Origin: an uncultured Verrucomicrobiae bacterium
GTDB lineage: Bacteria; Verrucomicrobiota; Verrucomicrobiia; Chthoniobacterales; JAFAMB01
DNA length: 64,000 nt
Reading direction: 5' to 3'
Assembly: GCA_963813025.1 (NCBI GenBank)
Contig: CAWEXO010000005.1
Span: 32,001-96,000 of the forward strand
Below, one piece after another: positions 1-64,000 of this stretch; positions within the stretch are counted from its first letter, which is position 1, and every line of letters begins with the position of its first letter. The position numbers and the translations under genes were made by a program. Under the pieces are notes generated by a model. It searched no databases. It was not told the origin of the DNA and saw only the letters and a list, made by a program, of their open reading frames with translations.

Positions 1-3000
1 TTCTGGCCGCTGATCGCCGGAGCGCGACTTGTCGTAGCGCGGCCTGGCGTGCAGGGGGACAGTCGCTATCTGATAGACACTATCTGCAAGCAGGGTATTA
101 CGGTCTTGGAGTTCGTACCTGGATTGCTCTCAGCGCTCCTTGAGGATAAGGACTTTCTGCGTTGTTTATCGCTGCGGCTTGCATTCTGCGGCGGCGAGTG
201 GCTGCCTGTCGATCTGCCGGAGCGCTTTTTCGCGGCGCTACCGCATGCCGAGTTGCATAACGCCTTCGGCCCGACCGAAACGACCATCGACGTGACATTT
301 TGGAAATGCGAGCCCGGGGCGCGCGACAGCAACCCACCGATTGGCCGGCCGATCGCCAACACGCAAGCTTATATTCTGGATCGGGCCATGCAGCCGGTCC
401 CAGTGGGTGTCGCGGGCGAACTCCACATCGCTGGGCTACAGCTCGCACGAGGCTATCTCGGAAGGCCTGACCTAACTGCCGAGAAATTTGTGCCGAATCC
501 ATTTGCGGCGGGACGGCTCTACAAAACCGGCGATCTTTGCCGTTTTCGTTCTGACGGAGCGATTGAATTTCTGGGACGGATCGATCATCAGGTGAAGCTG
601 AGAGGCTTCCGGATTGAGCTGGGGGAGGTTGAGGCCGTGCTCAAGAGACATCCCGCCGTGCGCGAATGCGTCGCAGTGGTGCGAGAGGATGGTACCGAGG
701 CCAACAAGCGTCTGGTAAGTTATGTCGTGGCTAACGGCGTCAGCCCAGAGGAATTTCGCCGACACGCACAAGAGACTCTGGCCGGCTACATGGTACCTTC
801 CGCGTTTGTGTTTTTGGACAAAATCCCCCGGACTTCGAGTGGCAAAGTCGACCGCAAGGCGCTGCCCGCACCGGACTTCGCGGCAGCGGCGAGCGCCTGG
901 CGTGGGCCACGAACACCGCGCGAAGAGATTCTTTGCTCGCTTTTCAGGGAGATTCTTGGGCTGTCCCGGGTGGGGATTGATGACAACTTCTTTAATCTGG
1001 GAGGGGACAGCATCGGCTCAATTCAACTAGTCAGTCGTGCGCGCAAAGCCGGGCTGCTCATCACTCCGCGCGATGTGTTCGAGCATCAGACAGTGGAGGC
1101 GCTGGCTGCAGTGGCGAGCAGGATCAAAGACAGCGAGACACCGGCCCTGACCGGCCCTGAGAGCGGAGCAGGAGCGCTGCCGCCAACCCCGATCATCCAC
1201 CAGCTTTTAGAGCAGGGCGGACCGATCGGGCGTTTCAGCCAATCGATGCTGTTGCAAGTTCCGGCCAACCTTGTTCAGGAGCACCTGGTTGGCGCCTTAC
1301 AGGCTTTGCTCGATCATCATGACGCCTTGCGGCTGCGCCTGGTGCGAGCAGCCGGCTCAGGGGCTGGAAATTGGAGCCTGGAGATTCCGCCGCCCGGGGC
1401 GATCAGGGCGGCAGAGTGCCTTCGCCGGCTCGATGTATCGGGACTGGAAGAGCCCGCGCGCCAAGTGTGTATCAGGGCACAGACGGAGCCGGCCGAGGGC
1501 AGGCTTGCGCCTGAGGCCGGCATCATGGTCCAGGCCGTGTGGTTCGATGCCGGCCCGACTCGGCCGGGGCGGCTCTTATGGGTCATTCACCACCTGGCCG
1601 TTGACGGCGTGTCCTGGCGCATTCTTTTGCCTGATCTGGCTGCGGCCTACCGGGCGATTGAGACCGGTCAGCCGCCAAGGCTGACTCCGTGCGGCACCTC
1701 TTTCCGGCACTGGGCCCAACGGCTCAATGCTCAGGCTAAAGACCCGGCCCGGCTGAGCGAACTCTCCTTCTGGCAAGCAACACTGAGTGCACCAGATTTG
1801 CCGCTGAGTCTCCAAGCCCTCGATCCGGAGCGCGACACCCTCGGTACGGCAGGACGCATTTCCCTGACGTTGCCGGTCTCGGTGACCAGCCAGCTGCTGA
1901 CTGCGGTGCCGGCCGCCTTCCACGGCCGCATCAACGACGTGCTGCTGTGCGCATTAGCGCTGGCCGTCGCTGATTGGCGCCGGCGTCAGCAGCACTCCCA
2001 TAACGGCCATGGTGCCTCACAGAACGGCCACAGTGCCAGTAATACCGTACTGATTGATCTGGAGGGACATGGCCGCCAGGAGGAGAGCTTCGCTGGGGTC
2101 GATCTCTCGCGCACCGTGGGCTGGTTTACTTCCCTGTTCCCGGTTCGTCTCGATCCCGGTACGCTCAATTTGACTGAAGCTTTGGCTGGAGGACCGGCCT
2201 TGGCTCAGGCCCTCAAGCGCATTAAAGAACAGTTGCGCACCCTGCCCGACAACGGCCTTGGCTACGGCTTGTTACGGCATCTTAACCCGGAGGCCGCCGC
2301 CAGCCTTAGTGGACTGGCCACGCCCCAGATCTGCTTTAACTATCTGGGCCGCTTCAGCGTGCCCCAAGCCGCGGACTGGGCGATTGCTCCGGAGGCGGCT
2401 GAACTCGGGGCCGGCGGGGATCCCGCCATGCCTTTTAATTATTGCCTCAGAATTAATGCGGTCACCCATGATCTGGCGGCAGGTCCCCAGTTGACGGCCA
2501 GATGGTCCTGGCCGGGCGCACTATTGTCCAAGGAGGCGGTCAGTGATCTGGCCCAGAGCTGGTTTAGTGCGTTGCAAGCCCTGGTTGATCATGTCGCTCA
2601 GCCGGGAGCCGGCGGACACACTCCTTCGGACTTCCCCCTGGTAGCGCTTACTCAGGTTGAGATTGAACGCCTGGAGGCCGAGCATCCGAAACTGGAAGAT
2701 ATCTGGCCGCTGGCACCTTTGCAGCAAGGCTTACTCTTCCATGCCCTTTATGATACCCAAGGACTCGATGTTTACACCGTCCAAGTGGTGCTTGGGCTGG
2801 AAGGGTCCCTGCAGGAACCAGTACTCCAAGCAGCCGCAAACGCTCTTTTACAGCGCCATGCCAACCTGCGCGCCAGTTTCCAGCATAGCTTTAACCAACC
2901 GCTCCAACTCATCCACTCGGAGGTGTCTTTGCCCTGGCGCACGGTGGATCTTTCGACGCTTGAGCCGGCAGCTGCACGCGAGGAACACTTTGCCCAGCTC

Positions 3001-6000
3001 CTGGCCCAGGATCGCGCTCAACACTTTGATCTGAGCGCTGCTCCCCTCCTGCGCTTTACCCTGGCCCGTTTCGGGCCAGACCAGCATCGGCTCATCCTAA
3101 CCAAGCATCACATCCTTATGGACGGTTGGTCGGGGCCCATCCTGGTTCGGGAACTGTTCACTCTCTATGCCCAAAATGGCAAGAGCAGTGCTCTGCCGCG
3201 AGTGACCCCCTATCGGGATTATCTCGCCTGGCTCGCCGCCCAGGATCAGGCTGCGGCCAGAGCTGCCTGGCAGGCTCAATTGGCTGGGCTCGAGGAGCCG
3301 ACCCGGCTGGCTGCCCCTCACTCGGGACGCGCCCCTGCTGCTCCGGAACGGATCATCCTGGATCTGCCCAAACCACTGACTGAGGCCCTTACCCGGCAGG
3401 CTCGTTCCAACAGCCTGACGCTTAACACCATTTTACAAGGCGCCTGGGCCATCCTCCTGGGGCGTCTGACGGGCCGCGACGATGTGGTCTTTGGCGTCAC
3501 CGTGAGTGGCCGGCCGCCGGAGATCCCCGGCATCGAGTCCATGGTCGGACTCTTCATTAATACTCTCCCCTTGCGCGCTCGATTGCGGTGGAGCGATTCG
3601 CTGATCGAACTTTTCACTCACCTGCAGCAGAATCAGGCTCAGCTTCTGGCCCATCAGCATCTGGGACTGCATGAGATCCAGCGCTTGGCGGGTTTGCGCG
3701 AACTGTTCGATACACTGCTGGTCTTCGAAAACTACCCCATTGAAGGCAGCGCCAAGGGAAAATCCTTTGCCGGCTTACGCCTGACCAGCGCCAAAGGAAC
3801 AGATGCCAGCCACTATCCTCTGAGCCTCGTCGTGGCGCCCGGGGAACGTTTGCGTCTGCGACTCGATTATCGTCCCGATTGCTTCGAGCCCAGCAGCGCT
3901 GAAGCGATCGCTCAACGCCTGGCGCGTTTACTGGAGGCCGTTGTCGCTGATCCGGACCAGGCAATCGGCACGGTGGATCTCCTTGCTCCCCAAGAACGTC
4001 AGCAAATTTTGGTGGACTGGACCCGCACCGAGACCCAATTCCCGCGCGACGCCAGCATTAGCGAGCTTTTGGAGCAGCAAGTCGCCCGGACCCCGGAGGC
4101 AATCGCGATTGAGCATGGCACGACTCGTTGGACCTATCGCGAACTCAATGAGCGAGCCAACCGGCTGGCGCACGCCCTCCGCGACGCAGGGGCAGGCGCA
4201 GAAGCGCTGATCGGCATTTGCCTGGAGCGATCCGCCGAGATGATTGCCGCAATGCTGGCGATCTTGAAGGCCGGGGGTGCTTACGTACCGATCGATCCGG
4301 CCTATCCGGCTGAGCGACGTTCGCTGATGCTTGAGGGTGTTCCGTTGTTAGTGACCACCGGGCAGCTTGCTCAAGAATTTGCCGACTGCACGGCACGGGT
4401 GGTTTGCGTCGATGATCAACGGGTCTTAGCGGCCAGCAGGCAAAACCTGCCCTACGTGACTAACGGCGGCAGTCTCGCCTATGTGATCTACACTTCGGGC
4501 TCGACGGGCCAGCCCAAAGGCGTCGCCATTGTGCACCGCGCGGTGAATCGGCTGGTCATCAACACTAACTACATTGCTCTCGACCAATCGGACGTAGTTG
4601 CCCAAACCTCCAACTGTTGTTTTGACGCGGCGACCTTTGAAATCTGGGGTGCGCTGTTAAACGGCGCGCGTCTGGTCGTGCTCAGCAAGGATCTCACTCT
4701 GTCGCCCGCGAGCTTTCTGAAAGAAATCAAACAGCGTGGGATCACTACCCTTTGGCTCACGACCTCGCTCTTTAATCTGATGGCTCAGCACGAGCCGCGT
4801 GCTTTTGCCGGGCTGCGCAATGTCCTCTTCGGTGGGGAGGCCGCGGACGCGCGCAGTGTGGCTGCGGTACTGAAACAAGGCGCGCCCGGGCGTCTCATCA
4901 ACGGCTATGGGCCGACCGAGACAACGACATTCGCGATCTGCCACGAAGTCCGTTCTGTGCCCGAAGAGGCGGCATCTATCCCCATTGGACGACCGATTTC
5001 CAATACGACGATTTACATCCTCGATGCCCACCAAAATCCTGTGCCGATTGGGGTTGCCGGGGAAATCTACATCGGCGGACCGGGTGTCGCACGAGGCTAT
5101 GTCGGCGCGCCGGAACTGACCGCCGAGCGGTTCCTTCCTGATCGGTTTTCGAGCGAACCCGATGCGCGTCTCTACAGAACGGGCGACCTGGCGCGCTGGT
5201 TACCCGATGGCACCATCGAGTACCTGGGCCGCATTGACCAGCAGGTCAAAATCAGGGGCTTTCGCATTGAACCTGGCGAGATCGAAGCGGCCTTAAAGCA
5301 GCACCCGGCAGTACGCGATGCGGTGGTCGTGGTCGGCGAGCATGCCTCGGGTGATAAGCGTCTGGTGGCCTATGTCGCGGGCGAAGTCTCGGCACTGAAT
5401 GACACCGCGTTACGTGATTTTTTAAAAGCGAAATTGCCCGACTACATGGTGCCTTCGGCCATTGTGGCTTTGGAGAAATTTCCGCTCAACGCCAATGGCA
5501 AGCTGGACCGCCATGCGCTGCCCGAGCCGGATCAAAGCGCCGCGAGCGAGCACTATGTGGCGCCGCGCAACCAACTCGAAGAGCAATTGGTCAAACTGTG
5601 GCAAGAGGTGCTCGGGGTCCAGCCCCTCGGCGTCACCAACGATTTCTTTGCGCTGGGCGGTCACTCGCTGCTGGCGGTACGGATCTTTGCCGCGATCGAA
5701 AGCATTTTTGGAAAGAAACTCCCCTTGGCGACCCTATTCCAAAGCCCGACCATCGAAAAGCTGGCGGCGGCTCTGCGGGAGCAAGGCTGGCAACCGAGCT
5801 GGTCGCCCCTGGTGGCGATCCAGCCGCGCGGACTGCGGCCGCCCTTTTTCGCGGTACACGCCGGCTTGGGCGAAGTGATGTTTTACAGCGAACTGGCACG
5901 GTGCCTGGGTGAGGATCAACCCTTTTACGGCCTTCAGGCCGAAGGCCTGGACGGCGGTCCGATCCGGCATACTTCAATAGAAGCGATCGCGCGCTATTAC

Positions 6001-6789
6001 CTCCAGGAGATTCGTCGAGTCCAGGCGCACGGCCCCTATTTTTTGGGCGGCTATTGTACGGGAGGCCTGGTTGCCTTGGAGATGGCGCAGCAACTCCGCT
6101 CAGCCGGTGAGGACGTAGCTCTACTGGCGCTCTTTGACACCATCCATTCAGAGCAACCGACCCTCCACTCCAGCATTAGCAAGCGAATCCAACTGGCGTT
6201 AGAAGAAGCCCGAGCTCTGCCGCCAAGCGATAAGATGCGCTACTTCGCGCAACGCGCCGCGCACCGGCTGAAATGGGAAGTCTCTAAGCTGCAGAAGACC
6301 GGCTACGATTTGAAAGAGCTGCTTTACAAGATGCGAAAGCCTGACAGGGAAAAAGCTAACGGTGGGCCCTTGCCTCTCAAAATACCGGTCTGGCTGATGC
6401 TACGCCGTGCGCAGTCAGCCTATAAGCCACGCCCTTACCCTGGGCGCATTGTTCTCTTTCGGCCAATAACCTCCGACGGCCGCGAACCGGCTGAAGATCG
6501 CGGCTGGACCGAGATCGCGGAAGGCGGCCTCGAAATTCACGACGTGCCGGGTAAGCATGGAACTCTTTTTGAACCACGCTATGTGTCGTCGCTTGCTGAA
6601 AAATTGGACGCCTGCATCCGAACCGCACGCAACAGCCAGTTGACGTTTTGCAAGACCGACGAGTCGAAAAAGTGCGCTGAAACCATCACCCTGAGACACG
6701 AAGCAAAATTAATCTCTGAAAAAATTCTTTTACCGGCCTACACATCTTCAGCATCCAAGGGATCCTCCGAGTGCGGCTCATCCGAATAG
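1..6789 (+). CDS. NRPS, 5'-truncated by window edge: A(partial)-T-E-C-A-T-TE
   Basis: Frame is open from base 1 (FWPLIAGARL...). Motifs: YKTGD; T GGDSI (typical before an E domain); E HHLAVDGVSW/EGHGR/RTVGWF/FNYLG; C HHILMDGWS; A YTSGSTGQPKG; T LGGHSL; TE GYCTGG. By-eye code of the last A domain is DAFWLGGTFK (Val-like). Confidence 0.96.
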   Translation, partial: FWPLIAGARLVVARPGVQGDSRYLIDTICKQGITVLEFVPGLLSALLEDKDFLRCLSLRLAFCGGEWLPVDLPERFFAALPHAELHNAFGPTETTIDVTFWKCEPGARDSNPPIGRPIANTQAYILDRAMQPVPVGVAGELHIAGLQLARGYLGRPDLTAEKFVPNPFAAGRLYKTGDLCRFRSDGAIEFLGRIDHQVKLRGFRIELGEVEAVLKRHPAVRECVAVVREDGTEANKRLVSYVVANGVSPEEFRRHAQETLAGYMVPSAFVFLDKIPRTSSGKVDRKALPAPDFAAAASAWRGPRTPREEILCSLFREILGLSRVGIDDNFFNLGGDSIGSIQLVSRARKAGLLITPRDVFEHQTVEALAAVASRIKDSETPALTGPESGAGALPPTPIIHQLLEQGGPIGRFSQSMLLQVPANLVQEHLVGALQALLDHHDALRLRLVRAAGSGAGNWSLEIPPPGAIRAAECLRRLDVSGLEEPARQVCIRAQTEPAEGRLAPEAGIMVQAVWFDAGPTRPGRLLWVIHHLAVDGVSWRILLPDLAAAYRAIETGQPPRLTPCGTSFRHWAQRLNAQAKDPARLSELSFWQATLSAPDLPLSLQALDPERDTLGTAGRISLTLPVSVTSQLLTAVPAAFHGRINDVLLCALALAVADWRRRQQHSHNGHGASQNGHSASNTVLIDLEGHGRQEESFAGVDLSRTVGWFTSLFPVRLDPGTLNLTEALAGGPALAQALKRIKEQLRTLPDNGLGYGLLRHLNPEAAASLSGLATPQICFNYLGRFSVPQAADWAIAPEAAELGAGGDPAMPFNYCLRINAVTHDLAAGPQLTARWSWPGALLSKEAVSDLAQSWFSALQALVDHVAQPGAGGHTPSDFPLVALTQVEIERLEAEHPKLEDIWPLAPLQQGLLFHALYDTQGLDVYTVQVVLGLEGSLQEPVLQAAANALLQRHANLRASFQHSFNQPLQLIHSEVSLPWRTVDLSTLEPAAAREEHFAQLLAQDRAQHFDLSAAPLLRFTLARFGPDQHRLILTKHHILMDGWSGPILVRELFTLYAQNGKSSALPRVTPYRDYLAWLAAQDQAAARAAWQAQLAGLEEPTRLAAPHSGRAPAAPERIILDLPKPLTEALTRQARSNSLTLNTILQGAWAILLGRLTGRDDVVFGVTVSGRPPEIPGIESMVGLFINTLPLRARLRWSDSLIELFTHLQQNQAQLLAHQHLGLHEIQRLAGLRELFDTLLVFENYPIEGSAKGKSFAGLRLTSAKGTDASHYPLSLVVAPGERLRLRLDYRPDCFEPSSAEAIAQRLARLLEAVVADPDQAIGTVDLLAPQERQQILVDWTRTETQFPRDASISELLEQQVARTPEAIAIEHGTTRWTYRELNERANRLAHALRDAGAGAEALIGICLERSAEMIAAMLAILKAGGAYVPIDPAYPAERRSLMLEGVPLLVTTGQLAQEFADCTARVVCVDDQRVLAASRQNLPYVTNGGSLAYVIYTSGSTGQPKGVAIVHRAVNRLVINTNYIALDQSDVVAQTSNCCFDAATFEIWGALLNGARLVVLSKDLTLSPASFLKEIKQRGITTLWLTTSLFNLMAQHEPRAFAGLRNVLFGGEAADARSVAAVLKQGAPGRLINGYGPTETTTFAICHEVRSVPEEAASIPIGRPISNTTIYILDAHQNPVPIGVAGEIYIGGPGVARGYVGAPELTAERFLPDRFSSEPDARLYRTGDLARWLPDGTIEYLGRIDQQVKIRGFRIEPGEIEAALKQHPAVRDAVVVVGEHASGDKRLVAYVAGEVSALNDTALRDFLKAKLPDYMVPSAIVALEKFPLNANGKLDRHALPEPDQSAASEHYVAPRNQLEEQLVKLWQEVLGVQPLGVTNDFFALGGHSLLAVRIFAAIESIFGKKLPLATLFQSPTIEKLAAALREQGWQPSWSPLVAIQPRGLRPPFFAVHAGLGEVMFYSELARCLGEDQPFYGLQAEGLDGGPIRHTSIEAIARYYLQEIRRVQAHGPYFLGGYCTGGLVALEMAQQLRSAGEDVALLALFDTIHSEQPTLHSSISKRIQLALEEARALPPSDKMRYFAQRAAHRLKWEVSKLQKTGYDLKELLYKMRKPDREKANGGPLPLKIPVWLMLRRAQSAYKPRPYPGRIVLFRPITSDGREPAEDRGWTEIAEGGLEIHDVPGKHGTLFEPRYVSSLAEKLDACIRTARNSQLTFCKTDESKKCAETITLRHEAKLISEKILLPAYTSSASKGSSECGSSE
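841..4020 (+). repeat. ~3.2 kb direct repeat copy 1 (T-E-C block), paired with 11947-15100
   Basis: Near-identical DNA. Alternative-frame ORFs recur verbatim at offset 11082 (e.g. 2657..3034 and 13739..14116). A 24-nt indel lies near 1985-2030. Confidence 0.95.
5560..6630 (+). repeat. ~1.07 kb direct repeat copy 1 (T-TE block), paired with ~16641-17712
   Basis: High DNA and protein similarity from RN(Q/E)LEEQL through KLDACIRTAR. Confidence 0.9.
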
Positions 6790-7048
6790 TCTCGGTAAAA
6801 GAGTTGTAAACATGTTTTCTGAAGTGGGCCCGGGCGGGAGACGGTTTTGAGTCGGATTCCTTGTGCGTCGAACGCGCAACAACATTCACCGGGCGTTCCT
6901 AACTCCTGCGCATTTCTCACCGTTTATCCAAAGAATCGCGCGTCCGGAACAATACGCCACCTTCGTGCGGAGAGGAAAAATATGGCGGAAATGTCACGCG
7001 AATTCGCTCAGGTTGTCCTGCAGCAGACCGTAAATTCAGGTTAGCCAT

Positions 7049-8980
7049 ATGACAATGCTAAGTCGCACGAAAGGCGGTGCAACGACCGCCGAAGCTGGTG
7101 GTGACGTGAAAATCTCAGAGCTGCCGCTGCTCGATGAGATGCTGTTCGAGTGGAACAAAAACTCACGCGACTATCCCGCGGACGTCTGCTTGCACGAATT
7201 GATCGAGGCGCAGGTCGAACGAACTCCCGACGCGATCGCGCTGGTCTTCGAGGATGAATCGCTCAGTTATAGAGAGCTGAACCGGCGCGCGAACCGGCTC
7301 GCCTATCGCTTGCGGGAGGTTGGTGTCGGACCCGAAGTAATCGTCGGAATCTTCGCCGAGCGCTCGCTAGCGATGATTGTCGGCCTCTTGGCTACGTTAA
7401 AGGCCGGCGGCGCCTATCTGCCGCTTGATCTCGATTACCCGCTCGAGCGTCTGGCATTTATGCTTGGAGACGCAAAGCCGCTGCTTGTGCTCACGCAACG
7501 CGACCGGCAAACAGCGTTTCCGCCGCATACCGCCGGGATTATTTGCCTGGATGAAGATTTCGACGCTGCTAACGAGGCAAATTTGGCCAGCGGCGTCCGG
7601 GCCGAAAACCTGGCTTATGTGCTCTACACTTCCGGGTCAACAGGTCAGCCAAAGGGCGTAATGATCACGCACCGAGCTATCTGTAACCGGTCACTCTGGG
7701 TTCAGGAGAAATTTCATCTTACCTCTGATGATTGCATGATGCTAAAGGCGCCGTTGACCTACGATGTGTCCGTCAGCGAAATATTCTGGCCGCTGAGCGC
7801 GGGGGCGCGGCTTTTGCTGGCGCGGCCTGGCCTGCAGGGGGACAGCCGGTACCTCATCGAGACGGTTTGCAAGAACACTGTTACCACCTTGAACTTCGCA
7901 CCGGCAATGCTCGCGGCGCTTCTCGAGGATAAAGAAGTCGGGCGGTGTTTATCGCTGCGACGAGTTTTTTCCGGCGGCGAAAGACTGCCGTTCGATCTGC
8001 CGGAGCGCTTTTTCGCGGCGCTACCACATGCCGAGCTGCATAACGCCTACGGTCCGACCGAAACGACCATCGACGTGACATATTGGAAATGCAAACCCGG
8101 GACGCGTGACAGCAATCCGCCGATTGGTCTCCCGCACGCAAACACGCAAACTTACGTTCTTGATCGGGCTATGCAGCCGGTTCCAGCAGGTGACGCTGGC
8201 GAACTCCACATCGGCGGCGTGCAACTCGCGCGAGGCTATCTGGGCAGGCCCGAGCTGACTGCCGAGAAATTTGTGCCGAATCCATTCGACGAAGGACGAC
8301 TTTATAAAACGGGTGACCTCGCGCGCTATAGGTCCGATGGCGCAATCGAGTATCTGGGGCGCATCGATTCTCAGGTGAAATTGCGCGGATTTCGTATCGA
8401 GCTTGGCGAGGTCGAGGCGGTGCTCAATGCACATCCCGCCGTGCGTGATTGCGTGGCGCTGCTGCGCGAAACCGGGTCAAGCAGCCGGTTGGTCGGATAC
8501 ATTGTAGCCAGCGGTGTCACGTCTCCTGATTTGCGGCAGTACGCGAAAAAGAGTTTACCCGATTTTATGGTGCCTTCGGCGTTTGTTTTCCTTGAAAAGC
8601 TACCGCTGATGGCAAACGGAAAACTTGATCGGCGCGCGCTGCCAGAACCCGAGCAGCGGAGTCAGCCATTTGTCGAGCCACGCACGCCTTTAGAACAGAA
8701 AGTGGCGAAAATCTGGGAGGATGCCCTGGGCATCGACAGTGTGGGCGCACACGACAATTTCTTCGAACTCGGTGGCCATTCCCTTTCCGCCCTTGGTGTG
8801 GCGAATCAGTTACGCGATTTGGCTGGCGGTCAAGTGTCGTTGGGGTTGGTCCTCCGGGCACCTACCGTCGCGCAGCTCGCGGAACTGCTCGAACAAAAGT
8901 ACTTCGGTAAAACGGCGTCAAAGCTCACCATTGCGACGAAGCAAGGGAATGACCGAAAGATCATGAAGTTGCCCCGTTAA
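7049..8980 (+). CDS. Stand-alone NRPS adenylation-thiolation (A-T) protein
   Basis: LKAGGAYLPLD, YTSGSTGQPKG, YGPTE, YKTGD and NGKLDR, then T FFELGGHSL. No C or TE domain. By-eye code DVSNFGAIDK, substrate unassigned. Confidence 0.93.
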   Translation: MTMLSRTKGGATTAEAGGDVKISELPLLDEMLFEWNKNSRDYPADVCLHELIEAQVERTPDAIALVFEDESLSYRELNRRANRLAYRLREVGVGPEVIVGIFAERSLAMIVGLLATLKAGGAYLPLDLDYPLERLAFMLGDAKPLLVLTQRDRQTAFPPHTAGIICLDEDFDAANEANLASGVRAENLAYVLYTSGSTGQPKGVMITHRAICNRSLWVQEKFHLTSDDCMMLKAPLTYDVSVSEIFWPLSAGARLLLARPGLQGDSRYLIETVCKNTVTTLNFAPAMLAALLEDKEVGRCLSLRRVFSGGERLPFDLPERFFAALPHAELHNAYGPTETTIDVTYWKCKPGTRDSNPPIGLPHANTQTYVLDRAMQPVPAGDAGELHIGGVQLARGYLGRPELTAEKFVPNPFDEGRLYKTGDLARYRSDGAIEYLGRIDSQVKLRGFRIELGEVEAVLNAHPAVRDCVALLRETGSSSRLVGYIVASGVTSPDLRQYAKKSLPDFMVPSAFVFLEKLPLMANGKLDRRALPEPEQRSQPFVEPRTPLEQKVAKIWEDALGIDSVGAHDNFFELGGHSLSALGVANQLRDLAGGQVSLGLVLRAPTVAQLAELLEQKYFGKTASKLTIATKQGNDRKIMKLPR

Positions 8981-9058
8981 CCGGTACAGGCGCAACTGGG
9001 ATATCTTCCCCGCGCTCCACCGGCCGTGCCTTGATAGATGATGTAATTACACAACTTT

Positions 9059-12000
9059 ATGAACGCCTCCCTTCAAGATCAGCAACACGCCGAAGCTGAC
9101 CCTGCAGACAAAGTCTTTTTTTTCCCTCATTTGCACAAGAAGGGTTGTGGTTCGTTAACCAGCTTCAGCCGCATAGCGCAGCCTATAATCTGCCCTCTGC
9201 AATGCGAATCGTGGGAGAGCTGAATCTCGAAGCATTAGAAAGTAGTCTAAACAAGATCGTCGAACGTCATGAGACTCTGCGCACTACGTTCCGCGCAATC
9301 GACGGTCAGCCGATGCAGGTAATCGCGCCGGCGCGCGAGCTGAGACTGCCAATTACTGATTTGCGCGGATTGGAACCTCTTGCGTGTGTGGAAGAGGAGC
9401 GTCGCCTGATTGCTGAGGAAGCAGGGACGCCATTCGACCTGGCGCGCGGTCCGTTGATGCGGGTCAGATTGCTTCGCAGCGGCGACCGAAAGCACCTGCT
9501 GGTTACCACCCTGCACCACATCATTACCGATGAGCGGTCGAATGACTTGTTCATGCGCGAGTTGATCGCGGGCTATGAGGCATTTGCCGAAGGCCGCGAA
9601 CCGGATTTACCTGAGTTACCAATTCAGTATGCCGATTTCGCCCAATGGCAGCGGGAGTTCTTGCAAGACGGTGTACTCGAAGACCAGCTCGGGTACTGGC
9701 GAGAGAAACTGGCCGATCTACCGGTCCTTCAATTACCCATCGATCGTCAGCGTCCCCCCGTGCAGAGCTTCCGCGGGGGATCTGAATCAATCGATCTGCC
9801 AATCGACCTAACCAATGCGCTGAGGGCATTGAGCCGGCGGGAGGGGGCCACGGTTTTTATGACGTTGCTGACGGCATTCAAAGCATTGCTGGCGTGTTAC
9901 ACTAACCAGGAGGACATCGCAGTAGGCTCTCCGATTACAAATCGCACCCGTGCAGAGACAGAAAACCTGATTGGATTTTTCGTAAATACGCTCGTTCTGC
10001 GAACCGCCCTCGACGGGGATCCCAGCTTTTGCGAGGCCCTGGGACGCGTACGCGAAACGGCGCTTGACGCGTTCGAACATCAGGAGGTGCCATTCGACAC
10101 GCTCGTCCAGGCGTTAGCTCCTGAGCGACATTTCAACCAGAACCCGCTGTTCCAGGTGATGTTTGTGGTGCTGAACACCCGTCCCGAGAGGCTGCGGATG
10201 CACGATTTGATCCTGAGTCCAATCCCAATTGAGGATCCCTCTGCAAGATTTGATCTGACGATGTTTCTGTTTGAGGGGCTGGAGGGCATTCATGGATCGC
10301 TGGCCTATAGCGTCGATCTGTTTGAGGCGGTCACCATCCGGCGCATGGCCGGCCATTTCCGGAAGTTGCTGGAAGGGATCGTCGCCAATCCGAATGCGCG
10401 GCTTTCGGAACTGCGAATCCTCACGGTGGCTGAGGAGGAACAAATCGTTGTTCAGTGGAACCGAACCCAAACGGAGTTTGCTTGCCGGGCCAGCATTGAA
10501 GAGCTTTTTGAGGCAAATGTAAGCAAAACCCCTGAGGCCATCGCGCTCGAGTATGGAACCACCAGTTGGACCTATCGCCAATTGAACGAGCGCTCCAATC
10601 AACTCGCACATTATCTTCGCTCATTGGGTGTAGGTCCGGAGGTTTTGGTAGGAATCTGTGTCGAGCGCTCCCCGGATATGGTGGTGGGGCTGCTTGCTAC
10701 ACTCAAAGCCGGCGGCGCCTATGTGCCCTTGGACCCCGCCTATCCCCAAGAACGATTGGCATTTATGCTCCAGGACAGTCGAGCTCCTGTGCTCCTCACC
10801 CAAGCCCGCTTGATCGAGCGTTTGCCCTCGCACCAGTCGCGAGTTGTTTGTCTTGATTCCGATTGGCCCCAAATTGCCCAACACGGTACAGCAAATGTCG
10901 CCGTCGACACGCATCCCGAGCACTTGGCCTATGTGATCTACACTTCCGGCTCGACGGGCAAACCGAAGGGTGTACTAATCGACCGGAGGGCGATTACAAA
11001 TCAGCTGTTGTGGAGAATCGGGCAGTACGGTCTGGATTCCCGAGACGTTTTCTTACAAAAGACCACCTTCACCTTTGATGTCTCTGTTTGGGAACTGTTA
11101 TTGCCGCCGATGCTGGGCGCCAGGATGGTTCTGCTGCGGCCCGGAGCGGAGAAAGAGCCCTTGGAATTGGCTGCAGCGATCGAACGCAGTCAGGTTTCGG
11201 TGATTCATTTTGTGCCTTCGATGTTAGCTGTGTTCCTGGAATCCCTCGAGGCCAAACGATTGTTGGGAACTCTGCGGCGTTGTTTTTGCGGGGGAGAATT
11301 CCTGACGCCAGAGCTGACGAAAAGATTCTTTGATCAGTTTGGGGATCGCACCGAACTGCATAATCTTTACGGCCCGACCGAGACTGCCATCGACGTGACC
11401 TTTTATCCGGTGAGTTCGCCCGAGGACACAATCCCGATCGGACGACCCGTTGCCAACACCAGCATCTATCTCCTGGACAGGAATAAACGGCCGGTACCCA
11501 TCGGGGTAGCCGGGGAATTGTGCATCGGTGGGGTCCAGGTCGCGCGCGGATACCTGAACCGGCCGGAACTGACGGCCGAACGTTTCATCGCTAACCCGTT
11601 TAAGGCTGGAGAACGGCTGTACCGGAGCGGCGACCTGGCACGATGGCGCGCCGACGGCAATATCGAGTACCTGGGACGAATGGATCATCAGGTAAAAATT
11701 CGCGGCTTTCGCATCGAGCTCGGGGAGATCGAGGCAGCACTGCTTCGTCATGCTGATATTACCCAGGCGGCTGTTGTTGTCCGTGAGGATCATCCGGGTG
11801 AAAAGCGGCTGATTGGCTACGTTATACCCGCGAATGCTCAAAGTATCGATCCTGCGGCGTTACGCGCCCAACTCGGCAAAAGCCTGCCCAACTACATGGT
11901 GCCGGCGGCGATTGTCGTACTGGAGAAGTTGCCACTCAATGCCAATGGCAAAGTCGACCGCAAGGCGCTGCCCGCACCGGACTTCGCGGCAGCGGCGAGC

Positions 12001-15000
12001 GCCTGGCGTGGGTCACGAACACCGCGCGAAGAGATACTTTGCTCGCTTTTCAGGGAGATTCTTGGGCTATCCCGGGTGGGTATTGATGACAACTTCTTTG
12101 ATCTGGGAGGAGACAGCATCGGCTCGATTCAACTAGTCAGCCGTGCGCGCAAAGCCGGGCTGCTCATCACTCCGCGCGATGTGTTCGAGCATCAGACAGT
12201 GGAGGCGCTGGCTGCAGTGGCGAGCAGGATCAAAGAGAGCGAGACACCGGCCCTGACCGGCCCTGAGAGCGGAGCAGGAGCGCTGCCGCCAACCCCGATC
12301 ATCCACCAGCTGTTAGAGCATGGCGGACCGATCGGGCGTTTTAGCCAATCGATGCTGTTGCAAGTTCCGTCCAAACTTGTTCAGGAGCACCTGGTCGGCG
12401 CCTTACAGGCTTTGCTCGATCATCATGACGCCTTGCGGCTGCGCCTGGTGCGAGCAGCCGCCTCAGGGGCTGGAAATTGGGGCCTGGAGATTCCGCCGCC
12501 CGGGGCGATCATGGCGGGAGAGTGCCTTCGCCGGATCGATGTATCGGGACTGGAAGAGCCCGCCCGCCAAGTGTGTATCAGGGCACAGACGGAGGCGGCC
12601 GAGGGCAGGCTTGCGCCTGAGGCCGGCATCATGGTCCAGGCCGTGTGGTTCGATGCCGGTCCGACTCGGCCGGGGCGGCTCTTATGGGTCATTCACCACC
12701 TGGCCGTTGACGGCGTGTCCTGGCGCATTCTTTTGCCTGATCTGGCTGCGGCCTACCGGGCGATTGAGACCGGTCAGCCGCCAAGGCTGACTCCGTGCGG
12801 CACCTCTTTCCGACACTGGGCCCAACGGCTCAACGCCCAGGCTCAAGACCCGGCCCGGACGAGCGAACTGCCCTTCTGGCAAGCAACACTGAGTGCACCA
12901 GATTTGCCGCTGAGTCTCCAAGCCCTCGATCCCAAGCGCGACACCCGCAGTACCGTAAGGCACCTCAGTCTGACGCTGCCGGTGGCGGTGACCAGCCGGC
13001 TGCTCACTGCGGTGCCGGCCGCCTTTCACGGCCGCATTAACGACGTGCTGCTATGTACCTTGGCGTTGGCCATTGCTAACTGGCGCCGGCGCCATCACTC
13101 CCAGAACGGCCACAGTGCCAGTAACGCCGTATTGATTGATCTGGAGGGACATGGCCGCCAAGAGGAGAGCTTCGCTGGGGTTGATCTCTCGCGCACCGTG
13201 GGCTGGTTTACTTCCCTGTTCCCGGTTCGTCTCGATCCCGGTACGCTCAATTTGACTGAAGCTTTGGCTGGAGGACCGGCCTTGGCTCAGGCCCTCAAGC
13301 GCATTAAAGAACAGTTGCGCACCCTGCCCGACAACGGCCTTGGCTACGGCTTGTTACGGCATCTTAACCCGGAGAGCGCCGCCAGCCTCACTGGACTGGC
13401 CACGCCCCAGATCTGCTTTAACTATCTGGGCCGTTTCAGCGCGCCCCAGGCAGCGGACTGGGCGATAGCTCCTGAGCGGGCTGAACTCGGGGCCGGCGGG
13501 GATCCCGCCATGCCTTTTAATTATTGCCTCAGAATTAATGCGGTCACCCATGACCTGGCGGAGGGTCCCCAGTTGACGGCCAGATGGTCCTGGCCGGGCG
13601 CACTATTGTCCAACGAGGCAGTTAATGATCTGGCTCGAAGCTGGTTTAGTGCATTGCAAGCCCTGGTTGATCATGTCGCTCAGCCGGGAGCCGGCGGACA
13701 CACTCCTTCGGACTTCCCCCTGGTAGCGCTTACTCAGGTTGAGATTGAACGCCTGGAGGCCGAGCATCCGAAACTGGAAGATATCTGGCCGCTGGCACCT
13801 TTGCAGCAAGGCTTACTCTTCCATGCCCTTTATGATACCCAAGGACTCGATGTTTACACCGTCCAAGTGGTGCTTGGGCTGGAAGGGTCCCTGCAGGAAC
13901 CAGTACTCCAAGCAGCCGCAAACGCTCTTTTACAGCGCCATGCCAACCTGCGCGCCAGTTTCCAGCATAGCTTTAACCAACCGCTCCAACTCATCCACTC
14001 GGAGGTGTCTTTGCCCTGGCGCACGGTGGATCTTTCGACGCTTGAGCCGGCAGCTGCACGCGAGGAACACTTTGCCCAGCTCCTGGCCCAGGATCGCGCT
14101 CAACACTTTGATCTGAGCGCTGCTCCCCTCCTGCGCTTTACCCTGGCCCGTTTCGGGCCAGACCAGCATCGGCTCATCCTAACCAAGCATCACATCCTTA
14201 TGGACGGTTGGTCGGGGCCCATCCTGGTTCGGGAACTGTTCACTCTCTATGCCCAAAATGGCAAGAGCAGTGCTCTGCCGCGAGTGACCCCCTATCGGGA
14301 TTATCTCGCCTGGCTCGCCGCCCAGGATCAGGCTGCGGCCAGAGCTGCCTGGCAGGCTCAATTGGCTGGGCTCGAGGAGCCGACCCGGCTGGCTGCCCCT
14401 CACTCGGGACGCGCCCCTGCTGCTCCGGAACGGATCATCCTGGATCTGCCCAAACCACTGACTGAGGCCCTTACCCGGCAGGCTCGTTCCAACAGCCTGA
14501 CGCTTAACACCATTTTACAAGGCGCCTGGGCCATCCTCCTGGGGCGTCTGACGGGCCGCGACGATGTGGTCTTTGGCGTCACCGTGAGTGGCCGGCCGCC
14601 GGAGATCCCCGGCATCGAGTCCATGGTCGGACTCTTCATTAATACTCTCCCCTTGCGCGCTCGATTGCGGTGGAGCGATTCGCTGATCGAACTTTTCACT
14701 CACCTGCAGCAGAATCAGGCTCAGCTTCTGGCCCATCAGCATCTGGGACTGCATGAGATCCAGCGCTTGGCAGGTTTGCGCGAACTGTTCGATACACTGC
14801 TGGTCTTCGAAAATTACCCGATTGAAGGCAGCGCCAACGGAAAATCCTTTGCCGGCTTACGCCTCGCCAGTGCCCAAGGAACAGATGCCAGCCACTATCC
14901 TCTGAGCCTCGTCGTGGCGCCCGGGGAACGTTTGCGTCTGCGTCTCGATTATCGTCCCGATTGCTTCGAACCCAGCAGCGCTGAAGCGATTCTCCAACGC

Positions 15001-17783
15001 CTGGTGCGTTTACTGGAGGCGGTTGCCGCTGATCCGGACCAGGCAATCGGTGCGGTGGATCTCCTTGCTCCCCAAGAACGCCAGCAAATCCTGGTAGATT
15101 GGAATGAAACCCGGCGAGAGTATCCCGCCAAGGTCTGTCTCCACGAATTAATCGAGACGCAGGTCGAGAGGACTCCGAATGCGGTCGCGGTGGTTTTCGA
15201 GGAGGAGTCTCTTACTTACAGAGAACTGAACCGGCGCGCGAACCGGCTGGCGCATCGGTTGCGTCAGGTCGGTGTCGGCCCCGAAGTAATTGTCGGTATT
15301 TTCGCCGAGCGGTCTCTGGAGATGGTCACAGGCCTGATTGCCACGCTCAAGGCTGGGGGGGCATTTTGCCGCTTGACCCCACCTATCCTACCGATCGACT
15401 TGCATTTATGCTCGGCGATGCGCAGCCGGCCGTCGTGCTGGCGCAGCGCCGTCTCGCTGGGCAGTTCCCTGCGCACGACACAAAACTCGTTTTCCTGGAG
15501 GACGATTTCGCCGCCGAGAGCGACGTCAATCCCCCCAACCGCACGCAGCCGGAGAACCTCGCCTACGTGATCTACACTTCGGGGTCGACCGGACAGCCGA
15601 AGGGAGTGTTGATCGAGCAGAAAGCGATCGTAAATCAGTTATTGTGGTTACGCGACCAGTACCAGTTCGACAGCACCGACGTGCTCCTGCAAAAGACGGC
15701 CTGCATCTTTGATGCTTCGGTTTGGGAACTGCTCTTATCACCGATTGTCGGTGCGAAAATGGTGTTGTCGCCTCCGGGAGCTGAAAAAGATCCGGCAGCA
15801 TTGGCAGAGGCTATCGTTCAGAAGCGGATCACCACGATTCAATTGGTGCCTACAATGTTAAGGGCGTTGTTACTATCGCTTCGACCGGGGCAATCGTTTA
15901 ATAGTCTTCGCCGCTGCTTTTGCGGGGGAGAATCCCTGACGCCAGAGCTGACGAAAAGATTCTTTGATCAGTTTGGGGATCGCACCGAACTACATAATCT
16001 TTACGGCCCGACCGAAACGGCCATTGACGCGGCCTTTTATCCGGTGAGTTCGCCTGAGGATGCAATCCCGATCGGACGGCCGGTCGCCAATACCAGCATC
16101 TACATTCTGGACAGGAATAAACGGCCGGTACCCATCGGGGTAGCCGGAGAATTGTGCATCGGCGGAGTCCAGGTCGGGCGCGGATACCTGAACCGGCCGG
16201 AACTGACGGCCGAACGCTTCATCGTTAACCCGTTTAGGGCTGGAGAACGACTATACCGGAGCGGCGACCTGGCACGATGGCGAGCCGACGGCAATATCGA
16301 ATATCTCGGACGCCTGGATCACCAGGTCAAAATCAGAGGCTACCGGATTGAGCTCGGGGAAATCGAGGCGGTGTTAAGTCAGCACGCTGAGATTGGGCAG
16401 GCGGTAGTGGTAGCCCGCGAGGAGAAAAGCGGGAGCAAAGCATTGTGCGCCTACGTGGTCGGCAAGGAATCGAGTCTGGAGACGGAAGAACTGCGCAACT
16501 ATCTGAACGGGAAACTGCCCAAATACATGGTGCCCACCTCCTTTGTGAAGCTGGAAAGCTTTCCTCTGACCGGCAGTGGCAAAGTCGACCGCAAGGCGCT
16601 GCCTGCACCTGATCTACGCACAGCGAGCAAGCAATACCTGGCCGCGCGCAATGAACTCGAAGAGCAACTGGCCAAACTGTGGCAAGAGGTGCTCGGGGTC
16701 CAGCCCATTGGTGTCACCGATGATTTCTTTGCGCTGGGCGGTCACTCACTGCTGGCGGTGCGGATCTTTGCCGAGATCGAACGAATTTTTGAAAAAAAAC
16801 TCCCATTGGCGACACTGTTCCAAAGCCCGACCGTCGAAAAACTGGCGGCGGCTCTGCGGGAGCAAGGCTGGAAACCGACCTGGTCGCCCCTGGTGGCAAT
16901 CCAGCCGCGCGGACCGCGACCACCCTTTTTTGCGGTACACGGCGGCTATGGCGAAGTGATGTTTTACAGCGAGCTGGCGCGGTGCCTGGGGGAGGATCAA
17001 CCTTTTTACGGCCTTCAGGCCGAAGGCCTGGATGGCAGTCCGATCCGGCATACATGCATAGAAGCGATCGCGCGTTATTACCTCCGGGAGATTCGTCGCG
17101 TCCAGGCGCACGGTCCCTATTTTTTGGGCGGTTATTGTACTGGGGGCCTGGTTGCCTTGGAGATGGCGCAACAACTCCGCGCGGTCAGTGAGGATGTAGC
17201 TCTACTGGCGCTCTTTGACACAACCCATCCAAAAGAGCGGAACCTCCGTTATCCCATTAAGAAGCGAATCCGACTGGCCTTAGACGAAGCCCGGGCTCTG
17301 CCTCCGAGCGAGAAGATGCGCTATTTCGCGCAGCGCGCTGCGCACAGACTGAAATGGGAAGTCTCTAAGCTGCAGAAGGCCGGCTACGATCTTAAAGAGC
17401 TGCTTTACAAGATGCAAAAGCCTGACAGGGAAAGCACTAACGGCGGTCCCTTGCCTCTCAAAATGCCGGTCTGGCTGATGCTCCACCGCGCGCAGTCAGC
17501 CTATAAGCCGCACGCTTACCCTGGGCGCATTGTTCTGTTTCGGGCAATAACCTCCGACGGCCGCCAGCGAGTTGACGATCGCGGCTGGACCGGGATCGCC
17601 GAAGGCGGCCTCGAAATTCACGATATGCCAAGTAAGCATGGAACGCTTTTCGAATCCCGTTATATGCCGGCGTTTGCGGAAAAATTGGATGCCTGCATCC
17701 GAACGGCGCGCACGAGCCAGTCAGCTGAAATCTCCCGATTCCTCGCTCAGACCGCTTTGGGCCAACGAAACCCGAGTTTTTGA
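9059..17783 (+). CDS. NRPS C-A-T-E-C-A-T-TE, one gene interrupted by two 1-nt frameshifts (9116-9123 and 15364-15367)
   Basis: ATG 9059 reads MNASLQ...KVFFF and joins PSFAQEGLWF (C1 motif) if one T is added to the T8 run. KAGGAF joins LPLDPTYP if one base is added at ~15365. Covers track ORFs 9145..15570 and 15366..17783. By-eye A codes: DVWHFGLIDK (Ser-like) and DAWQFGLIDK (Gln-like). TE GYCTGG. Confidence 0.9.
11947..15100 (+). repeat. Direct repeat copy 2 (T-E-C block)
   Basis: Begins GGCAAAGTCGACCGCAAGGCGCTGCCCGCACCGGAC exactly as at 841 and matches through the C domain. Confidence 0.95.
16641..17712 (+). repeat. Direct repeat copy 2 (T-TE block)
   Basis: Matches 5560-6630 with scattered substitutions. 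Confidence 0.9.
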
Positions 17784-18601
17784 GTTCGGATTGTCCGGCG
17801 TGTTTCTGGCGATTGGCGGGTGAATATTTTTATTTCGACATTCCTCGCCTGATAAGCACCGCCAATTAATTTGCGGAGCCGGTGCTGAGCCGCCAGAAAT
17901 GGGGGAAAATCGAGAGGCCCCAAAGAAGCCTGTGATCGCATCCGGGCTCCCTCCTCGCGAGCCTCCGAACCTGTGAACATGTTCACGCCGGTGAAAGTGA
18001 ACACAGCCAAAGGAAGAGGAATGGTGGCCATTTTGACACCCGCATTCAACCATCTCAGAACCAATGCAGCATCACCAATCTGCCTCCATTCCGAGGTGTA
18101 ACTCAACCCGCGGTCTACCAAAGTCCGACGGAAGAAGGTGCTGCAAGTCAAAGTACAAAGATGACACGCGCTGGTATGCGACCGAAGCGGTGCGACAATC
18201 CTCCTGTAACTTAAGGGTTTGCCGTCCGCATCGATGAGGACCGCGTCACCGAAGAGCACCTCTACGTCCGGGTGGGTATGAAAAAACTGCTTCACCAATT
18301 TCAAGACGCCGGGTAGATATTGTTCATCAGAGTTCAGGTGGGCGCAGATTGCTCCCGTGGCCTTAAGCATTCCTTTCGCGATTGCGTCATACATTCCGCG
18401 ATCTTTTTCGACAAAGACGCGGGCTTTTGACTCACGATTCAACCACTCAAGACCTTGTCCGTCACCGCCATCCTGGATGATGTGCTCCACACTCACTCCT
18501 TCCTGGTCCAGGACGGAACCAGCGCACAGCCGCAGCCATTCGGGTTGTTTAAACGTTGGAGTTACGATTGAGAAATCTATGGGAGCTCCGTTGAAAGACA
18601 T
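17747..18601 (-). CDS. Glycosyltransferase family 2
   Basis: FSIVTPTF, EHIIQDGG, DRGMYDAI, LNSDE motifs. Its 3' end overlaps the NRPS 3' end convergently. Confidence 0.9.
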   Translation of the reverse strand: MSFNGAPIDFSIVTPTFKQPEWLRLCAGSVLDQEGVSVEHIIQDGGDGQGLEWLNRESKARVFVEKDRGMYDAIAKGMLKATGAICAHLNSDEQYLPGVLKLVKQFFHTHPDVEVLFGDAVLIDADGKPLSYRRIVAPLRSHTSACHLCTLTCSTFFRRTLVDRGLSYTSEWRQIGDAALVLRWLNAGVKMATIPLPLAVFTFTGVNMFTGSEAREEGARMRSQASLGPLDFPPFLAAQHRLRKLIGGAYQARNVEIKIFTRQSPETRRTIRTQKLGFRWPKAV

Positions 18602-18821
18602 ATTTAAGCTGTGCGAAATGTAAAATGCGACGCGGAGACAAAGTCCTTTAGCAAATTTTACTCGTCTTTATGCGCGGCAATGAGTATCTGGGTCGTTCGT
18701 GGGATCTCCTAAAACGAAGCAGATTGAACCAGAACTGCTGCTTGGAGTGAAAATGTCGCGACTGAATCGCGGCGCTTCTGATCCGGTCGAAATGCCTTCC
18801 TGACGTTTTGGATTCAACGCT

Positions 18822-20069
18822 ATGCCCATGAGCAAGTTTCAAAGCCCCTTGACTATTCTTGCCGCTTTCATAGTTACCGGTTTTGTAGCCCGTGCGCAAG
18901 AGGTTGGCCTTGAGGTCCCTGACCTTGGGCTTACCGTCCCCGGCAGGCTTACCTTGTACAGGCCGATAACCGGTATCTATCAGGGCGAGTTCGTCCAGCG
19001 CCCGCTCACATTAGGTCTTGCGGCAGCGATTGGGTACGACGATAACGTCGATACCTCTCATAACGAGCGCGTTGGCAGCGGATTTACGGCGCCTCGACTA
19101 GAGATAGCATCAAGCATTGGGAGCGAGCGCACTCGACTGAGGGCTGATCTGCGATTGGGATTCGTCGGCTATTGGGATATTCCCGGCGCAGCGCTCCAAC
19201 CTGATATTTCGTTCGACCTGACTTTCACGCACCAATTCAGCCCCCGCCTTGTGCTCGGGTTCTCCTCTTTCGTAACTTATCAAGGCCAGCCGAACTTCGC
19301 TTTCGGCATCGGGAAAACGACCAACGTTGGCAATTACGTCTACAGTACGAATAGCGTCGTGCTTGGCTATCAGTGGACTGAACGGTTTTCCACTGCTACC
19401 AGCTATACGCTGAATGCTGCTTATTACGAATCCAGCACCGTCGGGAGCACCTCGAACCTGCTTGAGCATGTGATTGCTCAGCAATTTCGATACCTGGTTC
19501 TGCCGACTATTGCGGCGGCGGCTGAATATCGATTTAGCTACGAACAATACGTCAACACAAATCTTAATTCGTACTCCCACTTCGTTCTGGCTGGAGCCGA
19601 TCTCACGCTCACCCCGCGGTTGCAGTTCACCTTTCGCGCTGGTGCCGAATTCCAGACCGATCTTTTCCATGGAGGAACGAGTCCGACCTCCCCATACTTT
19701 GAATCCACGCTGACCTACGCTTATCGACGCAACTCCTTCATTCAGTGGTACAATCTTTATGATTTGGAACGATCCGATATCAACACCGCCAATACCAAGG
19801 ACGTCTACCGGACTGGATTAAAGATACTTCATTCGTTTGGCGCAAGGTTGCAGCTGGGCGGTGGCCTCTACTATTCGTACAACCACAATGAGGGCCCGCC
19901 ATCCTCGTTTGATGAGCATCAGGTAGAGGCAACGGCGACAGCGAGTTACCAGCTCACGCGTGCGTGGACGCTCCAAGCCGGTTATACCTTTACCGATGTC
20001 TTGTCGGATATCAATTCGCGAAGCTATTATCGGAACAGGGTTTTTCTCGGGGCAGCCTTCACCTACTGA
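18822..20069 (+). CDS. EPS-associated outer-membrane beta-barrel protein
   Basis: Signal peptide, GYDDNV motif, alternating aromatic beta-strands, C-terminal F-x-Y. Lies directly upstream of wzc/wza. Confidence 0.8.
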   Translation: MPMSKFQSPLTILAAFIVTGFVARAQEVGLEVPDLGLTVPGRLTLYRPITGIYQGEFVQRPLTLGLAAAIGYDDNVDTSHNERVGSGFTAPRLEIASSIGSERTRLRADLRLGFVGYWDIPGAALQPDISFDLTFTHQFSPRLVLGFSSFVTYQGQPNFAFGIGKTTNVGNYVYSTNSVVLGYQWTERFSTATSYTLNAAYYESSTVGSTSNLLEHVIAQQFRYLVLPTIAAAAEYRFSYEQYVNTNLNSYSHFVLAGADLTLTPRLQFTFRAGAEFQTDLFHGGTSPTSPYFESTLTYAYRRNSFIQWYNLYDLERSDINTANTKDVYRTGLKILHSFGARLQLGGGLYYSYNHNEGPPSSFDEHQVEATATASYQLTRAWTLQAGYTFTDVLSDINSRSYYRNRVFLGAAFTY

Positions 20070-20163
20070 AAGAAGCGCTGGTCCAACTGCAGAATTCGTG
20101 TCAAGTTCTCGGCTTAAGCGCCGATATTAGGGATCTGCGTACCGATATTCTCAGGTTGTCTTC

Positions 20164-22263
20164 ATGAAGCATCATCAAGAGGTTCATTTTTTCGATTACT
20201 GGCGGGTTATTCGCGTCCGCTGGGGGCTGGTCTTGGGGGTGTTTCTGCTGGTGGTAATGGCCGCCGGCATTTTCACCTACTTGTCCCCTCGCCAGTATCG
20301 ATCCTTCGTAACGCTGGAAGTGCAGCCCGACCTGACCCCGGTCCGCATCTTCGAGCATCAGACCCAAGCTGAGGCCAGCGATGACCGGAAATTCAGCCCG
20401 ACCCAATTTCAGATCCTCTCGCGCAAAGGGGTGCTTTATCCGGTCATCGATCGGCTGAACCTTCAAGCCAAATGGGGTTCAAAGGGAGAAGCCCTACCCA
20501 GGGAGATTGCCTACACGAAGCTGCTGCGGATGTTAACGGTCGAAGAGATCAGAAACACCAATCTCATTCAGATCAACGTTGAGAGCCCCGACCCCCGAGA
20601 AGCTGCGCTCCTGGCCAATACGATTGCCCAGGTGTACATGGAGCAGCGGATTGCCGAGCAGCAGAGCATCGTTTCCCAAGGTCTGGACCAGTTGCGCGAT
20701 GAAGTAAAGCAAAAGGAAGAGGCCGTGCGACAGGCCTATGCGGAAGCATCCCGGCTGCGGACCCAGGCCAACATTATCGATCCCAATCCCGACAGTCTGG
20801 AGGCCGGCGGTGGCGGCCGGGTGGAAGATACCAGCGTGATTTCTAATGAGGAAAAGGTTAACCAGGCCAGATCTCAGGTCGCCCAGTTGCGCAGTCGGGT
20901 AGCCGAGCTCGAGCAGGTGAAGTCCGAAGATTTAATGCGCGCGGGCGGGCAGCTCGATCTAAACGATCCCATCATCGCGTCCACCTTACCGACCTACCAA
21001 ACTGCCCAGGCCGAGAAAGCCAGACTGCTCCACGCAGGTCTGGGCCCGAATCATCCAGACGTCAGAGCTGTGCAGGCTCAAATCGACACAATCGCAAAAC
21101 AGTTGCAGCAACAGATTGATAGCATTCGTAAAGGGCTTACTGCGCAGCTGGCCATTGCCGAGGCTTCGCTCAAAGGCCTGGAGACAAACCTTCACACAAG
21201 TCAGAGCGAGCAGCAGGCCACGAAAACCGTGGGCGCTCAATACCAGGATGCCAAATACAGATATATCCAGGAGCGCAATCTATTGGAACAGGCCAAGACC
21301 CGGCTCAGCACCGAGTCGATGGAGCGCACGATGCCTCGAATAGCAGCCTTTATTCGCGATCGGGCCGAACCGGCCCTGTTTCCGAGCAAGCCGAGCCTGG
21401 TGAAGAACATGCTTCTGGGCATGGCCGCTGGCCTCGTACTGGGGATTGGCTTGGCCTTCCTGCTAGACTACCTCGATATCAGTGTAAGAACCATCGACGA
21501 TGTGGAGGAGTTCTTAGAGCTCCCCGTTCTGGCCATCATTCCAAGAGGGATTAAGCTGCTCCCACGGGCGGACGAAGATTCCTCGGACGCGGAGGCGTAT
21601 CGAATCCTCAAGACCAACGTCGATCTGAGTGCCAAAAGGACTCATGCGACGGCCTTCAATGTGATCAGTGGTGGCGCTTCGGAAGGTAAATCGACCACCG
21701 TGTGCAATCTGGCCACCAGCTGGGCGGCCAGCGGTCAACGGGTTCTGGTGATTGACGGCGACATGCGTCGTCCCTCCCAACATCACCTCCTGGAAATGGA
21801 TAACCATGTGGGCCTGGGTGAATACCTGAAGGCCACGGCCACCTTGGATGAGGTGATTCAGCCCACCAACGTGGGCAACCTTTATCTTGTGGCGGCCGGT
21901 TCGCGCTCGACCGACGTCGTCAGCCTCCTGAGCTCAGAAGCCATGGTGCAGCTGATCAAGGAGGCCAGGGAGCGATTTGATGTTATCCTGATCGACTCGC
22001 CCCCTCTGCTGGGAGTAAGCGACGCCTCAATTCTTTCCAGCCTGGTGGATTATTCGATCATCGTCATTGAACATCGGCGTTTCCCTCGCTCGGTGCTGCT
22101 GCGGGTCAAGAAAACCATCGAAAATATTGGCAGCCGCAGTTTGGGCGTGGTTCTGAACAAGGTCGATGTTCGTCACGATCAGAACTATCCCTTCTATACG
22201 AGCTACAATCAGTACTACACCAAACGGAACAAGGCCAAGAAACCGATGGCGCTTTTGAAATGA
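20164..22263 (+). CDS. wzc: Polysaccharide co-polymerase / tyrosine autokinase (Wzc/GumC-like)
   Basis: Two TM helices flank a coiled-coil region; Walker A GASEGKST; IDGDMRRP; IDSPP; C-terminal Tyr cluster YPFYTSYNQYY. Confidence 0.92.
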   Translation: MKHHQEVHFFDYWRVIRVRWGLVLGVFLLVVMAAGIFTYLSPRQYRSFVTLEVQPDLTPVRIFEHQTQAEASDDRKFSPTQFQILSRKGVLYPVIDRLNLQAKWGSKGEALPREIAYTKLLRMLTVEEIRNTNLIQINVESPDPREAALLANTIAQVYMEQRIAEQQSIVSQGLDQLRDEVKQKEEAVRQAYAEASRLRTQANIIDPNPDSLEAGGGGRVEDTSVISNEEKVNQARSQVAQLRSRVAELEQVKSEDLMRAGGQLDLNDPIIASTLPTYQTAQAEKARLLHAGLGPNHPDVRAVQAQIDTIAKQLQQQIDSIRKGLTAQLAIAEASLKGLETNLHTSQSEQQATKTVGAQYQDAKYRYIQERNLLEQAKTRLSTESMERTMPRIAAFIRDRAEPALFPSKPSLVKNMLLGMAAGLVLGIGLAFLLDYLDISVRTIDDVEEFLELPVLAIIPRGIKLLPRADEDSSDAEAYRILKTNVDLSAKRTHATAFNVISGGASEGKSTTVCNLATSWAASGQRVLVIDGDMRRPSQHHLLEMDNHVGLGEYLKATATLDEVIQPTNVGNLYLVAAGSRSTDVVSLLSSEAMVQLIKEARERFDVILIDSPPLLGVSDASILSSLVDYSIIVIEHRRFPRSVLLRVKKTIENIGSRSLGVVLNKVDVRHDQNYPFYTSYNQYYTKRNKAKKPMALLK

Positions 22264-22832
22264 TGATGAGTACGAAAGTTTGGCTGTTGCGGGCGGCTTG
22301 GCTGCTGAGTTTTGCTTGTGCCACCAGTGTCGCGGTGGCCGACGCCATTTTACGTCCGGGCGATCAGATTGAGCTGAAACTAGGTGGTGTCCCCTCGACC
22401 GAGAGCACGTCGGTCAGCGGTACCTACACCATTGATGGCGGCGGAAGTGTGAACCTCCCCTATATTGGCCGGGTAAAGATTGCTGGGCTTGCTCCAGGGA
22501 CAGCTCAATCCACCATCGAGAGTGTTTATAAGGGGCGCGCTATCTACACAAATCCTACTGTCGTCATCACAATGCAGGAGAAATCGCGCTACGTGAACGT
22601 CGGCGGAGAAGTCAAAACACCCCAACGTGTCCCATATACTCCAGATTTAACGGTGCTGAGTTCGATCAATGCCGCGGGCGGATTTTCGCCCTACGCTGAT
22701 CAACGCAAAGTTCGATTGTTGCGTGGTAAACAGTCTACGATCGTCGACGTCAAGAAAATTCGCACCAATCCATCGCTCGACCTGCCATTGGAGCCGGGCG
22801 ATCGCATCGACGTGCCGATGTCGATTTTTTAG
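22260..22832 (+). CDS. wza: Polysaccharide export protein (Poly_export + SLBB, Wza-like)
   Basis: LRPGDQI, VNLPYIG, VGGEVKTP, AAGGF, LEPGDRI motifs. ATGA overlap with wzc. Confidence 0.85.
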   Translation: MMMSTKVWLLRAAWLLSFACATSVAVADAILRPGDQIELKLGGVPSTESTSVSGTYTIDGGGSVNLPYIGRVKIAGLAPGTAQSTIESVYKGRAIYTNPTVVITMQEKSRYVNVGGEVKTPQRVPYTPDLTVLSSINAAGGFSPYADQRKVRLLRGKQSTIVDVKKIRTNPSLDLPLEPGDRIDVPMSIF

Positions 22833-22991
22833 GCAGCTTGAGGCTAAAATTAGCGCAACCGGAGCAGATCAGGTGCGTCAGTAGAAGTTGTCTTTACGGT
22901 TGGAGCGGCATGGAAGGGTTTTGATATATGGAAGGTGCAATTGAATTCACAATGAGAGGGGCTTTGGACCAGTTGATTTTCGTCTAATCCC

Positions 22992-24455
22992 ATGAGCAAA
23001 CTTGATCTCGTAATGGTCGCTGCGGATCGTGAGGTGCCAAGAGCAAAGGGCCCGCGCCAAACAGTCGCACTCGGTCGTAAACAACAGTTGAATTTACAAC
23101 TCAACCAAGTGATCGACGCGGTGTTGCTGGTCTTTTCGCTGTGGAGCGCCCACCTCTTGCGTGAGTACACTGGCCATTTCGACGGAATCGCGAAGATCGA
23201 GCCTTTCGAAGCGTATCTTTGGCTTATTGTGGTCATTATGCCGGTGGGCCCGCTGCTCTTAGAATTTCAGGGATTTTACAATTTTCCATTGCAGAAAAGC
23301 CCCTGGAAATCTCTGAGCCAGGTAGCTCAGGCATTGCTTTGGTTGGGCGTATTGATCGCTGGGTGCGCGGTTTTTTTTCGCCTGAATATTGAAAGCCGAT
23401 CGGTCCTGATACTGTTTCCGCTAATCAGCGCGATCGTTCTGCTGACCAAAGAACACGTTGCTGTTGCGTATCTTAAATCGCACGTTCGCAGCGGACAGTA
23501 TCGAGAAAAGGTTATCTTGGCGGGCTCTGCGGAGGAGATCCTCCAGCTCTCGCGCCGGTTCAGAGAGGATGAATTCGCTCAAATTGACATCGTTGAGCGC
23601 ATCAACATCTCCTACCAACCCGTCTCTGATCTGGTCAAAGCAATACACGAGCATTCTGTCGGCCGCGTGATCTTCGCGAGTGCAAAGACCGAATTGCGAC
23701 TCGTGGAAGAAGCGATCGCGGCGTGCGAGATCGAAGGGGTTGAGGCGTGGCTCATGGCCGATTTTATCCGGACTTCGATTGCTCGACCGGCTTTTGACAT
23801 GTTTGGCCCACAACCGATGCTTGTCTTCCGTTCTACTCCAGAGATCTCCTGGGCGCTCCTAGCGAAGAGAATGATTGATCTCATCGGCTCAAGCATTGGA
23901 ATTCTGCTCCTGTCACCTTTGATGCTCATCGTCGCTGTCGCCATCAAGATCTCCTCGCCAGGATCAGCTGTGTTCGTCCAAATGCGCAGCGGCCAATATG
24001 GCCGGCCTTTCCGGATGTTTAAGTTCCGGTCGATGTATTCGGATGCCGAACAGCGGCGGCAGGAACTTGATGCCCTTAATCAGATGAGTGGACCGGTATT
24101 TAAACTTGACCGCGATCCGAGGATCACACCACTCGGGCGCTGGATACGGAAGTGCAGCATCGACGAATTACCTCAACTTTTTAACGTCTTCCTTGGCCAG
24201 ATGAGCTTAGTGGGTCCCCGGCCTCTCCCGGTCTACGAAGTAGAAAATTTCGCAAATCCGGCGCAGCGCCGCCGCCTGAGTGTCAAACCGGGTCTGACTT
24301 GTCTCTGGCAAATAAGTGGGCGCAATAATGTAAAAGAATTTGAGACCTGGGTAAAACTTGATCTGCAGTACATCGACGGTTGGTCGATTTGGCTGGACCT
24401 CAAAATTCTTTTGTGCACAATCCCTGTGGTGCTCTTCGGCTATGGCGCCAAGTGA
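22992..24455 (+). CDS. Priming polyprenyl-phosphate glycosylphosphotransferase (WcaJ/WbaP-like sugar transferase)
   Basis: N-terminal TM helices; KFRSM, DPRIT, DELPQL, MSLVGPRP, KPGLT, DLQYI motifs. Confidence 0.93.
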   Translation: MSKLDLVMVAADREVPRAKGPRQTVALGRKQQLNLQLNQVIDAVLLVFSLWSAHLLREYTGHFDGIAKIEPFEAYLWLIVVIMPVGPLLLEFQGFYNFPLQKSPWKSLSQVAQALLWLGVLIAGCAVFFRLNIESRSVLILFPLISAIVLLTKEHVAVAYLKSHVRSGQYREKVILAGSAEEILQLSRRFREDEFAQIDIVERINISYQPVSDLVKAIHEHSVGRVIFASAKTELRLVEEAIAACEIEGVEAWLMADFIRTSIARPAFDMFGPQPMLVFRSTPEISWALLAKRMIDLIGSSIGILLLSPLMLIVAVAIKISSPGSAVFVQMRSGQYGRPFRMFKFRSMYSDAEQRRQELDALNQMSGPVFKLDRDPRITPLGRWIRKCSIDELPQLFNVFLGQMSLVGPRPLPVYEVENFANPAQRRRLSVKPGLTCLWQISGRNNVKEFETWVKLDLQYIDGWSIWLDLKILLCTIPVVLFGYGAK

Positions 24456-24500
24456 GCCGACCTCCGGGGTCCAGACGCCTTCGGCCCATTTATCAAAGAA

Positions 24501-24685
24501 TGTCTCGCAAGATCCCGCTGGCGCACGGCCCGTAGGGCGAAAATTCATTCGAGCGTCAGCGAGAACTTGTTTGAGCCGCGTTGGAGGTGTGGCACATGCC
24601 TTATGTCCGGCTCAAACGAGTCCTCGCTAAAGCTCGGATAAATTTTCGCCCTACCGGAGCAGGGCCGAGGCTAGATTGCGAGACA
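24501..24685. mobile_element. MITE-like palindrome: 78-bp imperfect inverted repeats (24501-24578 / 24608-24685) enclosing a GTAG-type REP pair
   Basis: TGTCTCGCAA...GTAGGGCGAAAATTCATTCGAGC...TTTGAGCCG is mirrored by CGGCTCAAA...AATTTTCGCCCTAC...TTGCGAGACA. Sits between convergent genes. Confidence 0.75.
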
Positions 24686-24837
24686 GCCTCTTCAACCCAA
24701 CCCTTTGGGGCGCGGCCAGGTGGCTGTTTTCGACGTTACTACTGCCAGTCCGGCCCGGACCGCTTTGGCGGCGATCCATTTGAACCCAACGACGGCACCG
24801 GTATATGCGAGACGGTGCACAAGGATTTTGCTTCCAA

Positions 24838-25200
24838 TCACTGTCCGCTGGTGGCCTGATCCGGCGTGACCTCAAACGGGGCAACAGTAAGGTCTTCGTT
24901 GGCTACCCAGCCTAATCGGCTTCCAACGGCGGTCTCAACCAAGCTGAAGCCAAACTGTTTCCGGACGACTCGCACCAAAGTTCCTTTTCGCAGTGTGGCG
25001 TCAGGCATCGTGAACTGTTGCGGACCAGTACCGTACAACGGCACATTGTCCCTAACAGTCACCTGCAAGTTCTCCTCGGTAATAGCCGGCAAGACAGCCG
25101 CATAAGCCGCGGCCGCTGGATCCGGCTTTCCAGCCTGGCAAGCGCTGAGAATCGTGGCAGCACCGACTAGAACAAAAATTTGAGCTGACGTTGCTTGCAT
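24838..25200 (-). CDS. Hypothetical lipoprotein with SH3-like C-terminal domain
   Basis: Lipobox ILSAC; LRKGTLVRV...GWV pattern resembles bacterial SH3. Confidence 0.6.
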   Translation of the reverse strand: MQATSAQIFVLVGAATILSACQAGKPDPAAAAYAAVLPAITEENLQVTVRDNVPLYGTGPQQFTMPDATLRKGTLVRVVRKQFGFSLVETAVGSRLGWVANEDLTVAPFEVTPDQATSGQ

Positions 25201-25459
25201 AAACTTATTCAGTCGAGATTGCTTCGGTCAAAGCGATATGAGCGATGGTATGCTACGCGAGGTCCGGTGGCGAAAGCTGGCGTGGCGTGGTGGGGGTGTC
25301 TTCGGATTCCCAACCTCTATCCATAGATTCGTCCGAGCGCCGTTTTAAAAATCTATAACGCCATAAGGCCGGCAAGCAAGCCCAGGGTCACGGCCATCCT
25401 GGGACCGCTTATAATGGACTTGCCGGTAGCCAGCGAGCCGGAATAGGTTTCCCGGTTTT

Positions 25460-26938
25460 ATGCCAGCTACACCCTACGACCAACTTCTGGCTCGGGCCCG
25501 CGAGGTTTACCTGCTCCGCTCCTCCTACGCTATTCTTCAATGGGACGAGGAGACTTATCTTCCTCCAAAAGCTGTGCCGTTTCGGGCCGAGCAGCTCAGC
25601 TTTCTCGAAGGGAAGGCACATGTTCTGGCCACCGATCCGCAAGTGGATGATTGGTTGAAGGTATGTGAAGACCATGGCTATTCGCCGGAGTCCGATGAAG
25701 CAGCTAACCTCCGGGAGTGGCGCCGCGAATACGAACGCGCGACCAAACTTCCGGTCGAGCTTGTCGAAGAGTTCGAACGTGTTTGCGCCTTGGCTCGCAA
25801 CGCCTGGAAGCAGGCGCGCCGCGAGTCTGATTACTCGATTTTTGCTCCGCATCTTTCGAAGATTCTCGAGCTATCACGGAAGCGCGCCGATTTATGGGGT
25901 TACGCCGATTCACCTTACGACGCTTTACTGGAAGGGTATGAACCGGGAGCTACCGTGAAAAGCGTCGGCCCCGTTTTCGCCGAGTTGCAGCCGGCACTCC
26001 GTAATCTGCTTGACCAGATAGGCGATCGCTCCGTTCCCGAAGATTTCCTCAAAGGCGATTACCCAACAAGCGGTCAACAGTCTCTGAACCATCGGCTTGC
26101 CGCCGCTTTCGGTTACGACTTTGAGGCTGGCCGTATTGACGAAACCACCCACCCGTTTATGACGACCTTGGGGCCGTCCGATCAACGGGTGACGACCCGC
26201 TACGATGTGCGGATGTTCCAAACGTCTTTCTATGGTGTCCTCCATGAGGTCGGTCATGCGCTCTATGAGCAAGGACTTAGTAAGGATGACGCCGGCACGC
26301 CGATCGGTACGGCGCGTTCGCTGGGAATTCACGAATCACAATCGCGGCTTTGGGAGAATCATGTCGGACGGTCACCCCAGTTCTGGAACAAATGGCACGG
26401 CACCGCCGTCGAGCATCTTCCAGCGCTGGAACGCTTTACGCCGGACGACCTCGCCCGCGGTGTGCAAAGGGTCGCTCCCTCCTTCATCCGCGTGGAAGCA
26501 GATGAAGTCACGTACGATCTCCACATTCTACTGCGTTTCGAGATCGAGATCGATCTCATCGAGAACAGACTTGGTGTGAAAGATCTTCCCGCGCGCTGGA
26601 ATCAGCGGTTCAAAGAGTTGTTCGGTTTGGTGGTCCCGACCGACAGTCTGGGACTGCTGCAGGATATCCACTGGAGCATGGGCGGCTTCGGCTATTTCGC
26701 TACCTACTCTTTGGGCAACCTCAACGCAGCGCAGCTCATGGCCGCAGCGGAAAGATCGGTGCCGAATCTTCAGCAGTGTCTCTCGGCGGGCGACTATGGT
26801 CCCCTTCTCCAATGGCTGAGGAGCAACGTTCACCAGCACGGTCAGCGATTTTCTCCCAGCGAGTTGATGAGGCGAGCGACGGGTGAACCGACCCAGGCAA
26901 AATACCGCATCGAGTATTTGAGAAACAAATACCTCTAA
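25460..26938 (+). CDS. Carboxypeptidase, peptidase family M32
   Basis: HPF, HEVGHALYEQG, HESQS, IRVEADE, QDIHW, GYFATY motifs. Confidence 0.95.
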   Translation: MPATPYDQLLARAREVYLLRSSYAILQWDEETYLPPKAVPFRAEQLSFLEGKAHVLATDPQVDDWLKVCEDHGYSPESDEAANLREWRREYERATKLPVELVEEFERVCALARNAWKQARRESDYSIFAPHLSKILELSRKRADLWGYADSPYDALLEGYEPGATVKSVGPVFAELQPALRNLLDQIGDRSVPEDFLKGDYPTSGQQSLNHRLAAAFGYDFEAGRIDETTHPFMTTLGPSDQRVTTRYDVRMFQTSFYGVLHEVGHALYEQGLSKDDAGTPIGTARSLGIHESQSRLWENHVGRSPQFWNKWHGTAVEHLPALERFTPDDLARGVQRVAPSFIRVEADEVTYDLHILLRFEIEIDLIENRLGVKDLPARWNQRFKELFGLVVPTDSLGLLQDIHWSMGGFGYFATYSLGNLNAAQLMAAAERSVPNLQQCLSAGDYGPLLQWLRSNVHQHGQRFSPSELMRRATGEPTQAKYRIEYLRNKYL

Positions 26939-26954
26939 CGTATCCTCCTCGCGC

Positions 26955-27764
26955 GTGTATCGGTGTGCAGGAGTCGCGACAACTTTTTCTCCCCGTTTCC
27001 TGGCGGTTCTCGCAGAAGCCGCTCGGATCAGCCGGGTGGCCAACTTGCCTCTAGAGCTGATCCACGCGGACGTATTTGATGCGGAAAAGAACGAACGTTT
27101 TCGCACCGCTCTCGCACGCCTGGGCCTAGGTGGAGAAACTCCGGTTCACTTCCAGGCCGGCGAACCGGCCGAAGCGATCCTTCGTGTACAAGCGGCGACG
27201 GGAATGGACTTGATCATTGCCGGCGCTTTGGAGCGGGAAAGCGTTCATCGAAATTTTACCGGAAACGTCGCGCGTGAACTCTTGCGGCGTGCTTCTTGCG
27301 ATCTAATTCTCTTTGTTGACCCAAGTGAAAGGCCCAAACCGCTCGGCAGATTTTTTGTCCTGCTGCCGGACTTCAGCGCACCCAGCCGGCGAGCTTTTCA
27401 CCGCGCACTCGACCTGGCCGAGCTGGTGGATGCGGTGCAGCTTTCGGCCATTCACGTGCAAACGACCTTTGCCGAAGCCAAAGAGAAGGTCTCAGGGAGT
27501 TCCTGCTCGCCCGAGCAGAGCTTGGAAGCGTTGGTGAACGAGCGCCGGGAAAGTCCGGTTGAGCTGGACTATCATCTTCTGCGCGGCAACACCGGATTCA
27601 ACGCGTTTGAATACATTCAGTCGAGCAAGGCAGACCTGCTGGTCATGCCGTCCCAAATCGATCCGTCTGGCCGGCCGGTCTTTGCTCCGGTTCTGGATTG
27701 GGTGATTCAGGTTATCCCGAGCAACCTGTGGGTTATCCGCGAGCCTGCATCGGCGGAGCCGTAG
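26955..27764 (+). CDS. Tandem universal stress protein (USP) domain protein
   Basis: GEPAEAIL...DLIIAG and GNVARELLRRASCD, followed by a second USP-like unit (ADLLVM). GTG start. Confidence 0.75.
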   Translation: MYRCAGVATTFSPRFLAVLAEAARISRVANLPLELIHADVFDAEKNERFRTALARLGLGGETPVHFQAGEPAEAILRVQAATGMDLIIAGALERESVHRNFTGNVARELLRRASCDLILFVDPSERPKPLGRFFVLLPDFSAPSRRAFHRALDLAELVDAVQLSAIHVQTTFAEAKEKVSGSSCSPEQSLEALVNERRESPVELDYHLLRGNTGFNAFEYIQSSKADLLVMPSQIDPSGRPVFAPVLDWVIQVIPSNLWVIREPASAEP

Positions 27765-27866
27765 CGCCGACGGCCTCGTCGGTATCTCTCGGAAGCGCGC
27801 GAAGCCGCTCTTTGTTTTAAGAGCGGGCGGCCCCATCAGAGGTACCGACGAGGCCGTCGGTGCTAC
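27761..27866. repeat. GTAG-type REP doublet (REPIN-like)
   Basis: GTAGCGCCGACGGCCTCGTCGGTA ... TACCGACGAGGCCGTCGGTGCTAC in inverted orientation, each unit internally palindromic. Lies between convergent stop codons. Confidence 0.8.
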
Positions 27867-27883
27867 GCCCGAAAGCTTCCACG

Positions 27884-30617
27884 CTACGCGCTCAGCAACT
27901 GACGCAAGACGTACGGCAGAATCCCGCCATGCCGATAGTACTCGACTTCGATGGGCGTATCGATACGCAAAGTCAGCGGTACATTTTCTTCCTGTCCGCT
28001 CTGACGCTTAATCCGTAAAGTGACTTCCTGCTGAGGACGGAGATCGTTGCTCAGCCCGATCACACTGTAGACTTCCGATCCATCCAAACCAAGGGTCTGG
28101 GCATCCACGTTCTCGGCGAACTGCAAAGGCAGAACCCCCATCCCGACCAGATTCGATCGATGAATTCGCTCAAAACTCGTGGCAACGACCGCTCTAACAC
28201 CAAGCAACCGGGTGCCTTTGGCGGCCCAGTCGCGGCTTGAACCGGTGCCATACTCCTGCCCGGCGATCACCACCAGAGGCACTTCTTCCTTTTGGTAACG
28301 ATCGCGGCATCAAAGATCGAGAGTTGCTCTCCGCTCGGTTGATGGATCGTTACCCCGCCTTCGATCGCCGGGCACCATCAAATTTTTGATCCGAACGTTG
28401 GCAAACGTTCCGCGCGTCATGACCCGATCGTTACCCCGTCGGCTGCCGTAGCTGTTGAAGTCGATCGGCTTGACCCCCCGATCGATCAGGTATCGTCCGG
28501 CCGGTGAACGTCTGTTTGATCGCTCCCGCCGGCGAGATGTGATCGGTCGTGACCGAATCGCCAAAAATCCCGAGCGGGCGCGCATTAAGGATGTCGTGGA
28601 TGTCTTCCACCTCCATCGAAAAGTCATCGAAAAAAGGCGGCTCCTGGATGTAATCGCTTGTCTCGTCCCAAGCGTAGAGATCGCCGCCCGCTGGTCGAGA
28701 TCTCGTTCCATTTCGGATTCTGACTCGCGAAATCCCGGTATAGCTCTCGAAAAATCTCCGGCTTGAGAGCTGAAGCCATCGCATTCTGGATTTCCTCCAT
28801 CGTCGGCCAGAGATCTTTCAGATAAACGTCGTCGCCATCCTTGTCTTTGCCCAGAGGCTCATGAGCCAGATCGATATCAACTCGTCCGGCCAAGTGCAAA
28901 AGCGACCACCAGCGGCGGAGACATCAGGAAGTTCGCGCGGATATTCTGATGAATACGGGCTTCGAAGTTACGATTGCCGGAAAGCACAGCGGCTGCCACC
29001 AGGTCATGCCCGGTGACTACTTCTTCAATCTTGGGATGCAACGGTCCGGAATTACCGATGCAAGTTGTGCAACCGTAGCCAACAATCCCGAAACCCGAGT
29101 TGATCCAGGTAAGGTTGCAAGCCGGTCTTGGCCAGATAATCGGTCACCACTCTTGAACCGGGCGCCATGGAAGTCTTACGGTCGGATCAACTGTCAATCC
29201 ACGCTCAACCGCCTTCTTGGCGAGTAAACCTGCGCCGAGCATAACACTGGGGTTACTCGTATTGGTGCAGCTGGTGATCGCCGCAATCAACACGCTGCCG
29301 TGTCCGATCCGGCCGCTCCGAGCTTCCGGCGTCGAGCAGCAGCTTCTTTTCCGTTCATTGAGACATCGAACCGTTCGGGAAGCTGTGCTTTGTCCTTGCC
29401 GTACCCTCCATTTGCGACTGGCTTGGCAAAGAGCGTCCGGAAAGTCGTGCCAACCTCTGCCAGGTTGATCCGGTCCTGGGGCCGTTTCGGTCCAGCACGG
29501 ATGGCTGGACCTCGCTCAAATCCAGGTCCACTCCGACGCTGTAATCGATTAGCCCGGCTTGCGGCATTCCGAAAAGTTGTTGTGCCCGGAAATATTGTTC
29601 AAACGCACTCGCACTGTGCCTCCGACCGCCCGGTTAGACGCAGATAGTTAACCGATTCCTCGTCGACCGGGAAGAAACCCATGGTCGCCCCGTACTCGGG
29701 CGCCATATTCCCGATCGTCGCCCGGTCCGGCAAAGTCAGAGAAGCGGCCCCTTCTCCGTAAAATTCAACAAACTTCCCGACCACCTTTTTCGCCCGCAAG
29801 AGTTGAGTCACGTGGAGCGCCAGGTCGGTCGCCGTAACGCCTTCGCGCAACCGGCCGGACATATGAACACCAACCACTTCCGGCGTTAGAATGTAGACTG
29901 GTTGCCCCAGCATGCCCGCTTCGGCTTCAATCCCGCCGACACCCCAACCCACGATCCCAAGTCCATTAATCATGGTGGTGTGTGAATCGGTGCCCACCAG
30001 TGTATCGGGAAAAAGAGCTCGCCCGCATCAGTCTGCCGGCTGAGCACTCCTTTCGCCAGATATTCGAGATTGACCTGATGAACGATCCCGATCCCCGGTG
30101 GAACGACTCCAAACGTCTCGAAGGCTTGTTGTCCCCACTTCAACAGCTCGTACCGTTCCCGGTTCCGCTTGAATTCCATGTCGAGGTTCAGCGCCAAAGC
30201 TTCGGGAATGCCGGCGAAATCAACTTGTACGGAGTGATCCACCACCAAATCTACCGGCACGAGCGGCTCTATCAGTTTCGGATCCCGTTTGAGCCTGGCT
30301 ACCGCCGCGCGCATCGCCGCCAGATCGACCAGCAAGGGTACGCCGGTGAAATCCTGCAGGACAATTCGAGCGACCACAAAGGGCACCTCTTCGGCCGCGG
30401 GGTTGCTCGCTGACCAACCTGCTAACGCTTTGACATTTTCTTCGGTGACCTTCTTGCCGTCGCAGTTCCGCAGCACCGATTCCAAGACGATGCGAATACT
30501 TACCGGCAATCGGGAAATCTTTCCGTAGCCGGCCTCTTCCAAAGCCGGCAAAGAATAGTAAATACCTTTTCGCCCATCCTCTAGATCGAGTGGGCGAATC
30601 ATTTTCTCAGAAAACAT
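27884..30617 (-). pseudogene. acnA: Aconitate hydratase A broken by roughly ten frameshifts (28300-30010); pseudogene or sequence error
   Basis: Collinear fragments across several frames: [94 protein letters not shown]. Confidence 0.9.
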
Positions 30618-30628
30618 ACCCAGATAAC

Positions 30629-31117
30629 TTATCCAAGTTCCTCCAGTTTTGCCCGGATCGCATCGAAATTCGGTACTTGCTTCGGATCATCCGAACTTTC
30701 CGCGTATTGAATAACTCCGTTGCGATCGATCACGAAAGCCGAGCGTTTGGCTATGCCGGCCAATGGCAGCTTGCCCTGCAGAAAGCTTTCATAGGCGACA
30801 TCATAAAGCCGGGCGACGGAATGATCATAATCACTGAGCAAGGGCAGCTTGATCGATTCTTTCTTCGCCCATTCTTCCAGGGCGAACGGACTGTCCCCGC
30901 TGATTCCAAGAACGGTCGAATTGGAATCATATCGCTGAATTGAATCAGAGACGCTGCACATTTCCGACGTACACACGCCGGTGAAAGCGGCCGGAAAAAA
31001 CAGCAACAGAACTTTGTTCTTACCGAATTGATCGCTCAGCTTCACCAATTCAAATCCACTGGACGACTTGGTGGCCAAGGTGAAATCTGGTGCTTTCGAG
31101 CCGACAGGGAGAGCCAT
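30629..31117 (-). CDS. Peroxiredoxin (AhpC/TSA family)
   Basis: [35 protein letters not shown] motifs. Start taken at MALPVG. Confidence 0.9.
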
Positions 31118-31275
31118 AAGATCACGTGGGAAAAGGTGAAATCCGTTCAAATGACGGCAATAAACAAAGGTTATAAGTGCGATGCTTCCGGGTCAACGAG
31201 TGTTTAATCCACGCGGGCGAGTCCGGCGCTGAACAATGCTTCGCGCGAAACGTGAAACGTCAAACGTGAAATGCT

Positions 31276-32118
31276 ATGGCCAGCCGGATCATTGACTTGG
31301 ACGGAGCTTGGAGCCCCGATGCCATTCGCGGTGCGGCCTATTACAACTACCTTGCCTGGGGTCCGCAACTCCGCTACTGCGCGCCACCTCGAGTTATGGA
31401 AAGGTTTTTTCGAGAAATACGCGCGTATCCGGCGGCCTTTACCCTCGTTGGCTCGGGCGATTTTCATCACCTGAGCGCTCTGTGGCAGCGATCCCTGAGT
31501 GAGCCCTATGTCTTGATCTCCTTCGATAACCACCCAGACTGGGACACCCGTCCACCCTCTTGGTGTTGCGGCACCTGGATCTCGCGCGTACTGGAAACCC
31601 GCAACTTGAAGCGAGCCTGTATCTGGGGTTGTGGAAATTTCGAACTGGATGCGCCACATCGCTGGTTCGCAAACTATCGGGGAATGCAGACCAACCGGCT
31701 CCGAGTGTGGCCCTGGAGTGAGCGGTTAAGTCGATCGGCGCAACAGCGCTGGCCGGGCATTACCCCGAGTGATTGGCGGGAAATTTTTACCGACTTTGCC
31801 GAGACACTTCACAGCGAAGCTGTTTATGTAACGGTCGATCTCGACTGCCTCGATGAAGAAAGCGCGGTCACCGATTGGGAGCAGGGAATGTTTCTTCCCG
31901 GTGACGTCGCTTGGGCTATCGAGAAGGTTCGACAGCGTGCCCGGATCGTCGGTGGAGATCTCTGCGGAGCGCATTCTACGGCATACTATCGACGCTGGAC
32001 CCAACGCACATGCGCGCTCTTCGACCATCCGAAAAAGCCGGCACCAAAGGAGGCGCGCGCTCAAACCCGGAACCAATCCTCGTTGAGCTGCATCTGGCCG
32101 GCTTTGGCGGGCGAATAG
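31276..32118 (+). CDS. Arginase/ureohydrolase-like protein
   Basis: GSGDFHHLS, FDNHPD, YVTVDLDCL, DWEQG, GGDLCG motifs. Confidence 0.75.
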   Translation: MASRIIDLDGAWSPDAIRGAAYYNYLAWGPQLRYCAPPRVMERFFREIRAYPAAFTLVGSGDFHHLSALWQRSLSEPYVLISFDNHPDWDTRPPSWCCGTWISRVLETRNLKRACIWGCGNFELDAPHRWFANYRGMQTNRLRVWPWSERLSRSAQQRWPGITPSDWREIFTDFAETLHSEAVYVTVDLDCLDEESAVTDWEQGMFLPGDVAWAIEKVRQRARIVGGDLCGAHSTAYYRRWTQRTCALFDHPKKPAPKEARAQTRNQSSLSCIWPALAGE

Positions 32119-32128
32119 CCGCACGCCC

Positions 32129-32467
32129 TCAGCTTCCCGATACCAAAACTGTCCCAACCGCGATCAGGATCACTCCGAACCAGAGCCGCCTGGTGATGCG
32201 CTCGCGCAGAAATATCACCGCGGCCAGGGCCAGCGCGATCCGCTGAATTCCTTCGAATGGATAAATATAACTCAAGTCAAAACGCTTCAACAGAGCCAGA
32301 TAGACAAAAAAGCCGAGAGTCATCGCGGCCAGGCCAGCGGCTAATCCAAAGGTGCGCTTCGACGCAAACAATTTACCTTCACCGGACATCGCGTGCTTGA
32401 AAAAGATCTGGCCCGCCACGTTGCTTAGCTGCGAAACCAACACCAGGGCTAGCAATGCGACGCTCAT
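32129..32467 (-). CDS. Small 4-TM EamA/SMR-like protein (ArnE/ArnF-like)
   Basis: GQIFFK, DLSYIYP, FLRERIT...GVILIAVG; four hydrophobic segments. Confidence 0.8.
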   Translation of the reverse strand: MSVALLALVLVSQLSNVAGQIFFKHAMSGEGKLFASKRTFGLAAGLAAMTLGFFVYLALLKRFDLSYIYPFEGIQRIALALAAVIFLRERITRRLWFGVILIAVGTVLVSGS

Positions 32468-32907
32468 AGTCGATCCTCTACATTTGCCAGCGGTTGCGCC
32501 ACGACGAGCACTCCGGCTGTGACCAGCAGGATCCCCCCCCAGCGCAGCAACGAGATCTGCTCACCGAGGAAAGCCCAGGAGGCCAGCGGCACAAGAACAT
32601 GCGTCACCGCCGCCAGATTGAAGGCGATAAGCAAAGGAATCGACCGAAGAACCGAAAGCCAGAAGATCAAGCCTCCGATCAAGCAGGCAATCCCCAGCCA
32701 CATCCAGACCGATGCCATCTGCCCGGCGAAAAAGATCGCCTGTAGCGGATTCGTCCCATCGCTCGCCAGTTTCAGGAAAATCTGCTCCGCGGCGGCCAGC
32801 AGGATAGAAATCCCCAGTTCCAGAAACTGTCGGACAGTCAACAGATTGGCGGGCTGGAGTCGACTTGCTTTACGCGTAAGGCCTGGATCGCGAGACGCTA
32901 TTGCCAT
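32464..32907 (-). CDS. Small EamA/SMR-like protein (ArnE/ArnF-like partner)
   Basis: QIFLK, WLSVL, FLGEQIS..RWGGILL. 4-nt overlap with the neighbouring gene. Confidence 0.8.
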   Translation of the reverse strand: MAIASRDPGLTRKASRLQPANLLTVRQFLELGISILLAAAEQIFLKLASDGTNPLQAIFFAGQMASVWMWLGIACLIGGLIFWLSVLRSIPLLIAFNLAAVTHVLVPLASWAFLGEQISLLRWGGILLVTAGVLVVAQPLANVEDRL

Positions 32908-32968
32908 GAAGAGGTTTACACTTGCTCTCGATCACGAACCGTTGCAAGTGTTCTTCGACCCGCCGTAG

Positions 32969-33871
32969 TTGGTTATGAAGATACTTGCTCATTCGTCAAA
33001 AGATTGGATTCCGGTGATCAGCCAGCTGGGGCATACGGCCTATTTGGCAATGCTCTTTGTTATCTTCCCGCACACACCATGGTGGATTCTCCTGATCCTC
33101 GGCCTTATCTACTCCGTCAGCATCTCGTGGAATATCAACGGCATCGCCCACAACTTCATTCACAATCCCTACTTCAAATCCCGCACTCTTAACTGGATCT
33201 TCAGCTGGATTCTTTCCGTGACCGTCGGGTTTTCGCAACAGTTCTACGAGGTTTTCCATAACAGGCATCATCAGGGAAACAGTGATCGACCGGACAAACA
33301 CGGCGATACGGTCGATCCGCTCTCCATTTACCGGCACGGGCACGAAGGTGAGCCTGAGAAGATTTGGTCCTACGTTTTCCTAAGCTACTTTCGCGACGAT
33401 CCTTACGTTGTCTTCCGAGAGCTGAAACGCCGGTTTCCGTTCCGCGCGTACTTTGGCGTGTTTGAAATCGCGTCCTGGACTTGCCTTTGTTTTCTCGGGT
33501 TTCTCCTGAACTGGAAATTCATGCTGCTTTATCTGCCGTTCTACTATTTCGGGCATTGCTTGTCCTATCTGAATGGCTATTTCCTCCACTATGGCGGAAA
33601 TCCCGATGTGCCCTTGGCCTGGGGAGTCAGCAGTTATGCCAAATGGTATAACATTCTTTGGTTCAATAATGGTTACCATGCGGAACACCACTACAAACCA
33701 AAGATCCATTGGACCAAGATGCAGGAGCTTCATCTGAAGTTGCGAGAGGCGCAGCGGGAGGCCGGTGTCCGGGTGATTCAGCCTCCCCATACACTCGGTT
33801 TTCTCGATCCTGACCTGCCGAAACTGGGTACCTCTACTCCGGCGTCCATGGAGGCGCGACCGCCACTTTAA
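32969..33871 (+). CDS. Membrane fatty acid desaturase family protein
   Basis: Histidine boxes HNFIH, HNRHH and NNGYHAEHH; TM segments. Start may be ATG 32975. Confidence 0.88.
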   Translation: MVMKILAHSSKDWIPVISQLGHTAYLAMLFVIFPHTPWWILLILGLIYSVSISWNINGIAHNFIHNPYFKSRTLNWIFSWILSVTVGFSQQFYEVFHNRHHQGNSDRPDKHGDTVDPLSIYRHGHEGEPEKIWSYVFLSYFRDDPYVVFRELKRRFPFRAYFGVFEIASWTCLCFLGFLLNWKFMLLYLPFYYFGHCLSYLNGYFLHYGGNPDVPLAWGVSSYAKWYNILWFNNGYHAEHHYKPKIHWTKMQELHLKLREAQREAGVRVIQPPHTLGFLDPDLPKLGTSTPASMEARPPL

Positions 33872-34166
33872 GAACTGTTTCGCGTTTCACGTTTCACGTT
33901 TCGCCAGCCACGTTTTTTTGGCGATGTCGCCTTCTCCTCGCGCGTCACTCCGAAGATGCGGATGAGACCGTCCGCCTTTGTGCCCGCTTCGCGGCACTAC
34001 GGCGCCGACAAGTTCCGCGCTGTTAGACGCTCCCTCGCGAGACGTGAAACGCGAAACGTGAGACGCACCTGGGATTTGACCAGATGCGACTTGCGTGCTT
34101 TAGGGAACGGCTGCCGTTCGGTAATGTGGGTTATGTGCAACCGCTCGTACCGCCGCTGCAGATCCT

Positions 34167-35864
34167 ATGTTTTCCACGACAGTTTCGATGCCGCGCAAAA
34201 CCGAGCGGGCGCTTCTGGATGGCGTTAGCCTGGCGCTCCTGGCCTTTGTCCTGATCCTGGTCTTACGGATCGTTGCCTTCGCGGTTCAGAAATGGGATTC
34301 CGATGAGACTCAGCATTTGCATGTCGTGTGGGGGTGGGCGCATGGCGCGTTAGCTTATCGGGATTTCTTTGACAATCATTGCCCTCTTTTTCAGCTCCTC
34401 TCGGTGCCTCCCTTTCTCTTGTGCGGAGAACGTCCCGATATCGTCATGCTGATGCGCTGGCTCAATTTACCTCTGTTCCTGATAGCTTTATGGTCCGTTT
34501 ATCGCTTGGGCCAAAAGCTATTTTCCCGCCGCGTCGGAGTGGCGTCTGCGCTGATCCTGGGGCTTTTTCCACCGTTTTTCCTCAAAGCGGGAGAGTTTCG
34601 GCCGGACAATCTGTGGAATGCCGAGTGGTTGCTTGCACTGGTCTTGCTCTTCGGAGAAAAGCCGAAGATCTGGCGCATTTTCGCTGCCGGGTTGCTTTTG
34701 GGGGCGGCCTTCGCGACCTCAATGAAAGCCGTTTTCCTTTTTACAGTTCTAGGCTCGTCCGGCCTGTTCTATGTCCTGCTCCGGATGTGGCTGGGCAATG
34801 GGCGGATACTCTCCGGTGCCGCCGAGCCGCGCGTTGGATTCCCGAAAGCGCTGAGCGTATTTTTGGCCGGGTTGCTCATTTTTCCGGCTCTCCTCATCAG
34901 CTTTTTTGCGTGTACTGGCATACTCGGTCCGGCCGGTTATTGCATTTTGCAACACAATCTGGTTTTCAGAGAACCGTTCTGGCCCATGTTCAGAACCCGG
35001 ATAATCGACCTGCGTTTCTGGCTTTTTGTGCCGGGTGTTTGGCTGGCAAAAGAGGCTCTGAGCGGGGAAGCAGACCCAGTACTCGCGAGGGGTCGGGCCT
35101 GGCTTTTCCTGATTACCGGATTTTTCTGCACGATCCTGTGGGGCTTCTGGCCGGAAATAACGCTTCAGGATTATCTCCCTTTTTTTCCGCTCGCCGCGAT
35201 TCTCCTGGCCCACCTGCTTGAGCGCCTCGCACAAGCACCGGCTTTGGCCAGAAATCCAAGGTTTTTTTCTTTGACGATTGCCGCGTTCTGCTGCCTACAA
35301 TTCGCCTGGCTGGGTCGCGTTCTCTGGACGCAGCGGAACGCTAACAGGCTAGGGGTTGCTAGAATTCGTGAAATCCTGCAGTTGACGCACCCGGATGAAA
35401 AAGTCTTTGATGCAAAAGGTGAAGCAATCTTTCGTCCCCGGCCAACCTATTGGGTTTACGAAATTCTCACCCGGGAACGGATTGCTCTCGGTCAAGTGAA
35501 AGACGATATGCCCGAACGTCTGATTGCCACCGAAACCTCCGTAGGGATACCATTTCATTTCGTCGGTAAGCGGACCCAGCAATTTCTCCAGGACAACTAT
35601 TTGCTGCGAGGCCCGCTCTTGGTGCTCGGTCAGCATTTGATTTTAACAAAGGATGGGGCGGCCGCTCCCTTCAAGATTGCTGTTCCTGGAACGTACACCT
35701 TTTTGGACGGCAGAAGCCCGGTTGCGGGTATGTTGGACGGTCATCCCGTGGAAACGGACAACCGGTTGGAGCCGGGAATGCATGTTTTTAAGCCGGAACA
35801 GCCGGTCGGAGCGCTCGACATCCTTTGGTCGCGTGCCTGGCATGTTGGTCTCGATCATCCTTGA
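34167..35864 (+). CDS. GT-C fold membrane glycosyltransferase (ArnT/PMT-like)
   Basis: DE motif after the first TM (DSDETQHLH), YRDFFDNHCP, EFRPD, many TM helices and a soluble C-terminal domain. Confidence 0.75.
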   Translation: MFSTTVSMPRKTERALLDGVSLALLAFVLILVLRIVAFAVQKWDSDETQHLHVVWGWAHGALAYRDFFDNHCPLFQLLSVPPFLLCGERPDIVMLMRWLNLPLFLIALWSVYRLGQKLFSRRVGVASALILGLFPPFFLKAGEFRPDNLWNAEWLLALVLLFGEKPKIWRIFAAGLLLGAAFATSMKAVFLFTVLGSSGLFYVLLRMWLGNGRILSGAAEPRVGFPKALSVFLAGLLIFPALLISFFACTGILGPAGYCILQHNLVFREPFWPMFRTRIIDLRFWLFVPGVWLAKEALSGEADPVLARGRAWLFLITGFFCTILWGFWPEITLQDYLPFFPLAAILLAHLLERLAQAPALARNPRFFSLTIAAFCCLQFAWLGRVLWTQRNANRLGVARIREILQLTHPDEKVFDAKGEAIFRPRPTYWVYEILTRERIALGQVKDDMPERLIATETSVGIPFHFVGKRTQQFLQDNYLLRGPLLVLGQHLILTKDGAAAPFKIAVPGTYTFLDGRSPVAGMLDGHPVETDNRLEPGMHVFKPEQPVGALDILWSRAWHVGLDHP

Positions 35865-35875
35865 TTGGAAAATTT

Positions 35876-36967
35876 ATGCTCCTTAACCCCGACGACCGAA
35901 TTCTTGTCTTCGCGCCTCATCCCGACGATGAAACTCTTGCCATCGGCGGACTGTTGTGCACGGCGTTCGATCGCGGCTTACCCGTTCGTGTCGTCTATCT
36001 GACCAGCGGCGATCGGAATCCGTGGGCGCAACGATTTGTGGAACACCGCTGGATTATTCGCGATGAGGATCGGCGTCGCTGGGGGGAATTGCGCGAAGCC
36101 GAAGCGATTGCGGCGTTGGGAATGCTCGGTGGGAGCTCGGCAGACGCCCGTTTTCTGCGATACCCGGACCAGGCACTCACCGAGTTGCTCCTCTCGGGCG
36201 ATCGCTCCGTGGTTAATGATCTCAGCGCGGAGCTGCGCCGATGGAAGCCGACTTTGATTCTGCAGCCGGCCGCTGAAGACGCTCATCCGGATCATAGCGC
36301 TCTGCACGTTCTGCTCTCGGCAATCGTCCTGCCGGAATCTTCCAGGGATGCCAGAGTGCTGAACTACGTTGTCCATCACCCAAGGACTGGTCAGACGCGG
36401 AAAGCGATCACCACGTCCTTAAATCAAGCATTAGTAAAACGAAAACTGAAGGCCATCTTTTGTCACCGAACGCAGGTGGCCGCGAGCCGGAAGAGGTTCG
36501 CCAGCTACGCCCGTGCGCAGGAACAGTTGTTTGACGGGGATCCCGTGGAGACAAACTTCCCGCCGCAGAGTGTCCCCTGGATTGATGGAAACTTTCTGAA
36601 CCTGCCAATCGCTCATTGCGTCTTGTGTTCGAAGCAGCAGAAAGTCCTTCTGGTTCTGCGGACCGAGTCAGGTGAAGTGCAGCGTTTTGCCTTCTTCCTC
36701 AAGGGGAAGACGCCCCGTTTGGATCTCCAGGATACTGCCATGGGGGCAACAATCTGTTCAGTAGAAGTGTACTGGAACCGACGTACTGTTCAGGTGCGAC
36801 TCCCGAAACTACCGCGGCTTAGCACCGCGTTGCTGAAGATCTGTACCCCAACCTTCTTTTTTGATCGCGCCGGCTGGTTAAACCTCCCAGTTTTCCAGCG
36901 CCCGGCGAAGCGCGCGAAAACGCACGGCCCCGAGCCCGTAGCGAAGACGATGACCAATGACCGATGA
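35876..36967 (+). CDS. PIG-L/LmbE family deacetylase
   Basis: VFAPHPDDE, LTSGD, REAE, HPDH, K..AIFCHRTQ motifs. Confidence 0.88.
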   Translation: MLLNPDDRILVFAPHPDDETLAIGGLLCTAFDRGLPVRVVYLTSGDRNPWAQRFVEHRWIIRDEDRRRWGELREAEAIAALGMLGGSSADARFLRYPDQALTELLLSGDRSVVNDLSAELRRWKPTLILQPAAEDAHPDHSALHVLLSAIVLPESSRDARVLNYVVHHPRTGQTRKAITTSLNQALVKRKLKAIFCHRTQVAASRKRFASYARAQEQLFDGDPVETNFPPQSVPWIDGNFLNLPIAHCVLCSKQQKVLLVLRTESGEVQRFAFFLKGKTPRLDLQDTAMGATICSVEVYWNRRTVQVRLPKLPRLSTALLKICTPTFFFDRAGWLNLPVFQRPAKRAKTHGPEPVAKTMTNDR

Positions 36968-37002
36968 CCAATGGACAACGGCAGGCAATTGGCAATCGGC
37001 AA

Positions 37003-37710
37003 TCAGCCATCTCCCAGAATGCCGATCATCTGCTGCGCCAGCTTTGGCCCAATGCCGCTTTCCTCGTGTTTGAAATAAATGAATACACTCCTCCAGCGTT
37101 CTTCCTGGCCGCGGACAAAATTTGCCCAGTGGTGAAGGTCCGATTCTCCGTAGTCTTCCCGCCGTAAGCGTAGATACCCGAACTGCGTTGTTGCCACCGC
37201 CGGAGCAGTGAGATCGGCAGTATCGGCCAGGCAAAGAGCGGCTCGCTGGCGGTCGAGTAGAGCGAAGACCTCGTCCGCAAACCAGGACGGGTGGCGAAAC
37301 TCGAATGCCGCCGATAATTCCGGTGGTAACAATGCCAAAAATTCCTCCAGGACCGCCGTATCCCTCGCGAAACTGGGCGGCAACTGAAAAAGAACCGGGC
37401 CCAACTTCTCGCCCAAACCGAGAATACATCGCACGAAGTACTGGATGGTGTCCGCACAATTGCGCAGCTTGGAAAGATGGGTAACCCGCTGAGGGCCTTT
37501 TAAGCTGAATTTGAATCCCTCCGGTGTCGTACCCGTCCAACCCTCGATTGTTTTGGGACTTGGTATCCGGTGAAAAGTGTAATTGATCTCCGTGGTGGAA
37601 AACCGCTCTGCATAAAAAGGCAGCATTTTTGCAGGGCTCAGCTTCTCCGGATAAAACGTTCCGCGCCACGCGGGATACTGAAAGCCCGATGTCCCGACAA
37701 AGATGTTCAC
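37003..37710 (-). CDS. DUF72 (YecE-like) protein
   Basis: VGTSGFQY, EINYTFH, LFQLPP, EFRHPSW, YLRLR, YFKHE motifs. GTG start inferred. Confidence 0.9.
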   Translation of the reverse strand: MNIFVGTSGFQYPAWRGTFYPEKLSPAKMLPFYAERFSTTEINYTFHRIPSPKTIEGWTGTTPEGFKFSLKGPQRVTHLSKLRNCADTIQYFVRCILGLGEKLGPVLFQLPPSFARDTAVLEEFLALLPPELSAAFEFRHPSWFADEVFALLDRQRAALCLADTADLTAPAVATTQFGYLRLRREDYGESDLHHWANFVRGQEERWRSVFIYFKHEESGIGPKLAQQMIGILGDG

Positions 37711-37821
37711 GGACTGAATCTTACACAACGGCTCCGAGCTTGAACATCGATCTTTGCCGATCGGTTTACGGGTTTGGGCAAAGGCTGTATATTATTTTGG
37801 TTCCGCCCGGCACTCAGGCTT

Positions 37822-38328
37822 ATGGATAATTCGGAACAAACTCTGGAAGAAATTGTGCAGAACTGGCTGAAGGACGTACAACGTCGAGGGGTCGAGCTCT
37901 ATGCAAGAAACCAGGTCAACACGATTTTATACCTGTCGTTTGCGGCGAAAGACGAGCTGCGATTCAGCGTGGAAATCGACTTTGCGGTTCGCGACATCAG
38001 GGTCGAAATAACCGGACCGCACTTGAGTTCGGTTATCCGCAAAACTCTGTTACTCGATGCGCAGAGCTTGCGTTGGTTGGCTAAGAGGATGTGCCCAATC
38101 GGTGAAGGACAGGTTGTTGTTCCCGTGTACCTTCTGGCGGAACTGGCCGTGCTTTGTCATGCCTATCAACGACTCGTCCAAGACTACGCGCGTGACCACG
38201 GGGGGCGCCATACCAGCAATGCGGTGCAGGAGATCGAGTCGGAGTTGCGCGAGTACCTCACACCGGAAGAACAACAACGCACGGACAATCCCTACCTGCG
38301 CACCCGTAAAGTCGAGGCCCATTCTTGA
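37822..38328 (+). CDS. Hypothetical protein
   Basis: 168-codon ORF from ATG 37822 that fills the gap between DUF72 and pgi; no motif recognised. Confidence 0.55.
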   Translation: MDNSEQTLEEIVQNWLKDVQRRGVELYARNQVNTILYLSFAAKDELRFSVEIDFAVRDIRVEITGPHLSSVIRKTLLLDAQSLRWLAKRMCPIGEGQVVVPVYLLAELAVLCHAYQRLVQDYARDHGGRHTSNAVQEIESELREYLTPEEQQRTDNPYLRTRKVEAHS

Positions 38329-38366
38329 GGCCATTTGGTGTCTGGCCGGGTCAACACTCCACGTTG

Positions 38367-38474
38367 GTAGGGCAAGCTCCTGCTTGACCGCGGCGCGTAA
38401 GCCCCCACTCGATCCGGACGAGCAGGAGCTTCATCCCTACCGCACTCATTCTTGTGGCGCCAACGGTCCGAAGG
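38367..38474. repeat. GTAG-type REP doublet plus conserved tail, copy 1 (copy 2 at 48050-48161)
   Basis: GTAGGGCAAGCTCCTGCTTGACC...GGACGAGCAGGAGCTTCATCCCTAC followed by CGCACTCATTCTTGTGGCGCCAAC. Confidence 0.8.
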
Positions 38475-38602
38475 CGGTTTCGAACGAAATCCTGGCCGCC
38501 GGCATGGGACAGCGACATGTGCCACACAAGAAATGACCAAATCGAGGGATGGCAAAGCAAGCGGAGTTTGCCATATTCCAGGAGCGAGAAAGGACCAAGA
38601 AG

Positions 38603-40249
38603 ATGGCGACTCATAATCAGTCACTCACCGCACGCCCCGCGTGGAAAGCTCTGCAATCTCATTACCACCAAATCCAGCAATTACATCTCCGGCAACTGTT
38701 TGCTGATGATCCTCAGCGAAGCAAGCGGCTGACCGTCCAGGCCGTCGGCCTCTATCTTGATTACTCGAAAAACCGCGTAACCGATGAAACGCTAAAGCTC
38801 CTCCGCCAACTGGCCGGCGAATGCGAGCTGCCAGCCCGAATCGATGCCATGTTTCGCGGCGAGAAGATAAATGGGACGGAAAAACGGGCCGTCCTGCATG
38901 TCGCCCTTCGCGCCCCGCGAGGAACAACGGTGATGGTCGACGGCGAGAACGTGGTTCCCCAGGTCCACGAAGTATTGGACAAAATGAGAGATTTCTCCAA
39001 CCGGGTCCGCAGCGGTGAATGGAAGGGCTACACCGGAAAGCGCATTCGCAATGTCATCAATATCGGCATAGGGGGATCGGATCTCGGGCCGGTGATGGCC
39101 TACGAGGCGCTGAAATATTACAGTGAGCGGTCATTGACCTTCCGATTTGTTTCGAATGTCGACGGTACCGATTTCGCCGAGGCGGTTCGGGATCTCGATG
39201 CGGCCGAAACGCTGTTTATCGTCTCGTCCAAAACTTTTACCACGTTGGAAACGATGACCAACGCGCAAACGGCTCGCGACTGGTTGCTCAGAGCGCTGGC
39301 TGGAAAAGTTGAAGCGGTTGCCAAGCATTTCGTGGCAGTCTCGACCAATGCCGAAAAGGTCGCTGAGTTCGGGATCGACACGACCAACATGTTTGGGTTC
39401 TGGGATTGGGTCGGGGGGCGTTACTCCATGGATTCGGCGATCGGCCTCTCCACCATGCTCGCGATTGGTCCGGAAAATTTCCAGGCGATGCTCGATGGCT
39501 TTCACGAGATGGACGAGCATTTCCGCACTGCACCTTTCGAAAGCAATTTGCCGGTGCTCCTCGGACTTCTGACCATGTGGTACACTGATTTCTTTAACGC
39601 CGAAACGGTGGCGGTCCTGCCTTACGAGCAATACCTGAAACGATTCCCGGCTTACCTGCAGCAGTTGACGATGGAGAGCAACGGCAAACATGTCACCCTT
39701 GCGGGGACAGAGGTCAACTATCCGACTGGGCCGATCTACTGGGGCGAACCGGGAACCAACGGGCAGCACTCGTTCTATCAGCTCATTCATCAGGGGACCA
39801 GGCTGATTCCGTGCGATTTCCTCGGATTCGCTGAGTCACTCAATCAACTCGGCCGGCATCACGATATGCTGATGGCAAACGTGTTTGCCCAGACGGAGGC
39901 ACTCGCTTTTGGCAAAACGGCGGAGGAAGTGAAGCGTGAGGGAACACCGGATTGGCTGGTGCCGCACCGGGTATTTGAAGGGAACCGTCCGTCCAATACC
40001 ATCCTGGGTGACCGGCTCACGCCGGCAATTCTGGGCAAACTCGTAGCGCTCTACGAACACAGCGTTTTCACTCAGGGTACGATCTGGAACATCAACTCAT
40101 TCGACCAGTGGGGCGTCGAGTTAGGTAAGGTACTGGCCCAACGCATCATTCCGGAACTCGAAGCTGAAACCGAGCCCGAATTGCGGCACGACGGTTCAAC
40201 GAACGACTTGATCCGCTGGTATCGCCAACAAAAACAAAAAACCTCGTGA
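38603..40249 (+). CDS. pgi: Glucose-6-phosphate isomerase
   Basis: [50 protein letters not shown] motifs. AAGGA upstream of ATG 38603. Confidence 0.98.
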
Positions 40250-40272
40250 CTCTGTCCTGAGTCCCCGATCGC

Positions 40273-41667
40273 TTGAGTACAGTGAACTCGAACTCTTCCC
40301 ACGCGGACGCGTTGGTTTTCTATGGCGCGACGGGCGACTTGGCTTACAAGAAAATTTTCCCGGCGCTCCAAGCGATGGTCAGGCGCGGCCATCTGGAAGT
40401 CCCGATTATTGGGGTCGCCAAAGCTGGCTGGAATCTCGAGCAACTTAAAGCCCGGGCCCGGGATAGTTTGACCACCCACGGGGGGCTCGACAAGGACGCC
40501 TTCGCCAAGCTGTGCAGTTTGCTGCGGTACGTCGAGGGAGATTACCGGGACAAAGCGACCTTTCAGGCCATCGCCCAAGAGTTAGGTCCGGCCCAAAGAC
40601 CAGCTCATTACCTTGCCATTCCTCCCGCTCTCTTCGGTTTGGTCACCGAACAACTCGCAAGCCTCGGCAAAACAAAAGAGGCCCGGATCATTGTCGAAAA
40701 GCCGTTTGGTCACGACCTTGCCTCGGCCCGAAATCTCAATCGAATTCTGCTTCGCGCCTTCGACGAAAACGCCATCTTTCGCATCGATCATTATCTCGGG
40801 AAACGACCAGTGCATAACCTGCTTTTTTTTCGTTTCTCAAACGCTTTTCTCGAACCGTTTTGGAATCGAAATCACATCGAAAGTGTCCAGATCACCCTGG
40901 CGGAAAGCTTTGGGGTTCAGGGTCGGGGTACTTTTTACGATCAAACGGGGGCGATCCGGGACGTGATCCAGAATCATCTCTTCCAGGTTCTGAGTAACCT
41001 GACGATGGAACCGCCTCCGTTGACCGACAGCGAGTCAGTCCGAGATGAAAAAGTAAAAGTGCTCAAGGCCATTCCCCCGCTCAAGCCGGCGAACGTTGTC
41101 CGCGGTCAGTTTCGCGGTTATCGGGATGAAAAAGGCGTCGCCCCGGATTCCCAGACAGAAACCTTTGCGGCGGTGCAACTGGAGATTGACTCGTGGCGAT
41201 GGACGGGAGTTCCTTTCTACATTCGAGCCGGGAAGTGCCTGCCGGTGACGTGCGCTGAGGTGGTTGTGCGGCTTCGTCAGCCTCCGACCATGTATCACGG
41301 GTACGACTTGCGCTCAAACCATGTCCGGTTTCGGATTAGTCCAGACGTGACGCTAGCTGTTGGCGTAAACGCGATTGCGGCCGGCGAACAGACGGTCAGC
41401 CGGCCAGTTGAGATGATCGCTACCCGGCATCCACAGGCCGACGAAATGGACGCTTACGAACGACTTCTGGGCGACGCGATGGTGGGCGATCGAACCTTGT
41501 TTGCTCGAGAGGATTACGTTGAGCAAGCGTGGCGGATTGTCGATCCGGTCTGGCAGGCAGATACTCCTCTCTATTTTTACGAACCAGGTACCTGGGGACC
41601 GACTGAAGTCGATCAGCAAATCTCTCCTCTGGAAGGTTGGCAAAATCCAATCGAGCAGGATGACTAG
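40273..41667 (+). CDS. zwf: Glucose-6-phosphate 1-dehydrogenase
   Basis: [47 protein letters not shown] motifs. Confidence 0.97.
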
Positions 41668-41793
41668 AGGCCGCCATCTCATTCGTTAGCTTCAGCGGAT
41701 GAGCCTCCTGTTTGGCGGATTGCTCGACAACGGCAAGCTCCCAACTTAAAAGTAGTTTCAGCGATAAAGTCTGGAATCCTGCGATCGAGAAAA

Positions 41794-42096
41794 ATGATAG
41801 TGATCGTCCGGCCCTTATTTTTGATCGGAATAGCTGTTTCTTTGGGAGCGTGTGCCCGCGACCAGGCGTTCCCGCTGGAGCCACAAACGCTGTTTTCCCC
41901 TCGCCCAGCGACCGTTCGAAGCGTGCAGATCGCTCTCCGCGAACGGGGTTACTACGCCGGGCCGGTTGACGGATCTCTCGGCCAGGACGTCGGGATCGGA
42001 ATTGAGCGATTCCAGATCGATCATTGCCAAAGAGCAACCTTGAGACTCAATCGACCGCTTCTGGTCGGGTTGGGCATTGTGAGGGAGGAGAAATAA
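41794..42096 (+). CDS. Small lipoprotein with peptidoglycan-binding domain
   Basis: Lipobox SLGAC; VRSVQIALRERGYYAGPVDG..G....IERFQ matches the PG_binding_1 pattern. Confidence 0.75.
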   Translation: MIVIVRPLFLIGIAVSLGACARDQAFPLEPQTLFSPRPATVRSVQIALRERGYYAGPVDGSLGQDVGIGIERFQIDHCQRATLRLNRPLLVGLGIVREEK

Positions 42097-42097
42097 G

Positions 42098-42418
42098 GTG
42101 CGCGCCCTCTCCAGGAAAATGACGCTGTTGTGGTGTTGCGGGGCAATGGCCTTGTTCGCGTTTGGGCCGGCGGTCGTACCCGGGATTTCAGATTCCCGTG
42201 TCTGGGTTGGAGCCTCGGGTCCGTTTGTTGCATTTAGAGTGCCGGCGTTCCTTGGCTGGGCCATCAATATTAGAAATGAATCCAATCAAAACTATTCGGC
42301 TCTCTACACCATTAACGGCTGGGCCGATCTGCGGGCGGTCCCTGCTCATCGTACGGTGAGAGCCGGGTTTGTGCTGGGACGGGAGATTCCCACCTTTAAA
42401 TTTGCCAGCGAAAAATAG
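42098..42418 (+). CDS. Hypothetical protein
   Basis: ORF abuts the previous gene; hydrophobic N-terminus; no motif recognised. Confidence 0.4.
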   Translation: MRALSRKMTLLWCCGAMALFAFGPAVVPGISDSRVWVGASGPFVAFRVPAFLGWAINIRNESNQNYSALYTINGWADLRAVPAHRTVRAGFVLGREIPTFKFASEK

Positions 42419-42619
42419 CTGGGTGTAAGGCAATCGCGCGACCCAACAACCCCGCCGAGAAACGTCCGCACGAGGCCGGGCGTGACGCTTGTACCAAAGG
42501 GGCATCGGGACTCAGCCGCGGGTTTTTAACCGCGGGAAAGCCTGTGCAAGGTTGCCGAAAGAATGCCCGCTGGCACTGACACTGACACTGACACTCCCTA
42601 AGGCGCATTCAGTAAGCCG

Positions 42620-43075
42620 ATCAAGACCGGGTAGCTCCTCGGCATTGAGCGGCGTGAGATTCTCCACCCGGCGGTCGGCCATACCATGCCGGGGTAATCG
42701 CGGTACATACACGTTATAACCAAGCTCATACGCCATTTCGGCGAGTTGGCGAAACTGCTGGGGGCTGTTGGTCAGCCCATGGAAGAAAACAACCGAGCGC
42801 TCGGTACGATGGCCGTGAGTCAGTAGAATTGTCCGCGCGACCGGATTCAGCTCCGGACCCTCACTCTGTTGAATCGTTCTGACCCGATTGAGCGCATCGG
42901 CGTAGTCCGCGGCCGGGTTGGGCCGACTCGGGAGACTGTCCTTCGCCGCATTGAGGGCAGCGTTGAAGGCTATCTGAAAAAGCAACAGAAGAGCGAGAAC
43001 GGCGACCAGCAAAACCAGGCCGACGCGAGTCCAGCGCGTGACGGCTCGGCGGACCCCGGCGGACAGAGGTTTCAT
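42620..43075 (-). pseudogene. 3'-truncated alpha/beta hydrolase (esterase-like)
   Basis: TM anchor, then FFHGLTNSP and VYVPRLPRHG. Similarity ends at LNAEEL, before any GxSxG motif; the ORF then reads through repeat DNA to 42512. Confidence 0.65.
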
Positions 43076-43149
43076 CGAGAGTGCCGGATCTAGTTAGGGC
43101 CCACGGGTCCTATGGGTCTCATGGACCTATGGGCCTCACCAATCCTGCG

Positions 43150-43704
43150 TCAGACAGCCGGCGCGGACCCAGCGGACCGAACGCGAAAAGCCCAAATAGT
43201 CACCGCAACGCCCTGAATGAGCAGGAGCACCCCCAACACGATCGGAACGGCCAATGCTGCAGTGACCGGCCGGCCGAGGAGGAACAATCCCACCAGCAGA
43301 TTGATCGCTCCCAGAATCCCTGGCCCGAATCCGCCGCCACGAAAACCCGAGATGATTTCGAGAATGCCCAGAATCACCCCCTGAGCGCCAAGTATGAGGA
43401 CGAAGACCGTAGGCACAGTCAATGCGGCGAGCAGCGGGTGTCTCAGGACGAGCAGACCTGCCAAAATGCCGACGATCCCGGTGAGCAGCGACCAACCCCA
43501 ATGAACGGAGCGATGCACAAAAGCCTGCACGAGGGCAAGCACCCCGGTAATCAACCAGTAAAACCCTAACAGTGTCACGAGCGCAACCATGGTGGCCGCA
43601 GGCTCGAGGAGAAGCATGATGCCGAGAACAATCGCGGAAAGCCCTTGGAGCAAAAACAGCCACCAGATATCCGCATGCTCTTTTCGTAAACCGACGGTAG
43701 TCAT
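43150..43704 (-). CDS. HdeD/DUF308 family membrane protein
   Basis: WWLFLLQG..IVLG, GFYWLITG, WGWSLLTGIVGILAG; six TM segments. Confidence 0.85.
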   Translation of the reverse strand: MTTVGLRKEHADIWWLFLLQGLSAIVLGIMLLLEPAATMVALVTLLGFYWLITGVLALVQAFVHRSVHWGWSLLTGIVGILAGLLVLRHPLLAALTVPTVFVLILGAQGVILGILEIISGFRGGGFGPGILGAINLLVGLFLLGRPVTAALAVPIVLGVLLLIQGVAVTIWAFRVRSAGSAPAV

Positions 43705-43882
43705 ATGATCGACCTTCCTAGCACGTTGGGCAATCGACGACCAGCGTTCAAATCAAGCTTTGTTGCCGAGGACAGCGTCGGCAATGGTTTTGCGGGCCAC
43801 CGTCGAAGCTGTCGCCGTTCACGTCCTCGTTTCTGGCATTGACTTCGGCCCCTCGTCGGGACTTTATTGGATTCCGGCATTC

Positions 43883-44851
43883 ATGCCTTCCCCCCCTATG
43901 CGCACAATCTATCGCTTGTTCGGGCCGATTATCGGCCTTCTTTTAGCAGGGCTGACTCCTTCACTGAGTTCAGCCCAAGAGCATAAAGATGTTTATTACT
44001 GGATCTCACACGGCGCCCCAACCGACCCCGTCTGGACTTATTTCCTGCAAGGAGCCGAGCAATGGGCCAAGGATACCGGAGCTGAGGTGCGGACATCGTT
44101 CCACAGCGGCGATGTTCCGTCTCACCAGGAGGCTATCCGAGCGGCGATCACGGCGAAGGCGCGTGGTATCGTTACCAGCACTCCTGATCCGGGAAGCCTG
44201 ACCCAGGTTATCTCCGAGGCGCATGCTGCCGGAATCCCGGTGATCATTATGAACACCGAGGACAAAACCAGCGGACGCGATGCTTATGTCGGCGGCGACA
44301 ATGTCGCTATCGGGCATCGCTGGGCGCAGTACCTGGTTGACCATGGATTTGTCAAAAAGGGCGACCTCGTGTGGCTACCGGTCGAGGTGGCCGGAGCGAC
44401 CTATCAAACGCTCGAAACGCAAGGCATCAATGCCGTTTTTGAGCCGCTTGGAATCAACAAGGAAATCACCGAGACCAAGCTCGACCAAGCCGAGATCATT
44501 ACCCGGATGTCTGACTACCTGACCGCCAACAAGGGCAAAATCAAAGCGATTATCGGTCTGGGCGACCTCGTGACTGGAAGCATCAAACGAGTCTTCGACC
44601 AAGTAGGCGTCAAACCCGGGGAAATCCCGGTCATCGGTTGGGGCAACTCTCCGGACACTGCCCAGGAGGTTCTGGACGGATACGTCAATGCCGCCATGTG
44701 GCAAGATCCGCAGGCGACCAGTTACATGGCTCTATCGATGGCGGCAATGGCGGCCAGCAAAATTCCACCGGGATTCGATATCAGCGTCGGCACCCTTTAC
44801 GAAAAGGACAAAGCGCCCACTTATCTCAAGCTGATGCAGGGCAAGAAGTGA
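43883..44851 (+). CDS. Sugar ABC transporter substrate-binding protein
   Basis: Signal peptide, SHG...DPVW, GIPVI, YVGGDN, WQDP (Peripla_BP type I). Start is ATG 43883 or 43898. Confidence 0.88.
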   Translation: MPSPPMRTIYRLFGPIIGLLLAGLTPSLSSAQEHKDVYYWISHGAPTDPVWTYFLQGAEQWAKDTGAEVRTSFHSGDVPSHQEAIRAAITAKARGIVTSTPDPGSLTQVISEAHAAGIPVIIMNTEDKTSGRDAYVGGDNVAIGHRWAQYLVDHGFVKKGDLVWLPVEVAGATYQTLETQGINAVFEPLGINKEITETKLDQAEIITRMSDYLTANKGKIKAIIGLGDLVTGSIKRVFDQVGVKPGEIPVIGWGNSPDTAQEVLDGYVNAAMWQDPQATSYMALSMAAMAASKIPPGFDISVGTLYEKDKAPTYLKLMQGKK

Positions 44852-44995
44852 TTGGCGCAAAAGGCGGAAACCAATTCACCACATCCTGCCGGTCCGGAAC
44901 CCTGACAAGCTGGAAGCTTTTCCTGCACCTTCACCCGTCCCCACTTCAGCAGCTCTTCTCGACAACCGACCCCACATAGGGGAGAACTCTCAGCC

Positions 44996-45961
44996 ATGCG
45001 GAAGCTCTTAGCACGGCCTGAGTTCGGGCCGTTTGTTCTGCTGGTGCTGGAGATAACTATTTTCACGGCGAAATCGCCCGCTTTTCTCTCGGTCGGCAAC
45101 ATTAGCAACTTGCTCGCATTCACCCCTGAGCTGGGCATGGTCAGCCTGGGCATGACCCTCCTGATGATTTCGGGTGAGTTCGACCTTTCGGTAGGTTCAG
45201 TCTTCGGCTTTGCGCCGGTCATCATGTGGACCTTTTACAACACGCATACGACTTCGCTCGAAGTTGGTTTCCTCATCGCCATGGCGCTGGCGGTCCTCGT
45301 TGGATTCATTAATGGCTGGCTGGTCACGCGTCTGAAAATTCCGTCCTTCCTGGTTACTCTCGGCATGCTTCTGGTGGTTCGCGGAACTGCGCTTTACATT
45401 ACTGACGGCTTTCCGCAACACACCTGGACCGGGAAATCCCCGCTGACCAACTTTATTGTCGGCGCATTTTCACTGGGATCCCTGCGCATTTACGCGTCTT
45501 TGCTCTGGTTTATCCTGTTCGCCCTGATCCTCGGCTACGTGCTAAGCCTCTCGAAAGCGGGCAATTGGATTCAGGCGGCCGGTGGCAATCCGGAAGCAGC
45601 TCGCGCCCGCGGCGTGCGCGTGGCTCGAACCAAGATACTCCTCTTTATTCTGACGGCGGTGATTTCCGCTTACGCCGGGATCACCAGTTCCATCCGCGTT
45701 TCCTCGGCAAACCCGAATTCTGGCACCGGCTACGAACTGGAAGTGATTGCCATGGTGGTGATCGGCGGCACCGCACTGAGCGGAGGCCGCGGCACGATCC
45801 TTGGCACGGTGCTCGGTGTTCTGATCTTGCGGATGATGCGCAACGGCATCGTCTTGATCGGGGTGCCGGGCCTGGCCTATAACATCTTTATTGGCGCGAT
45901 TATTTTAGTAATTATGGCGCTGCATTCTGGACTGGAACGGAGGCACCACGCAGGAACTTAG
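44996..45961 (+). CDS. Sugar ABC transporter permease
   Basis: GEFDLSVGS, IPSFLVTLG, GGNPEAARARG, YELEVIAMVVIGG motifs. Confidence 0.93.
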   Translation: MRKLLARPEFGPFVLLVLEITIFTAKSPAFLSVGNISNLLAFTPELGMVSLGMTLLMISGEFDLSVGSVFGFAPVIMWTFYNTHTTSLEVGFLIAMALAVLVGFINGWLVTRLKIPSFLVTLGMLLVVRGTALYITDGFPQHTWTGKSPLTNFIVGAFSLGSLRIYASLLWFILFALILGYVLSLSKAGNWIQAAGGNPEAARARGVRVARTKILLFILTAVISAYAGITSSIRVSSANPNSGTGYELEVIAMVVIGGTALSGGRGTILGTVLGVLILRMMRNGIVLIGVPGLAYNIFIGAIILVIMALHSGLERRHHAGT

Positions 45962-46059
45962 ATTGTGCATTGGACCAATTCGTCGTTATCGATTTGAGAG
46001 GAGTTTTCGGCCGGCGGTCTCGGCCGACGTGGTGAGACAAGCGACGACATTGAAACTCT

Positions 46060-46806
46060 ATGGAAGATGATTTTCTCGTTCGCATGGAGCGCATTAGCAA
46101 GTCCTTCGGGCAGGTTCAAGCGCTCAAAGATGTCTCCTTTGCCGTCCGCCCAAGCGAAATTGTCGGCCTTCTGGGTGACAACGGCGCTGGTAAGTCGACG
46201 CTCATCAAGATCCTTTCCGGAGCACTCCGAGCCAGCAGCGGCGACATCTTCATCCATGGGAAAAAGGTCCAGATCCGCACCACGACGGATGCGATCAGAT
46301 TAGGGATCGAGACGATCTATCAGGACTCAGCGCTGGTAACGCAACTGTCGATCGCCCGTAATCTCTTCCTGGGGCGTGAACCGGTGAAGGGGCCGCGGAT
46401 CTTCGGACGGTTGAACCAAACCGACATGAACGAAGTTGCCAGTGATTTGCTTAAACAGGTCGGAATCAGCAAAGACATTCCCGCGACGACTCCGGTGAGC
46501 GCGCTTTCCGGCGGCGAACGTCAAGCCGTGGCGATTGCCCGGGCGCTTTTTTTTGAGAGCAATCTGATCATTCTCGATGAGCCTACCAATAATCTCGGAG
46601 TGCAGGAAACCCAGGGTGTTTTGCAGTTTGTCCGGAATGCCCGTGATGCTGGGCATTCCTGCATTCTCATCGCGCACAACATCTATCACGTGTTTCAGGT
46701 TGTCGACCGGATCGTCGTCCTGCGACGGGGAAAGAAAGTGGCCGACGACATAATTCCCAAGCAAACAACGATCGAGGCGGTCGAGCGCATTATCACGGGG
46801 ATGTAG
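46060..46806 (+). CDS. Sugar ABC transporter ATP-binding protein
   Basis: GDNGAGKS, LSGGERQ, ILDEPT motifs. Confidence 0.95.
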   Translation: MEDDFLVRMERISKSFGQVQALKDVSFAVRPSEIVGLLGDNGAGKSTLIKILSGALRASSGDIFIHGKKVQIRTTTDAIRLGIETIYQDSALVTQLSIARNLFLGREPVKGPRIFGRLNQTDMNEVASDLLKQVGISKDIPATTPVSALSGGERQAVAIARALFFESNLIILDEPTNNLGVQETQGVLQFVRNARDAGHSCILIAHNIYHVFQVVDRIVVLRRGKKVADDIIPKQTTIEAVERIITGM

Positions 46807-46917
46807 GGCAGCGCGCCAACGGCGCGCGCTGCGCAATCGCAAGTAGCAAATCGCGAATAGCAGAGAGCGAACCGATTCAGCCATCTGTCTGCGATTCGCG
46901 ATTCGCGAAAGCGACGC

Positions 46918-47187
46918 CTAGCCGCCGCCGGTCGATTTCCGCGTACCCCACGGTTTCACCAGATCGCGCGTAATGAGCAGCAGGAGGAGCACAGCAATGG
47001 CGACTAGAACTCCCAAGACAATTTTGAACCCGAAGTAGACCTGGTCAGGCAAGCTAATGACTTCATTGATGATCAGCAAGAAAACCGCAATGAATGTAAC
47101 AAGAACGAAAATTGCGATCTTCGTGAAAAGTGGTCGACGTCCGGGAGGTGGAGGGTTCGTTTCTTTGCGAATATCGTCTGCTGGCAT
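46918..47187 (-). CDS. Small two-TM membrane protein
   Basis: 89 aa with two clear hydrophobic helices. Confidence 0.55.
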   Translation of the reverse strand: MPADDIRKETNPPPPGRRPLFTKIAIFVLVTFIAVFLLIINEVISLPDQVYFGFKIVLGVLVAIAVLLLLLITRDLVKPWGTRKSTGGG

Positions 47188-47387
47188 AGGGGAAGCGCTT
47201 GAAGAAGCGCGAATACCACATAGCAGATCGTAAATAGTAAATCAAACGGCTAGTATCCGCGTAATCTTTTATCACCGAGGCAACCGCGTCGAACCATCTG
47301 GTTCCACTACCGATTTCAAGGATAATTACTTGACGCTGTCCGGATTGACCGCCCGGGCTGGAACTGGCACTGACACTAACACCGGGA

Positions 47388-47668
47388 CTAGTGCACCGTC
47401 CCTCATATAAATGGTGCCATCGTTGCGTTCAAAATGGGCCGCCGGCAAGGCGCGACGAGGACACATATCTGAATCGATACGTTACCGAGGAGTAACGCAG
47501 CCGCCGGTCCATTTTCAACGCAACCCTTTGGGCCACGGCCAGTTGGCTGTTTTTCGGCGTTGCTCGCTCGACCCGTATGATTCAGATATGGGCGCTTCGC
47601 TCGCGCCTTGAAAAACAGCCAACTGAACCTGCGGCGATGGTATCATCATATGAGAGACGGTGCACTAG
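47388..47668. mobile_element. 281-bp MITE-like element with ~40-bp terminal inverted repeats, CTAG at both ends and two internal hairpins
   Basis: CTAGTGCACCGTCCCTCATATAAATGGTGCCATCG ... CGATGGTATCATCATATGAGAGACGGTGCACTAG. Confidence 0.8.
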
Positions 47669-47678
47669 CAGCGACACG

Positions 47679-47894
47679 CTACGCCCTCGCTACCGGCGGA
47701 TGGGGCGGAGGCGTGTCCGGCAGCGGCGGATCGGTCTCCGGTCGAGGCGGAAAGGGAGGATTTGGCGGCGCGGGTCGGGGAGCCGGCTCCGGACCGGGCG
47801 GCACAGGTTGCGGGGGCTGAGGTTGCGGTATGTCAGGAGCAGTCGGAGGGACCTGTTGACTTCGCGGCAGCTTATTGGGATTCAATTGATTCAT
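47679..47894 (-). CDS. Small proline-rich protein (71 aa)
   Basis: MNQLNPNK...PQPQPPQPVPPGPEPAPRPAPPNPPFPP; strong one-frame Pro periodicity. Confidence 0.45.
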   Translation of the reverse strand: MNQLNPNKLPRSQQVPPTAPDIPQPQPPQPVPPGPEPAPRPAPPNPPFPPRPETDPPLPDTPPPHPPVARA

Positions 47895-48049
47895 GAGAGG
47901 ACGACACTTCAGACGAAGGAAAGACATCTTGAGTTCGCGACTAAGCCGATGAATGGTCCTAGCGATCCAACGATCGCCGGTACACGCAAGACGCACGGCC
48001 CTGTGCTGGTAGCGAAAAATTCAGAGATTGTCTAGCAAGACCCACGCTG

Positions 48050-48161
48050 ATAGGGGCAAGCTCCTGCTTGACCGTCAACGCGCGAGCCATCTCTCAACTT
48101 GGACGAGCAGGAGCTCATCCCTACCGCACACTCATCCTTATGGCGCCAACAGCCCGAAAGG
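48050..48161. repeat. REP doublet plus tail, copy 2 of the 38367-38474 family
   Basis: TAGGGGCAAGCTCCTGCTTGACC...GGACGAGCAGGAGCTCATCCCTACCGCACACTCATCCTTATGGCGCCAAC. Confidence 0.8.
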
Positions 48162-48221
48162 ACGCGTATCCTCCGGAGCTGCTATTTACTACCGCGTTTG
48201 CGATCTGCGATTTGCTATCCG

Positions 48222-49271
48222 TCAGGTGACGTGCGGCCCTAAAAGTGAGATATCAGCTGGGCTCAGGCGATCCTTGGCGGTTTTTGCCTGATGCCAATAG
48301 GGGTAAAGCAAAGGCGGCCGGCTGACCTCATCCAGGCGATTGAATTCCTCTTCACTGAGTTGCATGTTTGCCGCCCCAAGATTGTTTTTCAGTTGTTCTT
48401 CAGTTCGAGCACCGATGATTACTGAACTCACCCCAGGTTTCCGCAGAAGGTAAGCAAGCGCGACCTGCGCACCGGAGGCGTTATGCGCTTTGCCGACCGA
48501 GATGATCACTTCAACGATGTCATAGAGTTTCTCTCGATCGTAAACGGGTGGCTCACCCCAGTCATTTAAATGCCGGCCTTCAGGCTGATCAGATCCCCGG
48601 CGATACTTGCCCGAGAGCAAACCACCAGCCAAAGGGCTCCAGACCAGTATCCCCAAGCCTTGATCCAACGAGATGGGCACCAACTCGTACTCCGCGTCTC
48701 GTCCTTGCAAAGAATAATAAATTTGCTGACTGACGAACGGAACGAAGTTGTGCCGAGCCGCTACGCCGAGCGCTTTCATCAGGTGCCACCCTGAATAGTT
48801 CGATGCACCGATATACCGCACCTTACCGGCCCGGATCAGAGAATCTAAAGCCTCCATCGATTCCTCCAAAGGAGTTTGACCATCCCATTCGTGGAGCTGA
48901 TAAAGATCGATGTGGTCGGTCCGCAGTCGTTTGAGACTGCGTTCGCATTCCCGCACAATATGATAGCGGGAAGTTCCTCCATCGTTCGGGCCGGTACCGA
49001 TGACCATACGCGCTTTCGTGGCGATCAATACGTCATCGCGCCGGCTCTCCAACACCTCACCCAGAATTTCCTCGGATACCCCCTCCGAGTACACGTTCGC
49101 GGTGTCGTAGAAATTTATCCCAGCTTCAAGACAAAGATCGACTTGGCGGCGCGCATCCGCCACGCCGGTTGAACCGACCTTGCTGAAAAAACTGCGACCT
49201 CCAAAGGTCATTGTGCCAAGAGTAAGAACGGACACTCTGAGGCCGGAGCGTCCAAGTTGCCGATATTCCAT
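48222..49271 (-). CDS. Aldo/keto reductase
   Basis: LGRSGLRVS, LGTMTFG, DTANVY, ATK, DLYQLH, GKVRYIG, WSPLAGG motifs. Confidence 0.95.
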   Translation of the reverse strand: MEYRQLGRSGLRVSVLTLGTMTFGGRSFFSKVGSTGVADARRQVDLCLEAGINFYDTANVYSEGVSEEILGEVLESRRDDVLIATKARMVIGTGPNDGGTSRYHIVRECERSLKRLRTDHIDLYQLHEWDGQTPLEESMEALDSLIRAGKVRYIGASNYSGWHLMKALGVAARHNFVPFVSQQIYYSLQGRDAEYELVPISLDQGLGILVWSPLAGGLLSGKYRRGSDQPEGRHLNDWGEPPVYDREKLYDIVEVIISVGKAHNASGAQVALAYLLRKPGVSSVIIGARTEEQLKNNLGAANMQLSEEEFNRLDEVSRPPLLYPYWHQAKTAKDRLSPADISLLGPHVT

Positions 49272-49320
49272 AGACTACGTTTACCGTGAGCAGCCCGAGG
49301 TTCAAGGCTCGGTTCCGGCC

Positions 49321-49417
49321 GGGCGAAAATTTATTCGAGGCGTCTTTGAGGCGTGGCAACTTCAGTGTCGGGCTCGAACGAATCTTCGCCGAAGGCTCAG
49401 ATAAATTCTCGCGCTAC
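49321..49417. repeat. Degenerate second copy of the 24501-24685 palindrome core
   Basis: GGGCGAAAATTTATTCGAG ... GGCTCGAACGAATCTTCGCCGAAGGCTCAGATAAATTCTCGCGCTAC resembles both arms of the 24.5 kb element. Confidence 0.65.
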
Positions 49418-49574
49418 TGGCACAAGGCGGGAGAAACGCTGTACTATCCCGCAAGCGGTCCGCGCTACGTCAGCCAAATGTCTTCTTGCCTTCTTTCAGA
49501 TAGTCGAAGAAAACGTCTCTCGCAGCTTTTCCGAAAAATCGAAGGAACATCTCACACCTAGAGAGGGACAATGT

Positions 49575-50258
49575 ATGAAGAAAGTTATCGTCGAATTCAT
49601 TGGGACATTTTTTCTTGTCTCGACAGTAGGAAACACGGTTCTCAATCCGGGCGGCGTTGGCAATTTCGCGCCACTGGCCATTGGCACCATTCTCATGACG
49701 ATGATCTTCGCCGGAGGACACATTTCCGGTGGTCACTACAATCCGGCCGTCACTTTGGCGGTTTTGATCCGAGGTAAATGCCCCCTTTCCGATGCAATCA
49801 GCTATTGGATCGCCCAATTTCTGGCTGCGCTGGTCGCCGCAGCGATCGTTGTCTACCTGAAGGGTTCTCCGCAGCTGCCGCCACCGAGTGAATTCCGCAT
49901 CGGGCCTGTCCTCTTGGCAGAGTTCATTGGCACGTTTGCTCTCTGTTTTGTTGTCCTGAATGTCGCGACGGCGAAAGGGACCGAAGGGAATTCCTTTTAT
50001 GGTCTGGCGATTGGGTTCACCGTGATGGCCCAGGCATACGCGGTCGGCGCGATCTCGGGTGGAGCATTCAACTGCGCGGTCGCTTTAGGAATCACCGTGT
50101 GGGGGTTGGTCAGCTGGAGTAATTTCATACTTTATCTGATCGCCGAGCTGGCCGCAGCCGCGGTCGCCGCCGCTGTCTTTCTTTATGTTAATCCAGAGGA
50201 ATCGATGGGACCATTGGAAACTCCTCCGGGTCCGGAAAAAGAAGCTCCGTTGGCTTAG
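49575..50258 (+). CDS. MIP/aquaporin family channel
   Basis: EFIGTF, ISGGHYNPAVT, AEFIGTF, SGGAFNCAV motifs. GAGGG upstream of ATG 49575. Confidence 0.92.
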   Translation: MKKVIVEFIGTFFLVSTVGNTVLNPGGVGNFAPLAIGTILMTMIFAGGHISGGHYNPAVTLAVLIRGKCPLSDAISYWIAQFLAALVAAAIVVYLKGSPQLPPPSEFRIGPVLLAEFIGTFALCFVVLNVATAKGTEGNSFYGLAIGFTVMAQAYAVGAISGGAFNCAVALGITVWGLVSWSNFILYLIAELAAAAVAAAVFLYVNPEESMGPLETPPGPEKEAPLA

Positions 50259-50339
50259 TTAGTCCGGTTGCCACGACGTCATCGCCATTGCTCGCCGCGA
50301 CCGTTTCGAAACCGCCTTGAGCCGGTCAGGCCCTTTCCT

Positions 50340-52505
50340 TCACCGGCCCGCGGTCACCCCCGGCGCCTCCCCGGGTAATTTCGCTCCGAGCTGATGGGCA
50401 AAGAAGGAGAACACGTCTGTCAGATCAGACACCTGCTGATCGAGAGAGCTGCCAAATCCATGCCCAAAGGAGTTAATGCGCAGCAGAATAGGATTGCCCG
50501 GTGCGGCCGCCGCTTGCAATCGCGCGACGAATTTCAGCGAATTGGAAGGAGCTACCCGCCCATCATTAAGCCCGGCAGTTATCAGGATAGCTGGATACTT
50601 TGTGCCATCGACCACATGATGGTAAGGCGAGTAGGCATACAAGGCTTTAAATTGCGCCAAGTCTTTCACTGAGCCGAACTCAGTCACATTGAACATGCCG
50701 TTCGGCTCGAGTTCTGATCGCAGCGAATCGTAGATACCTGCCTCGGAAACAACCGCTTTCATCAGGTCCGGATGCTGCGTAATCATGGCTCCCATGAGCA
50801 GGCCTCCGTTGCTACCTCCTAACATGCCGAGTCGCGACACCGAGGTGTACTTGTGCTCCAGCAAATAATGAGCACACGCAGCAAAGTCGTCGAAAACGTT
50901 CTGTTTGCGCGTTAGATTGCCCGCTTTGTGCCAGGCTTCTCCGAATTCGTTGCCCCCACGCAGGTTCGTATCGACATAAATGCCGCCTCGATCGTACCAG
51001 GCTCGAAAGCTCAACCGCACTCGCGGTTCTTCGCTCAATCCATAGCCACCGTAGCCATAAAGAATGGTGGGGTTTTGCCCATCCAGTTTCATCCCTCTTT
51101 TGTGGACAATGTTCAGCGGCACTTTTGTTCCGTCCTTGGAGATCGCAAAATCACGGGTCACTTCCAGATCATCGAAGTTAACGGCGGCCTTGGTGTTGAG
51201 CGCGGTGGCCAGCAATTTATTACCCGCCGAGTCATACCGGAACCATTCCGGAAGGGACGTGTAACTGCCGATGCGCGCTAGAGCCATGTCCTCTGCCGCC
51301 GCGACTTCCGCGACATTGGACACCGGCGGAACCGGTGCAACGCGTCTGTTTTTTCCATCGAGATCGTAGACGTGCAAACTGGACGGACCGCCCTCCAAGG
51401 TCTTAAGCAGGAGTGAGCTATCCGTAACCGCGACCTCCTGCAAAACGCCCTCCCCTTGCGGAACGATTGTTTTTGGACCCGCGTCGGACTTCAAATCGAA
51501 TTGAACCAACTGGCCTCTGGGCGCGCCAGCCTGTGAGATCGCAAAGAAAGACAGGTCCGGTCCAATCTTTCCTCTTTTTATGCGGTCGGCGAAGTGAGTG
51601 AACTGTCGCCATTTCTGGTCCGGGCCAAGGACGAAATGCTCGAAATCCCCGCCGTCCCCGTTGGCTACAGTAGCGACGACGAGATCGACGGTGCGGCTCG
51701 ATTGCAGTTCGACCTCGGCGATCTTGGGAAACTGCGAGCCAATCGCGTAAACATCCGCGCTCTCTGGAGTTCCCATTTTGTGGAAGTAGACCTGCTGGTA
51801 GAAATGGAGATCGGCGACTGGCCGCTCACCTTCGCGCGGATACCGCGTATAGAAAATTCCTGCGCCATCCCGGGTCCAGGCAGCACTTCCGCCACCGGTC
51901 GGATACTGGACACGGGTGAGGTGATCGGGAAGCTGTTGACCCGTTGCCCCGTCAAAAAAGTACAGATCGCCATCCTCAGTCCCGCTTTTCGAGAGCGACA
52001 CGGCCACTTTTGAGCCGTCGTGAGACGAGATGAACCAGTCGATCGCGGTAACGCCTTTCGGGTCCAGGGTATTCGGATCGCATACGCTTCTGGCGGACTT
52101 CACTGGCTGATCGGGCGAATCGAGGACGACCAGCACCTCTTGCTGTTTGGACGGATCAAACTCCAAAGCGAAGATTTTCCCGCCAGCCAATTGAAAACCG
52201 CCCACGGACGGCGGAGTTGAGGTGATCAAGGTCTTGATCTGGGAAGCAATTTCGTTCCGCCCCGGCATTGCATCGAGAAACTCCCGGGCCCGGGCATTCT
52301 CTTTCTCCGCCCAGGCTTTGACTTCGGGATTCGAGGGTTGCTCCATCCATTGATAGTCGTCGCGAACTGCGATTCCATGATAGGTATCGGTGACCGGTTT
52401 CTTTGCAGTCGGGGGAACCGGCGCCAAAGGTGGTGCGGCGTTCGAGAGCGTCTGGATCAAGACCAAAAAGGAGGCGGAGTAAAGAAGTGGGTGCTTGGAA
52501 CGCAT
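50340..52505 (-). CDS. Secreted prolyl oligopeptidase (S9A)
   Basis: Signal peptide, DDYQWME, SKDGTKVP, YGYGGY, NLRGG, GGSNGG, DGRV, GHG motifs. Confidence 0.95.
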   Translation of the reverse strand: MRSKHPLLYSASFLVLIQTLSNAAPPLAPVPPTAKKPVTDTYHGIAVRDDYQWMEQPSNPEVKAWAEKENARAREFLDAMPGRNEIASQIKTLITSTPPSVGGFQLAGGKIFALEFDPSKQQEVLVVLDSPDQPVKSARSVCDPNTLDPKGVTAIDWFISSHDGSKVAVSLSKSGTEDGDLYFFDGATGQQLPDHLTRVQYPTGGGSAAWTRDGAGIFYTRYPREGERPVADLHFYQQVYFHKMGTPESADVYAIGSQFPKIAEVELQSSRTVDLVVATVANGDGGDFEHFVLGPDQKWRQFTHFADRIKRGKIGPDLSFFAISQAGAPRGQLVQFDLKSDAGPKTIVPQGEGVLQEVAVTDSSLLLKTLEGGPSSLHVYDLDGKNRRVAPVPPVSNVAEVAAAEDMALARIGSYTSLPEWFRYDSAGNKLLATALNTKAAVNFDDLEVTRDFAISKDGTKVPLNIVHKRGMKLDGQNPTILYGYGGYGLSEEPRVRLSFRAWYDRGGIYVDTNLRGGNEFGEAWHKAGNLTRKQNVFDDFAACAHYLLEHKYTSVSRLGMLGGSNGGLLMGAMITQHPDLMKAVVSEAGIYDSLRSELEPNGMFNVTEFGSVKDLAQFKALYAYSPYHHVVDGTKYPAILITAGLNDGRVAPSNSLKFVARLQAAAAPGNPILLRINSFGHGFGSSLDQQVSDLTDVFSFFAHQLGAKLPGEAPGVTAGR

Positions 52506-52852
52506 GGGCGAGCAAAGTGGCACGAGTTGTTCTTTGAGGCAAAAGAAGAGCGCGATTTACGAATGCATTCCCACAAATTCTACCGACCAGATAGCCGACT
52601 TTGCAGATCGTAAGTTTTGCGCTCCTGGAATGAAGAGTTGACAGCGGCAAACACTTTCGATTGAGTCTGAGAAGTCAGTTTAACGGAGGTTCCCCCCATG
52701 GATTTAGCACTCTGCCTGCGCGGCGTCCCATTCGGTCGCCCGCCTTCCTAATCCTGCCCGGATTAGAATATTGTTCGGCGTGTCTCACTGAGGCACGGCT
52801 CTTTACCACTTAACACCCAAACCCTCCCAAAATAACCCCACCATCCTTTCCA

Positions 52853-55421
52853 ATGAAACCAGGCAATTCCTTTCGCTCGATTTTTCTCGTGCTCTGCACA
52901 TTTGGTGCGAGCGCGTACGGACAATCAGCCGCAACGACGATCGACCAGAGGGTCGATGCGATCCTCTCCCAAATGAACTTGGCCGAAAAACTCAGCTATA
53001 TTGGCGGTACCCCCTTTTTTGACGTTAAACCGATTCCCGTCCCGAATCTCCAGGTTCCGCTGAACCCACAGATTTATCAAACAGACGGTCCGCTGGGCGT
53101 TCGCCGCAACTCCCCGGGAATTCGTTTCCCGGCGGGGTTAACGCTGGCCGCGACCTGGAATCGTAATCTCGCCCGGGAACAAGGAATCTCCATGGGCCGC
53201 GACAGCCGGGCCAGAGGGTATTTTTCCATCCTTGGACCGGGCATGGATTTCTACCGTGTACCGATGGGCGGCCGCAACTTTGAATATATGACTGGCGAAG
53301 ACCCCTACCTCGGGAGCCAACTGGTGCCCCAAGTGGTCAAGGGTATCCAAGCCCAGGGCGTGTGGTCGTGCGCCAAACATTTCGTCTGCAACGACGAGGA
53401 AGAAAACCGGACGAATGTTCAGATCCTGGTCGATGAACGGACCTTGCGAGAGATCTACCTGCCGCCTTTCGAGGCCGCAGTGAAGGACGGCGGTGTTGCT
53501 ACCGTCATGGGAGCATACAACGGGGTAAACGGGTATTTCTGTTCCGAAAGTCCGTTTCTGCTGACCCAAGTCTTGAAAGAGGAATGGGGATTCACCGGTT
53601 TGTTAATGTCGGACTACAACGCGATTCATTACGGCTTAAACGCTGCCTTGGCTGGTTGCGACCTGGATTTACCGACCGGCAGTTTCATGAACAGTCAGAC
53701 CTTACTACCTTATATTCCTACTCCTCTTTCAGTTTCAATTATCGATGACAAGGTTCGGCGCATTTTGCGGGAGGTCATATCTTTCGGATTTCTTGACCGC
53801 CAGCAGCTGGACCCGACGATTCCGCTCGACGATCCCTATAGCGAGGACGCGGCGCTCAATGTTGCTCGTGAAGGGATTGTGCTGCTGAAGAATCAAGGAA
53901 ACCTTTTGCCGCTGAAAGAAAATATACCGTCCGTAGCCATCGTCGGATCCCTTGCCTTGAACGCGCCACCGACCGGTTTTGGCAGTTCTTACGTCACGCC
54001 GATCACTTACATCAGCGAGCTGGAAGGCATTCAGAATGAGGTCTCTCCTCAGACTCAGGTAGAGACTATCTCCGCCTGCACACTCAACCCGGCGCAGGCA
54101 GCTTGGCAGTACCTTGATGTTAATAATGAGGTTCAGCAGGGTCTGAAAGCGGAATACTACACCTCGAACGATCTTTCGGGCACGCCTGCGATTACGCGGA
54201 CCGATATTCATCTGAATTTTGACTGGGATATTGATCCGATTCCGGTGTCGATGAACCAGGGGAGTTTTTCTGCGCGCTGGATCGGTCAAGTCAGTGCCGG
54301 TGATCTCTGGCGACCATGTTTTTAAAGTCCGGGGCGACGGAGGACTCCGACTAATCGTGAACGGGCAAACCTTGATAGATACTTTTAATTCGCCTCCGCT
54401 GCCTCCAGTGGGTTACGGACCGACCCTAGCGCTTTCCGGGAAAATCGCCTTGCAGGCCGGCAAGGCTTATACGGTGGAAATCGATTACCGTCGCGTCGGT
54501 GGCTTTTTTGATACTTTCGAACAGGGTGGTTTAACTGGGGTACAAGCCAGTTGGGCTTCACTGGAAGCTCCTCCTAATTTCGCCGGGTACGGTGCTGTTG
54601 TTATCGCGGCTGGGATCAGTAACGAGTACGAAGGCGAAGGACAGGACCGACCGTTCCAGCTGCCGGAATTTCAAGACGAGCTAATCTCGAATCTGGCGCG
54701 GGTTAATCCGCGGGTAATTGTGGTTTTCCACGGGGGCGGCAACTTCGATTCACAGCAGTGGATCGGCAGCGTCGCAGGTTTCCTGGAGATCTTTTACCCC
54801 GGCCAGAACGGCGGGCAGGCACTTGCCGAAATCCTATTCGGAGACGTGAATCCTTCTGGCAAACTGCCGGTGAGCATGGAGAAACGGATCGAAGATAATC
54901 CGGCTTACGCCACTTTCCCGAATCCGGTGAATCAACATCCGGACGCGATTCCGTACTCCGAAGGAATTTTCGTAGGATATCGCGGTTATGAAAAGAATAA
55001 CATCGAGCCGTTGTATCCTTTCGGCTTTGGCTTGTCGTACACGACCTTTGCCTTTTCCGACCTCAAGATTGAACCAGCAGTTTTCAACGGCACAGAACCA
55101 GTGACAGTGTCGTTTACGGTGAAAAACACCGGGCAGCGGCTTGGCGCTGAAGTCGCGCAACTTTATGTCGGTCAAAGCAACCCGAAAATTGTGCGGCCAC
55201 AGAAAGAGTTAAAAGGTTTTCAAAAAGTCTTTTTGCAACCAGGAGAATCGAAAACGGTAACGCTACAGCTCGACCAACGGTCGTTCGCTTATTTCAACAC
55301 CGATGCTCATGTCTGGGATGCGGTAAAAGGCAAATACAACGTGCTGGTTGGGAGTTCGTCAGAGGATATCGCCCTTAATGGACAAGTGACTCTGCCCGCG
55401 GAAATCACTGCGCAGCCCTGA
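52853..55421 (+). CDS. Secreted GH3 beta-glucosidase with PA14 insert and Fn3-like domain; one frameshift at ~54290-54294
   Basis: TDGPLG, GGRNFE, KHF, MSDY, VLLKN, PA14 (FSARW.G...DGGLRL), EGEGQDR, NPSGKLP, YPFGFGLSYT, KELKGF. Spans track ORFs 52853..54325 and 54294..55421. Confidence 0.9.
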
Positions 55422-55485
55422 TACGGGCCAAGAACTTCCACCGTCAGCGTTTCCCACTTACTCGAGACGAAGGCCTGGATTCAAA

Positions 55486-57156
55486 TCAGGAGGGACGTTT
55501 CCGTAGTCTCCATTGCCTTTGAGCTAAGCGGCGGTGACTAACAAGTTCCCTGTTGACGCAAAGATAAATCCTCTCCTGCACCCGGCCTTCTCCGATATGT
55601 AAGTTCTTTGCTCGCTCGATGATCTTTTTCTCGGCTTTCGTCATCCGGTCGCGTTGCAATACATGTTGAGTCCAAGACGGTACCATCATTTCGACACGAA
55701 AGATGTTGAACCGGGTCAGATCTTCGTGCAGTCGCCAGCTGAACGCACCGTTTCGCAGATGAATCAGCCGCACCTGTCTCATCAATTCCATAAACTCGTC
55801 TTCGCGCACCCGATCCACTTCAAACTCATACGTGATGGCAACCGGTCCATCTTGCGGCTGAGGCAAGTTGATCAGTTTATGGGAGAAACTTGTCTGGGAC
55901 AAACTTGTCACGGATCCAGGATCGAACTCTAGCTTTTCGGTGAAATTAATCGACAGAGGAATAGCCAGAATCAAACTGATCGACAACAGGACTGCCCCTC
56001 CGATCAAGGTAGGGTGCACGCCCAAGATAGCTGCTGCCGCTCCCCAAACGACGCCGCCCAGAGCCATCGCCCCTTGGGAAACCATGATGATGGTGGCGTT
56101 CATGCGGCCTCTCGACCAGCTTGGCATCGCGCGCTGCGCTGCAACCCAGAGTTCTGACGCAGACATCGTCCACCCGATTCCGGCAGCAGCAGCAACGATC
56201 ATGAAAATGGTCTGGTCTCGGACAAATGCCATCAGGAGGTAAACGACCGCTATCACCAGATTCGCGATCACGATGAGCGTATTGGAGGAAAGACGTGCCC
56301 GGACCCAGGGTACCACAAAAATCGCTCCAAATACGGCACCCGCACCCATGGAGCTGAACAGAATGCCACAACCCGCCGCTGTAAGTTTTAGCTCCTTCAG
56401 GCCGACGACCGGGATCAGTGCCGGTATCAGTGCGATAAAAAAGGCAAATAAGATATTTCGAGCCAATACAACCTGTATGCCTGGGGCATACCGAACGTAC
56501 CGAATCGCTGTAGAAAAAGATTCAAAAAAGTTCTCTAATGGTAGCTTCGACGGTCTCTCTTTTCGCTTCCATTGTAAGATTGCAAGAATTACGACAAGAA
56601 AACAGATCGCATTCAGCGTAAACACCCAGTTCGCTCCAATCAGCGGAATCAGCATCCCGCCAATAGCAGGTCCCAGAATCCCGGAAATGTTGAGTTGCAA
56701 GCCACCCAGCGTCGCGGCCGACGGAAGTTCCTCATCTGACACTAGTTCCGGCACAATCGCCGTCCAAGCAGGAGCGTTGAAGGCAAACCCAATTCCGATT
56801 AAGAAAATGCAAATCAGAATAATGTATGGATTAAGAACGCCGAGTGAACCAAGAATTGCGAGCAGCCCTGCAGCAACGGCTAGCCACACATTCATAATCC
56901 AAAGCAATTTGCGCCTGTCGACGATGTCCGCCAAAGCTCCGGCCGGCAAAGTAAATAGAAAGAACGGTAAAGACGCGACAGTTGACATTAAGGATAAAAA
57001 CAATGCAGACGGGCCGAGCTTAAACATCACCCAGGTTGCAGCGCAGTCATGAGCTGCAACACAAGTCCCGGAGAGTACACTTGCGAACCAGAGTTTTCGA
57101 AATACCGGGTTTCGCAGAGCGGTAAAAGTCGAAGTATTTTGTAAACTCTTGCTCAT
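55486..57156 (-). CDS. MFS transporter with C-terminal soluble extension (MFS_3/DUF894-like)
   Basis: FRKLW, AGALADIVDRRK, PAWTAIVPELV, GPAIGG, ~12 TM helices, GPVAITYE...RNGAFSW tail. Confidence 0.9.
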   Translation of the reverse strand: MSKSLQNTSTFTALRNPVFRKLWFASVLSGTCVAAHDCAATWVMFKLGPSALFLSLMSTVASLPFFLFTLPAGALADIVDRRKLLWIMNVWLAVAAGLLAILGSLGVLNPYIILICIFLIGIGFAFNAPAWTAIVPELVSDEELPSAATLGGLQLNISGILGPAIGGMLIPLIGANWVFTLNAICFLVVILAILQWKRKERPSKLPLENFFESFSTAIRYVRYAPGIQVVLARNILFAFFIALIPALIPVVGLKELKLTAAGCGILFSSMGAGAVFGAIFVVPWVRARLSSNTLIVIANLVIAVVYLLMAFVRDQTIFMIVAAAAGIGWTMSASELWVAAQRAMPSWSRGRMNATIIMVSQGAMALGGVVWGAAAAILGVHPTLIGGAVLLSISLILAIPLSINFTEKLEFDPGSVTSLSQTSFSHKLINLPQPQDGPVAITYEFEVDRVREDEFMELMRQVRLIHLRNGAFSWRLHEDLTRFNIFRVEMMVPSWTQHVLQRDRMTKAEKKIIERAKNLHIGEGRVQERIYLCVNRELVSHRRLAQRQWRLRKRPS

Positions 57157-57809
57157 CCGAGCGCTTCTTTTTTTCAGCGGGCTTTGGCAAGAACACCGAG
57201 CTTCTGACGCTCACGTTCCGAACTTCGAAAAACCAAGATCCAGATTGAAAGCTCTCCATTGGTCCAGGCGAACAGGTTCAAAGTGACAAGACAGAGAGCC
57301 GAAAAAAACAGGGGCAACTTCTTCAAGTGGGGGAAACAAAACTTCAAAGCAGGATCTCTACCTTTATGACTGCTAGCCAGATGGGTCAAGCCACCGGTGC
57401 CGGCGCGGATAGAAAACTGGTCGTCGCTCAGCTTGCAGCGGCCGGGTAAAAACCGGCGGACGCTCTCATGACATCCGATTAATGGGGGTCTCTGGCAGGA
57501 GATTCCTCTTCTGGGATATTATCGCCGGATATCTGCCTACGCTTACGCTCTATTGCGTATTCGAGGGTTTCCCTGATTAACGTCCGCTGGGGTGATCTCG
57601 GAAACTTCAATCTCCCCCAATTCCTCAATCATGATCTCCAGGCGGTATTAAGCATCCCTAAATACGAGGCTTAGCGGGCCTTCGCCCGGTCGTTTTCCTT
57701 CTTTGATCGGTCAAGATCATAGTTTATCGATCAACCCTGGAACCAGGGAGGAGCGAGGGAGAATGCCCGGAGAACAGCTCTAGGACTTGAAGAACCGCTA
57801 CTGGAGAAG

Positions 57810-57864
57810 TGCCGATGGCGGGACTCGAACCCGCACGGAGCTTTCGCCCCAACGGATTTTAAGT
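57810..57864 (-). tRNA. 3' half of tRNA-Leu(TAA) = attachment-site duplicate, not a functional tRNA
   Basis: Minus strand reads ACTTAAAATCCGT-TGGGGCGAAAGCTCCG-T-GCGGGTTCGAGTCCCGC-CATCGGC-A: anticodon loop, long variable arm, T-arm and acceptor 3' strand. The D-arm and 5' half are absent. Confidence 0.88.
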
Positions 57865-57933
57865 TCGGTAAGGATCGTTGATTCTAAAGGACTTACATTG
57901 ACGAGTGCCTGAAAAGTGCCACCTTTGGCACTC

Positions 57934-59097
57934 ATGGGAAGCAAACCAAGGTGGCCGGCTATTCGGGAACGCGTCAACGCATCTGGAACCATTTCGTTCG
58001 TCGTGGACGGAATAATTGGCGGCGAACGCCTCAGATCCTTTCACAAAACCAAGGGCGAAGCCGAAACCAAGGCGGCGCAAATGCGAGCCAAACGCGCAAA
58101 CGAAGGGGCTACCGCTTTTGGGTTGCCGGCGCCCGATCGGGTTGACGCCGAAACCGCCCTAGGCTTGCTAAAACCGCATGGGGTTCGCCTGGAACAGGCC
58201 GCCCAGTTTTATTTGCGCCACTTGGAAGTGATCCGGCAATCGAAGACGGCCGGCGAAGCGGTGGCTGAGCTGTTGGTGTCCAAAGAACAAGACAGAAAAA
58301 GCGCACGGTACTTGGGCGATATGCGCAACCGACTCGAAACCTTTGCCAACGATAAAACATTTGCCGCCCTACCTATTCATGAGATCACCGCCCGCCAGCT
58401 CGAGGATTGGTTGCGCCGGCTGCGCGTCTCACCAATCACCCGGAACAACTTCCGCCGGCTGATCGGTGTCTTGTTTGGGTTCGCTCTCAAACGCGGGTAC
58501 GTCCTGAAAAATCCCGTCAAGAATGTTGAGATCGCAAATGTCGAGAGCATCAAACCGGCAATCTTGAGCGTCGAAGAAACCCAGGCGTTGCTTAGCTGCG
58601 CCTCTGTCGAGCTTCTGCCAAGCTTGGTTGTGGCAGTTTTCGCGGGGTTACGGCCACAATCGGAAATCTTCCGCCTGGACTGGGCATCGATCCATCTGGA
58701 CGAAAAGGAAATTGATATCGCTCAATCGAAAAACCTGGCATCGCACCGTTACGTAAAAATTTCCGATAATCTGGCCGTCTGGTTGCGCCCTCACGTCAAG
58801 ACGAAAGGCCGCGTTGGCCTTCGCCATGAACCTTACTATCGGCATTTGCAAGCCGCTCGCGCGAAAGCTGCGGAAAGCTTGGAATCACAAGGGATCGATG
58901 CAACGACTCTGCGCGCCTGGGGTTCTGATATCTGCCGGCATACCTATGCGAGTTTTCACTACGGAATGTGGAAAAGTGCCGCCGCAACAGCCGAACAGCT
59001 CGGGCACCGCGGCAACCTGCAAATGCTTCACAGATTTTACCGAGCCCGCGTCAGGGAATCTGCCGCGCGGGGCTTTTGGGCGCTTTTGCCTTCTTGA
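57934..59097 (+). CDS. int: Tyrosine recombinase / integrase
   Basis: FAGLRPQSE (R), QSK (K), DICRHTYAS, LGH and RFY (Y); SAM-like core-binding region. Adjacent to the att fragment. Confidence 0.92.
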   Translation: MGSKPRWPAIRERVNASGTISFVVDGIIGGERLRSFHKTKGEAETKAAQMRAKRANEGATAFGLPAPDRVDAETALGLLKPHGVRLEQAAQFYLRHLEVIRQSKTAGEAVAELLVSKEQDRKSARYLGDMRNRLETFANDKTFAALPIHEITARQLEDWLRRLRVSPITRNNFRRLIGVLFGFALKRGYVLKNPVKNVEIANVESIKPAILSVEETQALLSCASVELLPSLVVAVFAGLRPQSEIFRLDWASIHLDEKEIDIAQSKNLASHRYVKISDNLAVWLRPHVKTKGRVGLRHEPYYRHLQAARAKAAESLESQGIDATTLRAWGSDICRHTYASFHYGMWKSAAATAEQLGHRGNLQMLHRFYRARVRESAARGFWALLPS

Positions 59098-59677
59098 TCG
59101 CCGAGGTTCTGTCCTGCCGATCCTGATACCACTTCGAAAGAATTGCGCGGTTCGTGGCTTCCTTCCCGGCCCGGTGTGACGCAAACCAGAGTTCTTTTTT
59201 CCAGTCAACCTCGAGCTTGTTCAGGATCTTCAGCACACCTTCACCAAGCTCGAACAGTTCGCCGATTTTGTGTAGTTCAAACCCGATTTCTCGTTTGACG
59301 TTCCAGAATCGGTTTGAATCCGTGGCAAGGCTAGCGATGAGCAGCACTTCAATGTTAAACGCGAAATTATCGGCCAGTCTTCTAACGAAAGCTTCGTCAA
59401 CTGCCCGCGTTTTTTCCTTCATCCTTTCGCGAACGTCGGCCGTCAACGGTTCGCCGAATGCGTTCACAAGTTCGTTCCGTTCTTCAGACAGAAAGAAATC
59501 AAAGCCAGTTTCAAACACGACCCTGTTTTCTAACTTGTGACTCATTTTCAATCGCCCGTTTTCGATCATCCTGATTGATATGGGCTTACATCCGACGAGC
59601 CGAGCAAGTTTTGCTTGGGATAAGCCGAGGATCTTCCTGGCACGGCGCAACGGATGTTCGCGGGTTCGCCTAGGCAT
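59051..59677 (-). CDS. XRE-family HTH transcriptional regulator (putative repressor)
   Basis: LRRARKILGLSQAKLARLVG....IRMIENG; divergent from the xis-like gene. Confidence 0.85.
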   Translation of the reverse strand: MPRRTREHPLRRARKILGLSQAKLARLVGCKPISIRMIENGRLKMSHKLENRVVFETGFDFFLSEERNELVNAFGEPLTADVRERMKEKTRAVDEAFVRRLADNFAFNIEVLLIASLATDSNRFWNVKREIGFELHKIGELFELGEGVLKILNKLEVDWKKELWFASHRAGKEATNRAILSKWYQDRQDRTSAIKKAKAPKSPARQIP

Positions 59678-59759
59678 GCGTTACCACTATCTATAAATCG
59701 ATGGGTAACAACCGGTTTCCAGTTAACCGCACGGGTTATCACTGGTAACGTTTCCGGCG
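59678..59759. promoter_or_regulatory. Divergent promoter/operator region
   Basis: 82-bp gap between divergent HTH genes with repeated GTTACC/GGTAAC-like hexamers at 59680, 59704, 59722, 59735 and 59744. Confidence 0.55.
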
Positions 59760-59957
59760 ATGAACCATCAATGGTTGTTCCATCTTCTCAGCGAAGAAGA
59801 ACTAGCAAAAGCGCTAGGCATGAGCGTTTCCGGCGTGCGAAAGCTTCGATACAAAAAACTGCTTCCTTATGTTCGAATCGGCGCACGAACCGTTCGGTTC
59901 GACTTGTCGCGGGTTAAGGAAGCTCTCGAGCGGCTAGAAATCAAAGAGGTTTCCTAA
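59760..59957 (+). CDS. Excisionase/AlpA-like HTH protein
   Basis: 65 aa; LLSEEELAKALGMSVSGVRKLR...LPYVRIGARTVRFD matches the HTH_17 pattern. Confidence 0.85.
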   Translation: MNHQWLFHLLSEEELAKALGMSVSGVRKLRYKKLLPYVRIGARTVRFDLSRVKEALERLEIKEVS

Positions 59958-59960
59958 GCC

Positions 59961-60341
59961 ATGAAAAGGCGAGTCAAGAAAAAGGCGGCCCAGGTAACCA
60001 GCCCGGGCGCGCCCGAAGAAAGCACGAACGGGGCAAGGTATCACAACGCCACCGAAGCTCAATTCGCACTTGCCCGCGCGCAAGTCGACGAGCTGCGCCG
60101 CCGCGGTATTTGGCTGGGCGGCCCCTGGATGAGCATCCTCGACATCACGTCTCGAGCAAACAAGTGCGCGCGCAATACCGCGCTTCTCTACAAGCGGCTA
60201 ACCCGGACAAAGGCCGATGATCCGGCCTACAGTGGCGTCTTGAAAATGGCAGATGGCCAAACTTTTTGGGTCTCGGCCTGGCCACGGGTTGTTAACAGCC
60301 GCCCAGTTGTTGAAATTCGGCTACTACCCAAAACGGAATGA
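59961..60341 (+). CDS. Hypothetical element protein
   Basis: Tightly coupled after xis; C-terminal PAYSG.L....G..FWVSAW beta-rich segment. Confidence 0.6.
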   Translation: MKRRVKKKAAQVTSPGAPEESTNGARYHNATEAQFALARAQVDELRRRGIWLGGPWMSILDITSRANKCARNTALLYKRLTRTKADDPAYSGVLKMADGQTFWVSAWPRVVNSRPVVEIRLLPKTE

Positions 60342-60347
60342 GACGGC

Positions 60348-61349
60348 ATGAACCAGTTTCCCCCGTTTCTAAATGCACAGCTCGCCGCTTGCCCCTCGGC
60401 CGGTTCCGGCGTTCACCGTTGGCTTTATTCCACTGCGCGGAATTTGCACGCTCACCTGTCGCCGGAATCGATTTGCCAACTACTCAAACAAAAAAGCCGC
60501 ACGTGCGGCCGACGAGTTTCGGAAAAAGAGATTCAAGCGGCGGTTGAATCCTCGGCTCGCACCGCCTGGCAACCCAAGAATGTACCGACGGCGGTATGTT
60601 TCGAATCCGTGGACCTGATTTCAGGTTCACGGATTCCAGCACCTGCCTGGCCAGAGCCGAACCTAGACGCTATCCGGGAACACGTCGCCAAGGGTTTCGG
60701 GCTGTACGATCTCTGGGAAGCGAGTCCCGTCCGCTGGGACGACGAGCAAAGCCATGCCGAAGACATCGCCGACGGGACTTTTCCGGGCGATCCGCTTTTG
60801 TGCTGTGGCAAAGCCAAAGACACTTTTGCTACCCGGCGCCGCGAATGCTGGCGCGGGCACCTCGCGCGGCTTCCGCTCATTTGCCCGAACCCGATGCTCG
60901 ATTATAAAGGGCGAACTCAAGACGGCAAACTTAGTGAGCATAGCAAAGCAGCTACTGCCGCGCGGATCTATCTGGTAATTGAATTCGATTTTTCCGAATT
61001 CGCGCGGGACGGCGTAACCGAGTCAATCTGGGCACCGCTGGTGCGCGAATGGCGGGCCGACTCGATCACCGTTGCCGACGCTTGCGCTGCCTTGCACCGC
61101 TATCTAGCAACGCGTTTGCCTTTGGTTTTGGCTACTCATTCCGGCAACAAAAGTTTACACGGCTGGTATCAGGCGTTCAATCGAACCGAAAGCGCGCTGC
61201 GGGCTTTTATGGAAGGCGCGGTTTTTCTCGGCGGCGATCGGGCAAACTGGCTGCGCTCACAATTTTGTCGAGTTCCAGATGGCTTACGGGACGATGGCCG
61301 CCGGCAAACCTGTTTTTACTTCGATCCGGAAAAGGCGGTGCGCGTATGA
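60348..61349 (+). CDS. Putative AEP-type primase (Prim-Pol/RepB-like)
   Basis: YLVIEFD (motif I-like), HSGNKSLHGW (motif II-like), D...SQFCRVP. Coupled by ATGA to the helicase gene. Confidence 0.72.
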   Translation: MNQFPPFLNAQLAACPSAGSGVHRWLYSTARNLHAHLSPESICQLLKQKSRTCGRRVSEKEIQAAVESSARTAWQPKNVPTAVCFESVDLISGSRIPAPAWPEPNLDAIREHVAKGFGLYDLWEASPVRWDDEQSHAEDIADGTFPGDPLLCCGKAKDTFATRRRECWRGHLARLPLICPNPMLDYKGRTQDGKLSEHSKAATAARIYLVIEFDFSEFARDGVTESIWAPLVREWRADSITVADACAALHRYLATRLPLVLATHSGNKSLHGWYQAFNRTESALRAFMEGAVFLGGDRANWLRSQFCRVPDGLRDDGRRQTCFYFDPEKAVRV

Positions 61350-62407
61350 GGCCAAACCCGGCATACGTTCGCCCGGCCGAGGACGAAGAAACAGCGGGCA
61401 ACAACGGTGAGACGCCAAAGGTGTTTGTCGAGTTGGCTACCCCTTCTGATATTTTGGCCTATACCCCGCCGGCTGAAAACGTCTTAGTCGGCGATTGTCA
61501 CATTGTTCGGGGCAGTGTTTTTGCGATTGCTGGGCCGCCTGGTGTTGGCAAGAGCCGGGGCGCAACCGCGCTCGCCGAAGCCGGTGCCACCAAATACAGC
61601 TGGTTCGGGATGCCGGTTTTGCGGACGTTTAAAACCCTGATCGTTCAAGCCGAGAATAGTTTGCTGCGGTTGCGACAGGAATTGACTGAGATTGATGAAC
61701 CACGCCTCGCGGACAGCTTGCGGATTACCCCGCCGCCGCCTTTCGGGCTTTGCTTCTGGCGGCACGAATTCCGCGATCAGCTCAAACGCCAAGCCGACGA
61801 GTTTGGCCCCGATGCGGTTATCCTTGATCCATGGAACCAGATCGCCCGAGACGATCGGGCCAAAGATTACTTAGAGTCCTTCGAGCTTTGCCGCGCGGTG
61901 TTCCCTTCCGGCGATCAAGGGGTAGCGCTAGGCATTATCGCGCACACGAGAAAACCGCTGCCCGGCGAGCGAGCCAATGGCCGCGCACTGCTGCATTTGG
62001 TAACCGGCAGCTATGTCCTGGGCAGCGTCCCGCGCTGCATCTTTGTCATGCAGCACGCCACCGACGACACCACTGAGGATCGCGTCGTTTTTACGTGCTG
62101 CAAAAACAACGATGGCGAGCTGGGGCCACGCTCCGCCTGGGTTCGTCAAAACGGCCTTTTTGAGCCCGTCCAGAACTTCGACTGGAACGGCTGGGAAAAG
62201 GGCGAAAAAGCGGGACTTTTTACGCTTTATGACGTGCCCACTTTGTTCGTGCAAAGCGAAGAAGCCGTGGCACGCACTATTTTGGCCCAGAGAATCACCG
62301 AAAAAGGGGTATCCAAACGCACCGCTTACCGCCGGATCGAAGAAGCTCAAAAATCGGGCTTGATCAAGTTCCATAAAGGAAAGGACGGATATGTACTTTC
62401 CCAGTAG
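61346..62407 (+). CDS. AAA_25/RepA-like replicative helicase with C-terminal HTH
   Basis: Walker A GPPGVGKS, QAEN, Walker B VILDP, IIAHTRK, GS, KNN. Start ATG 61346 overlaps the primase stop. Confidence 0.85.
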   Translation: MRPNPAYVRPAEDEETAGNNGETPKVFVELATPSDILAYTPPAENVLVGDCHIVRGSVFAIAGPPGVGKSRGATALAEAGATKYSWFGMPVLRTFKTLIVQAENSLLRLRQELTEIDEPRLADSLRITPPPPFGLCFWRHEFRDQLKRQADEFGPDAVILDPWNQIARDDRAKDYLESFELCRAVFPSGDQGVALGIIAHTRKPLPGERANGRALLHLVTGSYVLGSVPRCIFVMQHATDDTTEDRVVFTCCKNNDGELGPRSAWVRQNGLFEPVQNFDWNGWEKGEKAGLFTLYDVPTLFVQSEEAVARTILAQRITEKGVSKRTAYRRIEEAQKSGLIKFHKGKDGYVLSQ

Positions 62408-62414
62408 TGCAAGA

Positions 62415-62518
62415 TTTGTGCAAGGCACGTGCCATGGCACAACGCTGGCACAAACTCCGATTTGTGCCAATGCCAAAGCCCCTAAGGGATTGTGCCATGG
62501 CACAAACGCGGCACAAAC
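62415..62518. other. Putative replication origin (GGCACA/TGTGCC iteron cluster)
   Basis: At least eight GGCAC/GTGCC copies in both orientations immediately after the helicase stop, including palindromes GTGCCATGGCAC and TTGTGCCATGGCACAA. Confidence 0.65.
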
Positions 62519-62601
62519 GCCGACTTTTTACGTAATAAGCACCGCGTCGAAACGGCGCGAAAAACAACCCCGATCCGCGGCGGTTTTCTGCGGGAACAAA
62601 A

Positions 62602-62946
62602 ATGACACAACAAACAACGAAAGTTAAATCCCCAACACGTCTTAGCCAGTCTGATTTTGGCAAAAGGCTCTGGCTACTTGCCAGCGGCGCAAACTGGTTC
62701 GGGCGTGTTCACATGACAGAACTCGATCAAGCCCAGCTCTACGCCGAGATCTGTGATTCGCTCAGTTGCCTGGCAAAGGCGATCATCGCCAAAGATACCG
62801 ACTCAGATGAGCTGCTTGGCTTGATCGCTGACGAGATGGCTGAGTATGCACGCCAACAGCAATGCCGGCTCGATCGGTTAGAGCAAGAACAAGATTGGTT
62901 CGTTGATCAGGGGGAAGCCAACACCGAACAGAAGCCCAAACTCTAG
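62602..62946 (+). CDS. Hypothetical element protein
   Basis: 114-aa ORF, helical and acidic, co-oriented with the element; alternative start ATG 62713. Confidence 0.5.
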   Translation: MTQQTTKVKSPTRLSQSDFGKRLWLLASGANWFGRVHMTELDQAQLYAEICDSLSCLAKAIIAKDTDSDELLGLIADEMAEYARQQQCRLDRLEQEQDWFVDQGEANTEQKPKL

Positions 62947-62955
62947 CCGGCATTT

Positions 62956-63396
62956 ATGGACGAATTCTCTGATAACGATATCACCTGGCCGCAATTCCGG
63001 GAACGGTACTGCGCCGGGAATGCCGATCTCACGAACCTGGTTGACACTTTCGAGGCGGCCGGGATCGAACTGCGGCGGTACGCCAATCGGATGGAACTAG
63101 GGCGCCCCCACGGCCTCTTGACGGTAACGAACGGAATCAATGATTACCTGATTGCCGGCGACTTCGTAACCGACGGGCTCAGCCTTTTTGTATCGAACCG
63201 CCCGGGGAAACCTACGTGCCAGTCCATCTGGTGCGTCTCAAACCGGGACAGTCGAACTGGCAAGGGATCGTTGAGAGTATCGCGGCAGATAGCCTGCGCT
63301 AGAAACCAAACCCGCCCCGAGGAAAACGAAAATAAACCCCGGGGCGGACAACCCGTTTCCCCTAAAGCACGCCTGAAATTTAGTTTTTGTCACTAA
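62956..63396 (+). CDS. Hypothetical element protein
   Basis: 146-aa ORF starting 10 nt after the previous stop. Confidence 0.5.
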   Translation: MDEFSDNDITWPQFRERYCAGNADLTNLVDTFEAAGIELRRYANRMELGRPHGLLTVTNGINDYLIAGDFVTDGLSLFVSNRPGKPTCQSIWCVSNRDSRTGKGSLRVSRQIACARNQTRPEENENKPRGGQPVSPKARLKFSFCH

Positions 63397-63434
63397 AAAG
63401 TAAAGGCGTACAATCTGTCAACCTACCTTAACCT

Positions 63435-64000
63435 ATGCCAGTTTCCGCTGAGAATTTTTTTTCCACCACAACCTTGATCGACGGCTTTAAGGAAATCCCG
63501 CCTAGCGAAAGCTTTCTGAACTCAAGCTTTTTCGGCGAAGTTAAATTTTTTGATGGCCGGTTTTGTGCCGTCGATACGAAACGCGCCCGCCGAATTCTGG
63601 CGCCCGTCGCCAAGCGCGGCCAGCTTGGGCGCGCCATTATCCGCCCACCGGTGGCAACGTCATTTTACGACGTTCCGATCATCGCACCAATCCGCGTAAG
63701 TACCGTCGCCGATCTCGATGAACGCGGATTTGGTGAGCACATTTTCCAGACTCGTTCCGCTACTGATCGCCTAGCCGAACAAGCGGTCGACGACTACGCG
63801 GAATTGGAAGCCGCAATCAGTCGCCGGATCGAGCTGATGACGTCGCAGCTTTTGCTTACCGGCACAATCAGTTATGTCCTTGATGATGGCGTAACGGTTG
63901 AAACTTTGGAATATGGGAAACCGACAGTGACACTGACGGTTGTCCCTTGGGATAGCCCCGACGCCGATCCGATCGCGGATCTTGCCCGCGCACACAACCT
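63435..64000 (+). CDS. Major capsid protein, lambda gpE-like (Phage_cap_E); 3'-truncated by window edge
   Basis: Hand translation, open to the window end: MPVSAENFFSTTTLIDGFKEIPPSESFLNSSFF...RRILAPVAKRGQLG...DLDERGFGE...LEAAISRRIELMTSQLLLTGTI...WDSPDADPIADL. Absent from the ORF track because there is no stop in the window. Confidence 0.8.
   Translation, partial: MPVSAENFFSTTTLIDGFKEIPPSESFLNSSFFGEVKFFDGRFCAVDTKRARRILAPVAKRGQLGRAIIRPPVATSFYDVPIIAPIRVSTVADLDERGFGEHIFQTRSATDRLAEQAVDDYAELEAAISRRIELMTSQLLLTGTISYVLDDGVTVETLEYGKPTVTLTVVPWDSPDADPIADLARAHN

Follow-up and report, generated by a model that had tools for sequence, protein, structure and literature searches.

A portal-less island with its own capsid gene, cos-like site and terminase genes at tRNA-Leu(TAA) of a Chthoniobacterales genome

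Main finding

An island of 9,971 bp, designated E1, is located at the tRNA-Leu(TAA) gene of a soil bacterium of the Chthoniobacterales (genome G000, contig C5). Judged by its sequence, E1 is a complete, att-bounded element, and its distinctive feature is that it is predicted to encode both terminase subunits together with a cos site and no portal. It is very probably a satellite rather than the wreck of a prophage. We propose, with a probability of roughly 0.55 for the mechanism as a whole, that E1 packages its own DNA via the portal of a helper phage, using its own capsid, decoration protein, cos site and terminase. Because E1 has no portal, tail or lysis genes, it likely borrows them from one uncultured phage group. 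This group, named here G688, comprises uncultured myoviruses of about 55-58 kb and is represented by 66 IMG/VR contigs.

Boundaries of the island

The DNA stretch that was analyzed (the window, 64,000 nucleotides) ends within the E1 capsid gene. Window position 63435 corresponds to C5 95435, and L001 is a second coordinate set for the same locus. The first-pass annotation of the window had proposed a phage satellite of a probable verrucomicrobial host, integrated at tRNA-Leu through a 55-bp core. Extension of the contig to the right bore this out. The intact tRNA-Leu(TAA) gene was found 3.8 kb past the window end and contains the right att copy (C5 99781-99835), so that 55-bp att repeats bound the element at both ends (Table 1). 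The left att region and the tRNA-Leu 9,971 bp away are identical at 57 of 58 positions, and the equivalent tRNA-Leu site is unoccupied in a genome of the same genus. An integrase with a specific att site, which is a core criterion for PICIs (PMC10085698), is present. The DNA between the att sites is fully accounted for, with a largest gap of 194 bp. The set of portal, tail and lysis genes over more than 30 kb that an ordinary prophage would show downstream was not found; the element ends at 9,971 bp, as expected of a satellite-sized island. The proposed host is likewise in agreement with the organism-named MqnE relatives (three among the 120 matches listed), all of which are Chthoniobacterales. 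The G000 assembly is 80% complete and contains indel errors; for example, recA is split over two frames.

Table 1. Features of E1 in window coordinates or, beyond the window end, in C5 and L001 coordinates
Feature	Position	Strand	Basis or remark
att core, left copy	57810..57864	.	3' part of tRNA-Leu, ends in anticodon loop; 55 bp exact
Tyrosine integrase, 393 aa	57916..59097	+	phrog_1 E 2.7e-27; PF22022 over cut-off
XRE-type repressor, 208 aa	59051..59677	-	HTH_3 over cut-off; convergent with int
Divergent control region	59678..59759	.	GTTAC/GTAAC inverted repeats
Excisionase-type HTH_17 protein, 65 aa	59760..59957	+	PF12728 E 3e-8; TIGR01764 just under cut-off
126-aa ORF	59961..60341	+	weak ssDNA-binding-protein match, phrog_18154 E 8e-4
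Probable RepB-type primase, 333 aa	60348..61349	+	Atlas features 0.96 to RepB_primase clusters
AAA_25 helicase-like protein, 353 aa	61346..62407	+	PF13481 E 3e-11; phrog_6012
Candidate replication origin	62408..62530	.	direct and inverted GGCACAA repeats
Orphan 114-aa ORF	62602..62946	+	no family match; no homologue in 282 loci
Orphan 146-aa ORF	62956..63396	+	no family match; no homologue in 282 loci
Sigma-70-like promoter match	63387..63414	+	10/12 match, before capsid gene
Lambda gpE-family major capsid protein, 370 aa	63435..64000 (cut by window end); whole gene C5 95435-96547 (L001 6436-7548)	+	PF03864 (Phage_cap_E) E 3e-30; phrog_29 E 2e-42
gpD-like head decoration protein, 123 aa	C5 96555-96926 (L001 7556-7927), beyond window	+	phrog_49 E 2e-4; PF02924 under cut-off
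50-aa ORF, may not be a gene	L001 7932-8084, beyond window	+	3' of decoration gene
cos-like site	C5 97071-97105 (L001 8072-8106), beyond window	+	cosQ-like heptamer, 21 nt, CGGGTGC
TerS, Nu1-like, 184 aa	C5 97165-97719 (L001 8166-8720), beyond window	+	phrog_57 E 8.5e-14
TerL, gpA-type, 655 aa	C5 97661-99628 (L001 8662-10629), beyond window	+	PF05876 E 9e-59; PF20454 E 1e-61
Intact tRNA-Leu(TAA)	C5 99780-99866, beyond window	-	ARAGORN and BLASTN

Integration, control and replication module

The integrase gene, the convergent XRE gene, the helicase-like ORF, the repeat cluster and the two small ORFs of the first-pass annotation were all confirmed in place. The PICI core includes a regulator with homology to alpA, merR or stl (PMC10085698). 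The regulators of E1 are the XRE HTH_3 repressor, with a putative stl-like role and homologues in five sibling islands, and the HTH_17 protein; the inverted repeats between their genes are candidate operators. The gene described earlier as xis/AlpA-like is indeed divergent and of the excisionase type, but neither an AlpA nor a MerR family match was obtained among the E1 ORFs with Pfam and PHROG. The likeness to the SaPI switch also holds in part: the XRE gene diverges from xis, whereas the integrase gene faces the repressor gene, unlike the co-directional int and stl of SaPIs (PMC6092414).

The primase assignment rests on Atlas features. The 333-aa ORF yielded no Pfam or PHROG match and its nearest Atlas clusters are unnamed, the best labelled ones being RepB_primase (0.96, at the feature level only); a homologue with 54% identity is encoded on C15 (dN/dS about 0.14). 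Six copies of GGCACAA/TTGTGCC, a motif picked post hoc, occur within 123 bp against 0.016 expected, forming the sole such cluster in the genome. The PICI core order of a primase-replicase followed by an ori is present in this form (RepB-like by features, AAA_25, repeat cluster). The two orphan ORFs are too short for a portal, and PADLOC detected no defence gene in them.

Head and packaging genes

The earlier assignment of a lambda-type capsid gene was verified. The reported lack of a terminase applies to the window; the island runs 3.8 kb further and carries the decoration gene, the cos-like site, terS and terL. E1 combines capsid and TerS, as in the PICI core, and also capsid, TerS and TerL, as in cf-PICIs. 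The order of the capsid and decoration genes is the reverse of that in lambda and G688. It is repeated in L014, a 3-kb contig encoding P0007, which ends before any terminase, has a broken capsid frame and encodes a decoration homologue with 46% identity to that of E1. The complete layout of capsid, decoration and terminase genes was observed in E1 only. The capsid clade (10 rows, support 100, 40-63% identity) is old. No further loci of the clade were found in IMG/VR, and none in 42 other genomes of the family or 400 of the class, except for distant capsids; metagenomes contributed two short contigs. The AlphaFold2 model of the capsid protein is of low confidence (pLDDT 54). The sigma-70-like matches, five in total against a shuffle mean of 4.1, are not above chance.

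The spacing within the cos-like site is identical in six islands and equal to that of lambda, and the motif occurs five times in the genome against 0.31 expected. The fifth match (C6:12144) duplicates the flank of a sibling island and was rejected as independent support.

In the E1 TerL, the Walker A Lys is conserved, as are the catalytic Glu, the coupling motif and the Asp at each of the three nuclease sites. At the Walker B position, Thr takes the place of Asp in the TerLs of E1, P0009 and P0010, and Glu does so in three siblings. The terminase might on this account serve mainly for interference, a motor-dead TerL occupying the helper portal or TerS while the helper TerL packages the island via its cos site, and the strong conservation of the TerL tail described below would suit such a role. 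We regard this as quite unlikely: the other motor and nuclease residues are intact, the entire protein is under purifying selection in the siblings, and the Thr is shared by two portal-linked prophage TerLs, L020 and L023. The substitution was rejected as proof of a dead motor. The E1 terminase probably works on the helper portal.

Absence of a portal

None of the genes for portal, protease, neck, tail or lysis is present in E1. The 13 E1 ORFs gave no match to a portal, protease, head-tail connector or adaptor, or HNH protein, and tblastn of E1 with lambda or G688 head genes revealed no portal, protease or connector. Tail, holin, portal and head-tail genes, whose absence is a PICI criterion, are lacking. 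A portal was also not detected elsewhere in G000 by Pfam, PHROG, tblastn or a profile built from the portals of the phage group. Across the family, 5 of the 43 genomes encode a gpA-type TerL and 0 of the 43 a lambda-type portal. As controls, a portal accompanies TerL in 49 of 58 TerL-positive genomes from other families of the order (hand count) and in 65 of the 66 viral loci whose TerL gene is followed by 1.5 kb or more of sequence.

A prophage that decayed by loss of its portal, tail and lysis genes would also explain the homology of the E1 parts to lambdoid head genes, and two sibling islands (C1 and G001-Ser) have broken terminase frames. Assembly indels may account for the latter. No portal, tail or lysis remnant, which would mark a prophage, lies between the att sites of E1; both att copies are intact, the genes are tightly packed and their order is unlike that of phages. 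A portal is lacking from all eight islands, which occupy different sites, and the island TerLs form a clade of their own under purifying selection. Decay is disfavoured, and we consider it a very unlikely origin of E1.

Comparison with known satellites

E1 resembles the Gram-negative cos-type PICI EcCICFT073 in its length of about 10 kb, its own att site and integrase, its pri-ori module and its capsid (c1499 in EcCICFT073) and decoration (c1500) genes (PMC6092414), as well as in the phage-like cosQ-cosN spacing directly before a TerS-like gene (PMC6092414, PMC9026076). It differs in that Rpp of EcCICFT073 hijacks the helper TerS and TerL, whereas in E1 a full-length TerS gene is accompanied by the island's own TerL gene. 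Gram-negative PICIs are unidirectional (PMC6092414); E1, with a minus-strand XRE gene divergent from xis and without an AlpA match, is not. PICIs use the helper TerL, and terL is named as specific to cfPICIs (PMC10085698), but E1 carries an intact gpA gene.

The capsid-forming PICI (cf-PICI) EcCIEDL933 shares with E1 its own capsid, TerS and TerL, with the capsid first and the terminase last, and the lack of tail and lysis genes (10.1101/2022.09.08.507074; PMC10085698). In contrast to E1, cf-PICIs carry genes for the portal, the protease, head-tail connectors and HNH, and they steal only tails (PMC10085698; 10.1101/2022.09.08.507074). E1, with a lambda gpA/gpE system and neither portal, protease, connectors nor HNH, would have to obtain the portal vertex from its helper as well. 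Its mix of parts places it between PICI and cf-PICI, both of them known satellite kinds.

Elongated PICIs and HE-PICIs are satellites whose late zone is variable and contains lambdoid head genes acquired from relatives of helpers, but they are enterobacterial, unidirectional and of the AlpA/Bro type (PMC10111431). The passages of that study considered here name no lineage with TerL but without portal, and literature searches returned no such satellite. Marine VEIMEs are integrative satellites, some of them in Verrucomicrobia genomes and some with TerS, but they lack a major capsid gene, and the study attributes TerL to the helper (PMC9618062). The earlier suggestion of an undescribed family combining both PICI styles is thereby narrowed: capsid and decoration genes are already known from EcCICFT073 (PMC6092414) and satellite-like VEIMEs from marine Verrucomicrobia (PMC9618062), and the distinctive feature, both terminase subunits plus cos, had been missed. 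Described satellites either borrow the motor of the helper or bring along a whole head. An own motor and shell on a borrowed portal would, if true, be a third division of labour. "Orphan terminase" loci classed as remains of prophages may be active.

Sibling islands and the role of the capsid

Eight related islands with TerS and TerL and without portal were identified in three genomes, G000, G001 and G041. They have different replication modules and insertion sites, and both att copies were found in six of the eight. In an unsaturated sibling pair the dN/dS is 0.13 for TerL and 0.20 for TerS; on these values the island TerLs are under purifying selection. The dN/dS values between E1 and L014 (capsid about 0.22, decoration about 0.38) are near saturation.

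The capsid gene is present in E1 only and absent from the seven siblings. The E1 capsid and decoration genes could thus be accessory or interfering, in a satellite that uses its own terminase to package its DNA as 5-6-mers into full-size helper heads, like EcCICFT073 with lambda heads. In that element both genes are dispensable for interference, deletion of c1499 or c1500 not restoring phage growth, and the DNA enters full-size capsids (PMC6092414). The old clade, the full-length capsid with a dN/dS of about 0.2 and the decoration gene kept adjacent speak against such a role. Five or six copies of E1 would fit into 78-105% of 57.8 kb, this range being the packaging window of lambda. However, E1 is the smallest island, with 0.17 of the G688 length against 0.24-0.32 for the capsid-less siblings. 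We consider an accessory capsid unlikely. That the E1 capsid makes small heads has a chance only slightly short of even.

P4-like satellites remodel capsids by means of Sid/Psu. The siblings encode a helical ORF of 234-246 aa whose nearest labelled Atlas cluster is Psu (0.89). Fold searches with it were generic, P4 Psu ranking 27th (E 0.85) among generic coiled coils, and its identity as Sid/Psu was not established. No Sid/Psu family match was obtained among the E1 ORFs.

Candidate helper phages

In the TerL tree, the island proteins group together (SH-aLRT 99), with the G688 group as their sister (99); all trees came from quick or FastTree runs, with no bootstrapping. Placing the island TerLs with the order-level prophage TerLs, a group named after the trees had been viewed, was rejected by an AU test. 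A C-terminal TerL motif, which is the most conserved segment of the C-terminus, occurs in 8 of the 10 TerLs of the island clade and in 55 of 55 phage TerLs selected by their portal; among the other TerLs the count is 0 of 35. The C-terminus of lambda TerL is a portal-binding tether (PMC9026076). A DNA pattern for the motif matched 0 viral contigs; the pattern demanded a terminal Trp, which is absent from most phage tails. It is reasonably probable that the helper of E1 belongs to the G688 group.

Under the proposed mechanism, the XRE protein would silence E1 until infection by a G688-type myovirus. Int and Xis would then excise the island, and the primase-helicase-ori module would produce concatemers. 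TerS would bind the island's own cos site, where TerL would cut, and the C-terminal tether of TerL, with the motif of the helper group, would dock on the helper portal. The capsid and decoration proteins would assemble on the helper portal with the helper protease/scaffold into smaller heads, which would fit about 10 kb and not the 55-58-kb helper genome, and the neck, tail and lysis genes of the helper would complete the particle. Taken further, E1 would be a portal-stealing satellite with its own small head and cos-specific motor, for which a non-integrating myovirus supplies nothing but the portal vertex, protease/scaffold, neck, tail and lysis functions. Together with its capsid-less siblings it would represent an old Chthoniobacterales satellite family, the missing step from PICIs, which have only a TerS of their own, to cf-PICIs, which have the whole head; a TerL tail of ten residues would tie it to its helper. 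As one joint reading this is tentative and on balance doubtful. Helper choice would have a short determinant that can be tested, the TerL tail, and soil Verrucomicrobia would become possible hosts of the abundant phage group.

Because the identity between E1 and helper-group proteins is only about 27-39%, the G688 group may be related to the ancestral helper and not include the present one. E1 would then be the satellite of another, unsampled helper, which agrees with the low identity to all sampled phages and with the lack of a host link: no CRISPR array that could connect G000 with the group was found in G000, and a match of 83 bp between G688 and the host genome was rejected as a link, being a small generic gene. 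However, the short terminal motif is kept across TerLs that are 35-56% identical, which suggests continuing selection to fit one portal kind. We judge likeness through ancestry alone to be very unlikely. In the capsid tree, the E1 clade joins the phage group with a support of only 80-83. A small reverse-strand ORF, not contained in E1, is common to the sibling islands, L014 and 63 of the 66 phage loci.

Boundaries and gene content of E1

Every gene that the first-pass annotation had read from the window, which spans C5 32001-96000 of genome G000, was confirmed at E1. When the contig was followed rightward, the tRNA fragment at 57810 was found to repeat 9,971 bp away within an intact tRNA-Leu(TAA) gene, with 55 bp exact and 57/58 overall. 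The site is empty in the same-genus genome G001, where the right flank of the tRNA (85%) and the left host flank (85% identity) lie about 1 kb apart without an element. The GC content of E1 (0.557) is similar to that of the genome. The suggested verrucomicrobial host is borne out by the organism names on relatives of the flanking MqnE, which point to Chthoniobacterales in all three of the 120 listed rows that carry such a name. A 14-bp exact repeat is located at equal offset outside the left att copy and inside the right end of E1, and is absent from the corresponding place in G001. It may be left over from a related island of earlier date, or be an arm site for the integrase.

E1 is filled by 13 ORFs, the widest gap being 194 bp; its late genes are listed in the table. 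In tblastn searches, no significant match to the portal, protease, neck or tail proteins of lambda and of the uncultured myovirus G688 was obtained within E1. The missing portal, neck and tail matches speak against an ordinary prophage. Repeated searches of the source genome G000, which is 80% complete, likewise did not find a lambda-type portal.

Coordinates and placement of the features of E1, its siblings and other loci
Feature	Location	Remark
Left host flank matched in G001	window 50371-55432	
14-bp repeat	window 57777-57790; C5 99748-99761	
Decoration-like gene	3′ of the E1 capsid gene, past the window	123 aa
Small ORF	after the decoration-like gene	50 aa; doubtful as a gene
TerS	downstream of the 50-aa ORF	phrog_57
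TerL	after TerS	gpA-type, 655 aa; both Pfam domains above cut-off
Att-bounded siblings	tRNA-Ser, -Arg, -Arg, -Tyr, -Met	13.9, 16.3, 17.0, 17.7, 18.5 kb, in that order
Sibling helical-hairpin ORFs	L045:7750-8454; L044:6351-7091; L054:13303-14034; L056:12761-13282	directly ahead of cos
Defence-like cargo of siblings	L044:8469-10016; L043:13026-14065; L057:14265-15158	NucC-like nuclease, PDC-S31, PDC-S05
Island-like regions with E1 primase homologues	C15:47843 (L049); C4:122007-142970 (L047)	G000
Third tRNA-Arg(tcg) att copy	G000 C8:329830-332317	small shared ORF close by
recA	G000 C11:679120-679909	divided over two frames
Sibling cos copy	G000 C6:12144 (L053)	contig begins at tRNA-Glu att
Nitrospiraceae MAG locus	L016 1619-16689	tRNA-Gly-linked
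Pseudomonadota MAG locus	L019 3188-14525	tRNA-Ala
Likely 7-deazaguanine-type genes of G688	L180:12591-18314	

The island family

E1 is a member of an island family and most probably not a wreck. A gpA-type TerL is present in five of the 43 host-family genomes, and a lambda-type portal in none of the 43. As controls, the portal was present in 49 of the 58 TerL-positive genomes of the order's other families (308 searched; hand count) and, among 81 viral TerL loci examined, at 65 of the 66 whose downstream DNA was long enough. TerS+TerL loci were counted in G000 (five), G001 (two) and G041 (one), beside contigs in G025 and G029 that are cut too short to be judged as islands. Both att copies are found in six islands, E1 and five siblings, which have in common the integrase, a convergent XRE gene and the terminase at the far end; their replication genes vary (PolA, primase-helicase or Sak4). 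The closest pair (C13 versus G001) gave dN/dS values of 0.13 (TerL) and 0.20 (TerS). E1 has no close DNA relative, and comparisons of its capsid, decoration and TerL genes gave 0.22-0.38, near saturation. The terminase frames of two siblings are broken, possibly through assembly indels, because recA of G000 is likewise divided over two frames, a sign of such errors.

E1 alone among the family islands carries a capsid gene. A conserved helical-hairpin ORF occupies the place of the E1 capsid and decoration genes in four siblings; its closest labelled Atlas cluster is Psu (0.89), and a Sid/Psu-like head-size factor is possible, though unproven. Siblings also carry defence-like cargo, of which none was found in E1. 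Homologues of the E1 primase occur in two further island-like regions of G000, one on C15 with a different TerS (phrog_1206) and without TerL, the other on C4, decayed in appearance and full of IS. A third tRNA-Arg(tcg) att copy probably marks another island end.

The E1 capsid falls within a clade of environmental proteins (40-63% identity, support 100). The sole informative context found for this clade is L014, a 3-kb metagenome contig on which decoration follows capsid; its capsid frame is broken, and neither portal nor protease is found upstream. In lambda the order is portal, protease and then decoration before capsid, whereas in E1 and L014 the capsid precedes decoration. G688 has the lambda order, its decoration gene being assigned from position and alignment alone.

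Relation to known satellites

Like the PICI core, E1 contains integrase, probable primase, capsid and TerS genes without portal or tail; unlike it, E1 encodes TerL, which is named as cfPICI-specific in PMC10085698. The portal, protease, connectors and HNH expected of a cf-PICI are all absent. E1 would work as a cos-type PICI carrying part of the cf-PICI kit and fits neither definition. No satellite with TerL yet without a portal was found in the openly accessible literature, covered mostly at title and abstract level; the supplements of PMC10085698 (cfPICI variants without some components) and PMC10111431 (elongated PICIs) could include some. The unrelated locus L016 encodes a helicase, two helical ORFs, TerS, gpA TerL, cargo and an integrase, with no portal match within the locus, and the portal-less terminase layout may thus recur in a second phylum. 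At L019, integrase and replication initiator genes are followed by TerS and TerL, and these in turn by genes for a baseplate hub and a tape measure; no portal match was obtained within this locus either.

Terminase and cos-like site

In the E1 TerL the Walker A Lys and the catalytic Glu are kept, as are the coupling motif and the Asp residues of the nuclease; the motifs were assigned after work on the gpA family. At the Walker B position, Asp is replaced by Thr in E1 and in the proteins P0009 and P0010. The Thr was not taken as a sign of inactivation, since two portal-linked prophage TerLs also carry it.

About 90 bp upstream of the E1 terS, a cosQ-like heptamer is followed by 21 nt and CGGGTGC; lambda has the identical 21-nt spacing ahead of CGGG. 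The layout is found at equal spacing in six of seven aligned islands, G041 being the exception. The search pattern, derived from the islands themselves, occurred five times in G000 against 0.31 expected; four of these sites lie ahead of a terS, and the fifth is in a flank that has been duplicated. The sibling cos copy on C6 is flanked by cargo of about 3.5 kb, has no terS behind it and could be packaged in trans.

Candidate helper phages

The island TerL C-termini share the motif form [FWY]G[AVT]xN/T (e.g. YGVQNKPMNW). The lambda TerL C-terminus is described as the tether of the motor to the portal in PMC9026076. The pattern, composed after inspection of the tails, occurs in 8/10 island-clade TerLs versus 0/35 others and in 3/81 viral TerLs, including that of G688, a complete myovirus (57,794 bp, GC about 57%) with lambda-type head genes and no integrase among 62 scanned ORFs. 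A portal-based scan, independent of TerL, yielded 66 contigs of the G688 group, seven of them at 55-64 kb; all 55 TerL ORFs of the group carry the motif, 27 in a stricter form. A reverse-strand 65-aa ORF is found at 63 of the 66 group loci, in seven siblings and on L014, and is absent from E1. In the TerL trees a branch with a support of 99 sets the islands (99) and the G688 group (99) together apart from the rest, and the capsid tree is consistent with this link at a support of only 80-83. Judged from sequence, phages of the G688 group are candidate helpers; against this count the identities of about 27-39% and the lack of a CRISPR array in the searched G000 genome. TGT-like, QueE-like and GTP cyclohydrolase genes are also present in G688 and likely form a 7-deazaguanine DNA-modification set.

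Proposed mechanism

We propose that E1 is a satellite with its own cos and motor that would borrow the helper portal. The XRE protein would hold E1 repressed until induction by a G688-type phage; E1 would then replicate from its own ori, and its terminase would cut its own cos and dock onto the helper portal. Small heads would be built from the E1 capsid and decoration proteins; smaller shells are possible for lambda-family capsids. This step is the weakest, because EcCICFT073 uses full-size heads and interferes without the need of capsid and decoration genes, according to PMC6092414. Relative to G688, the siblings measure 0.24-0.32, close to the PICI one-third ratio, and E1 measures 0.17; these sizes fit both the small-head and the full-size-head route.
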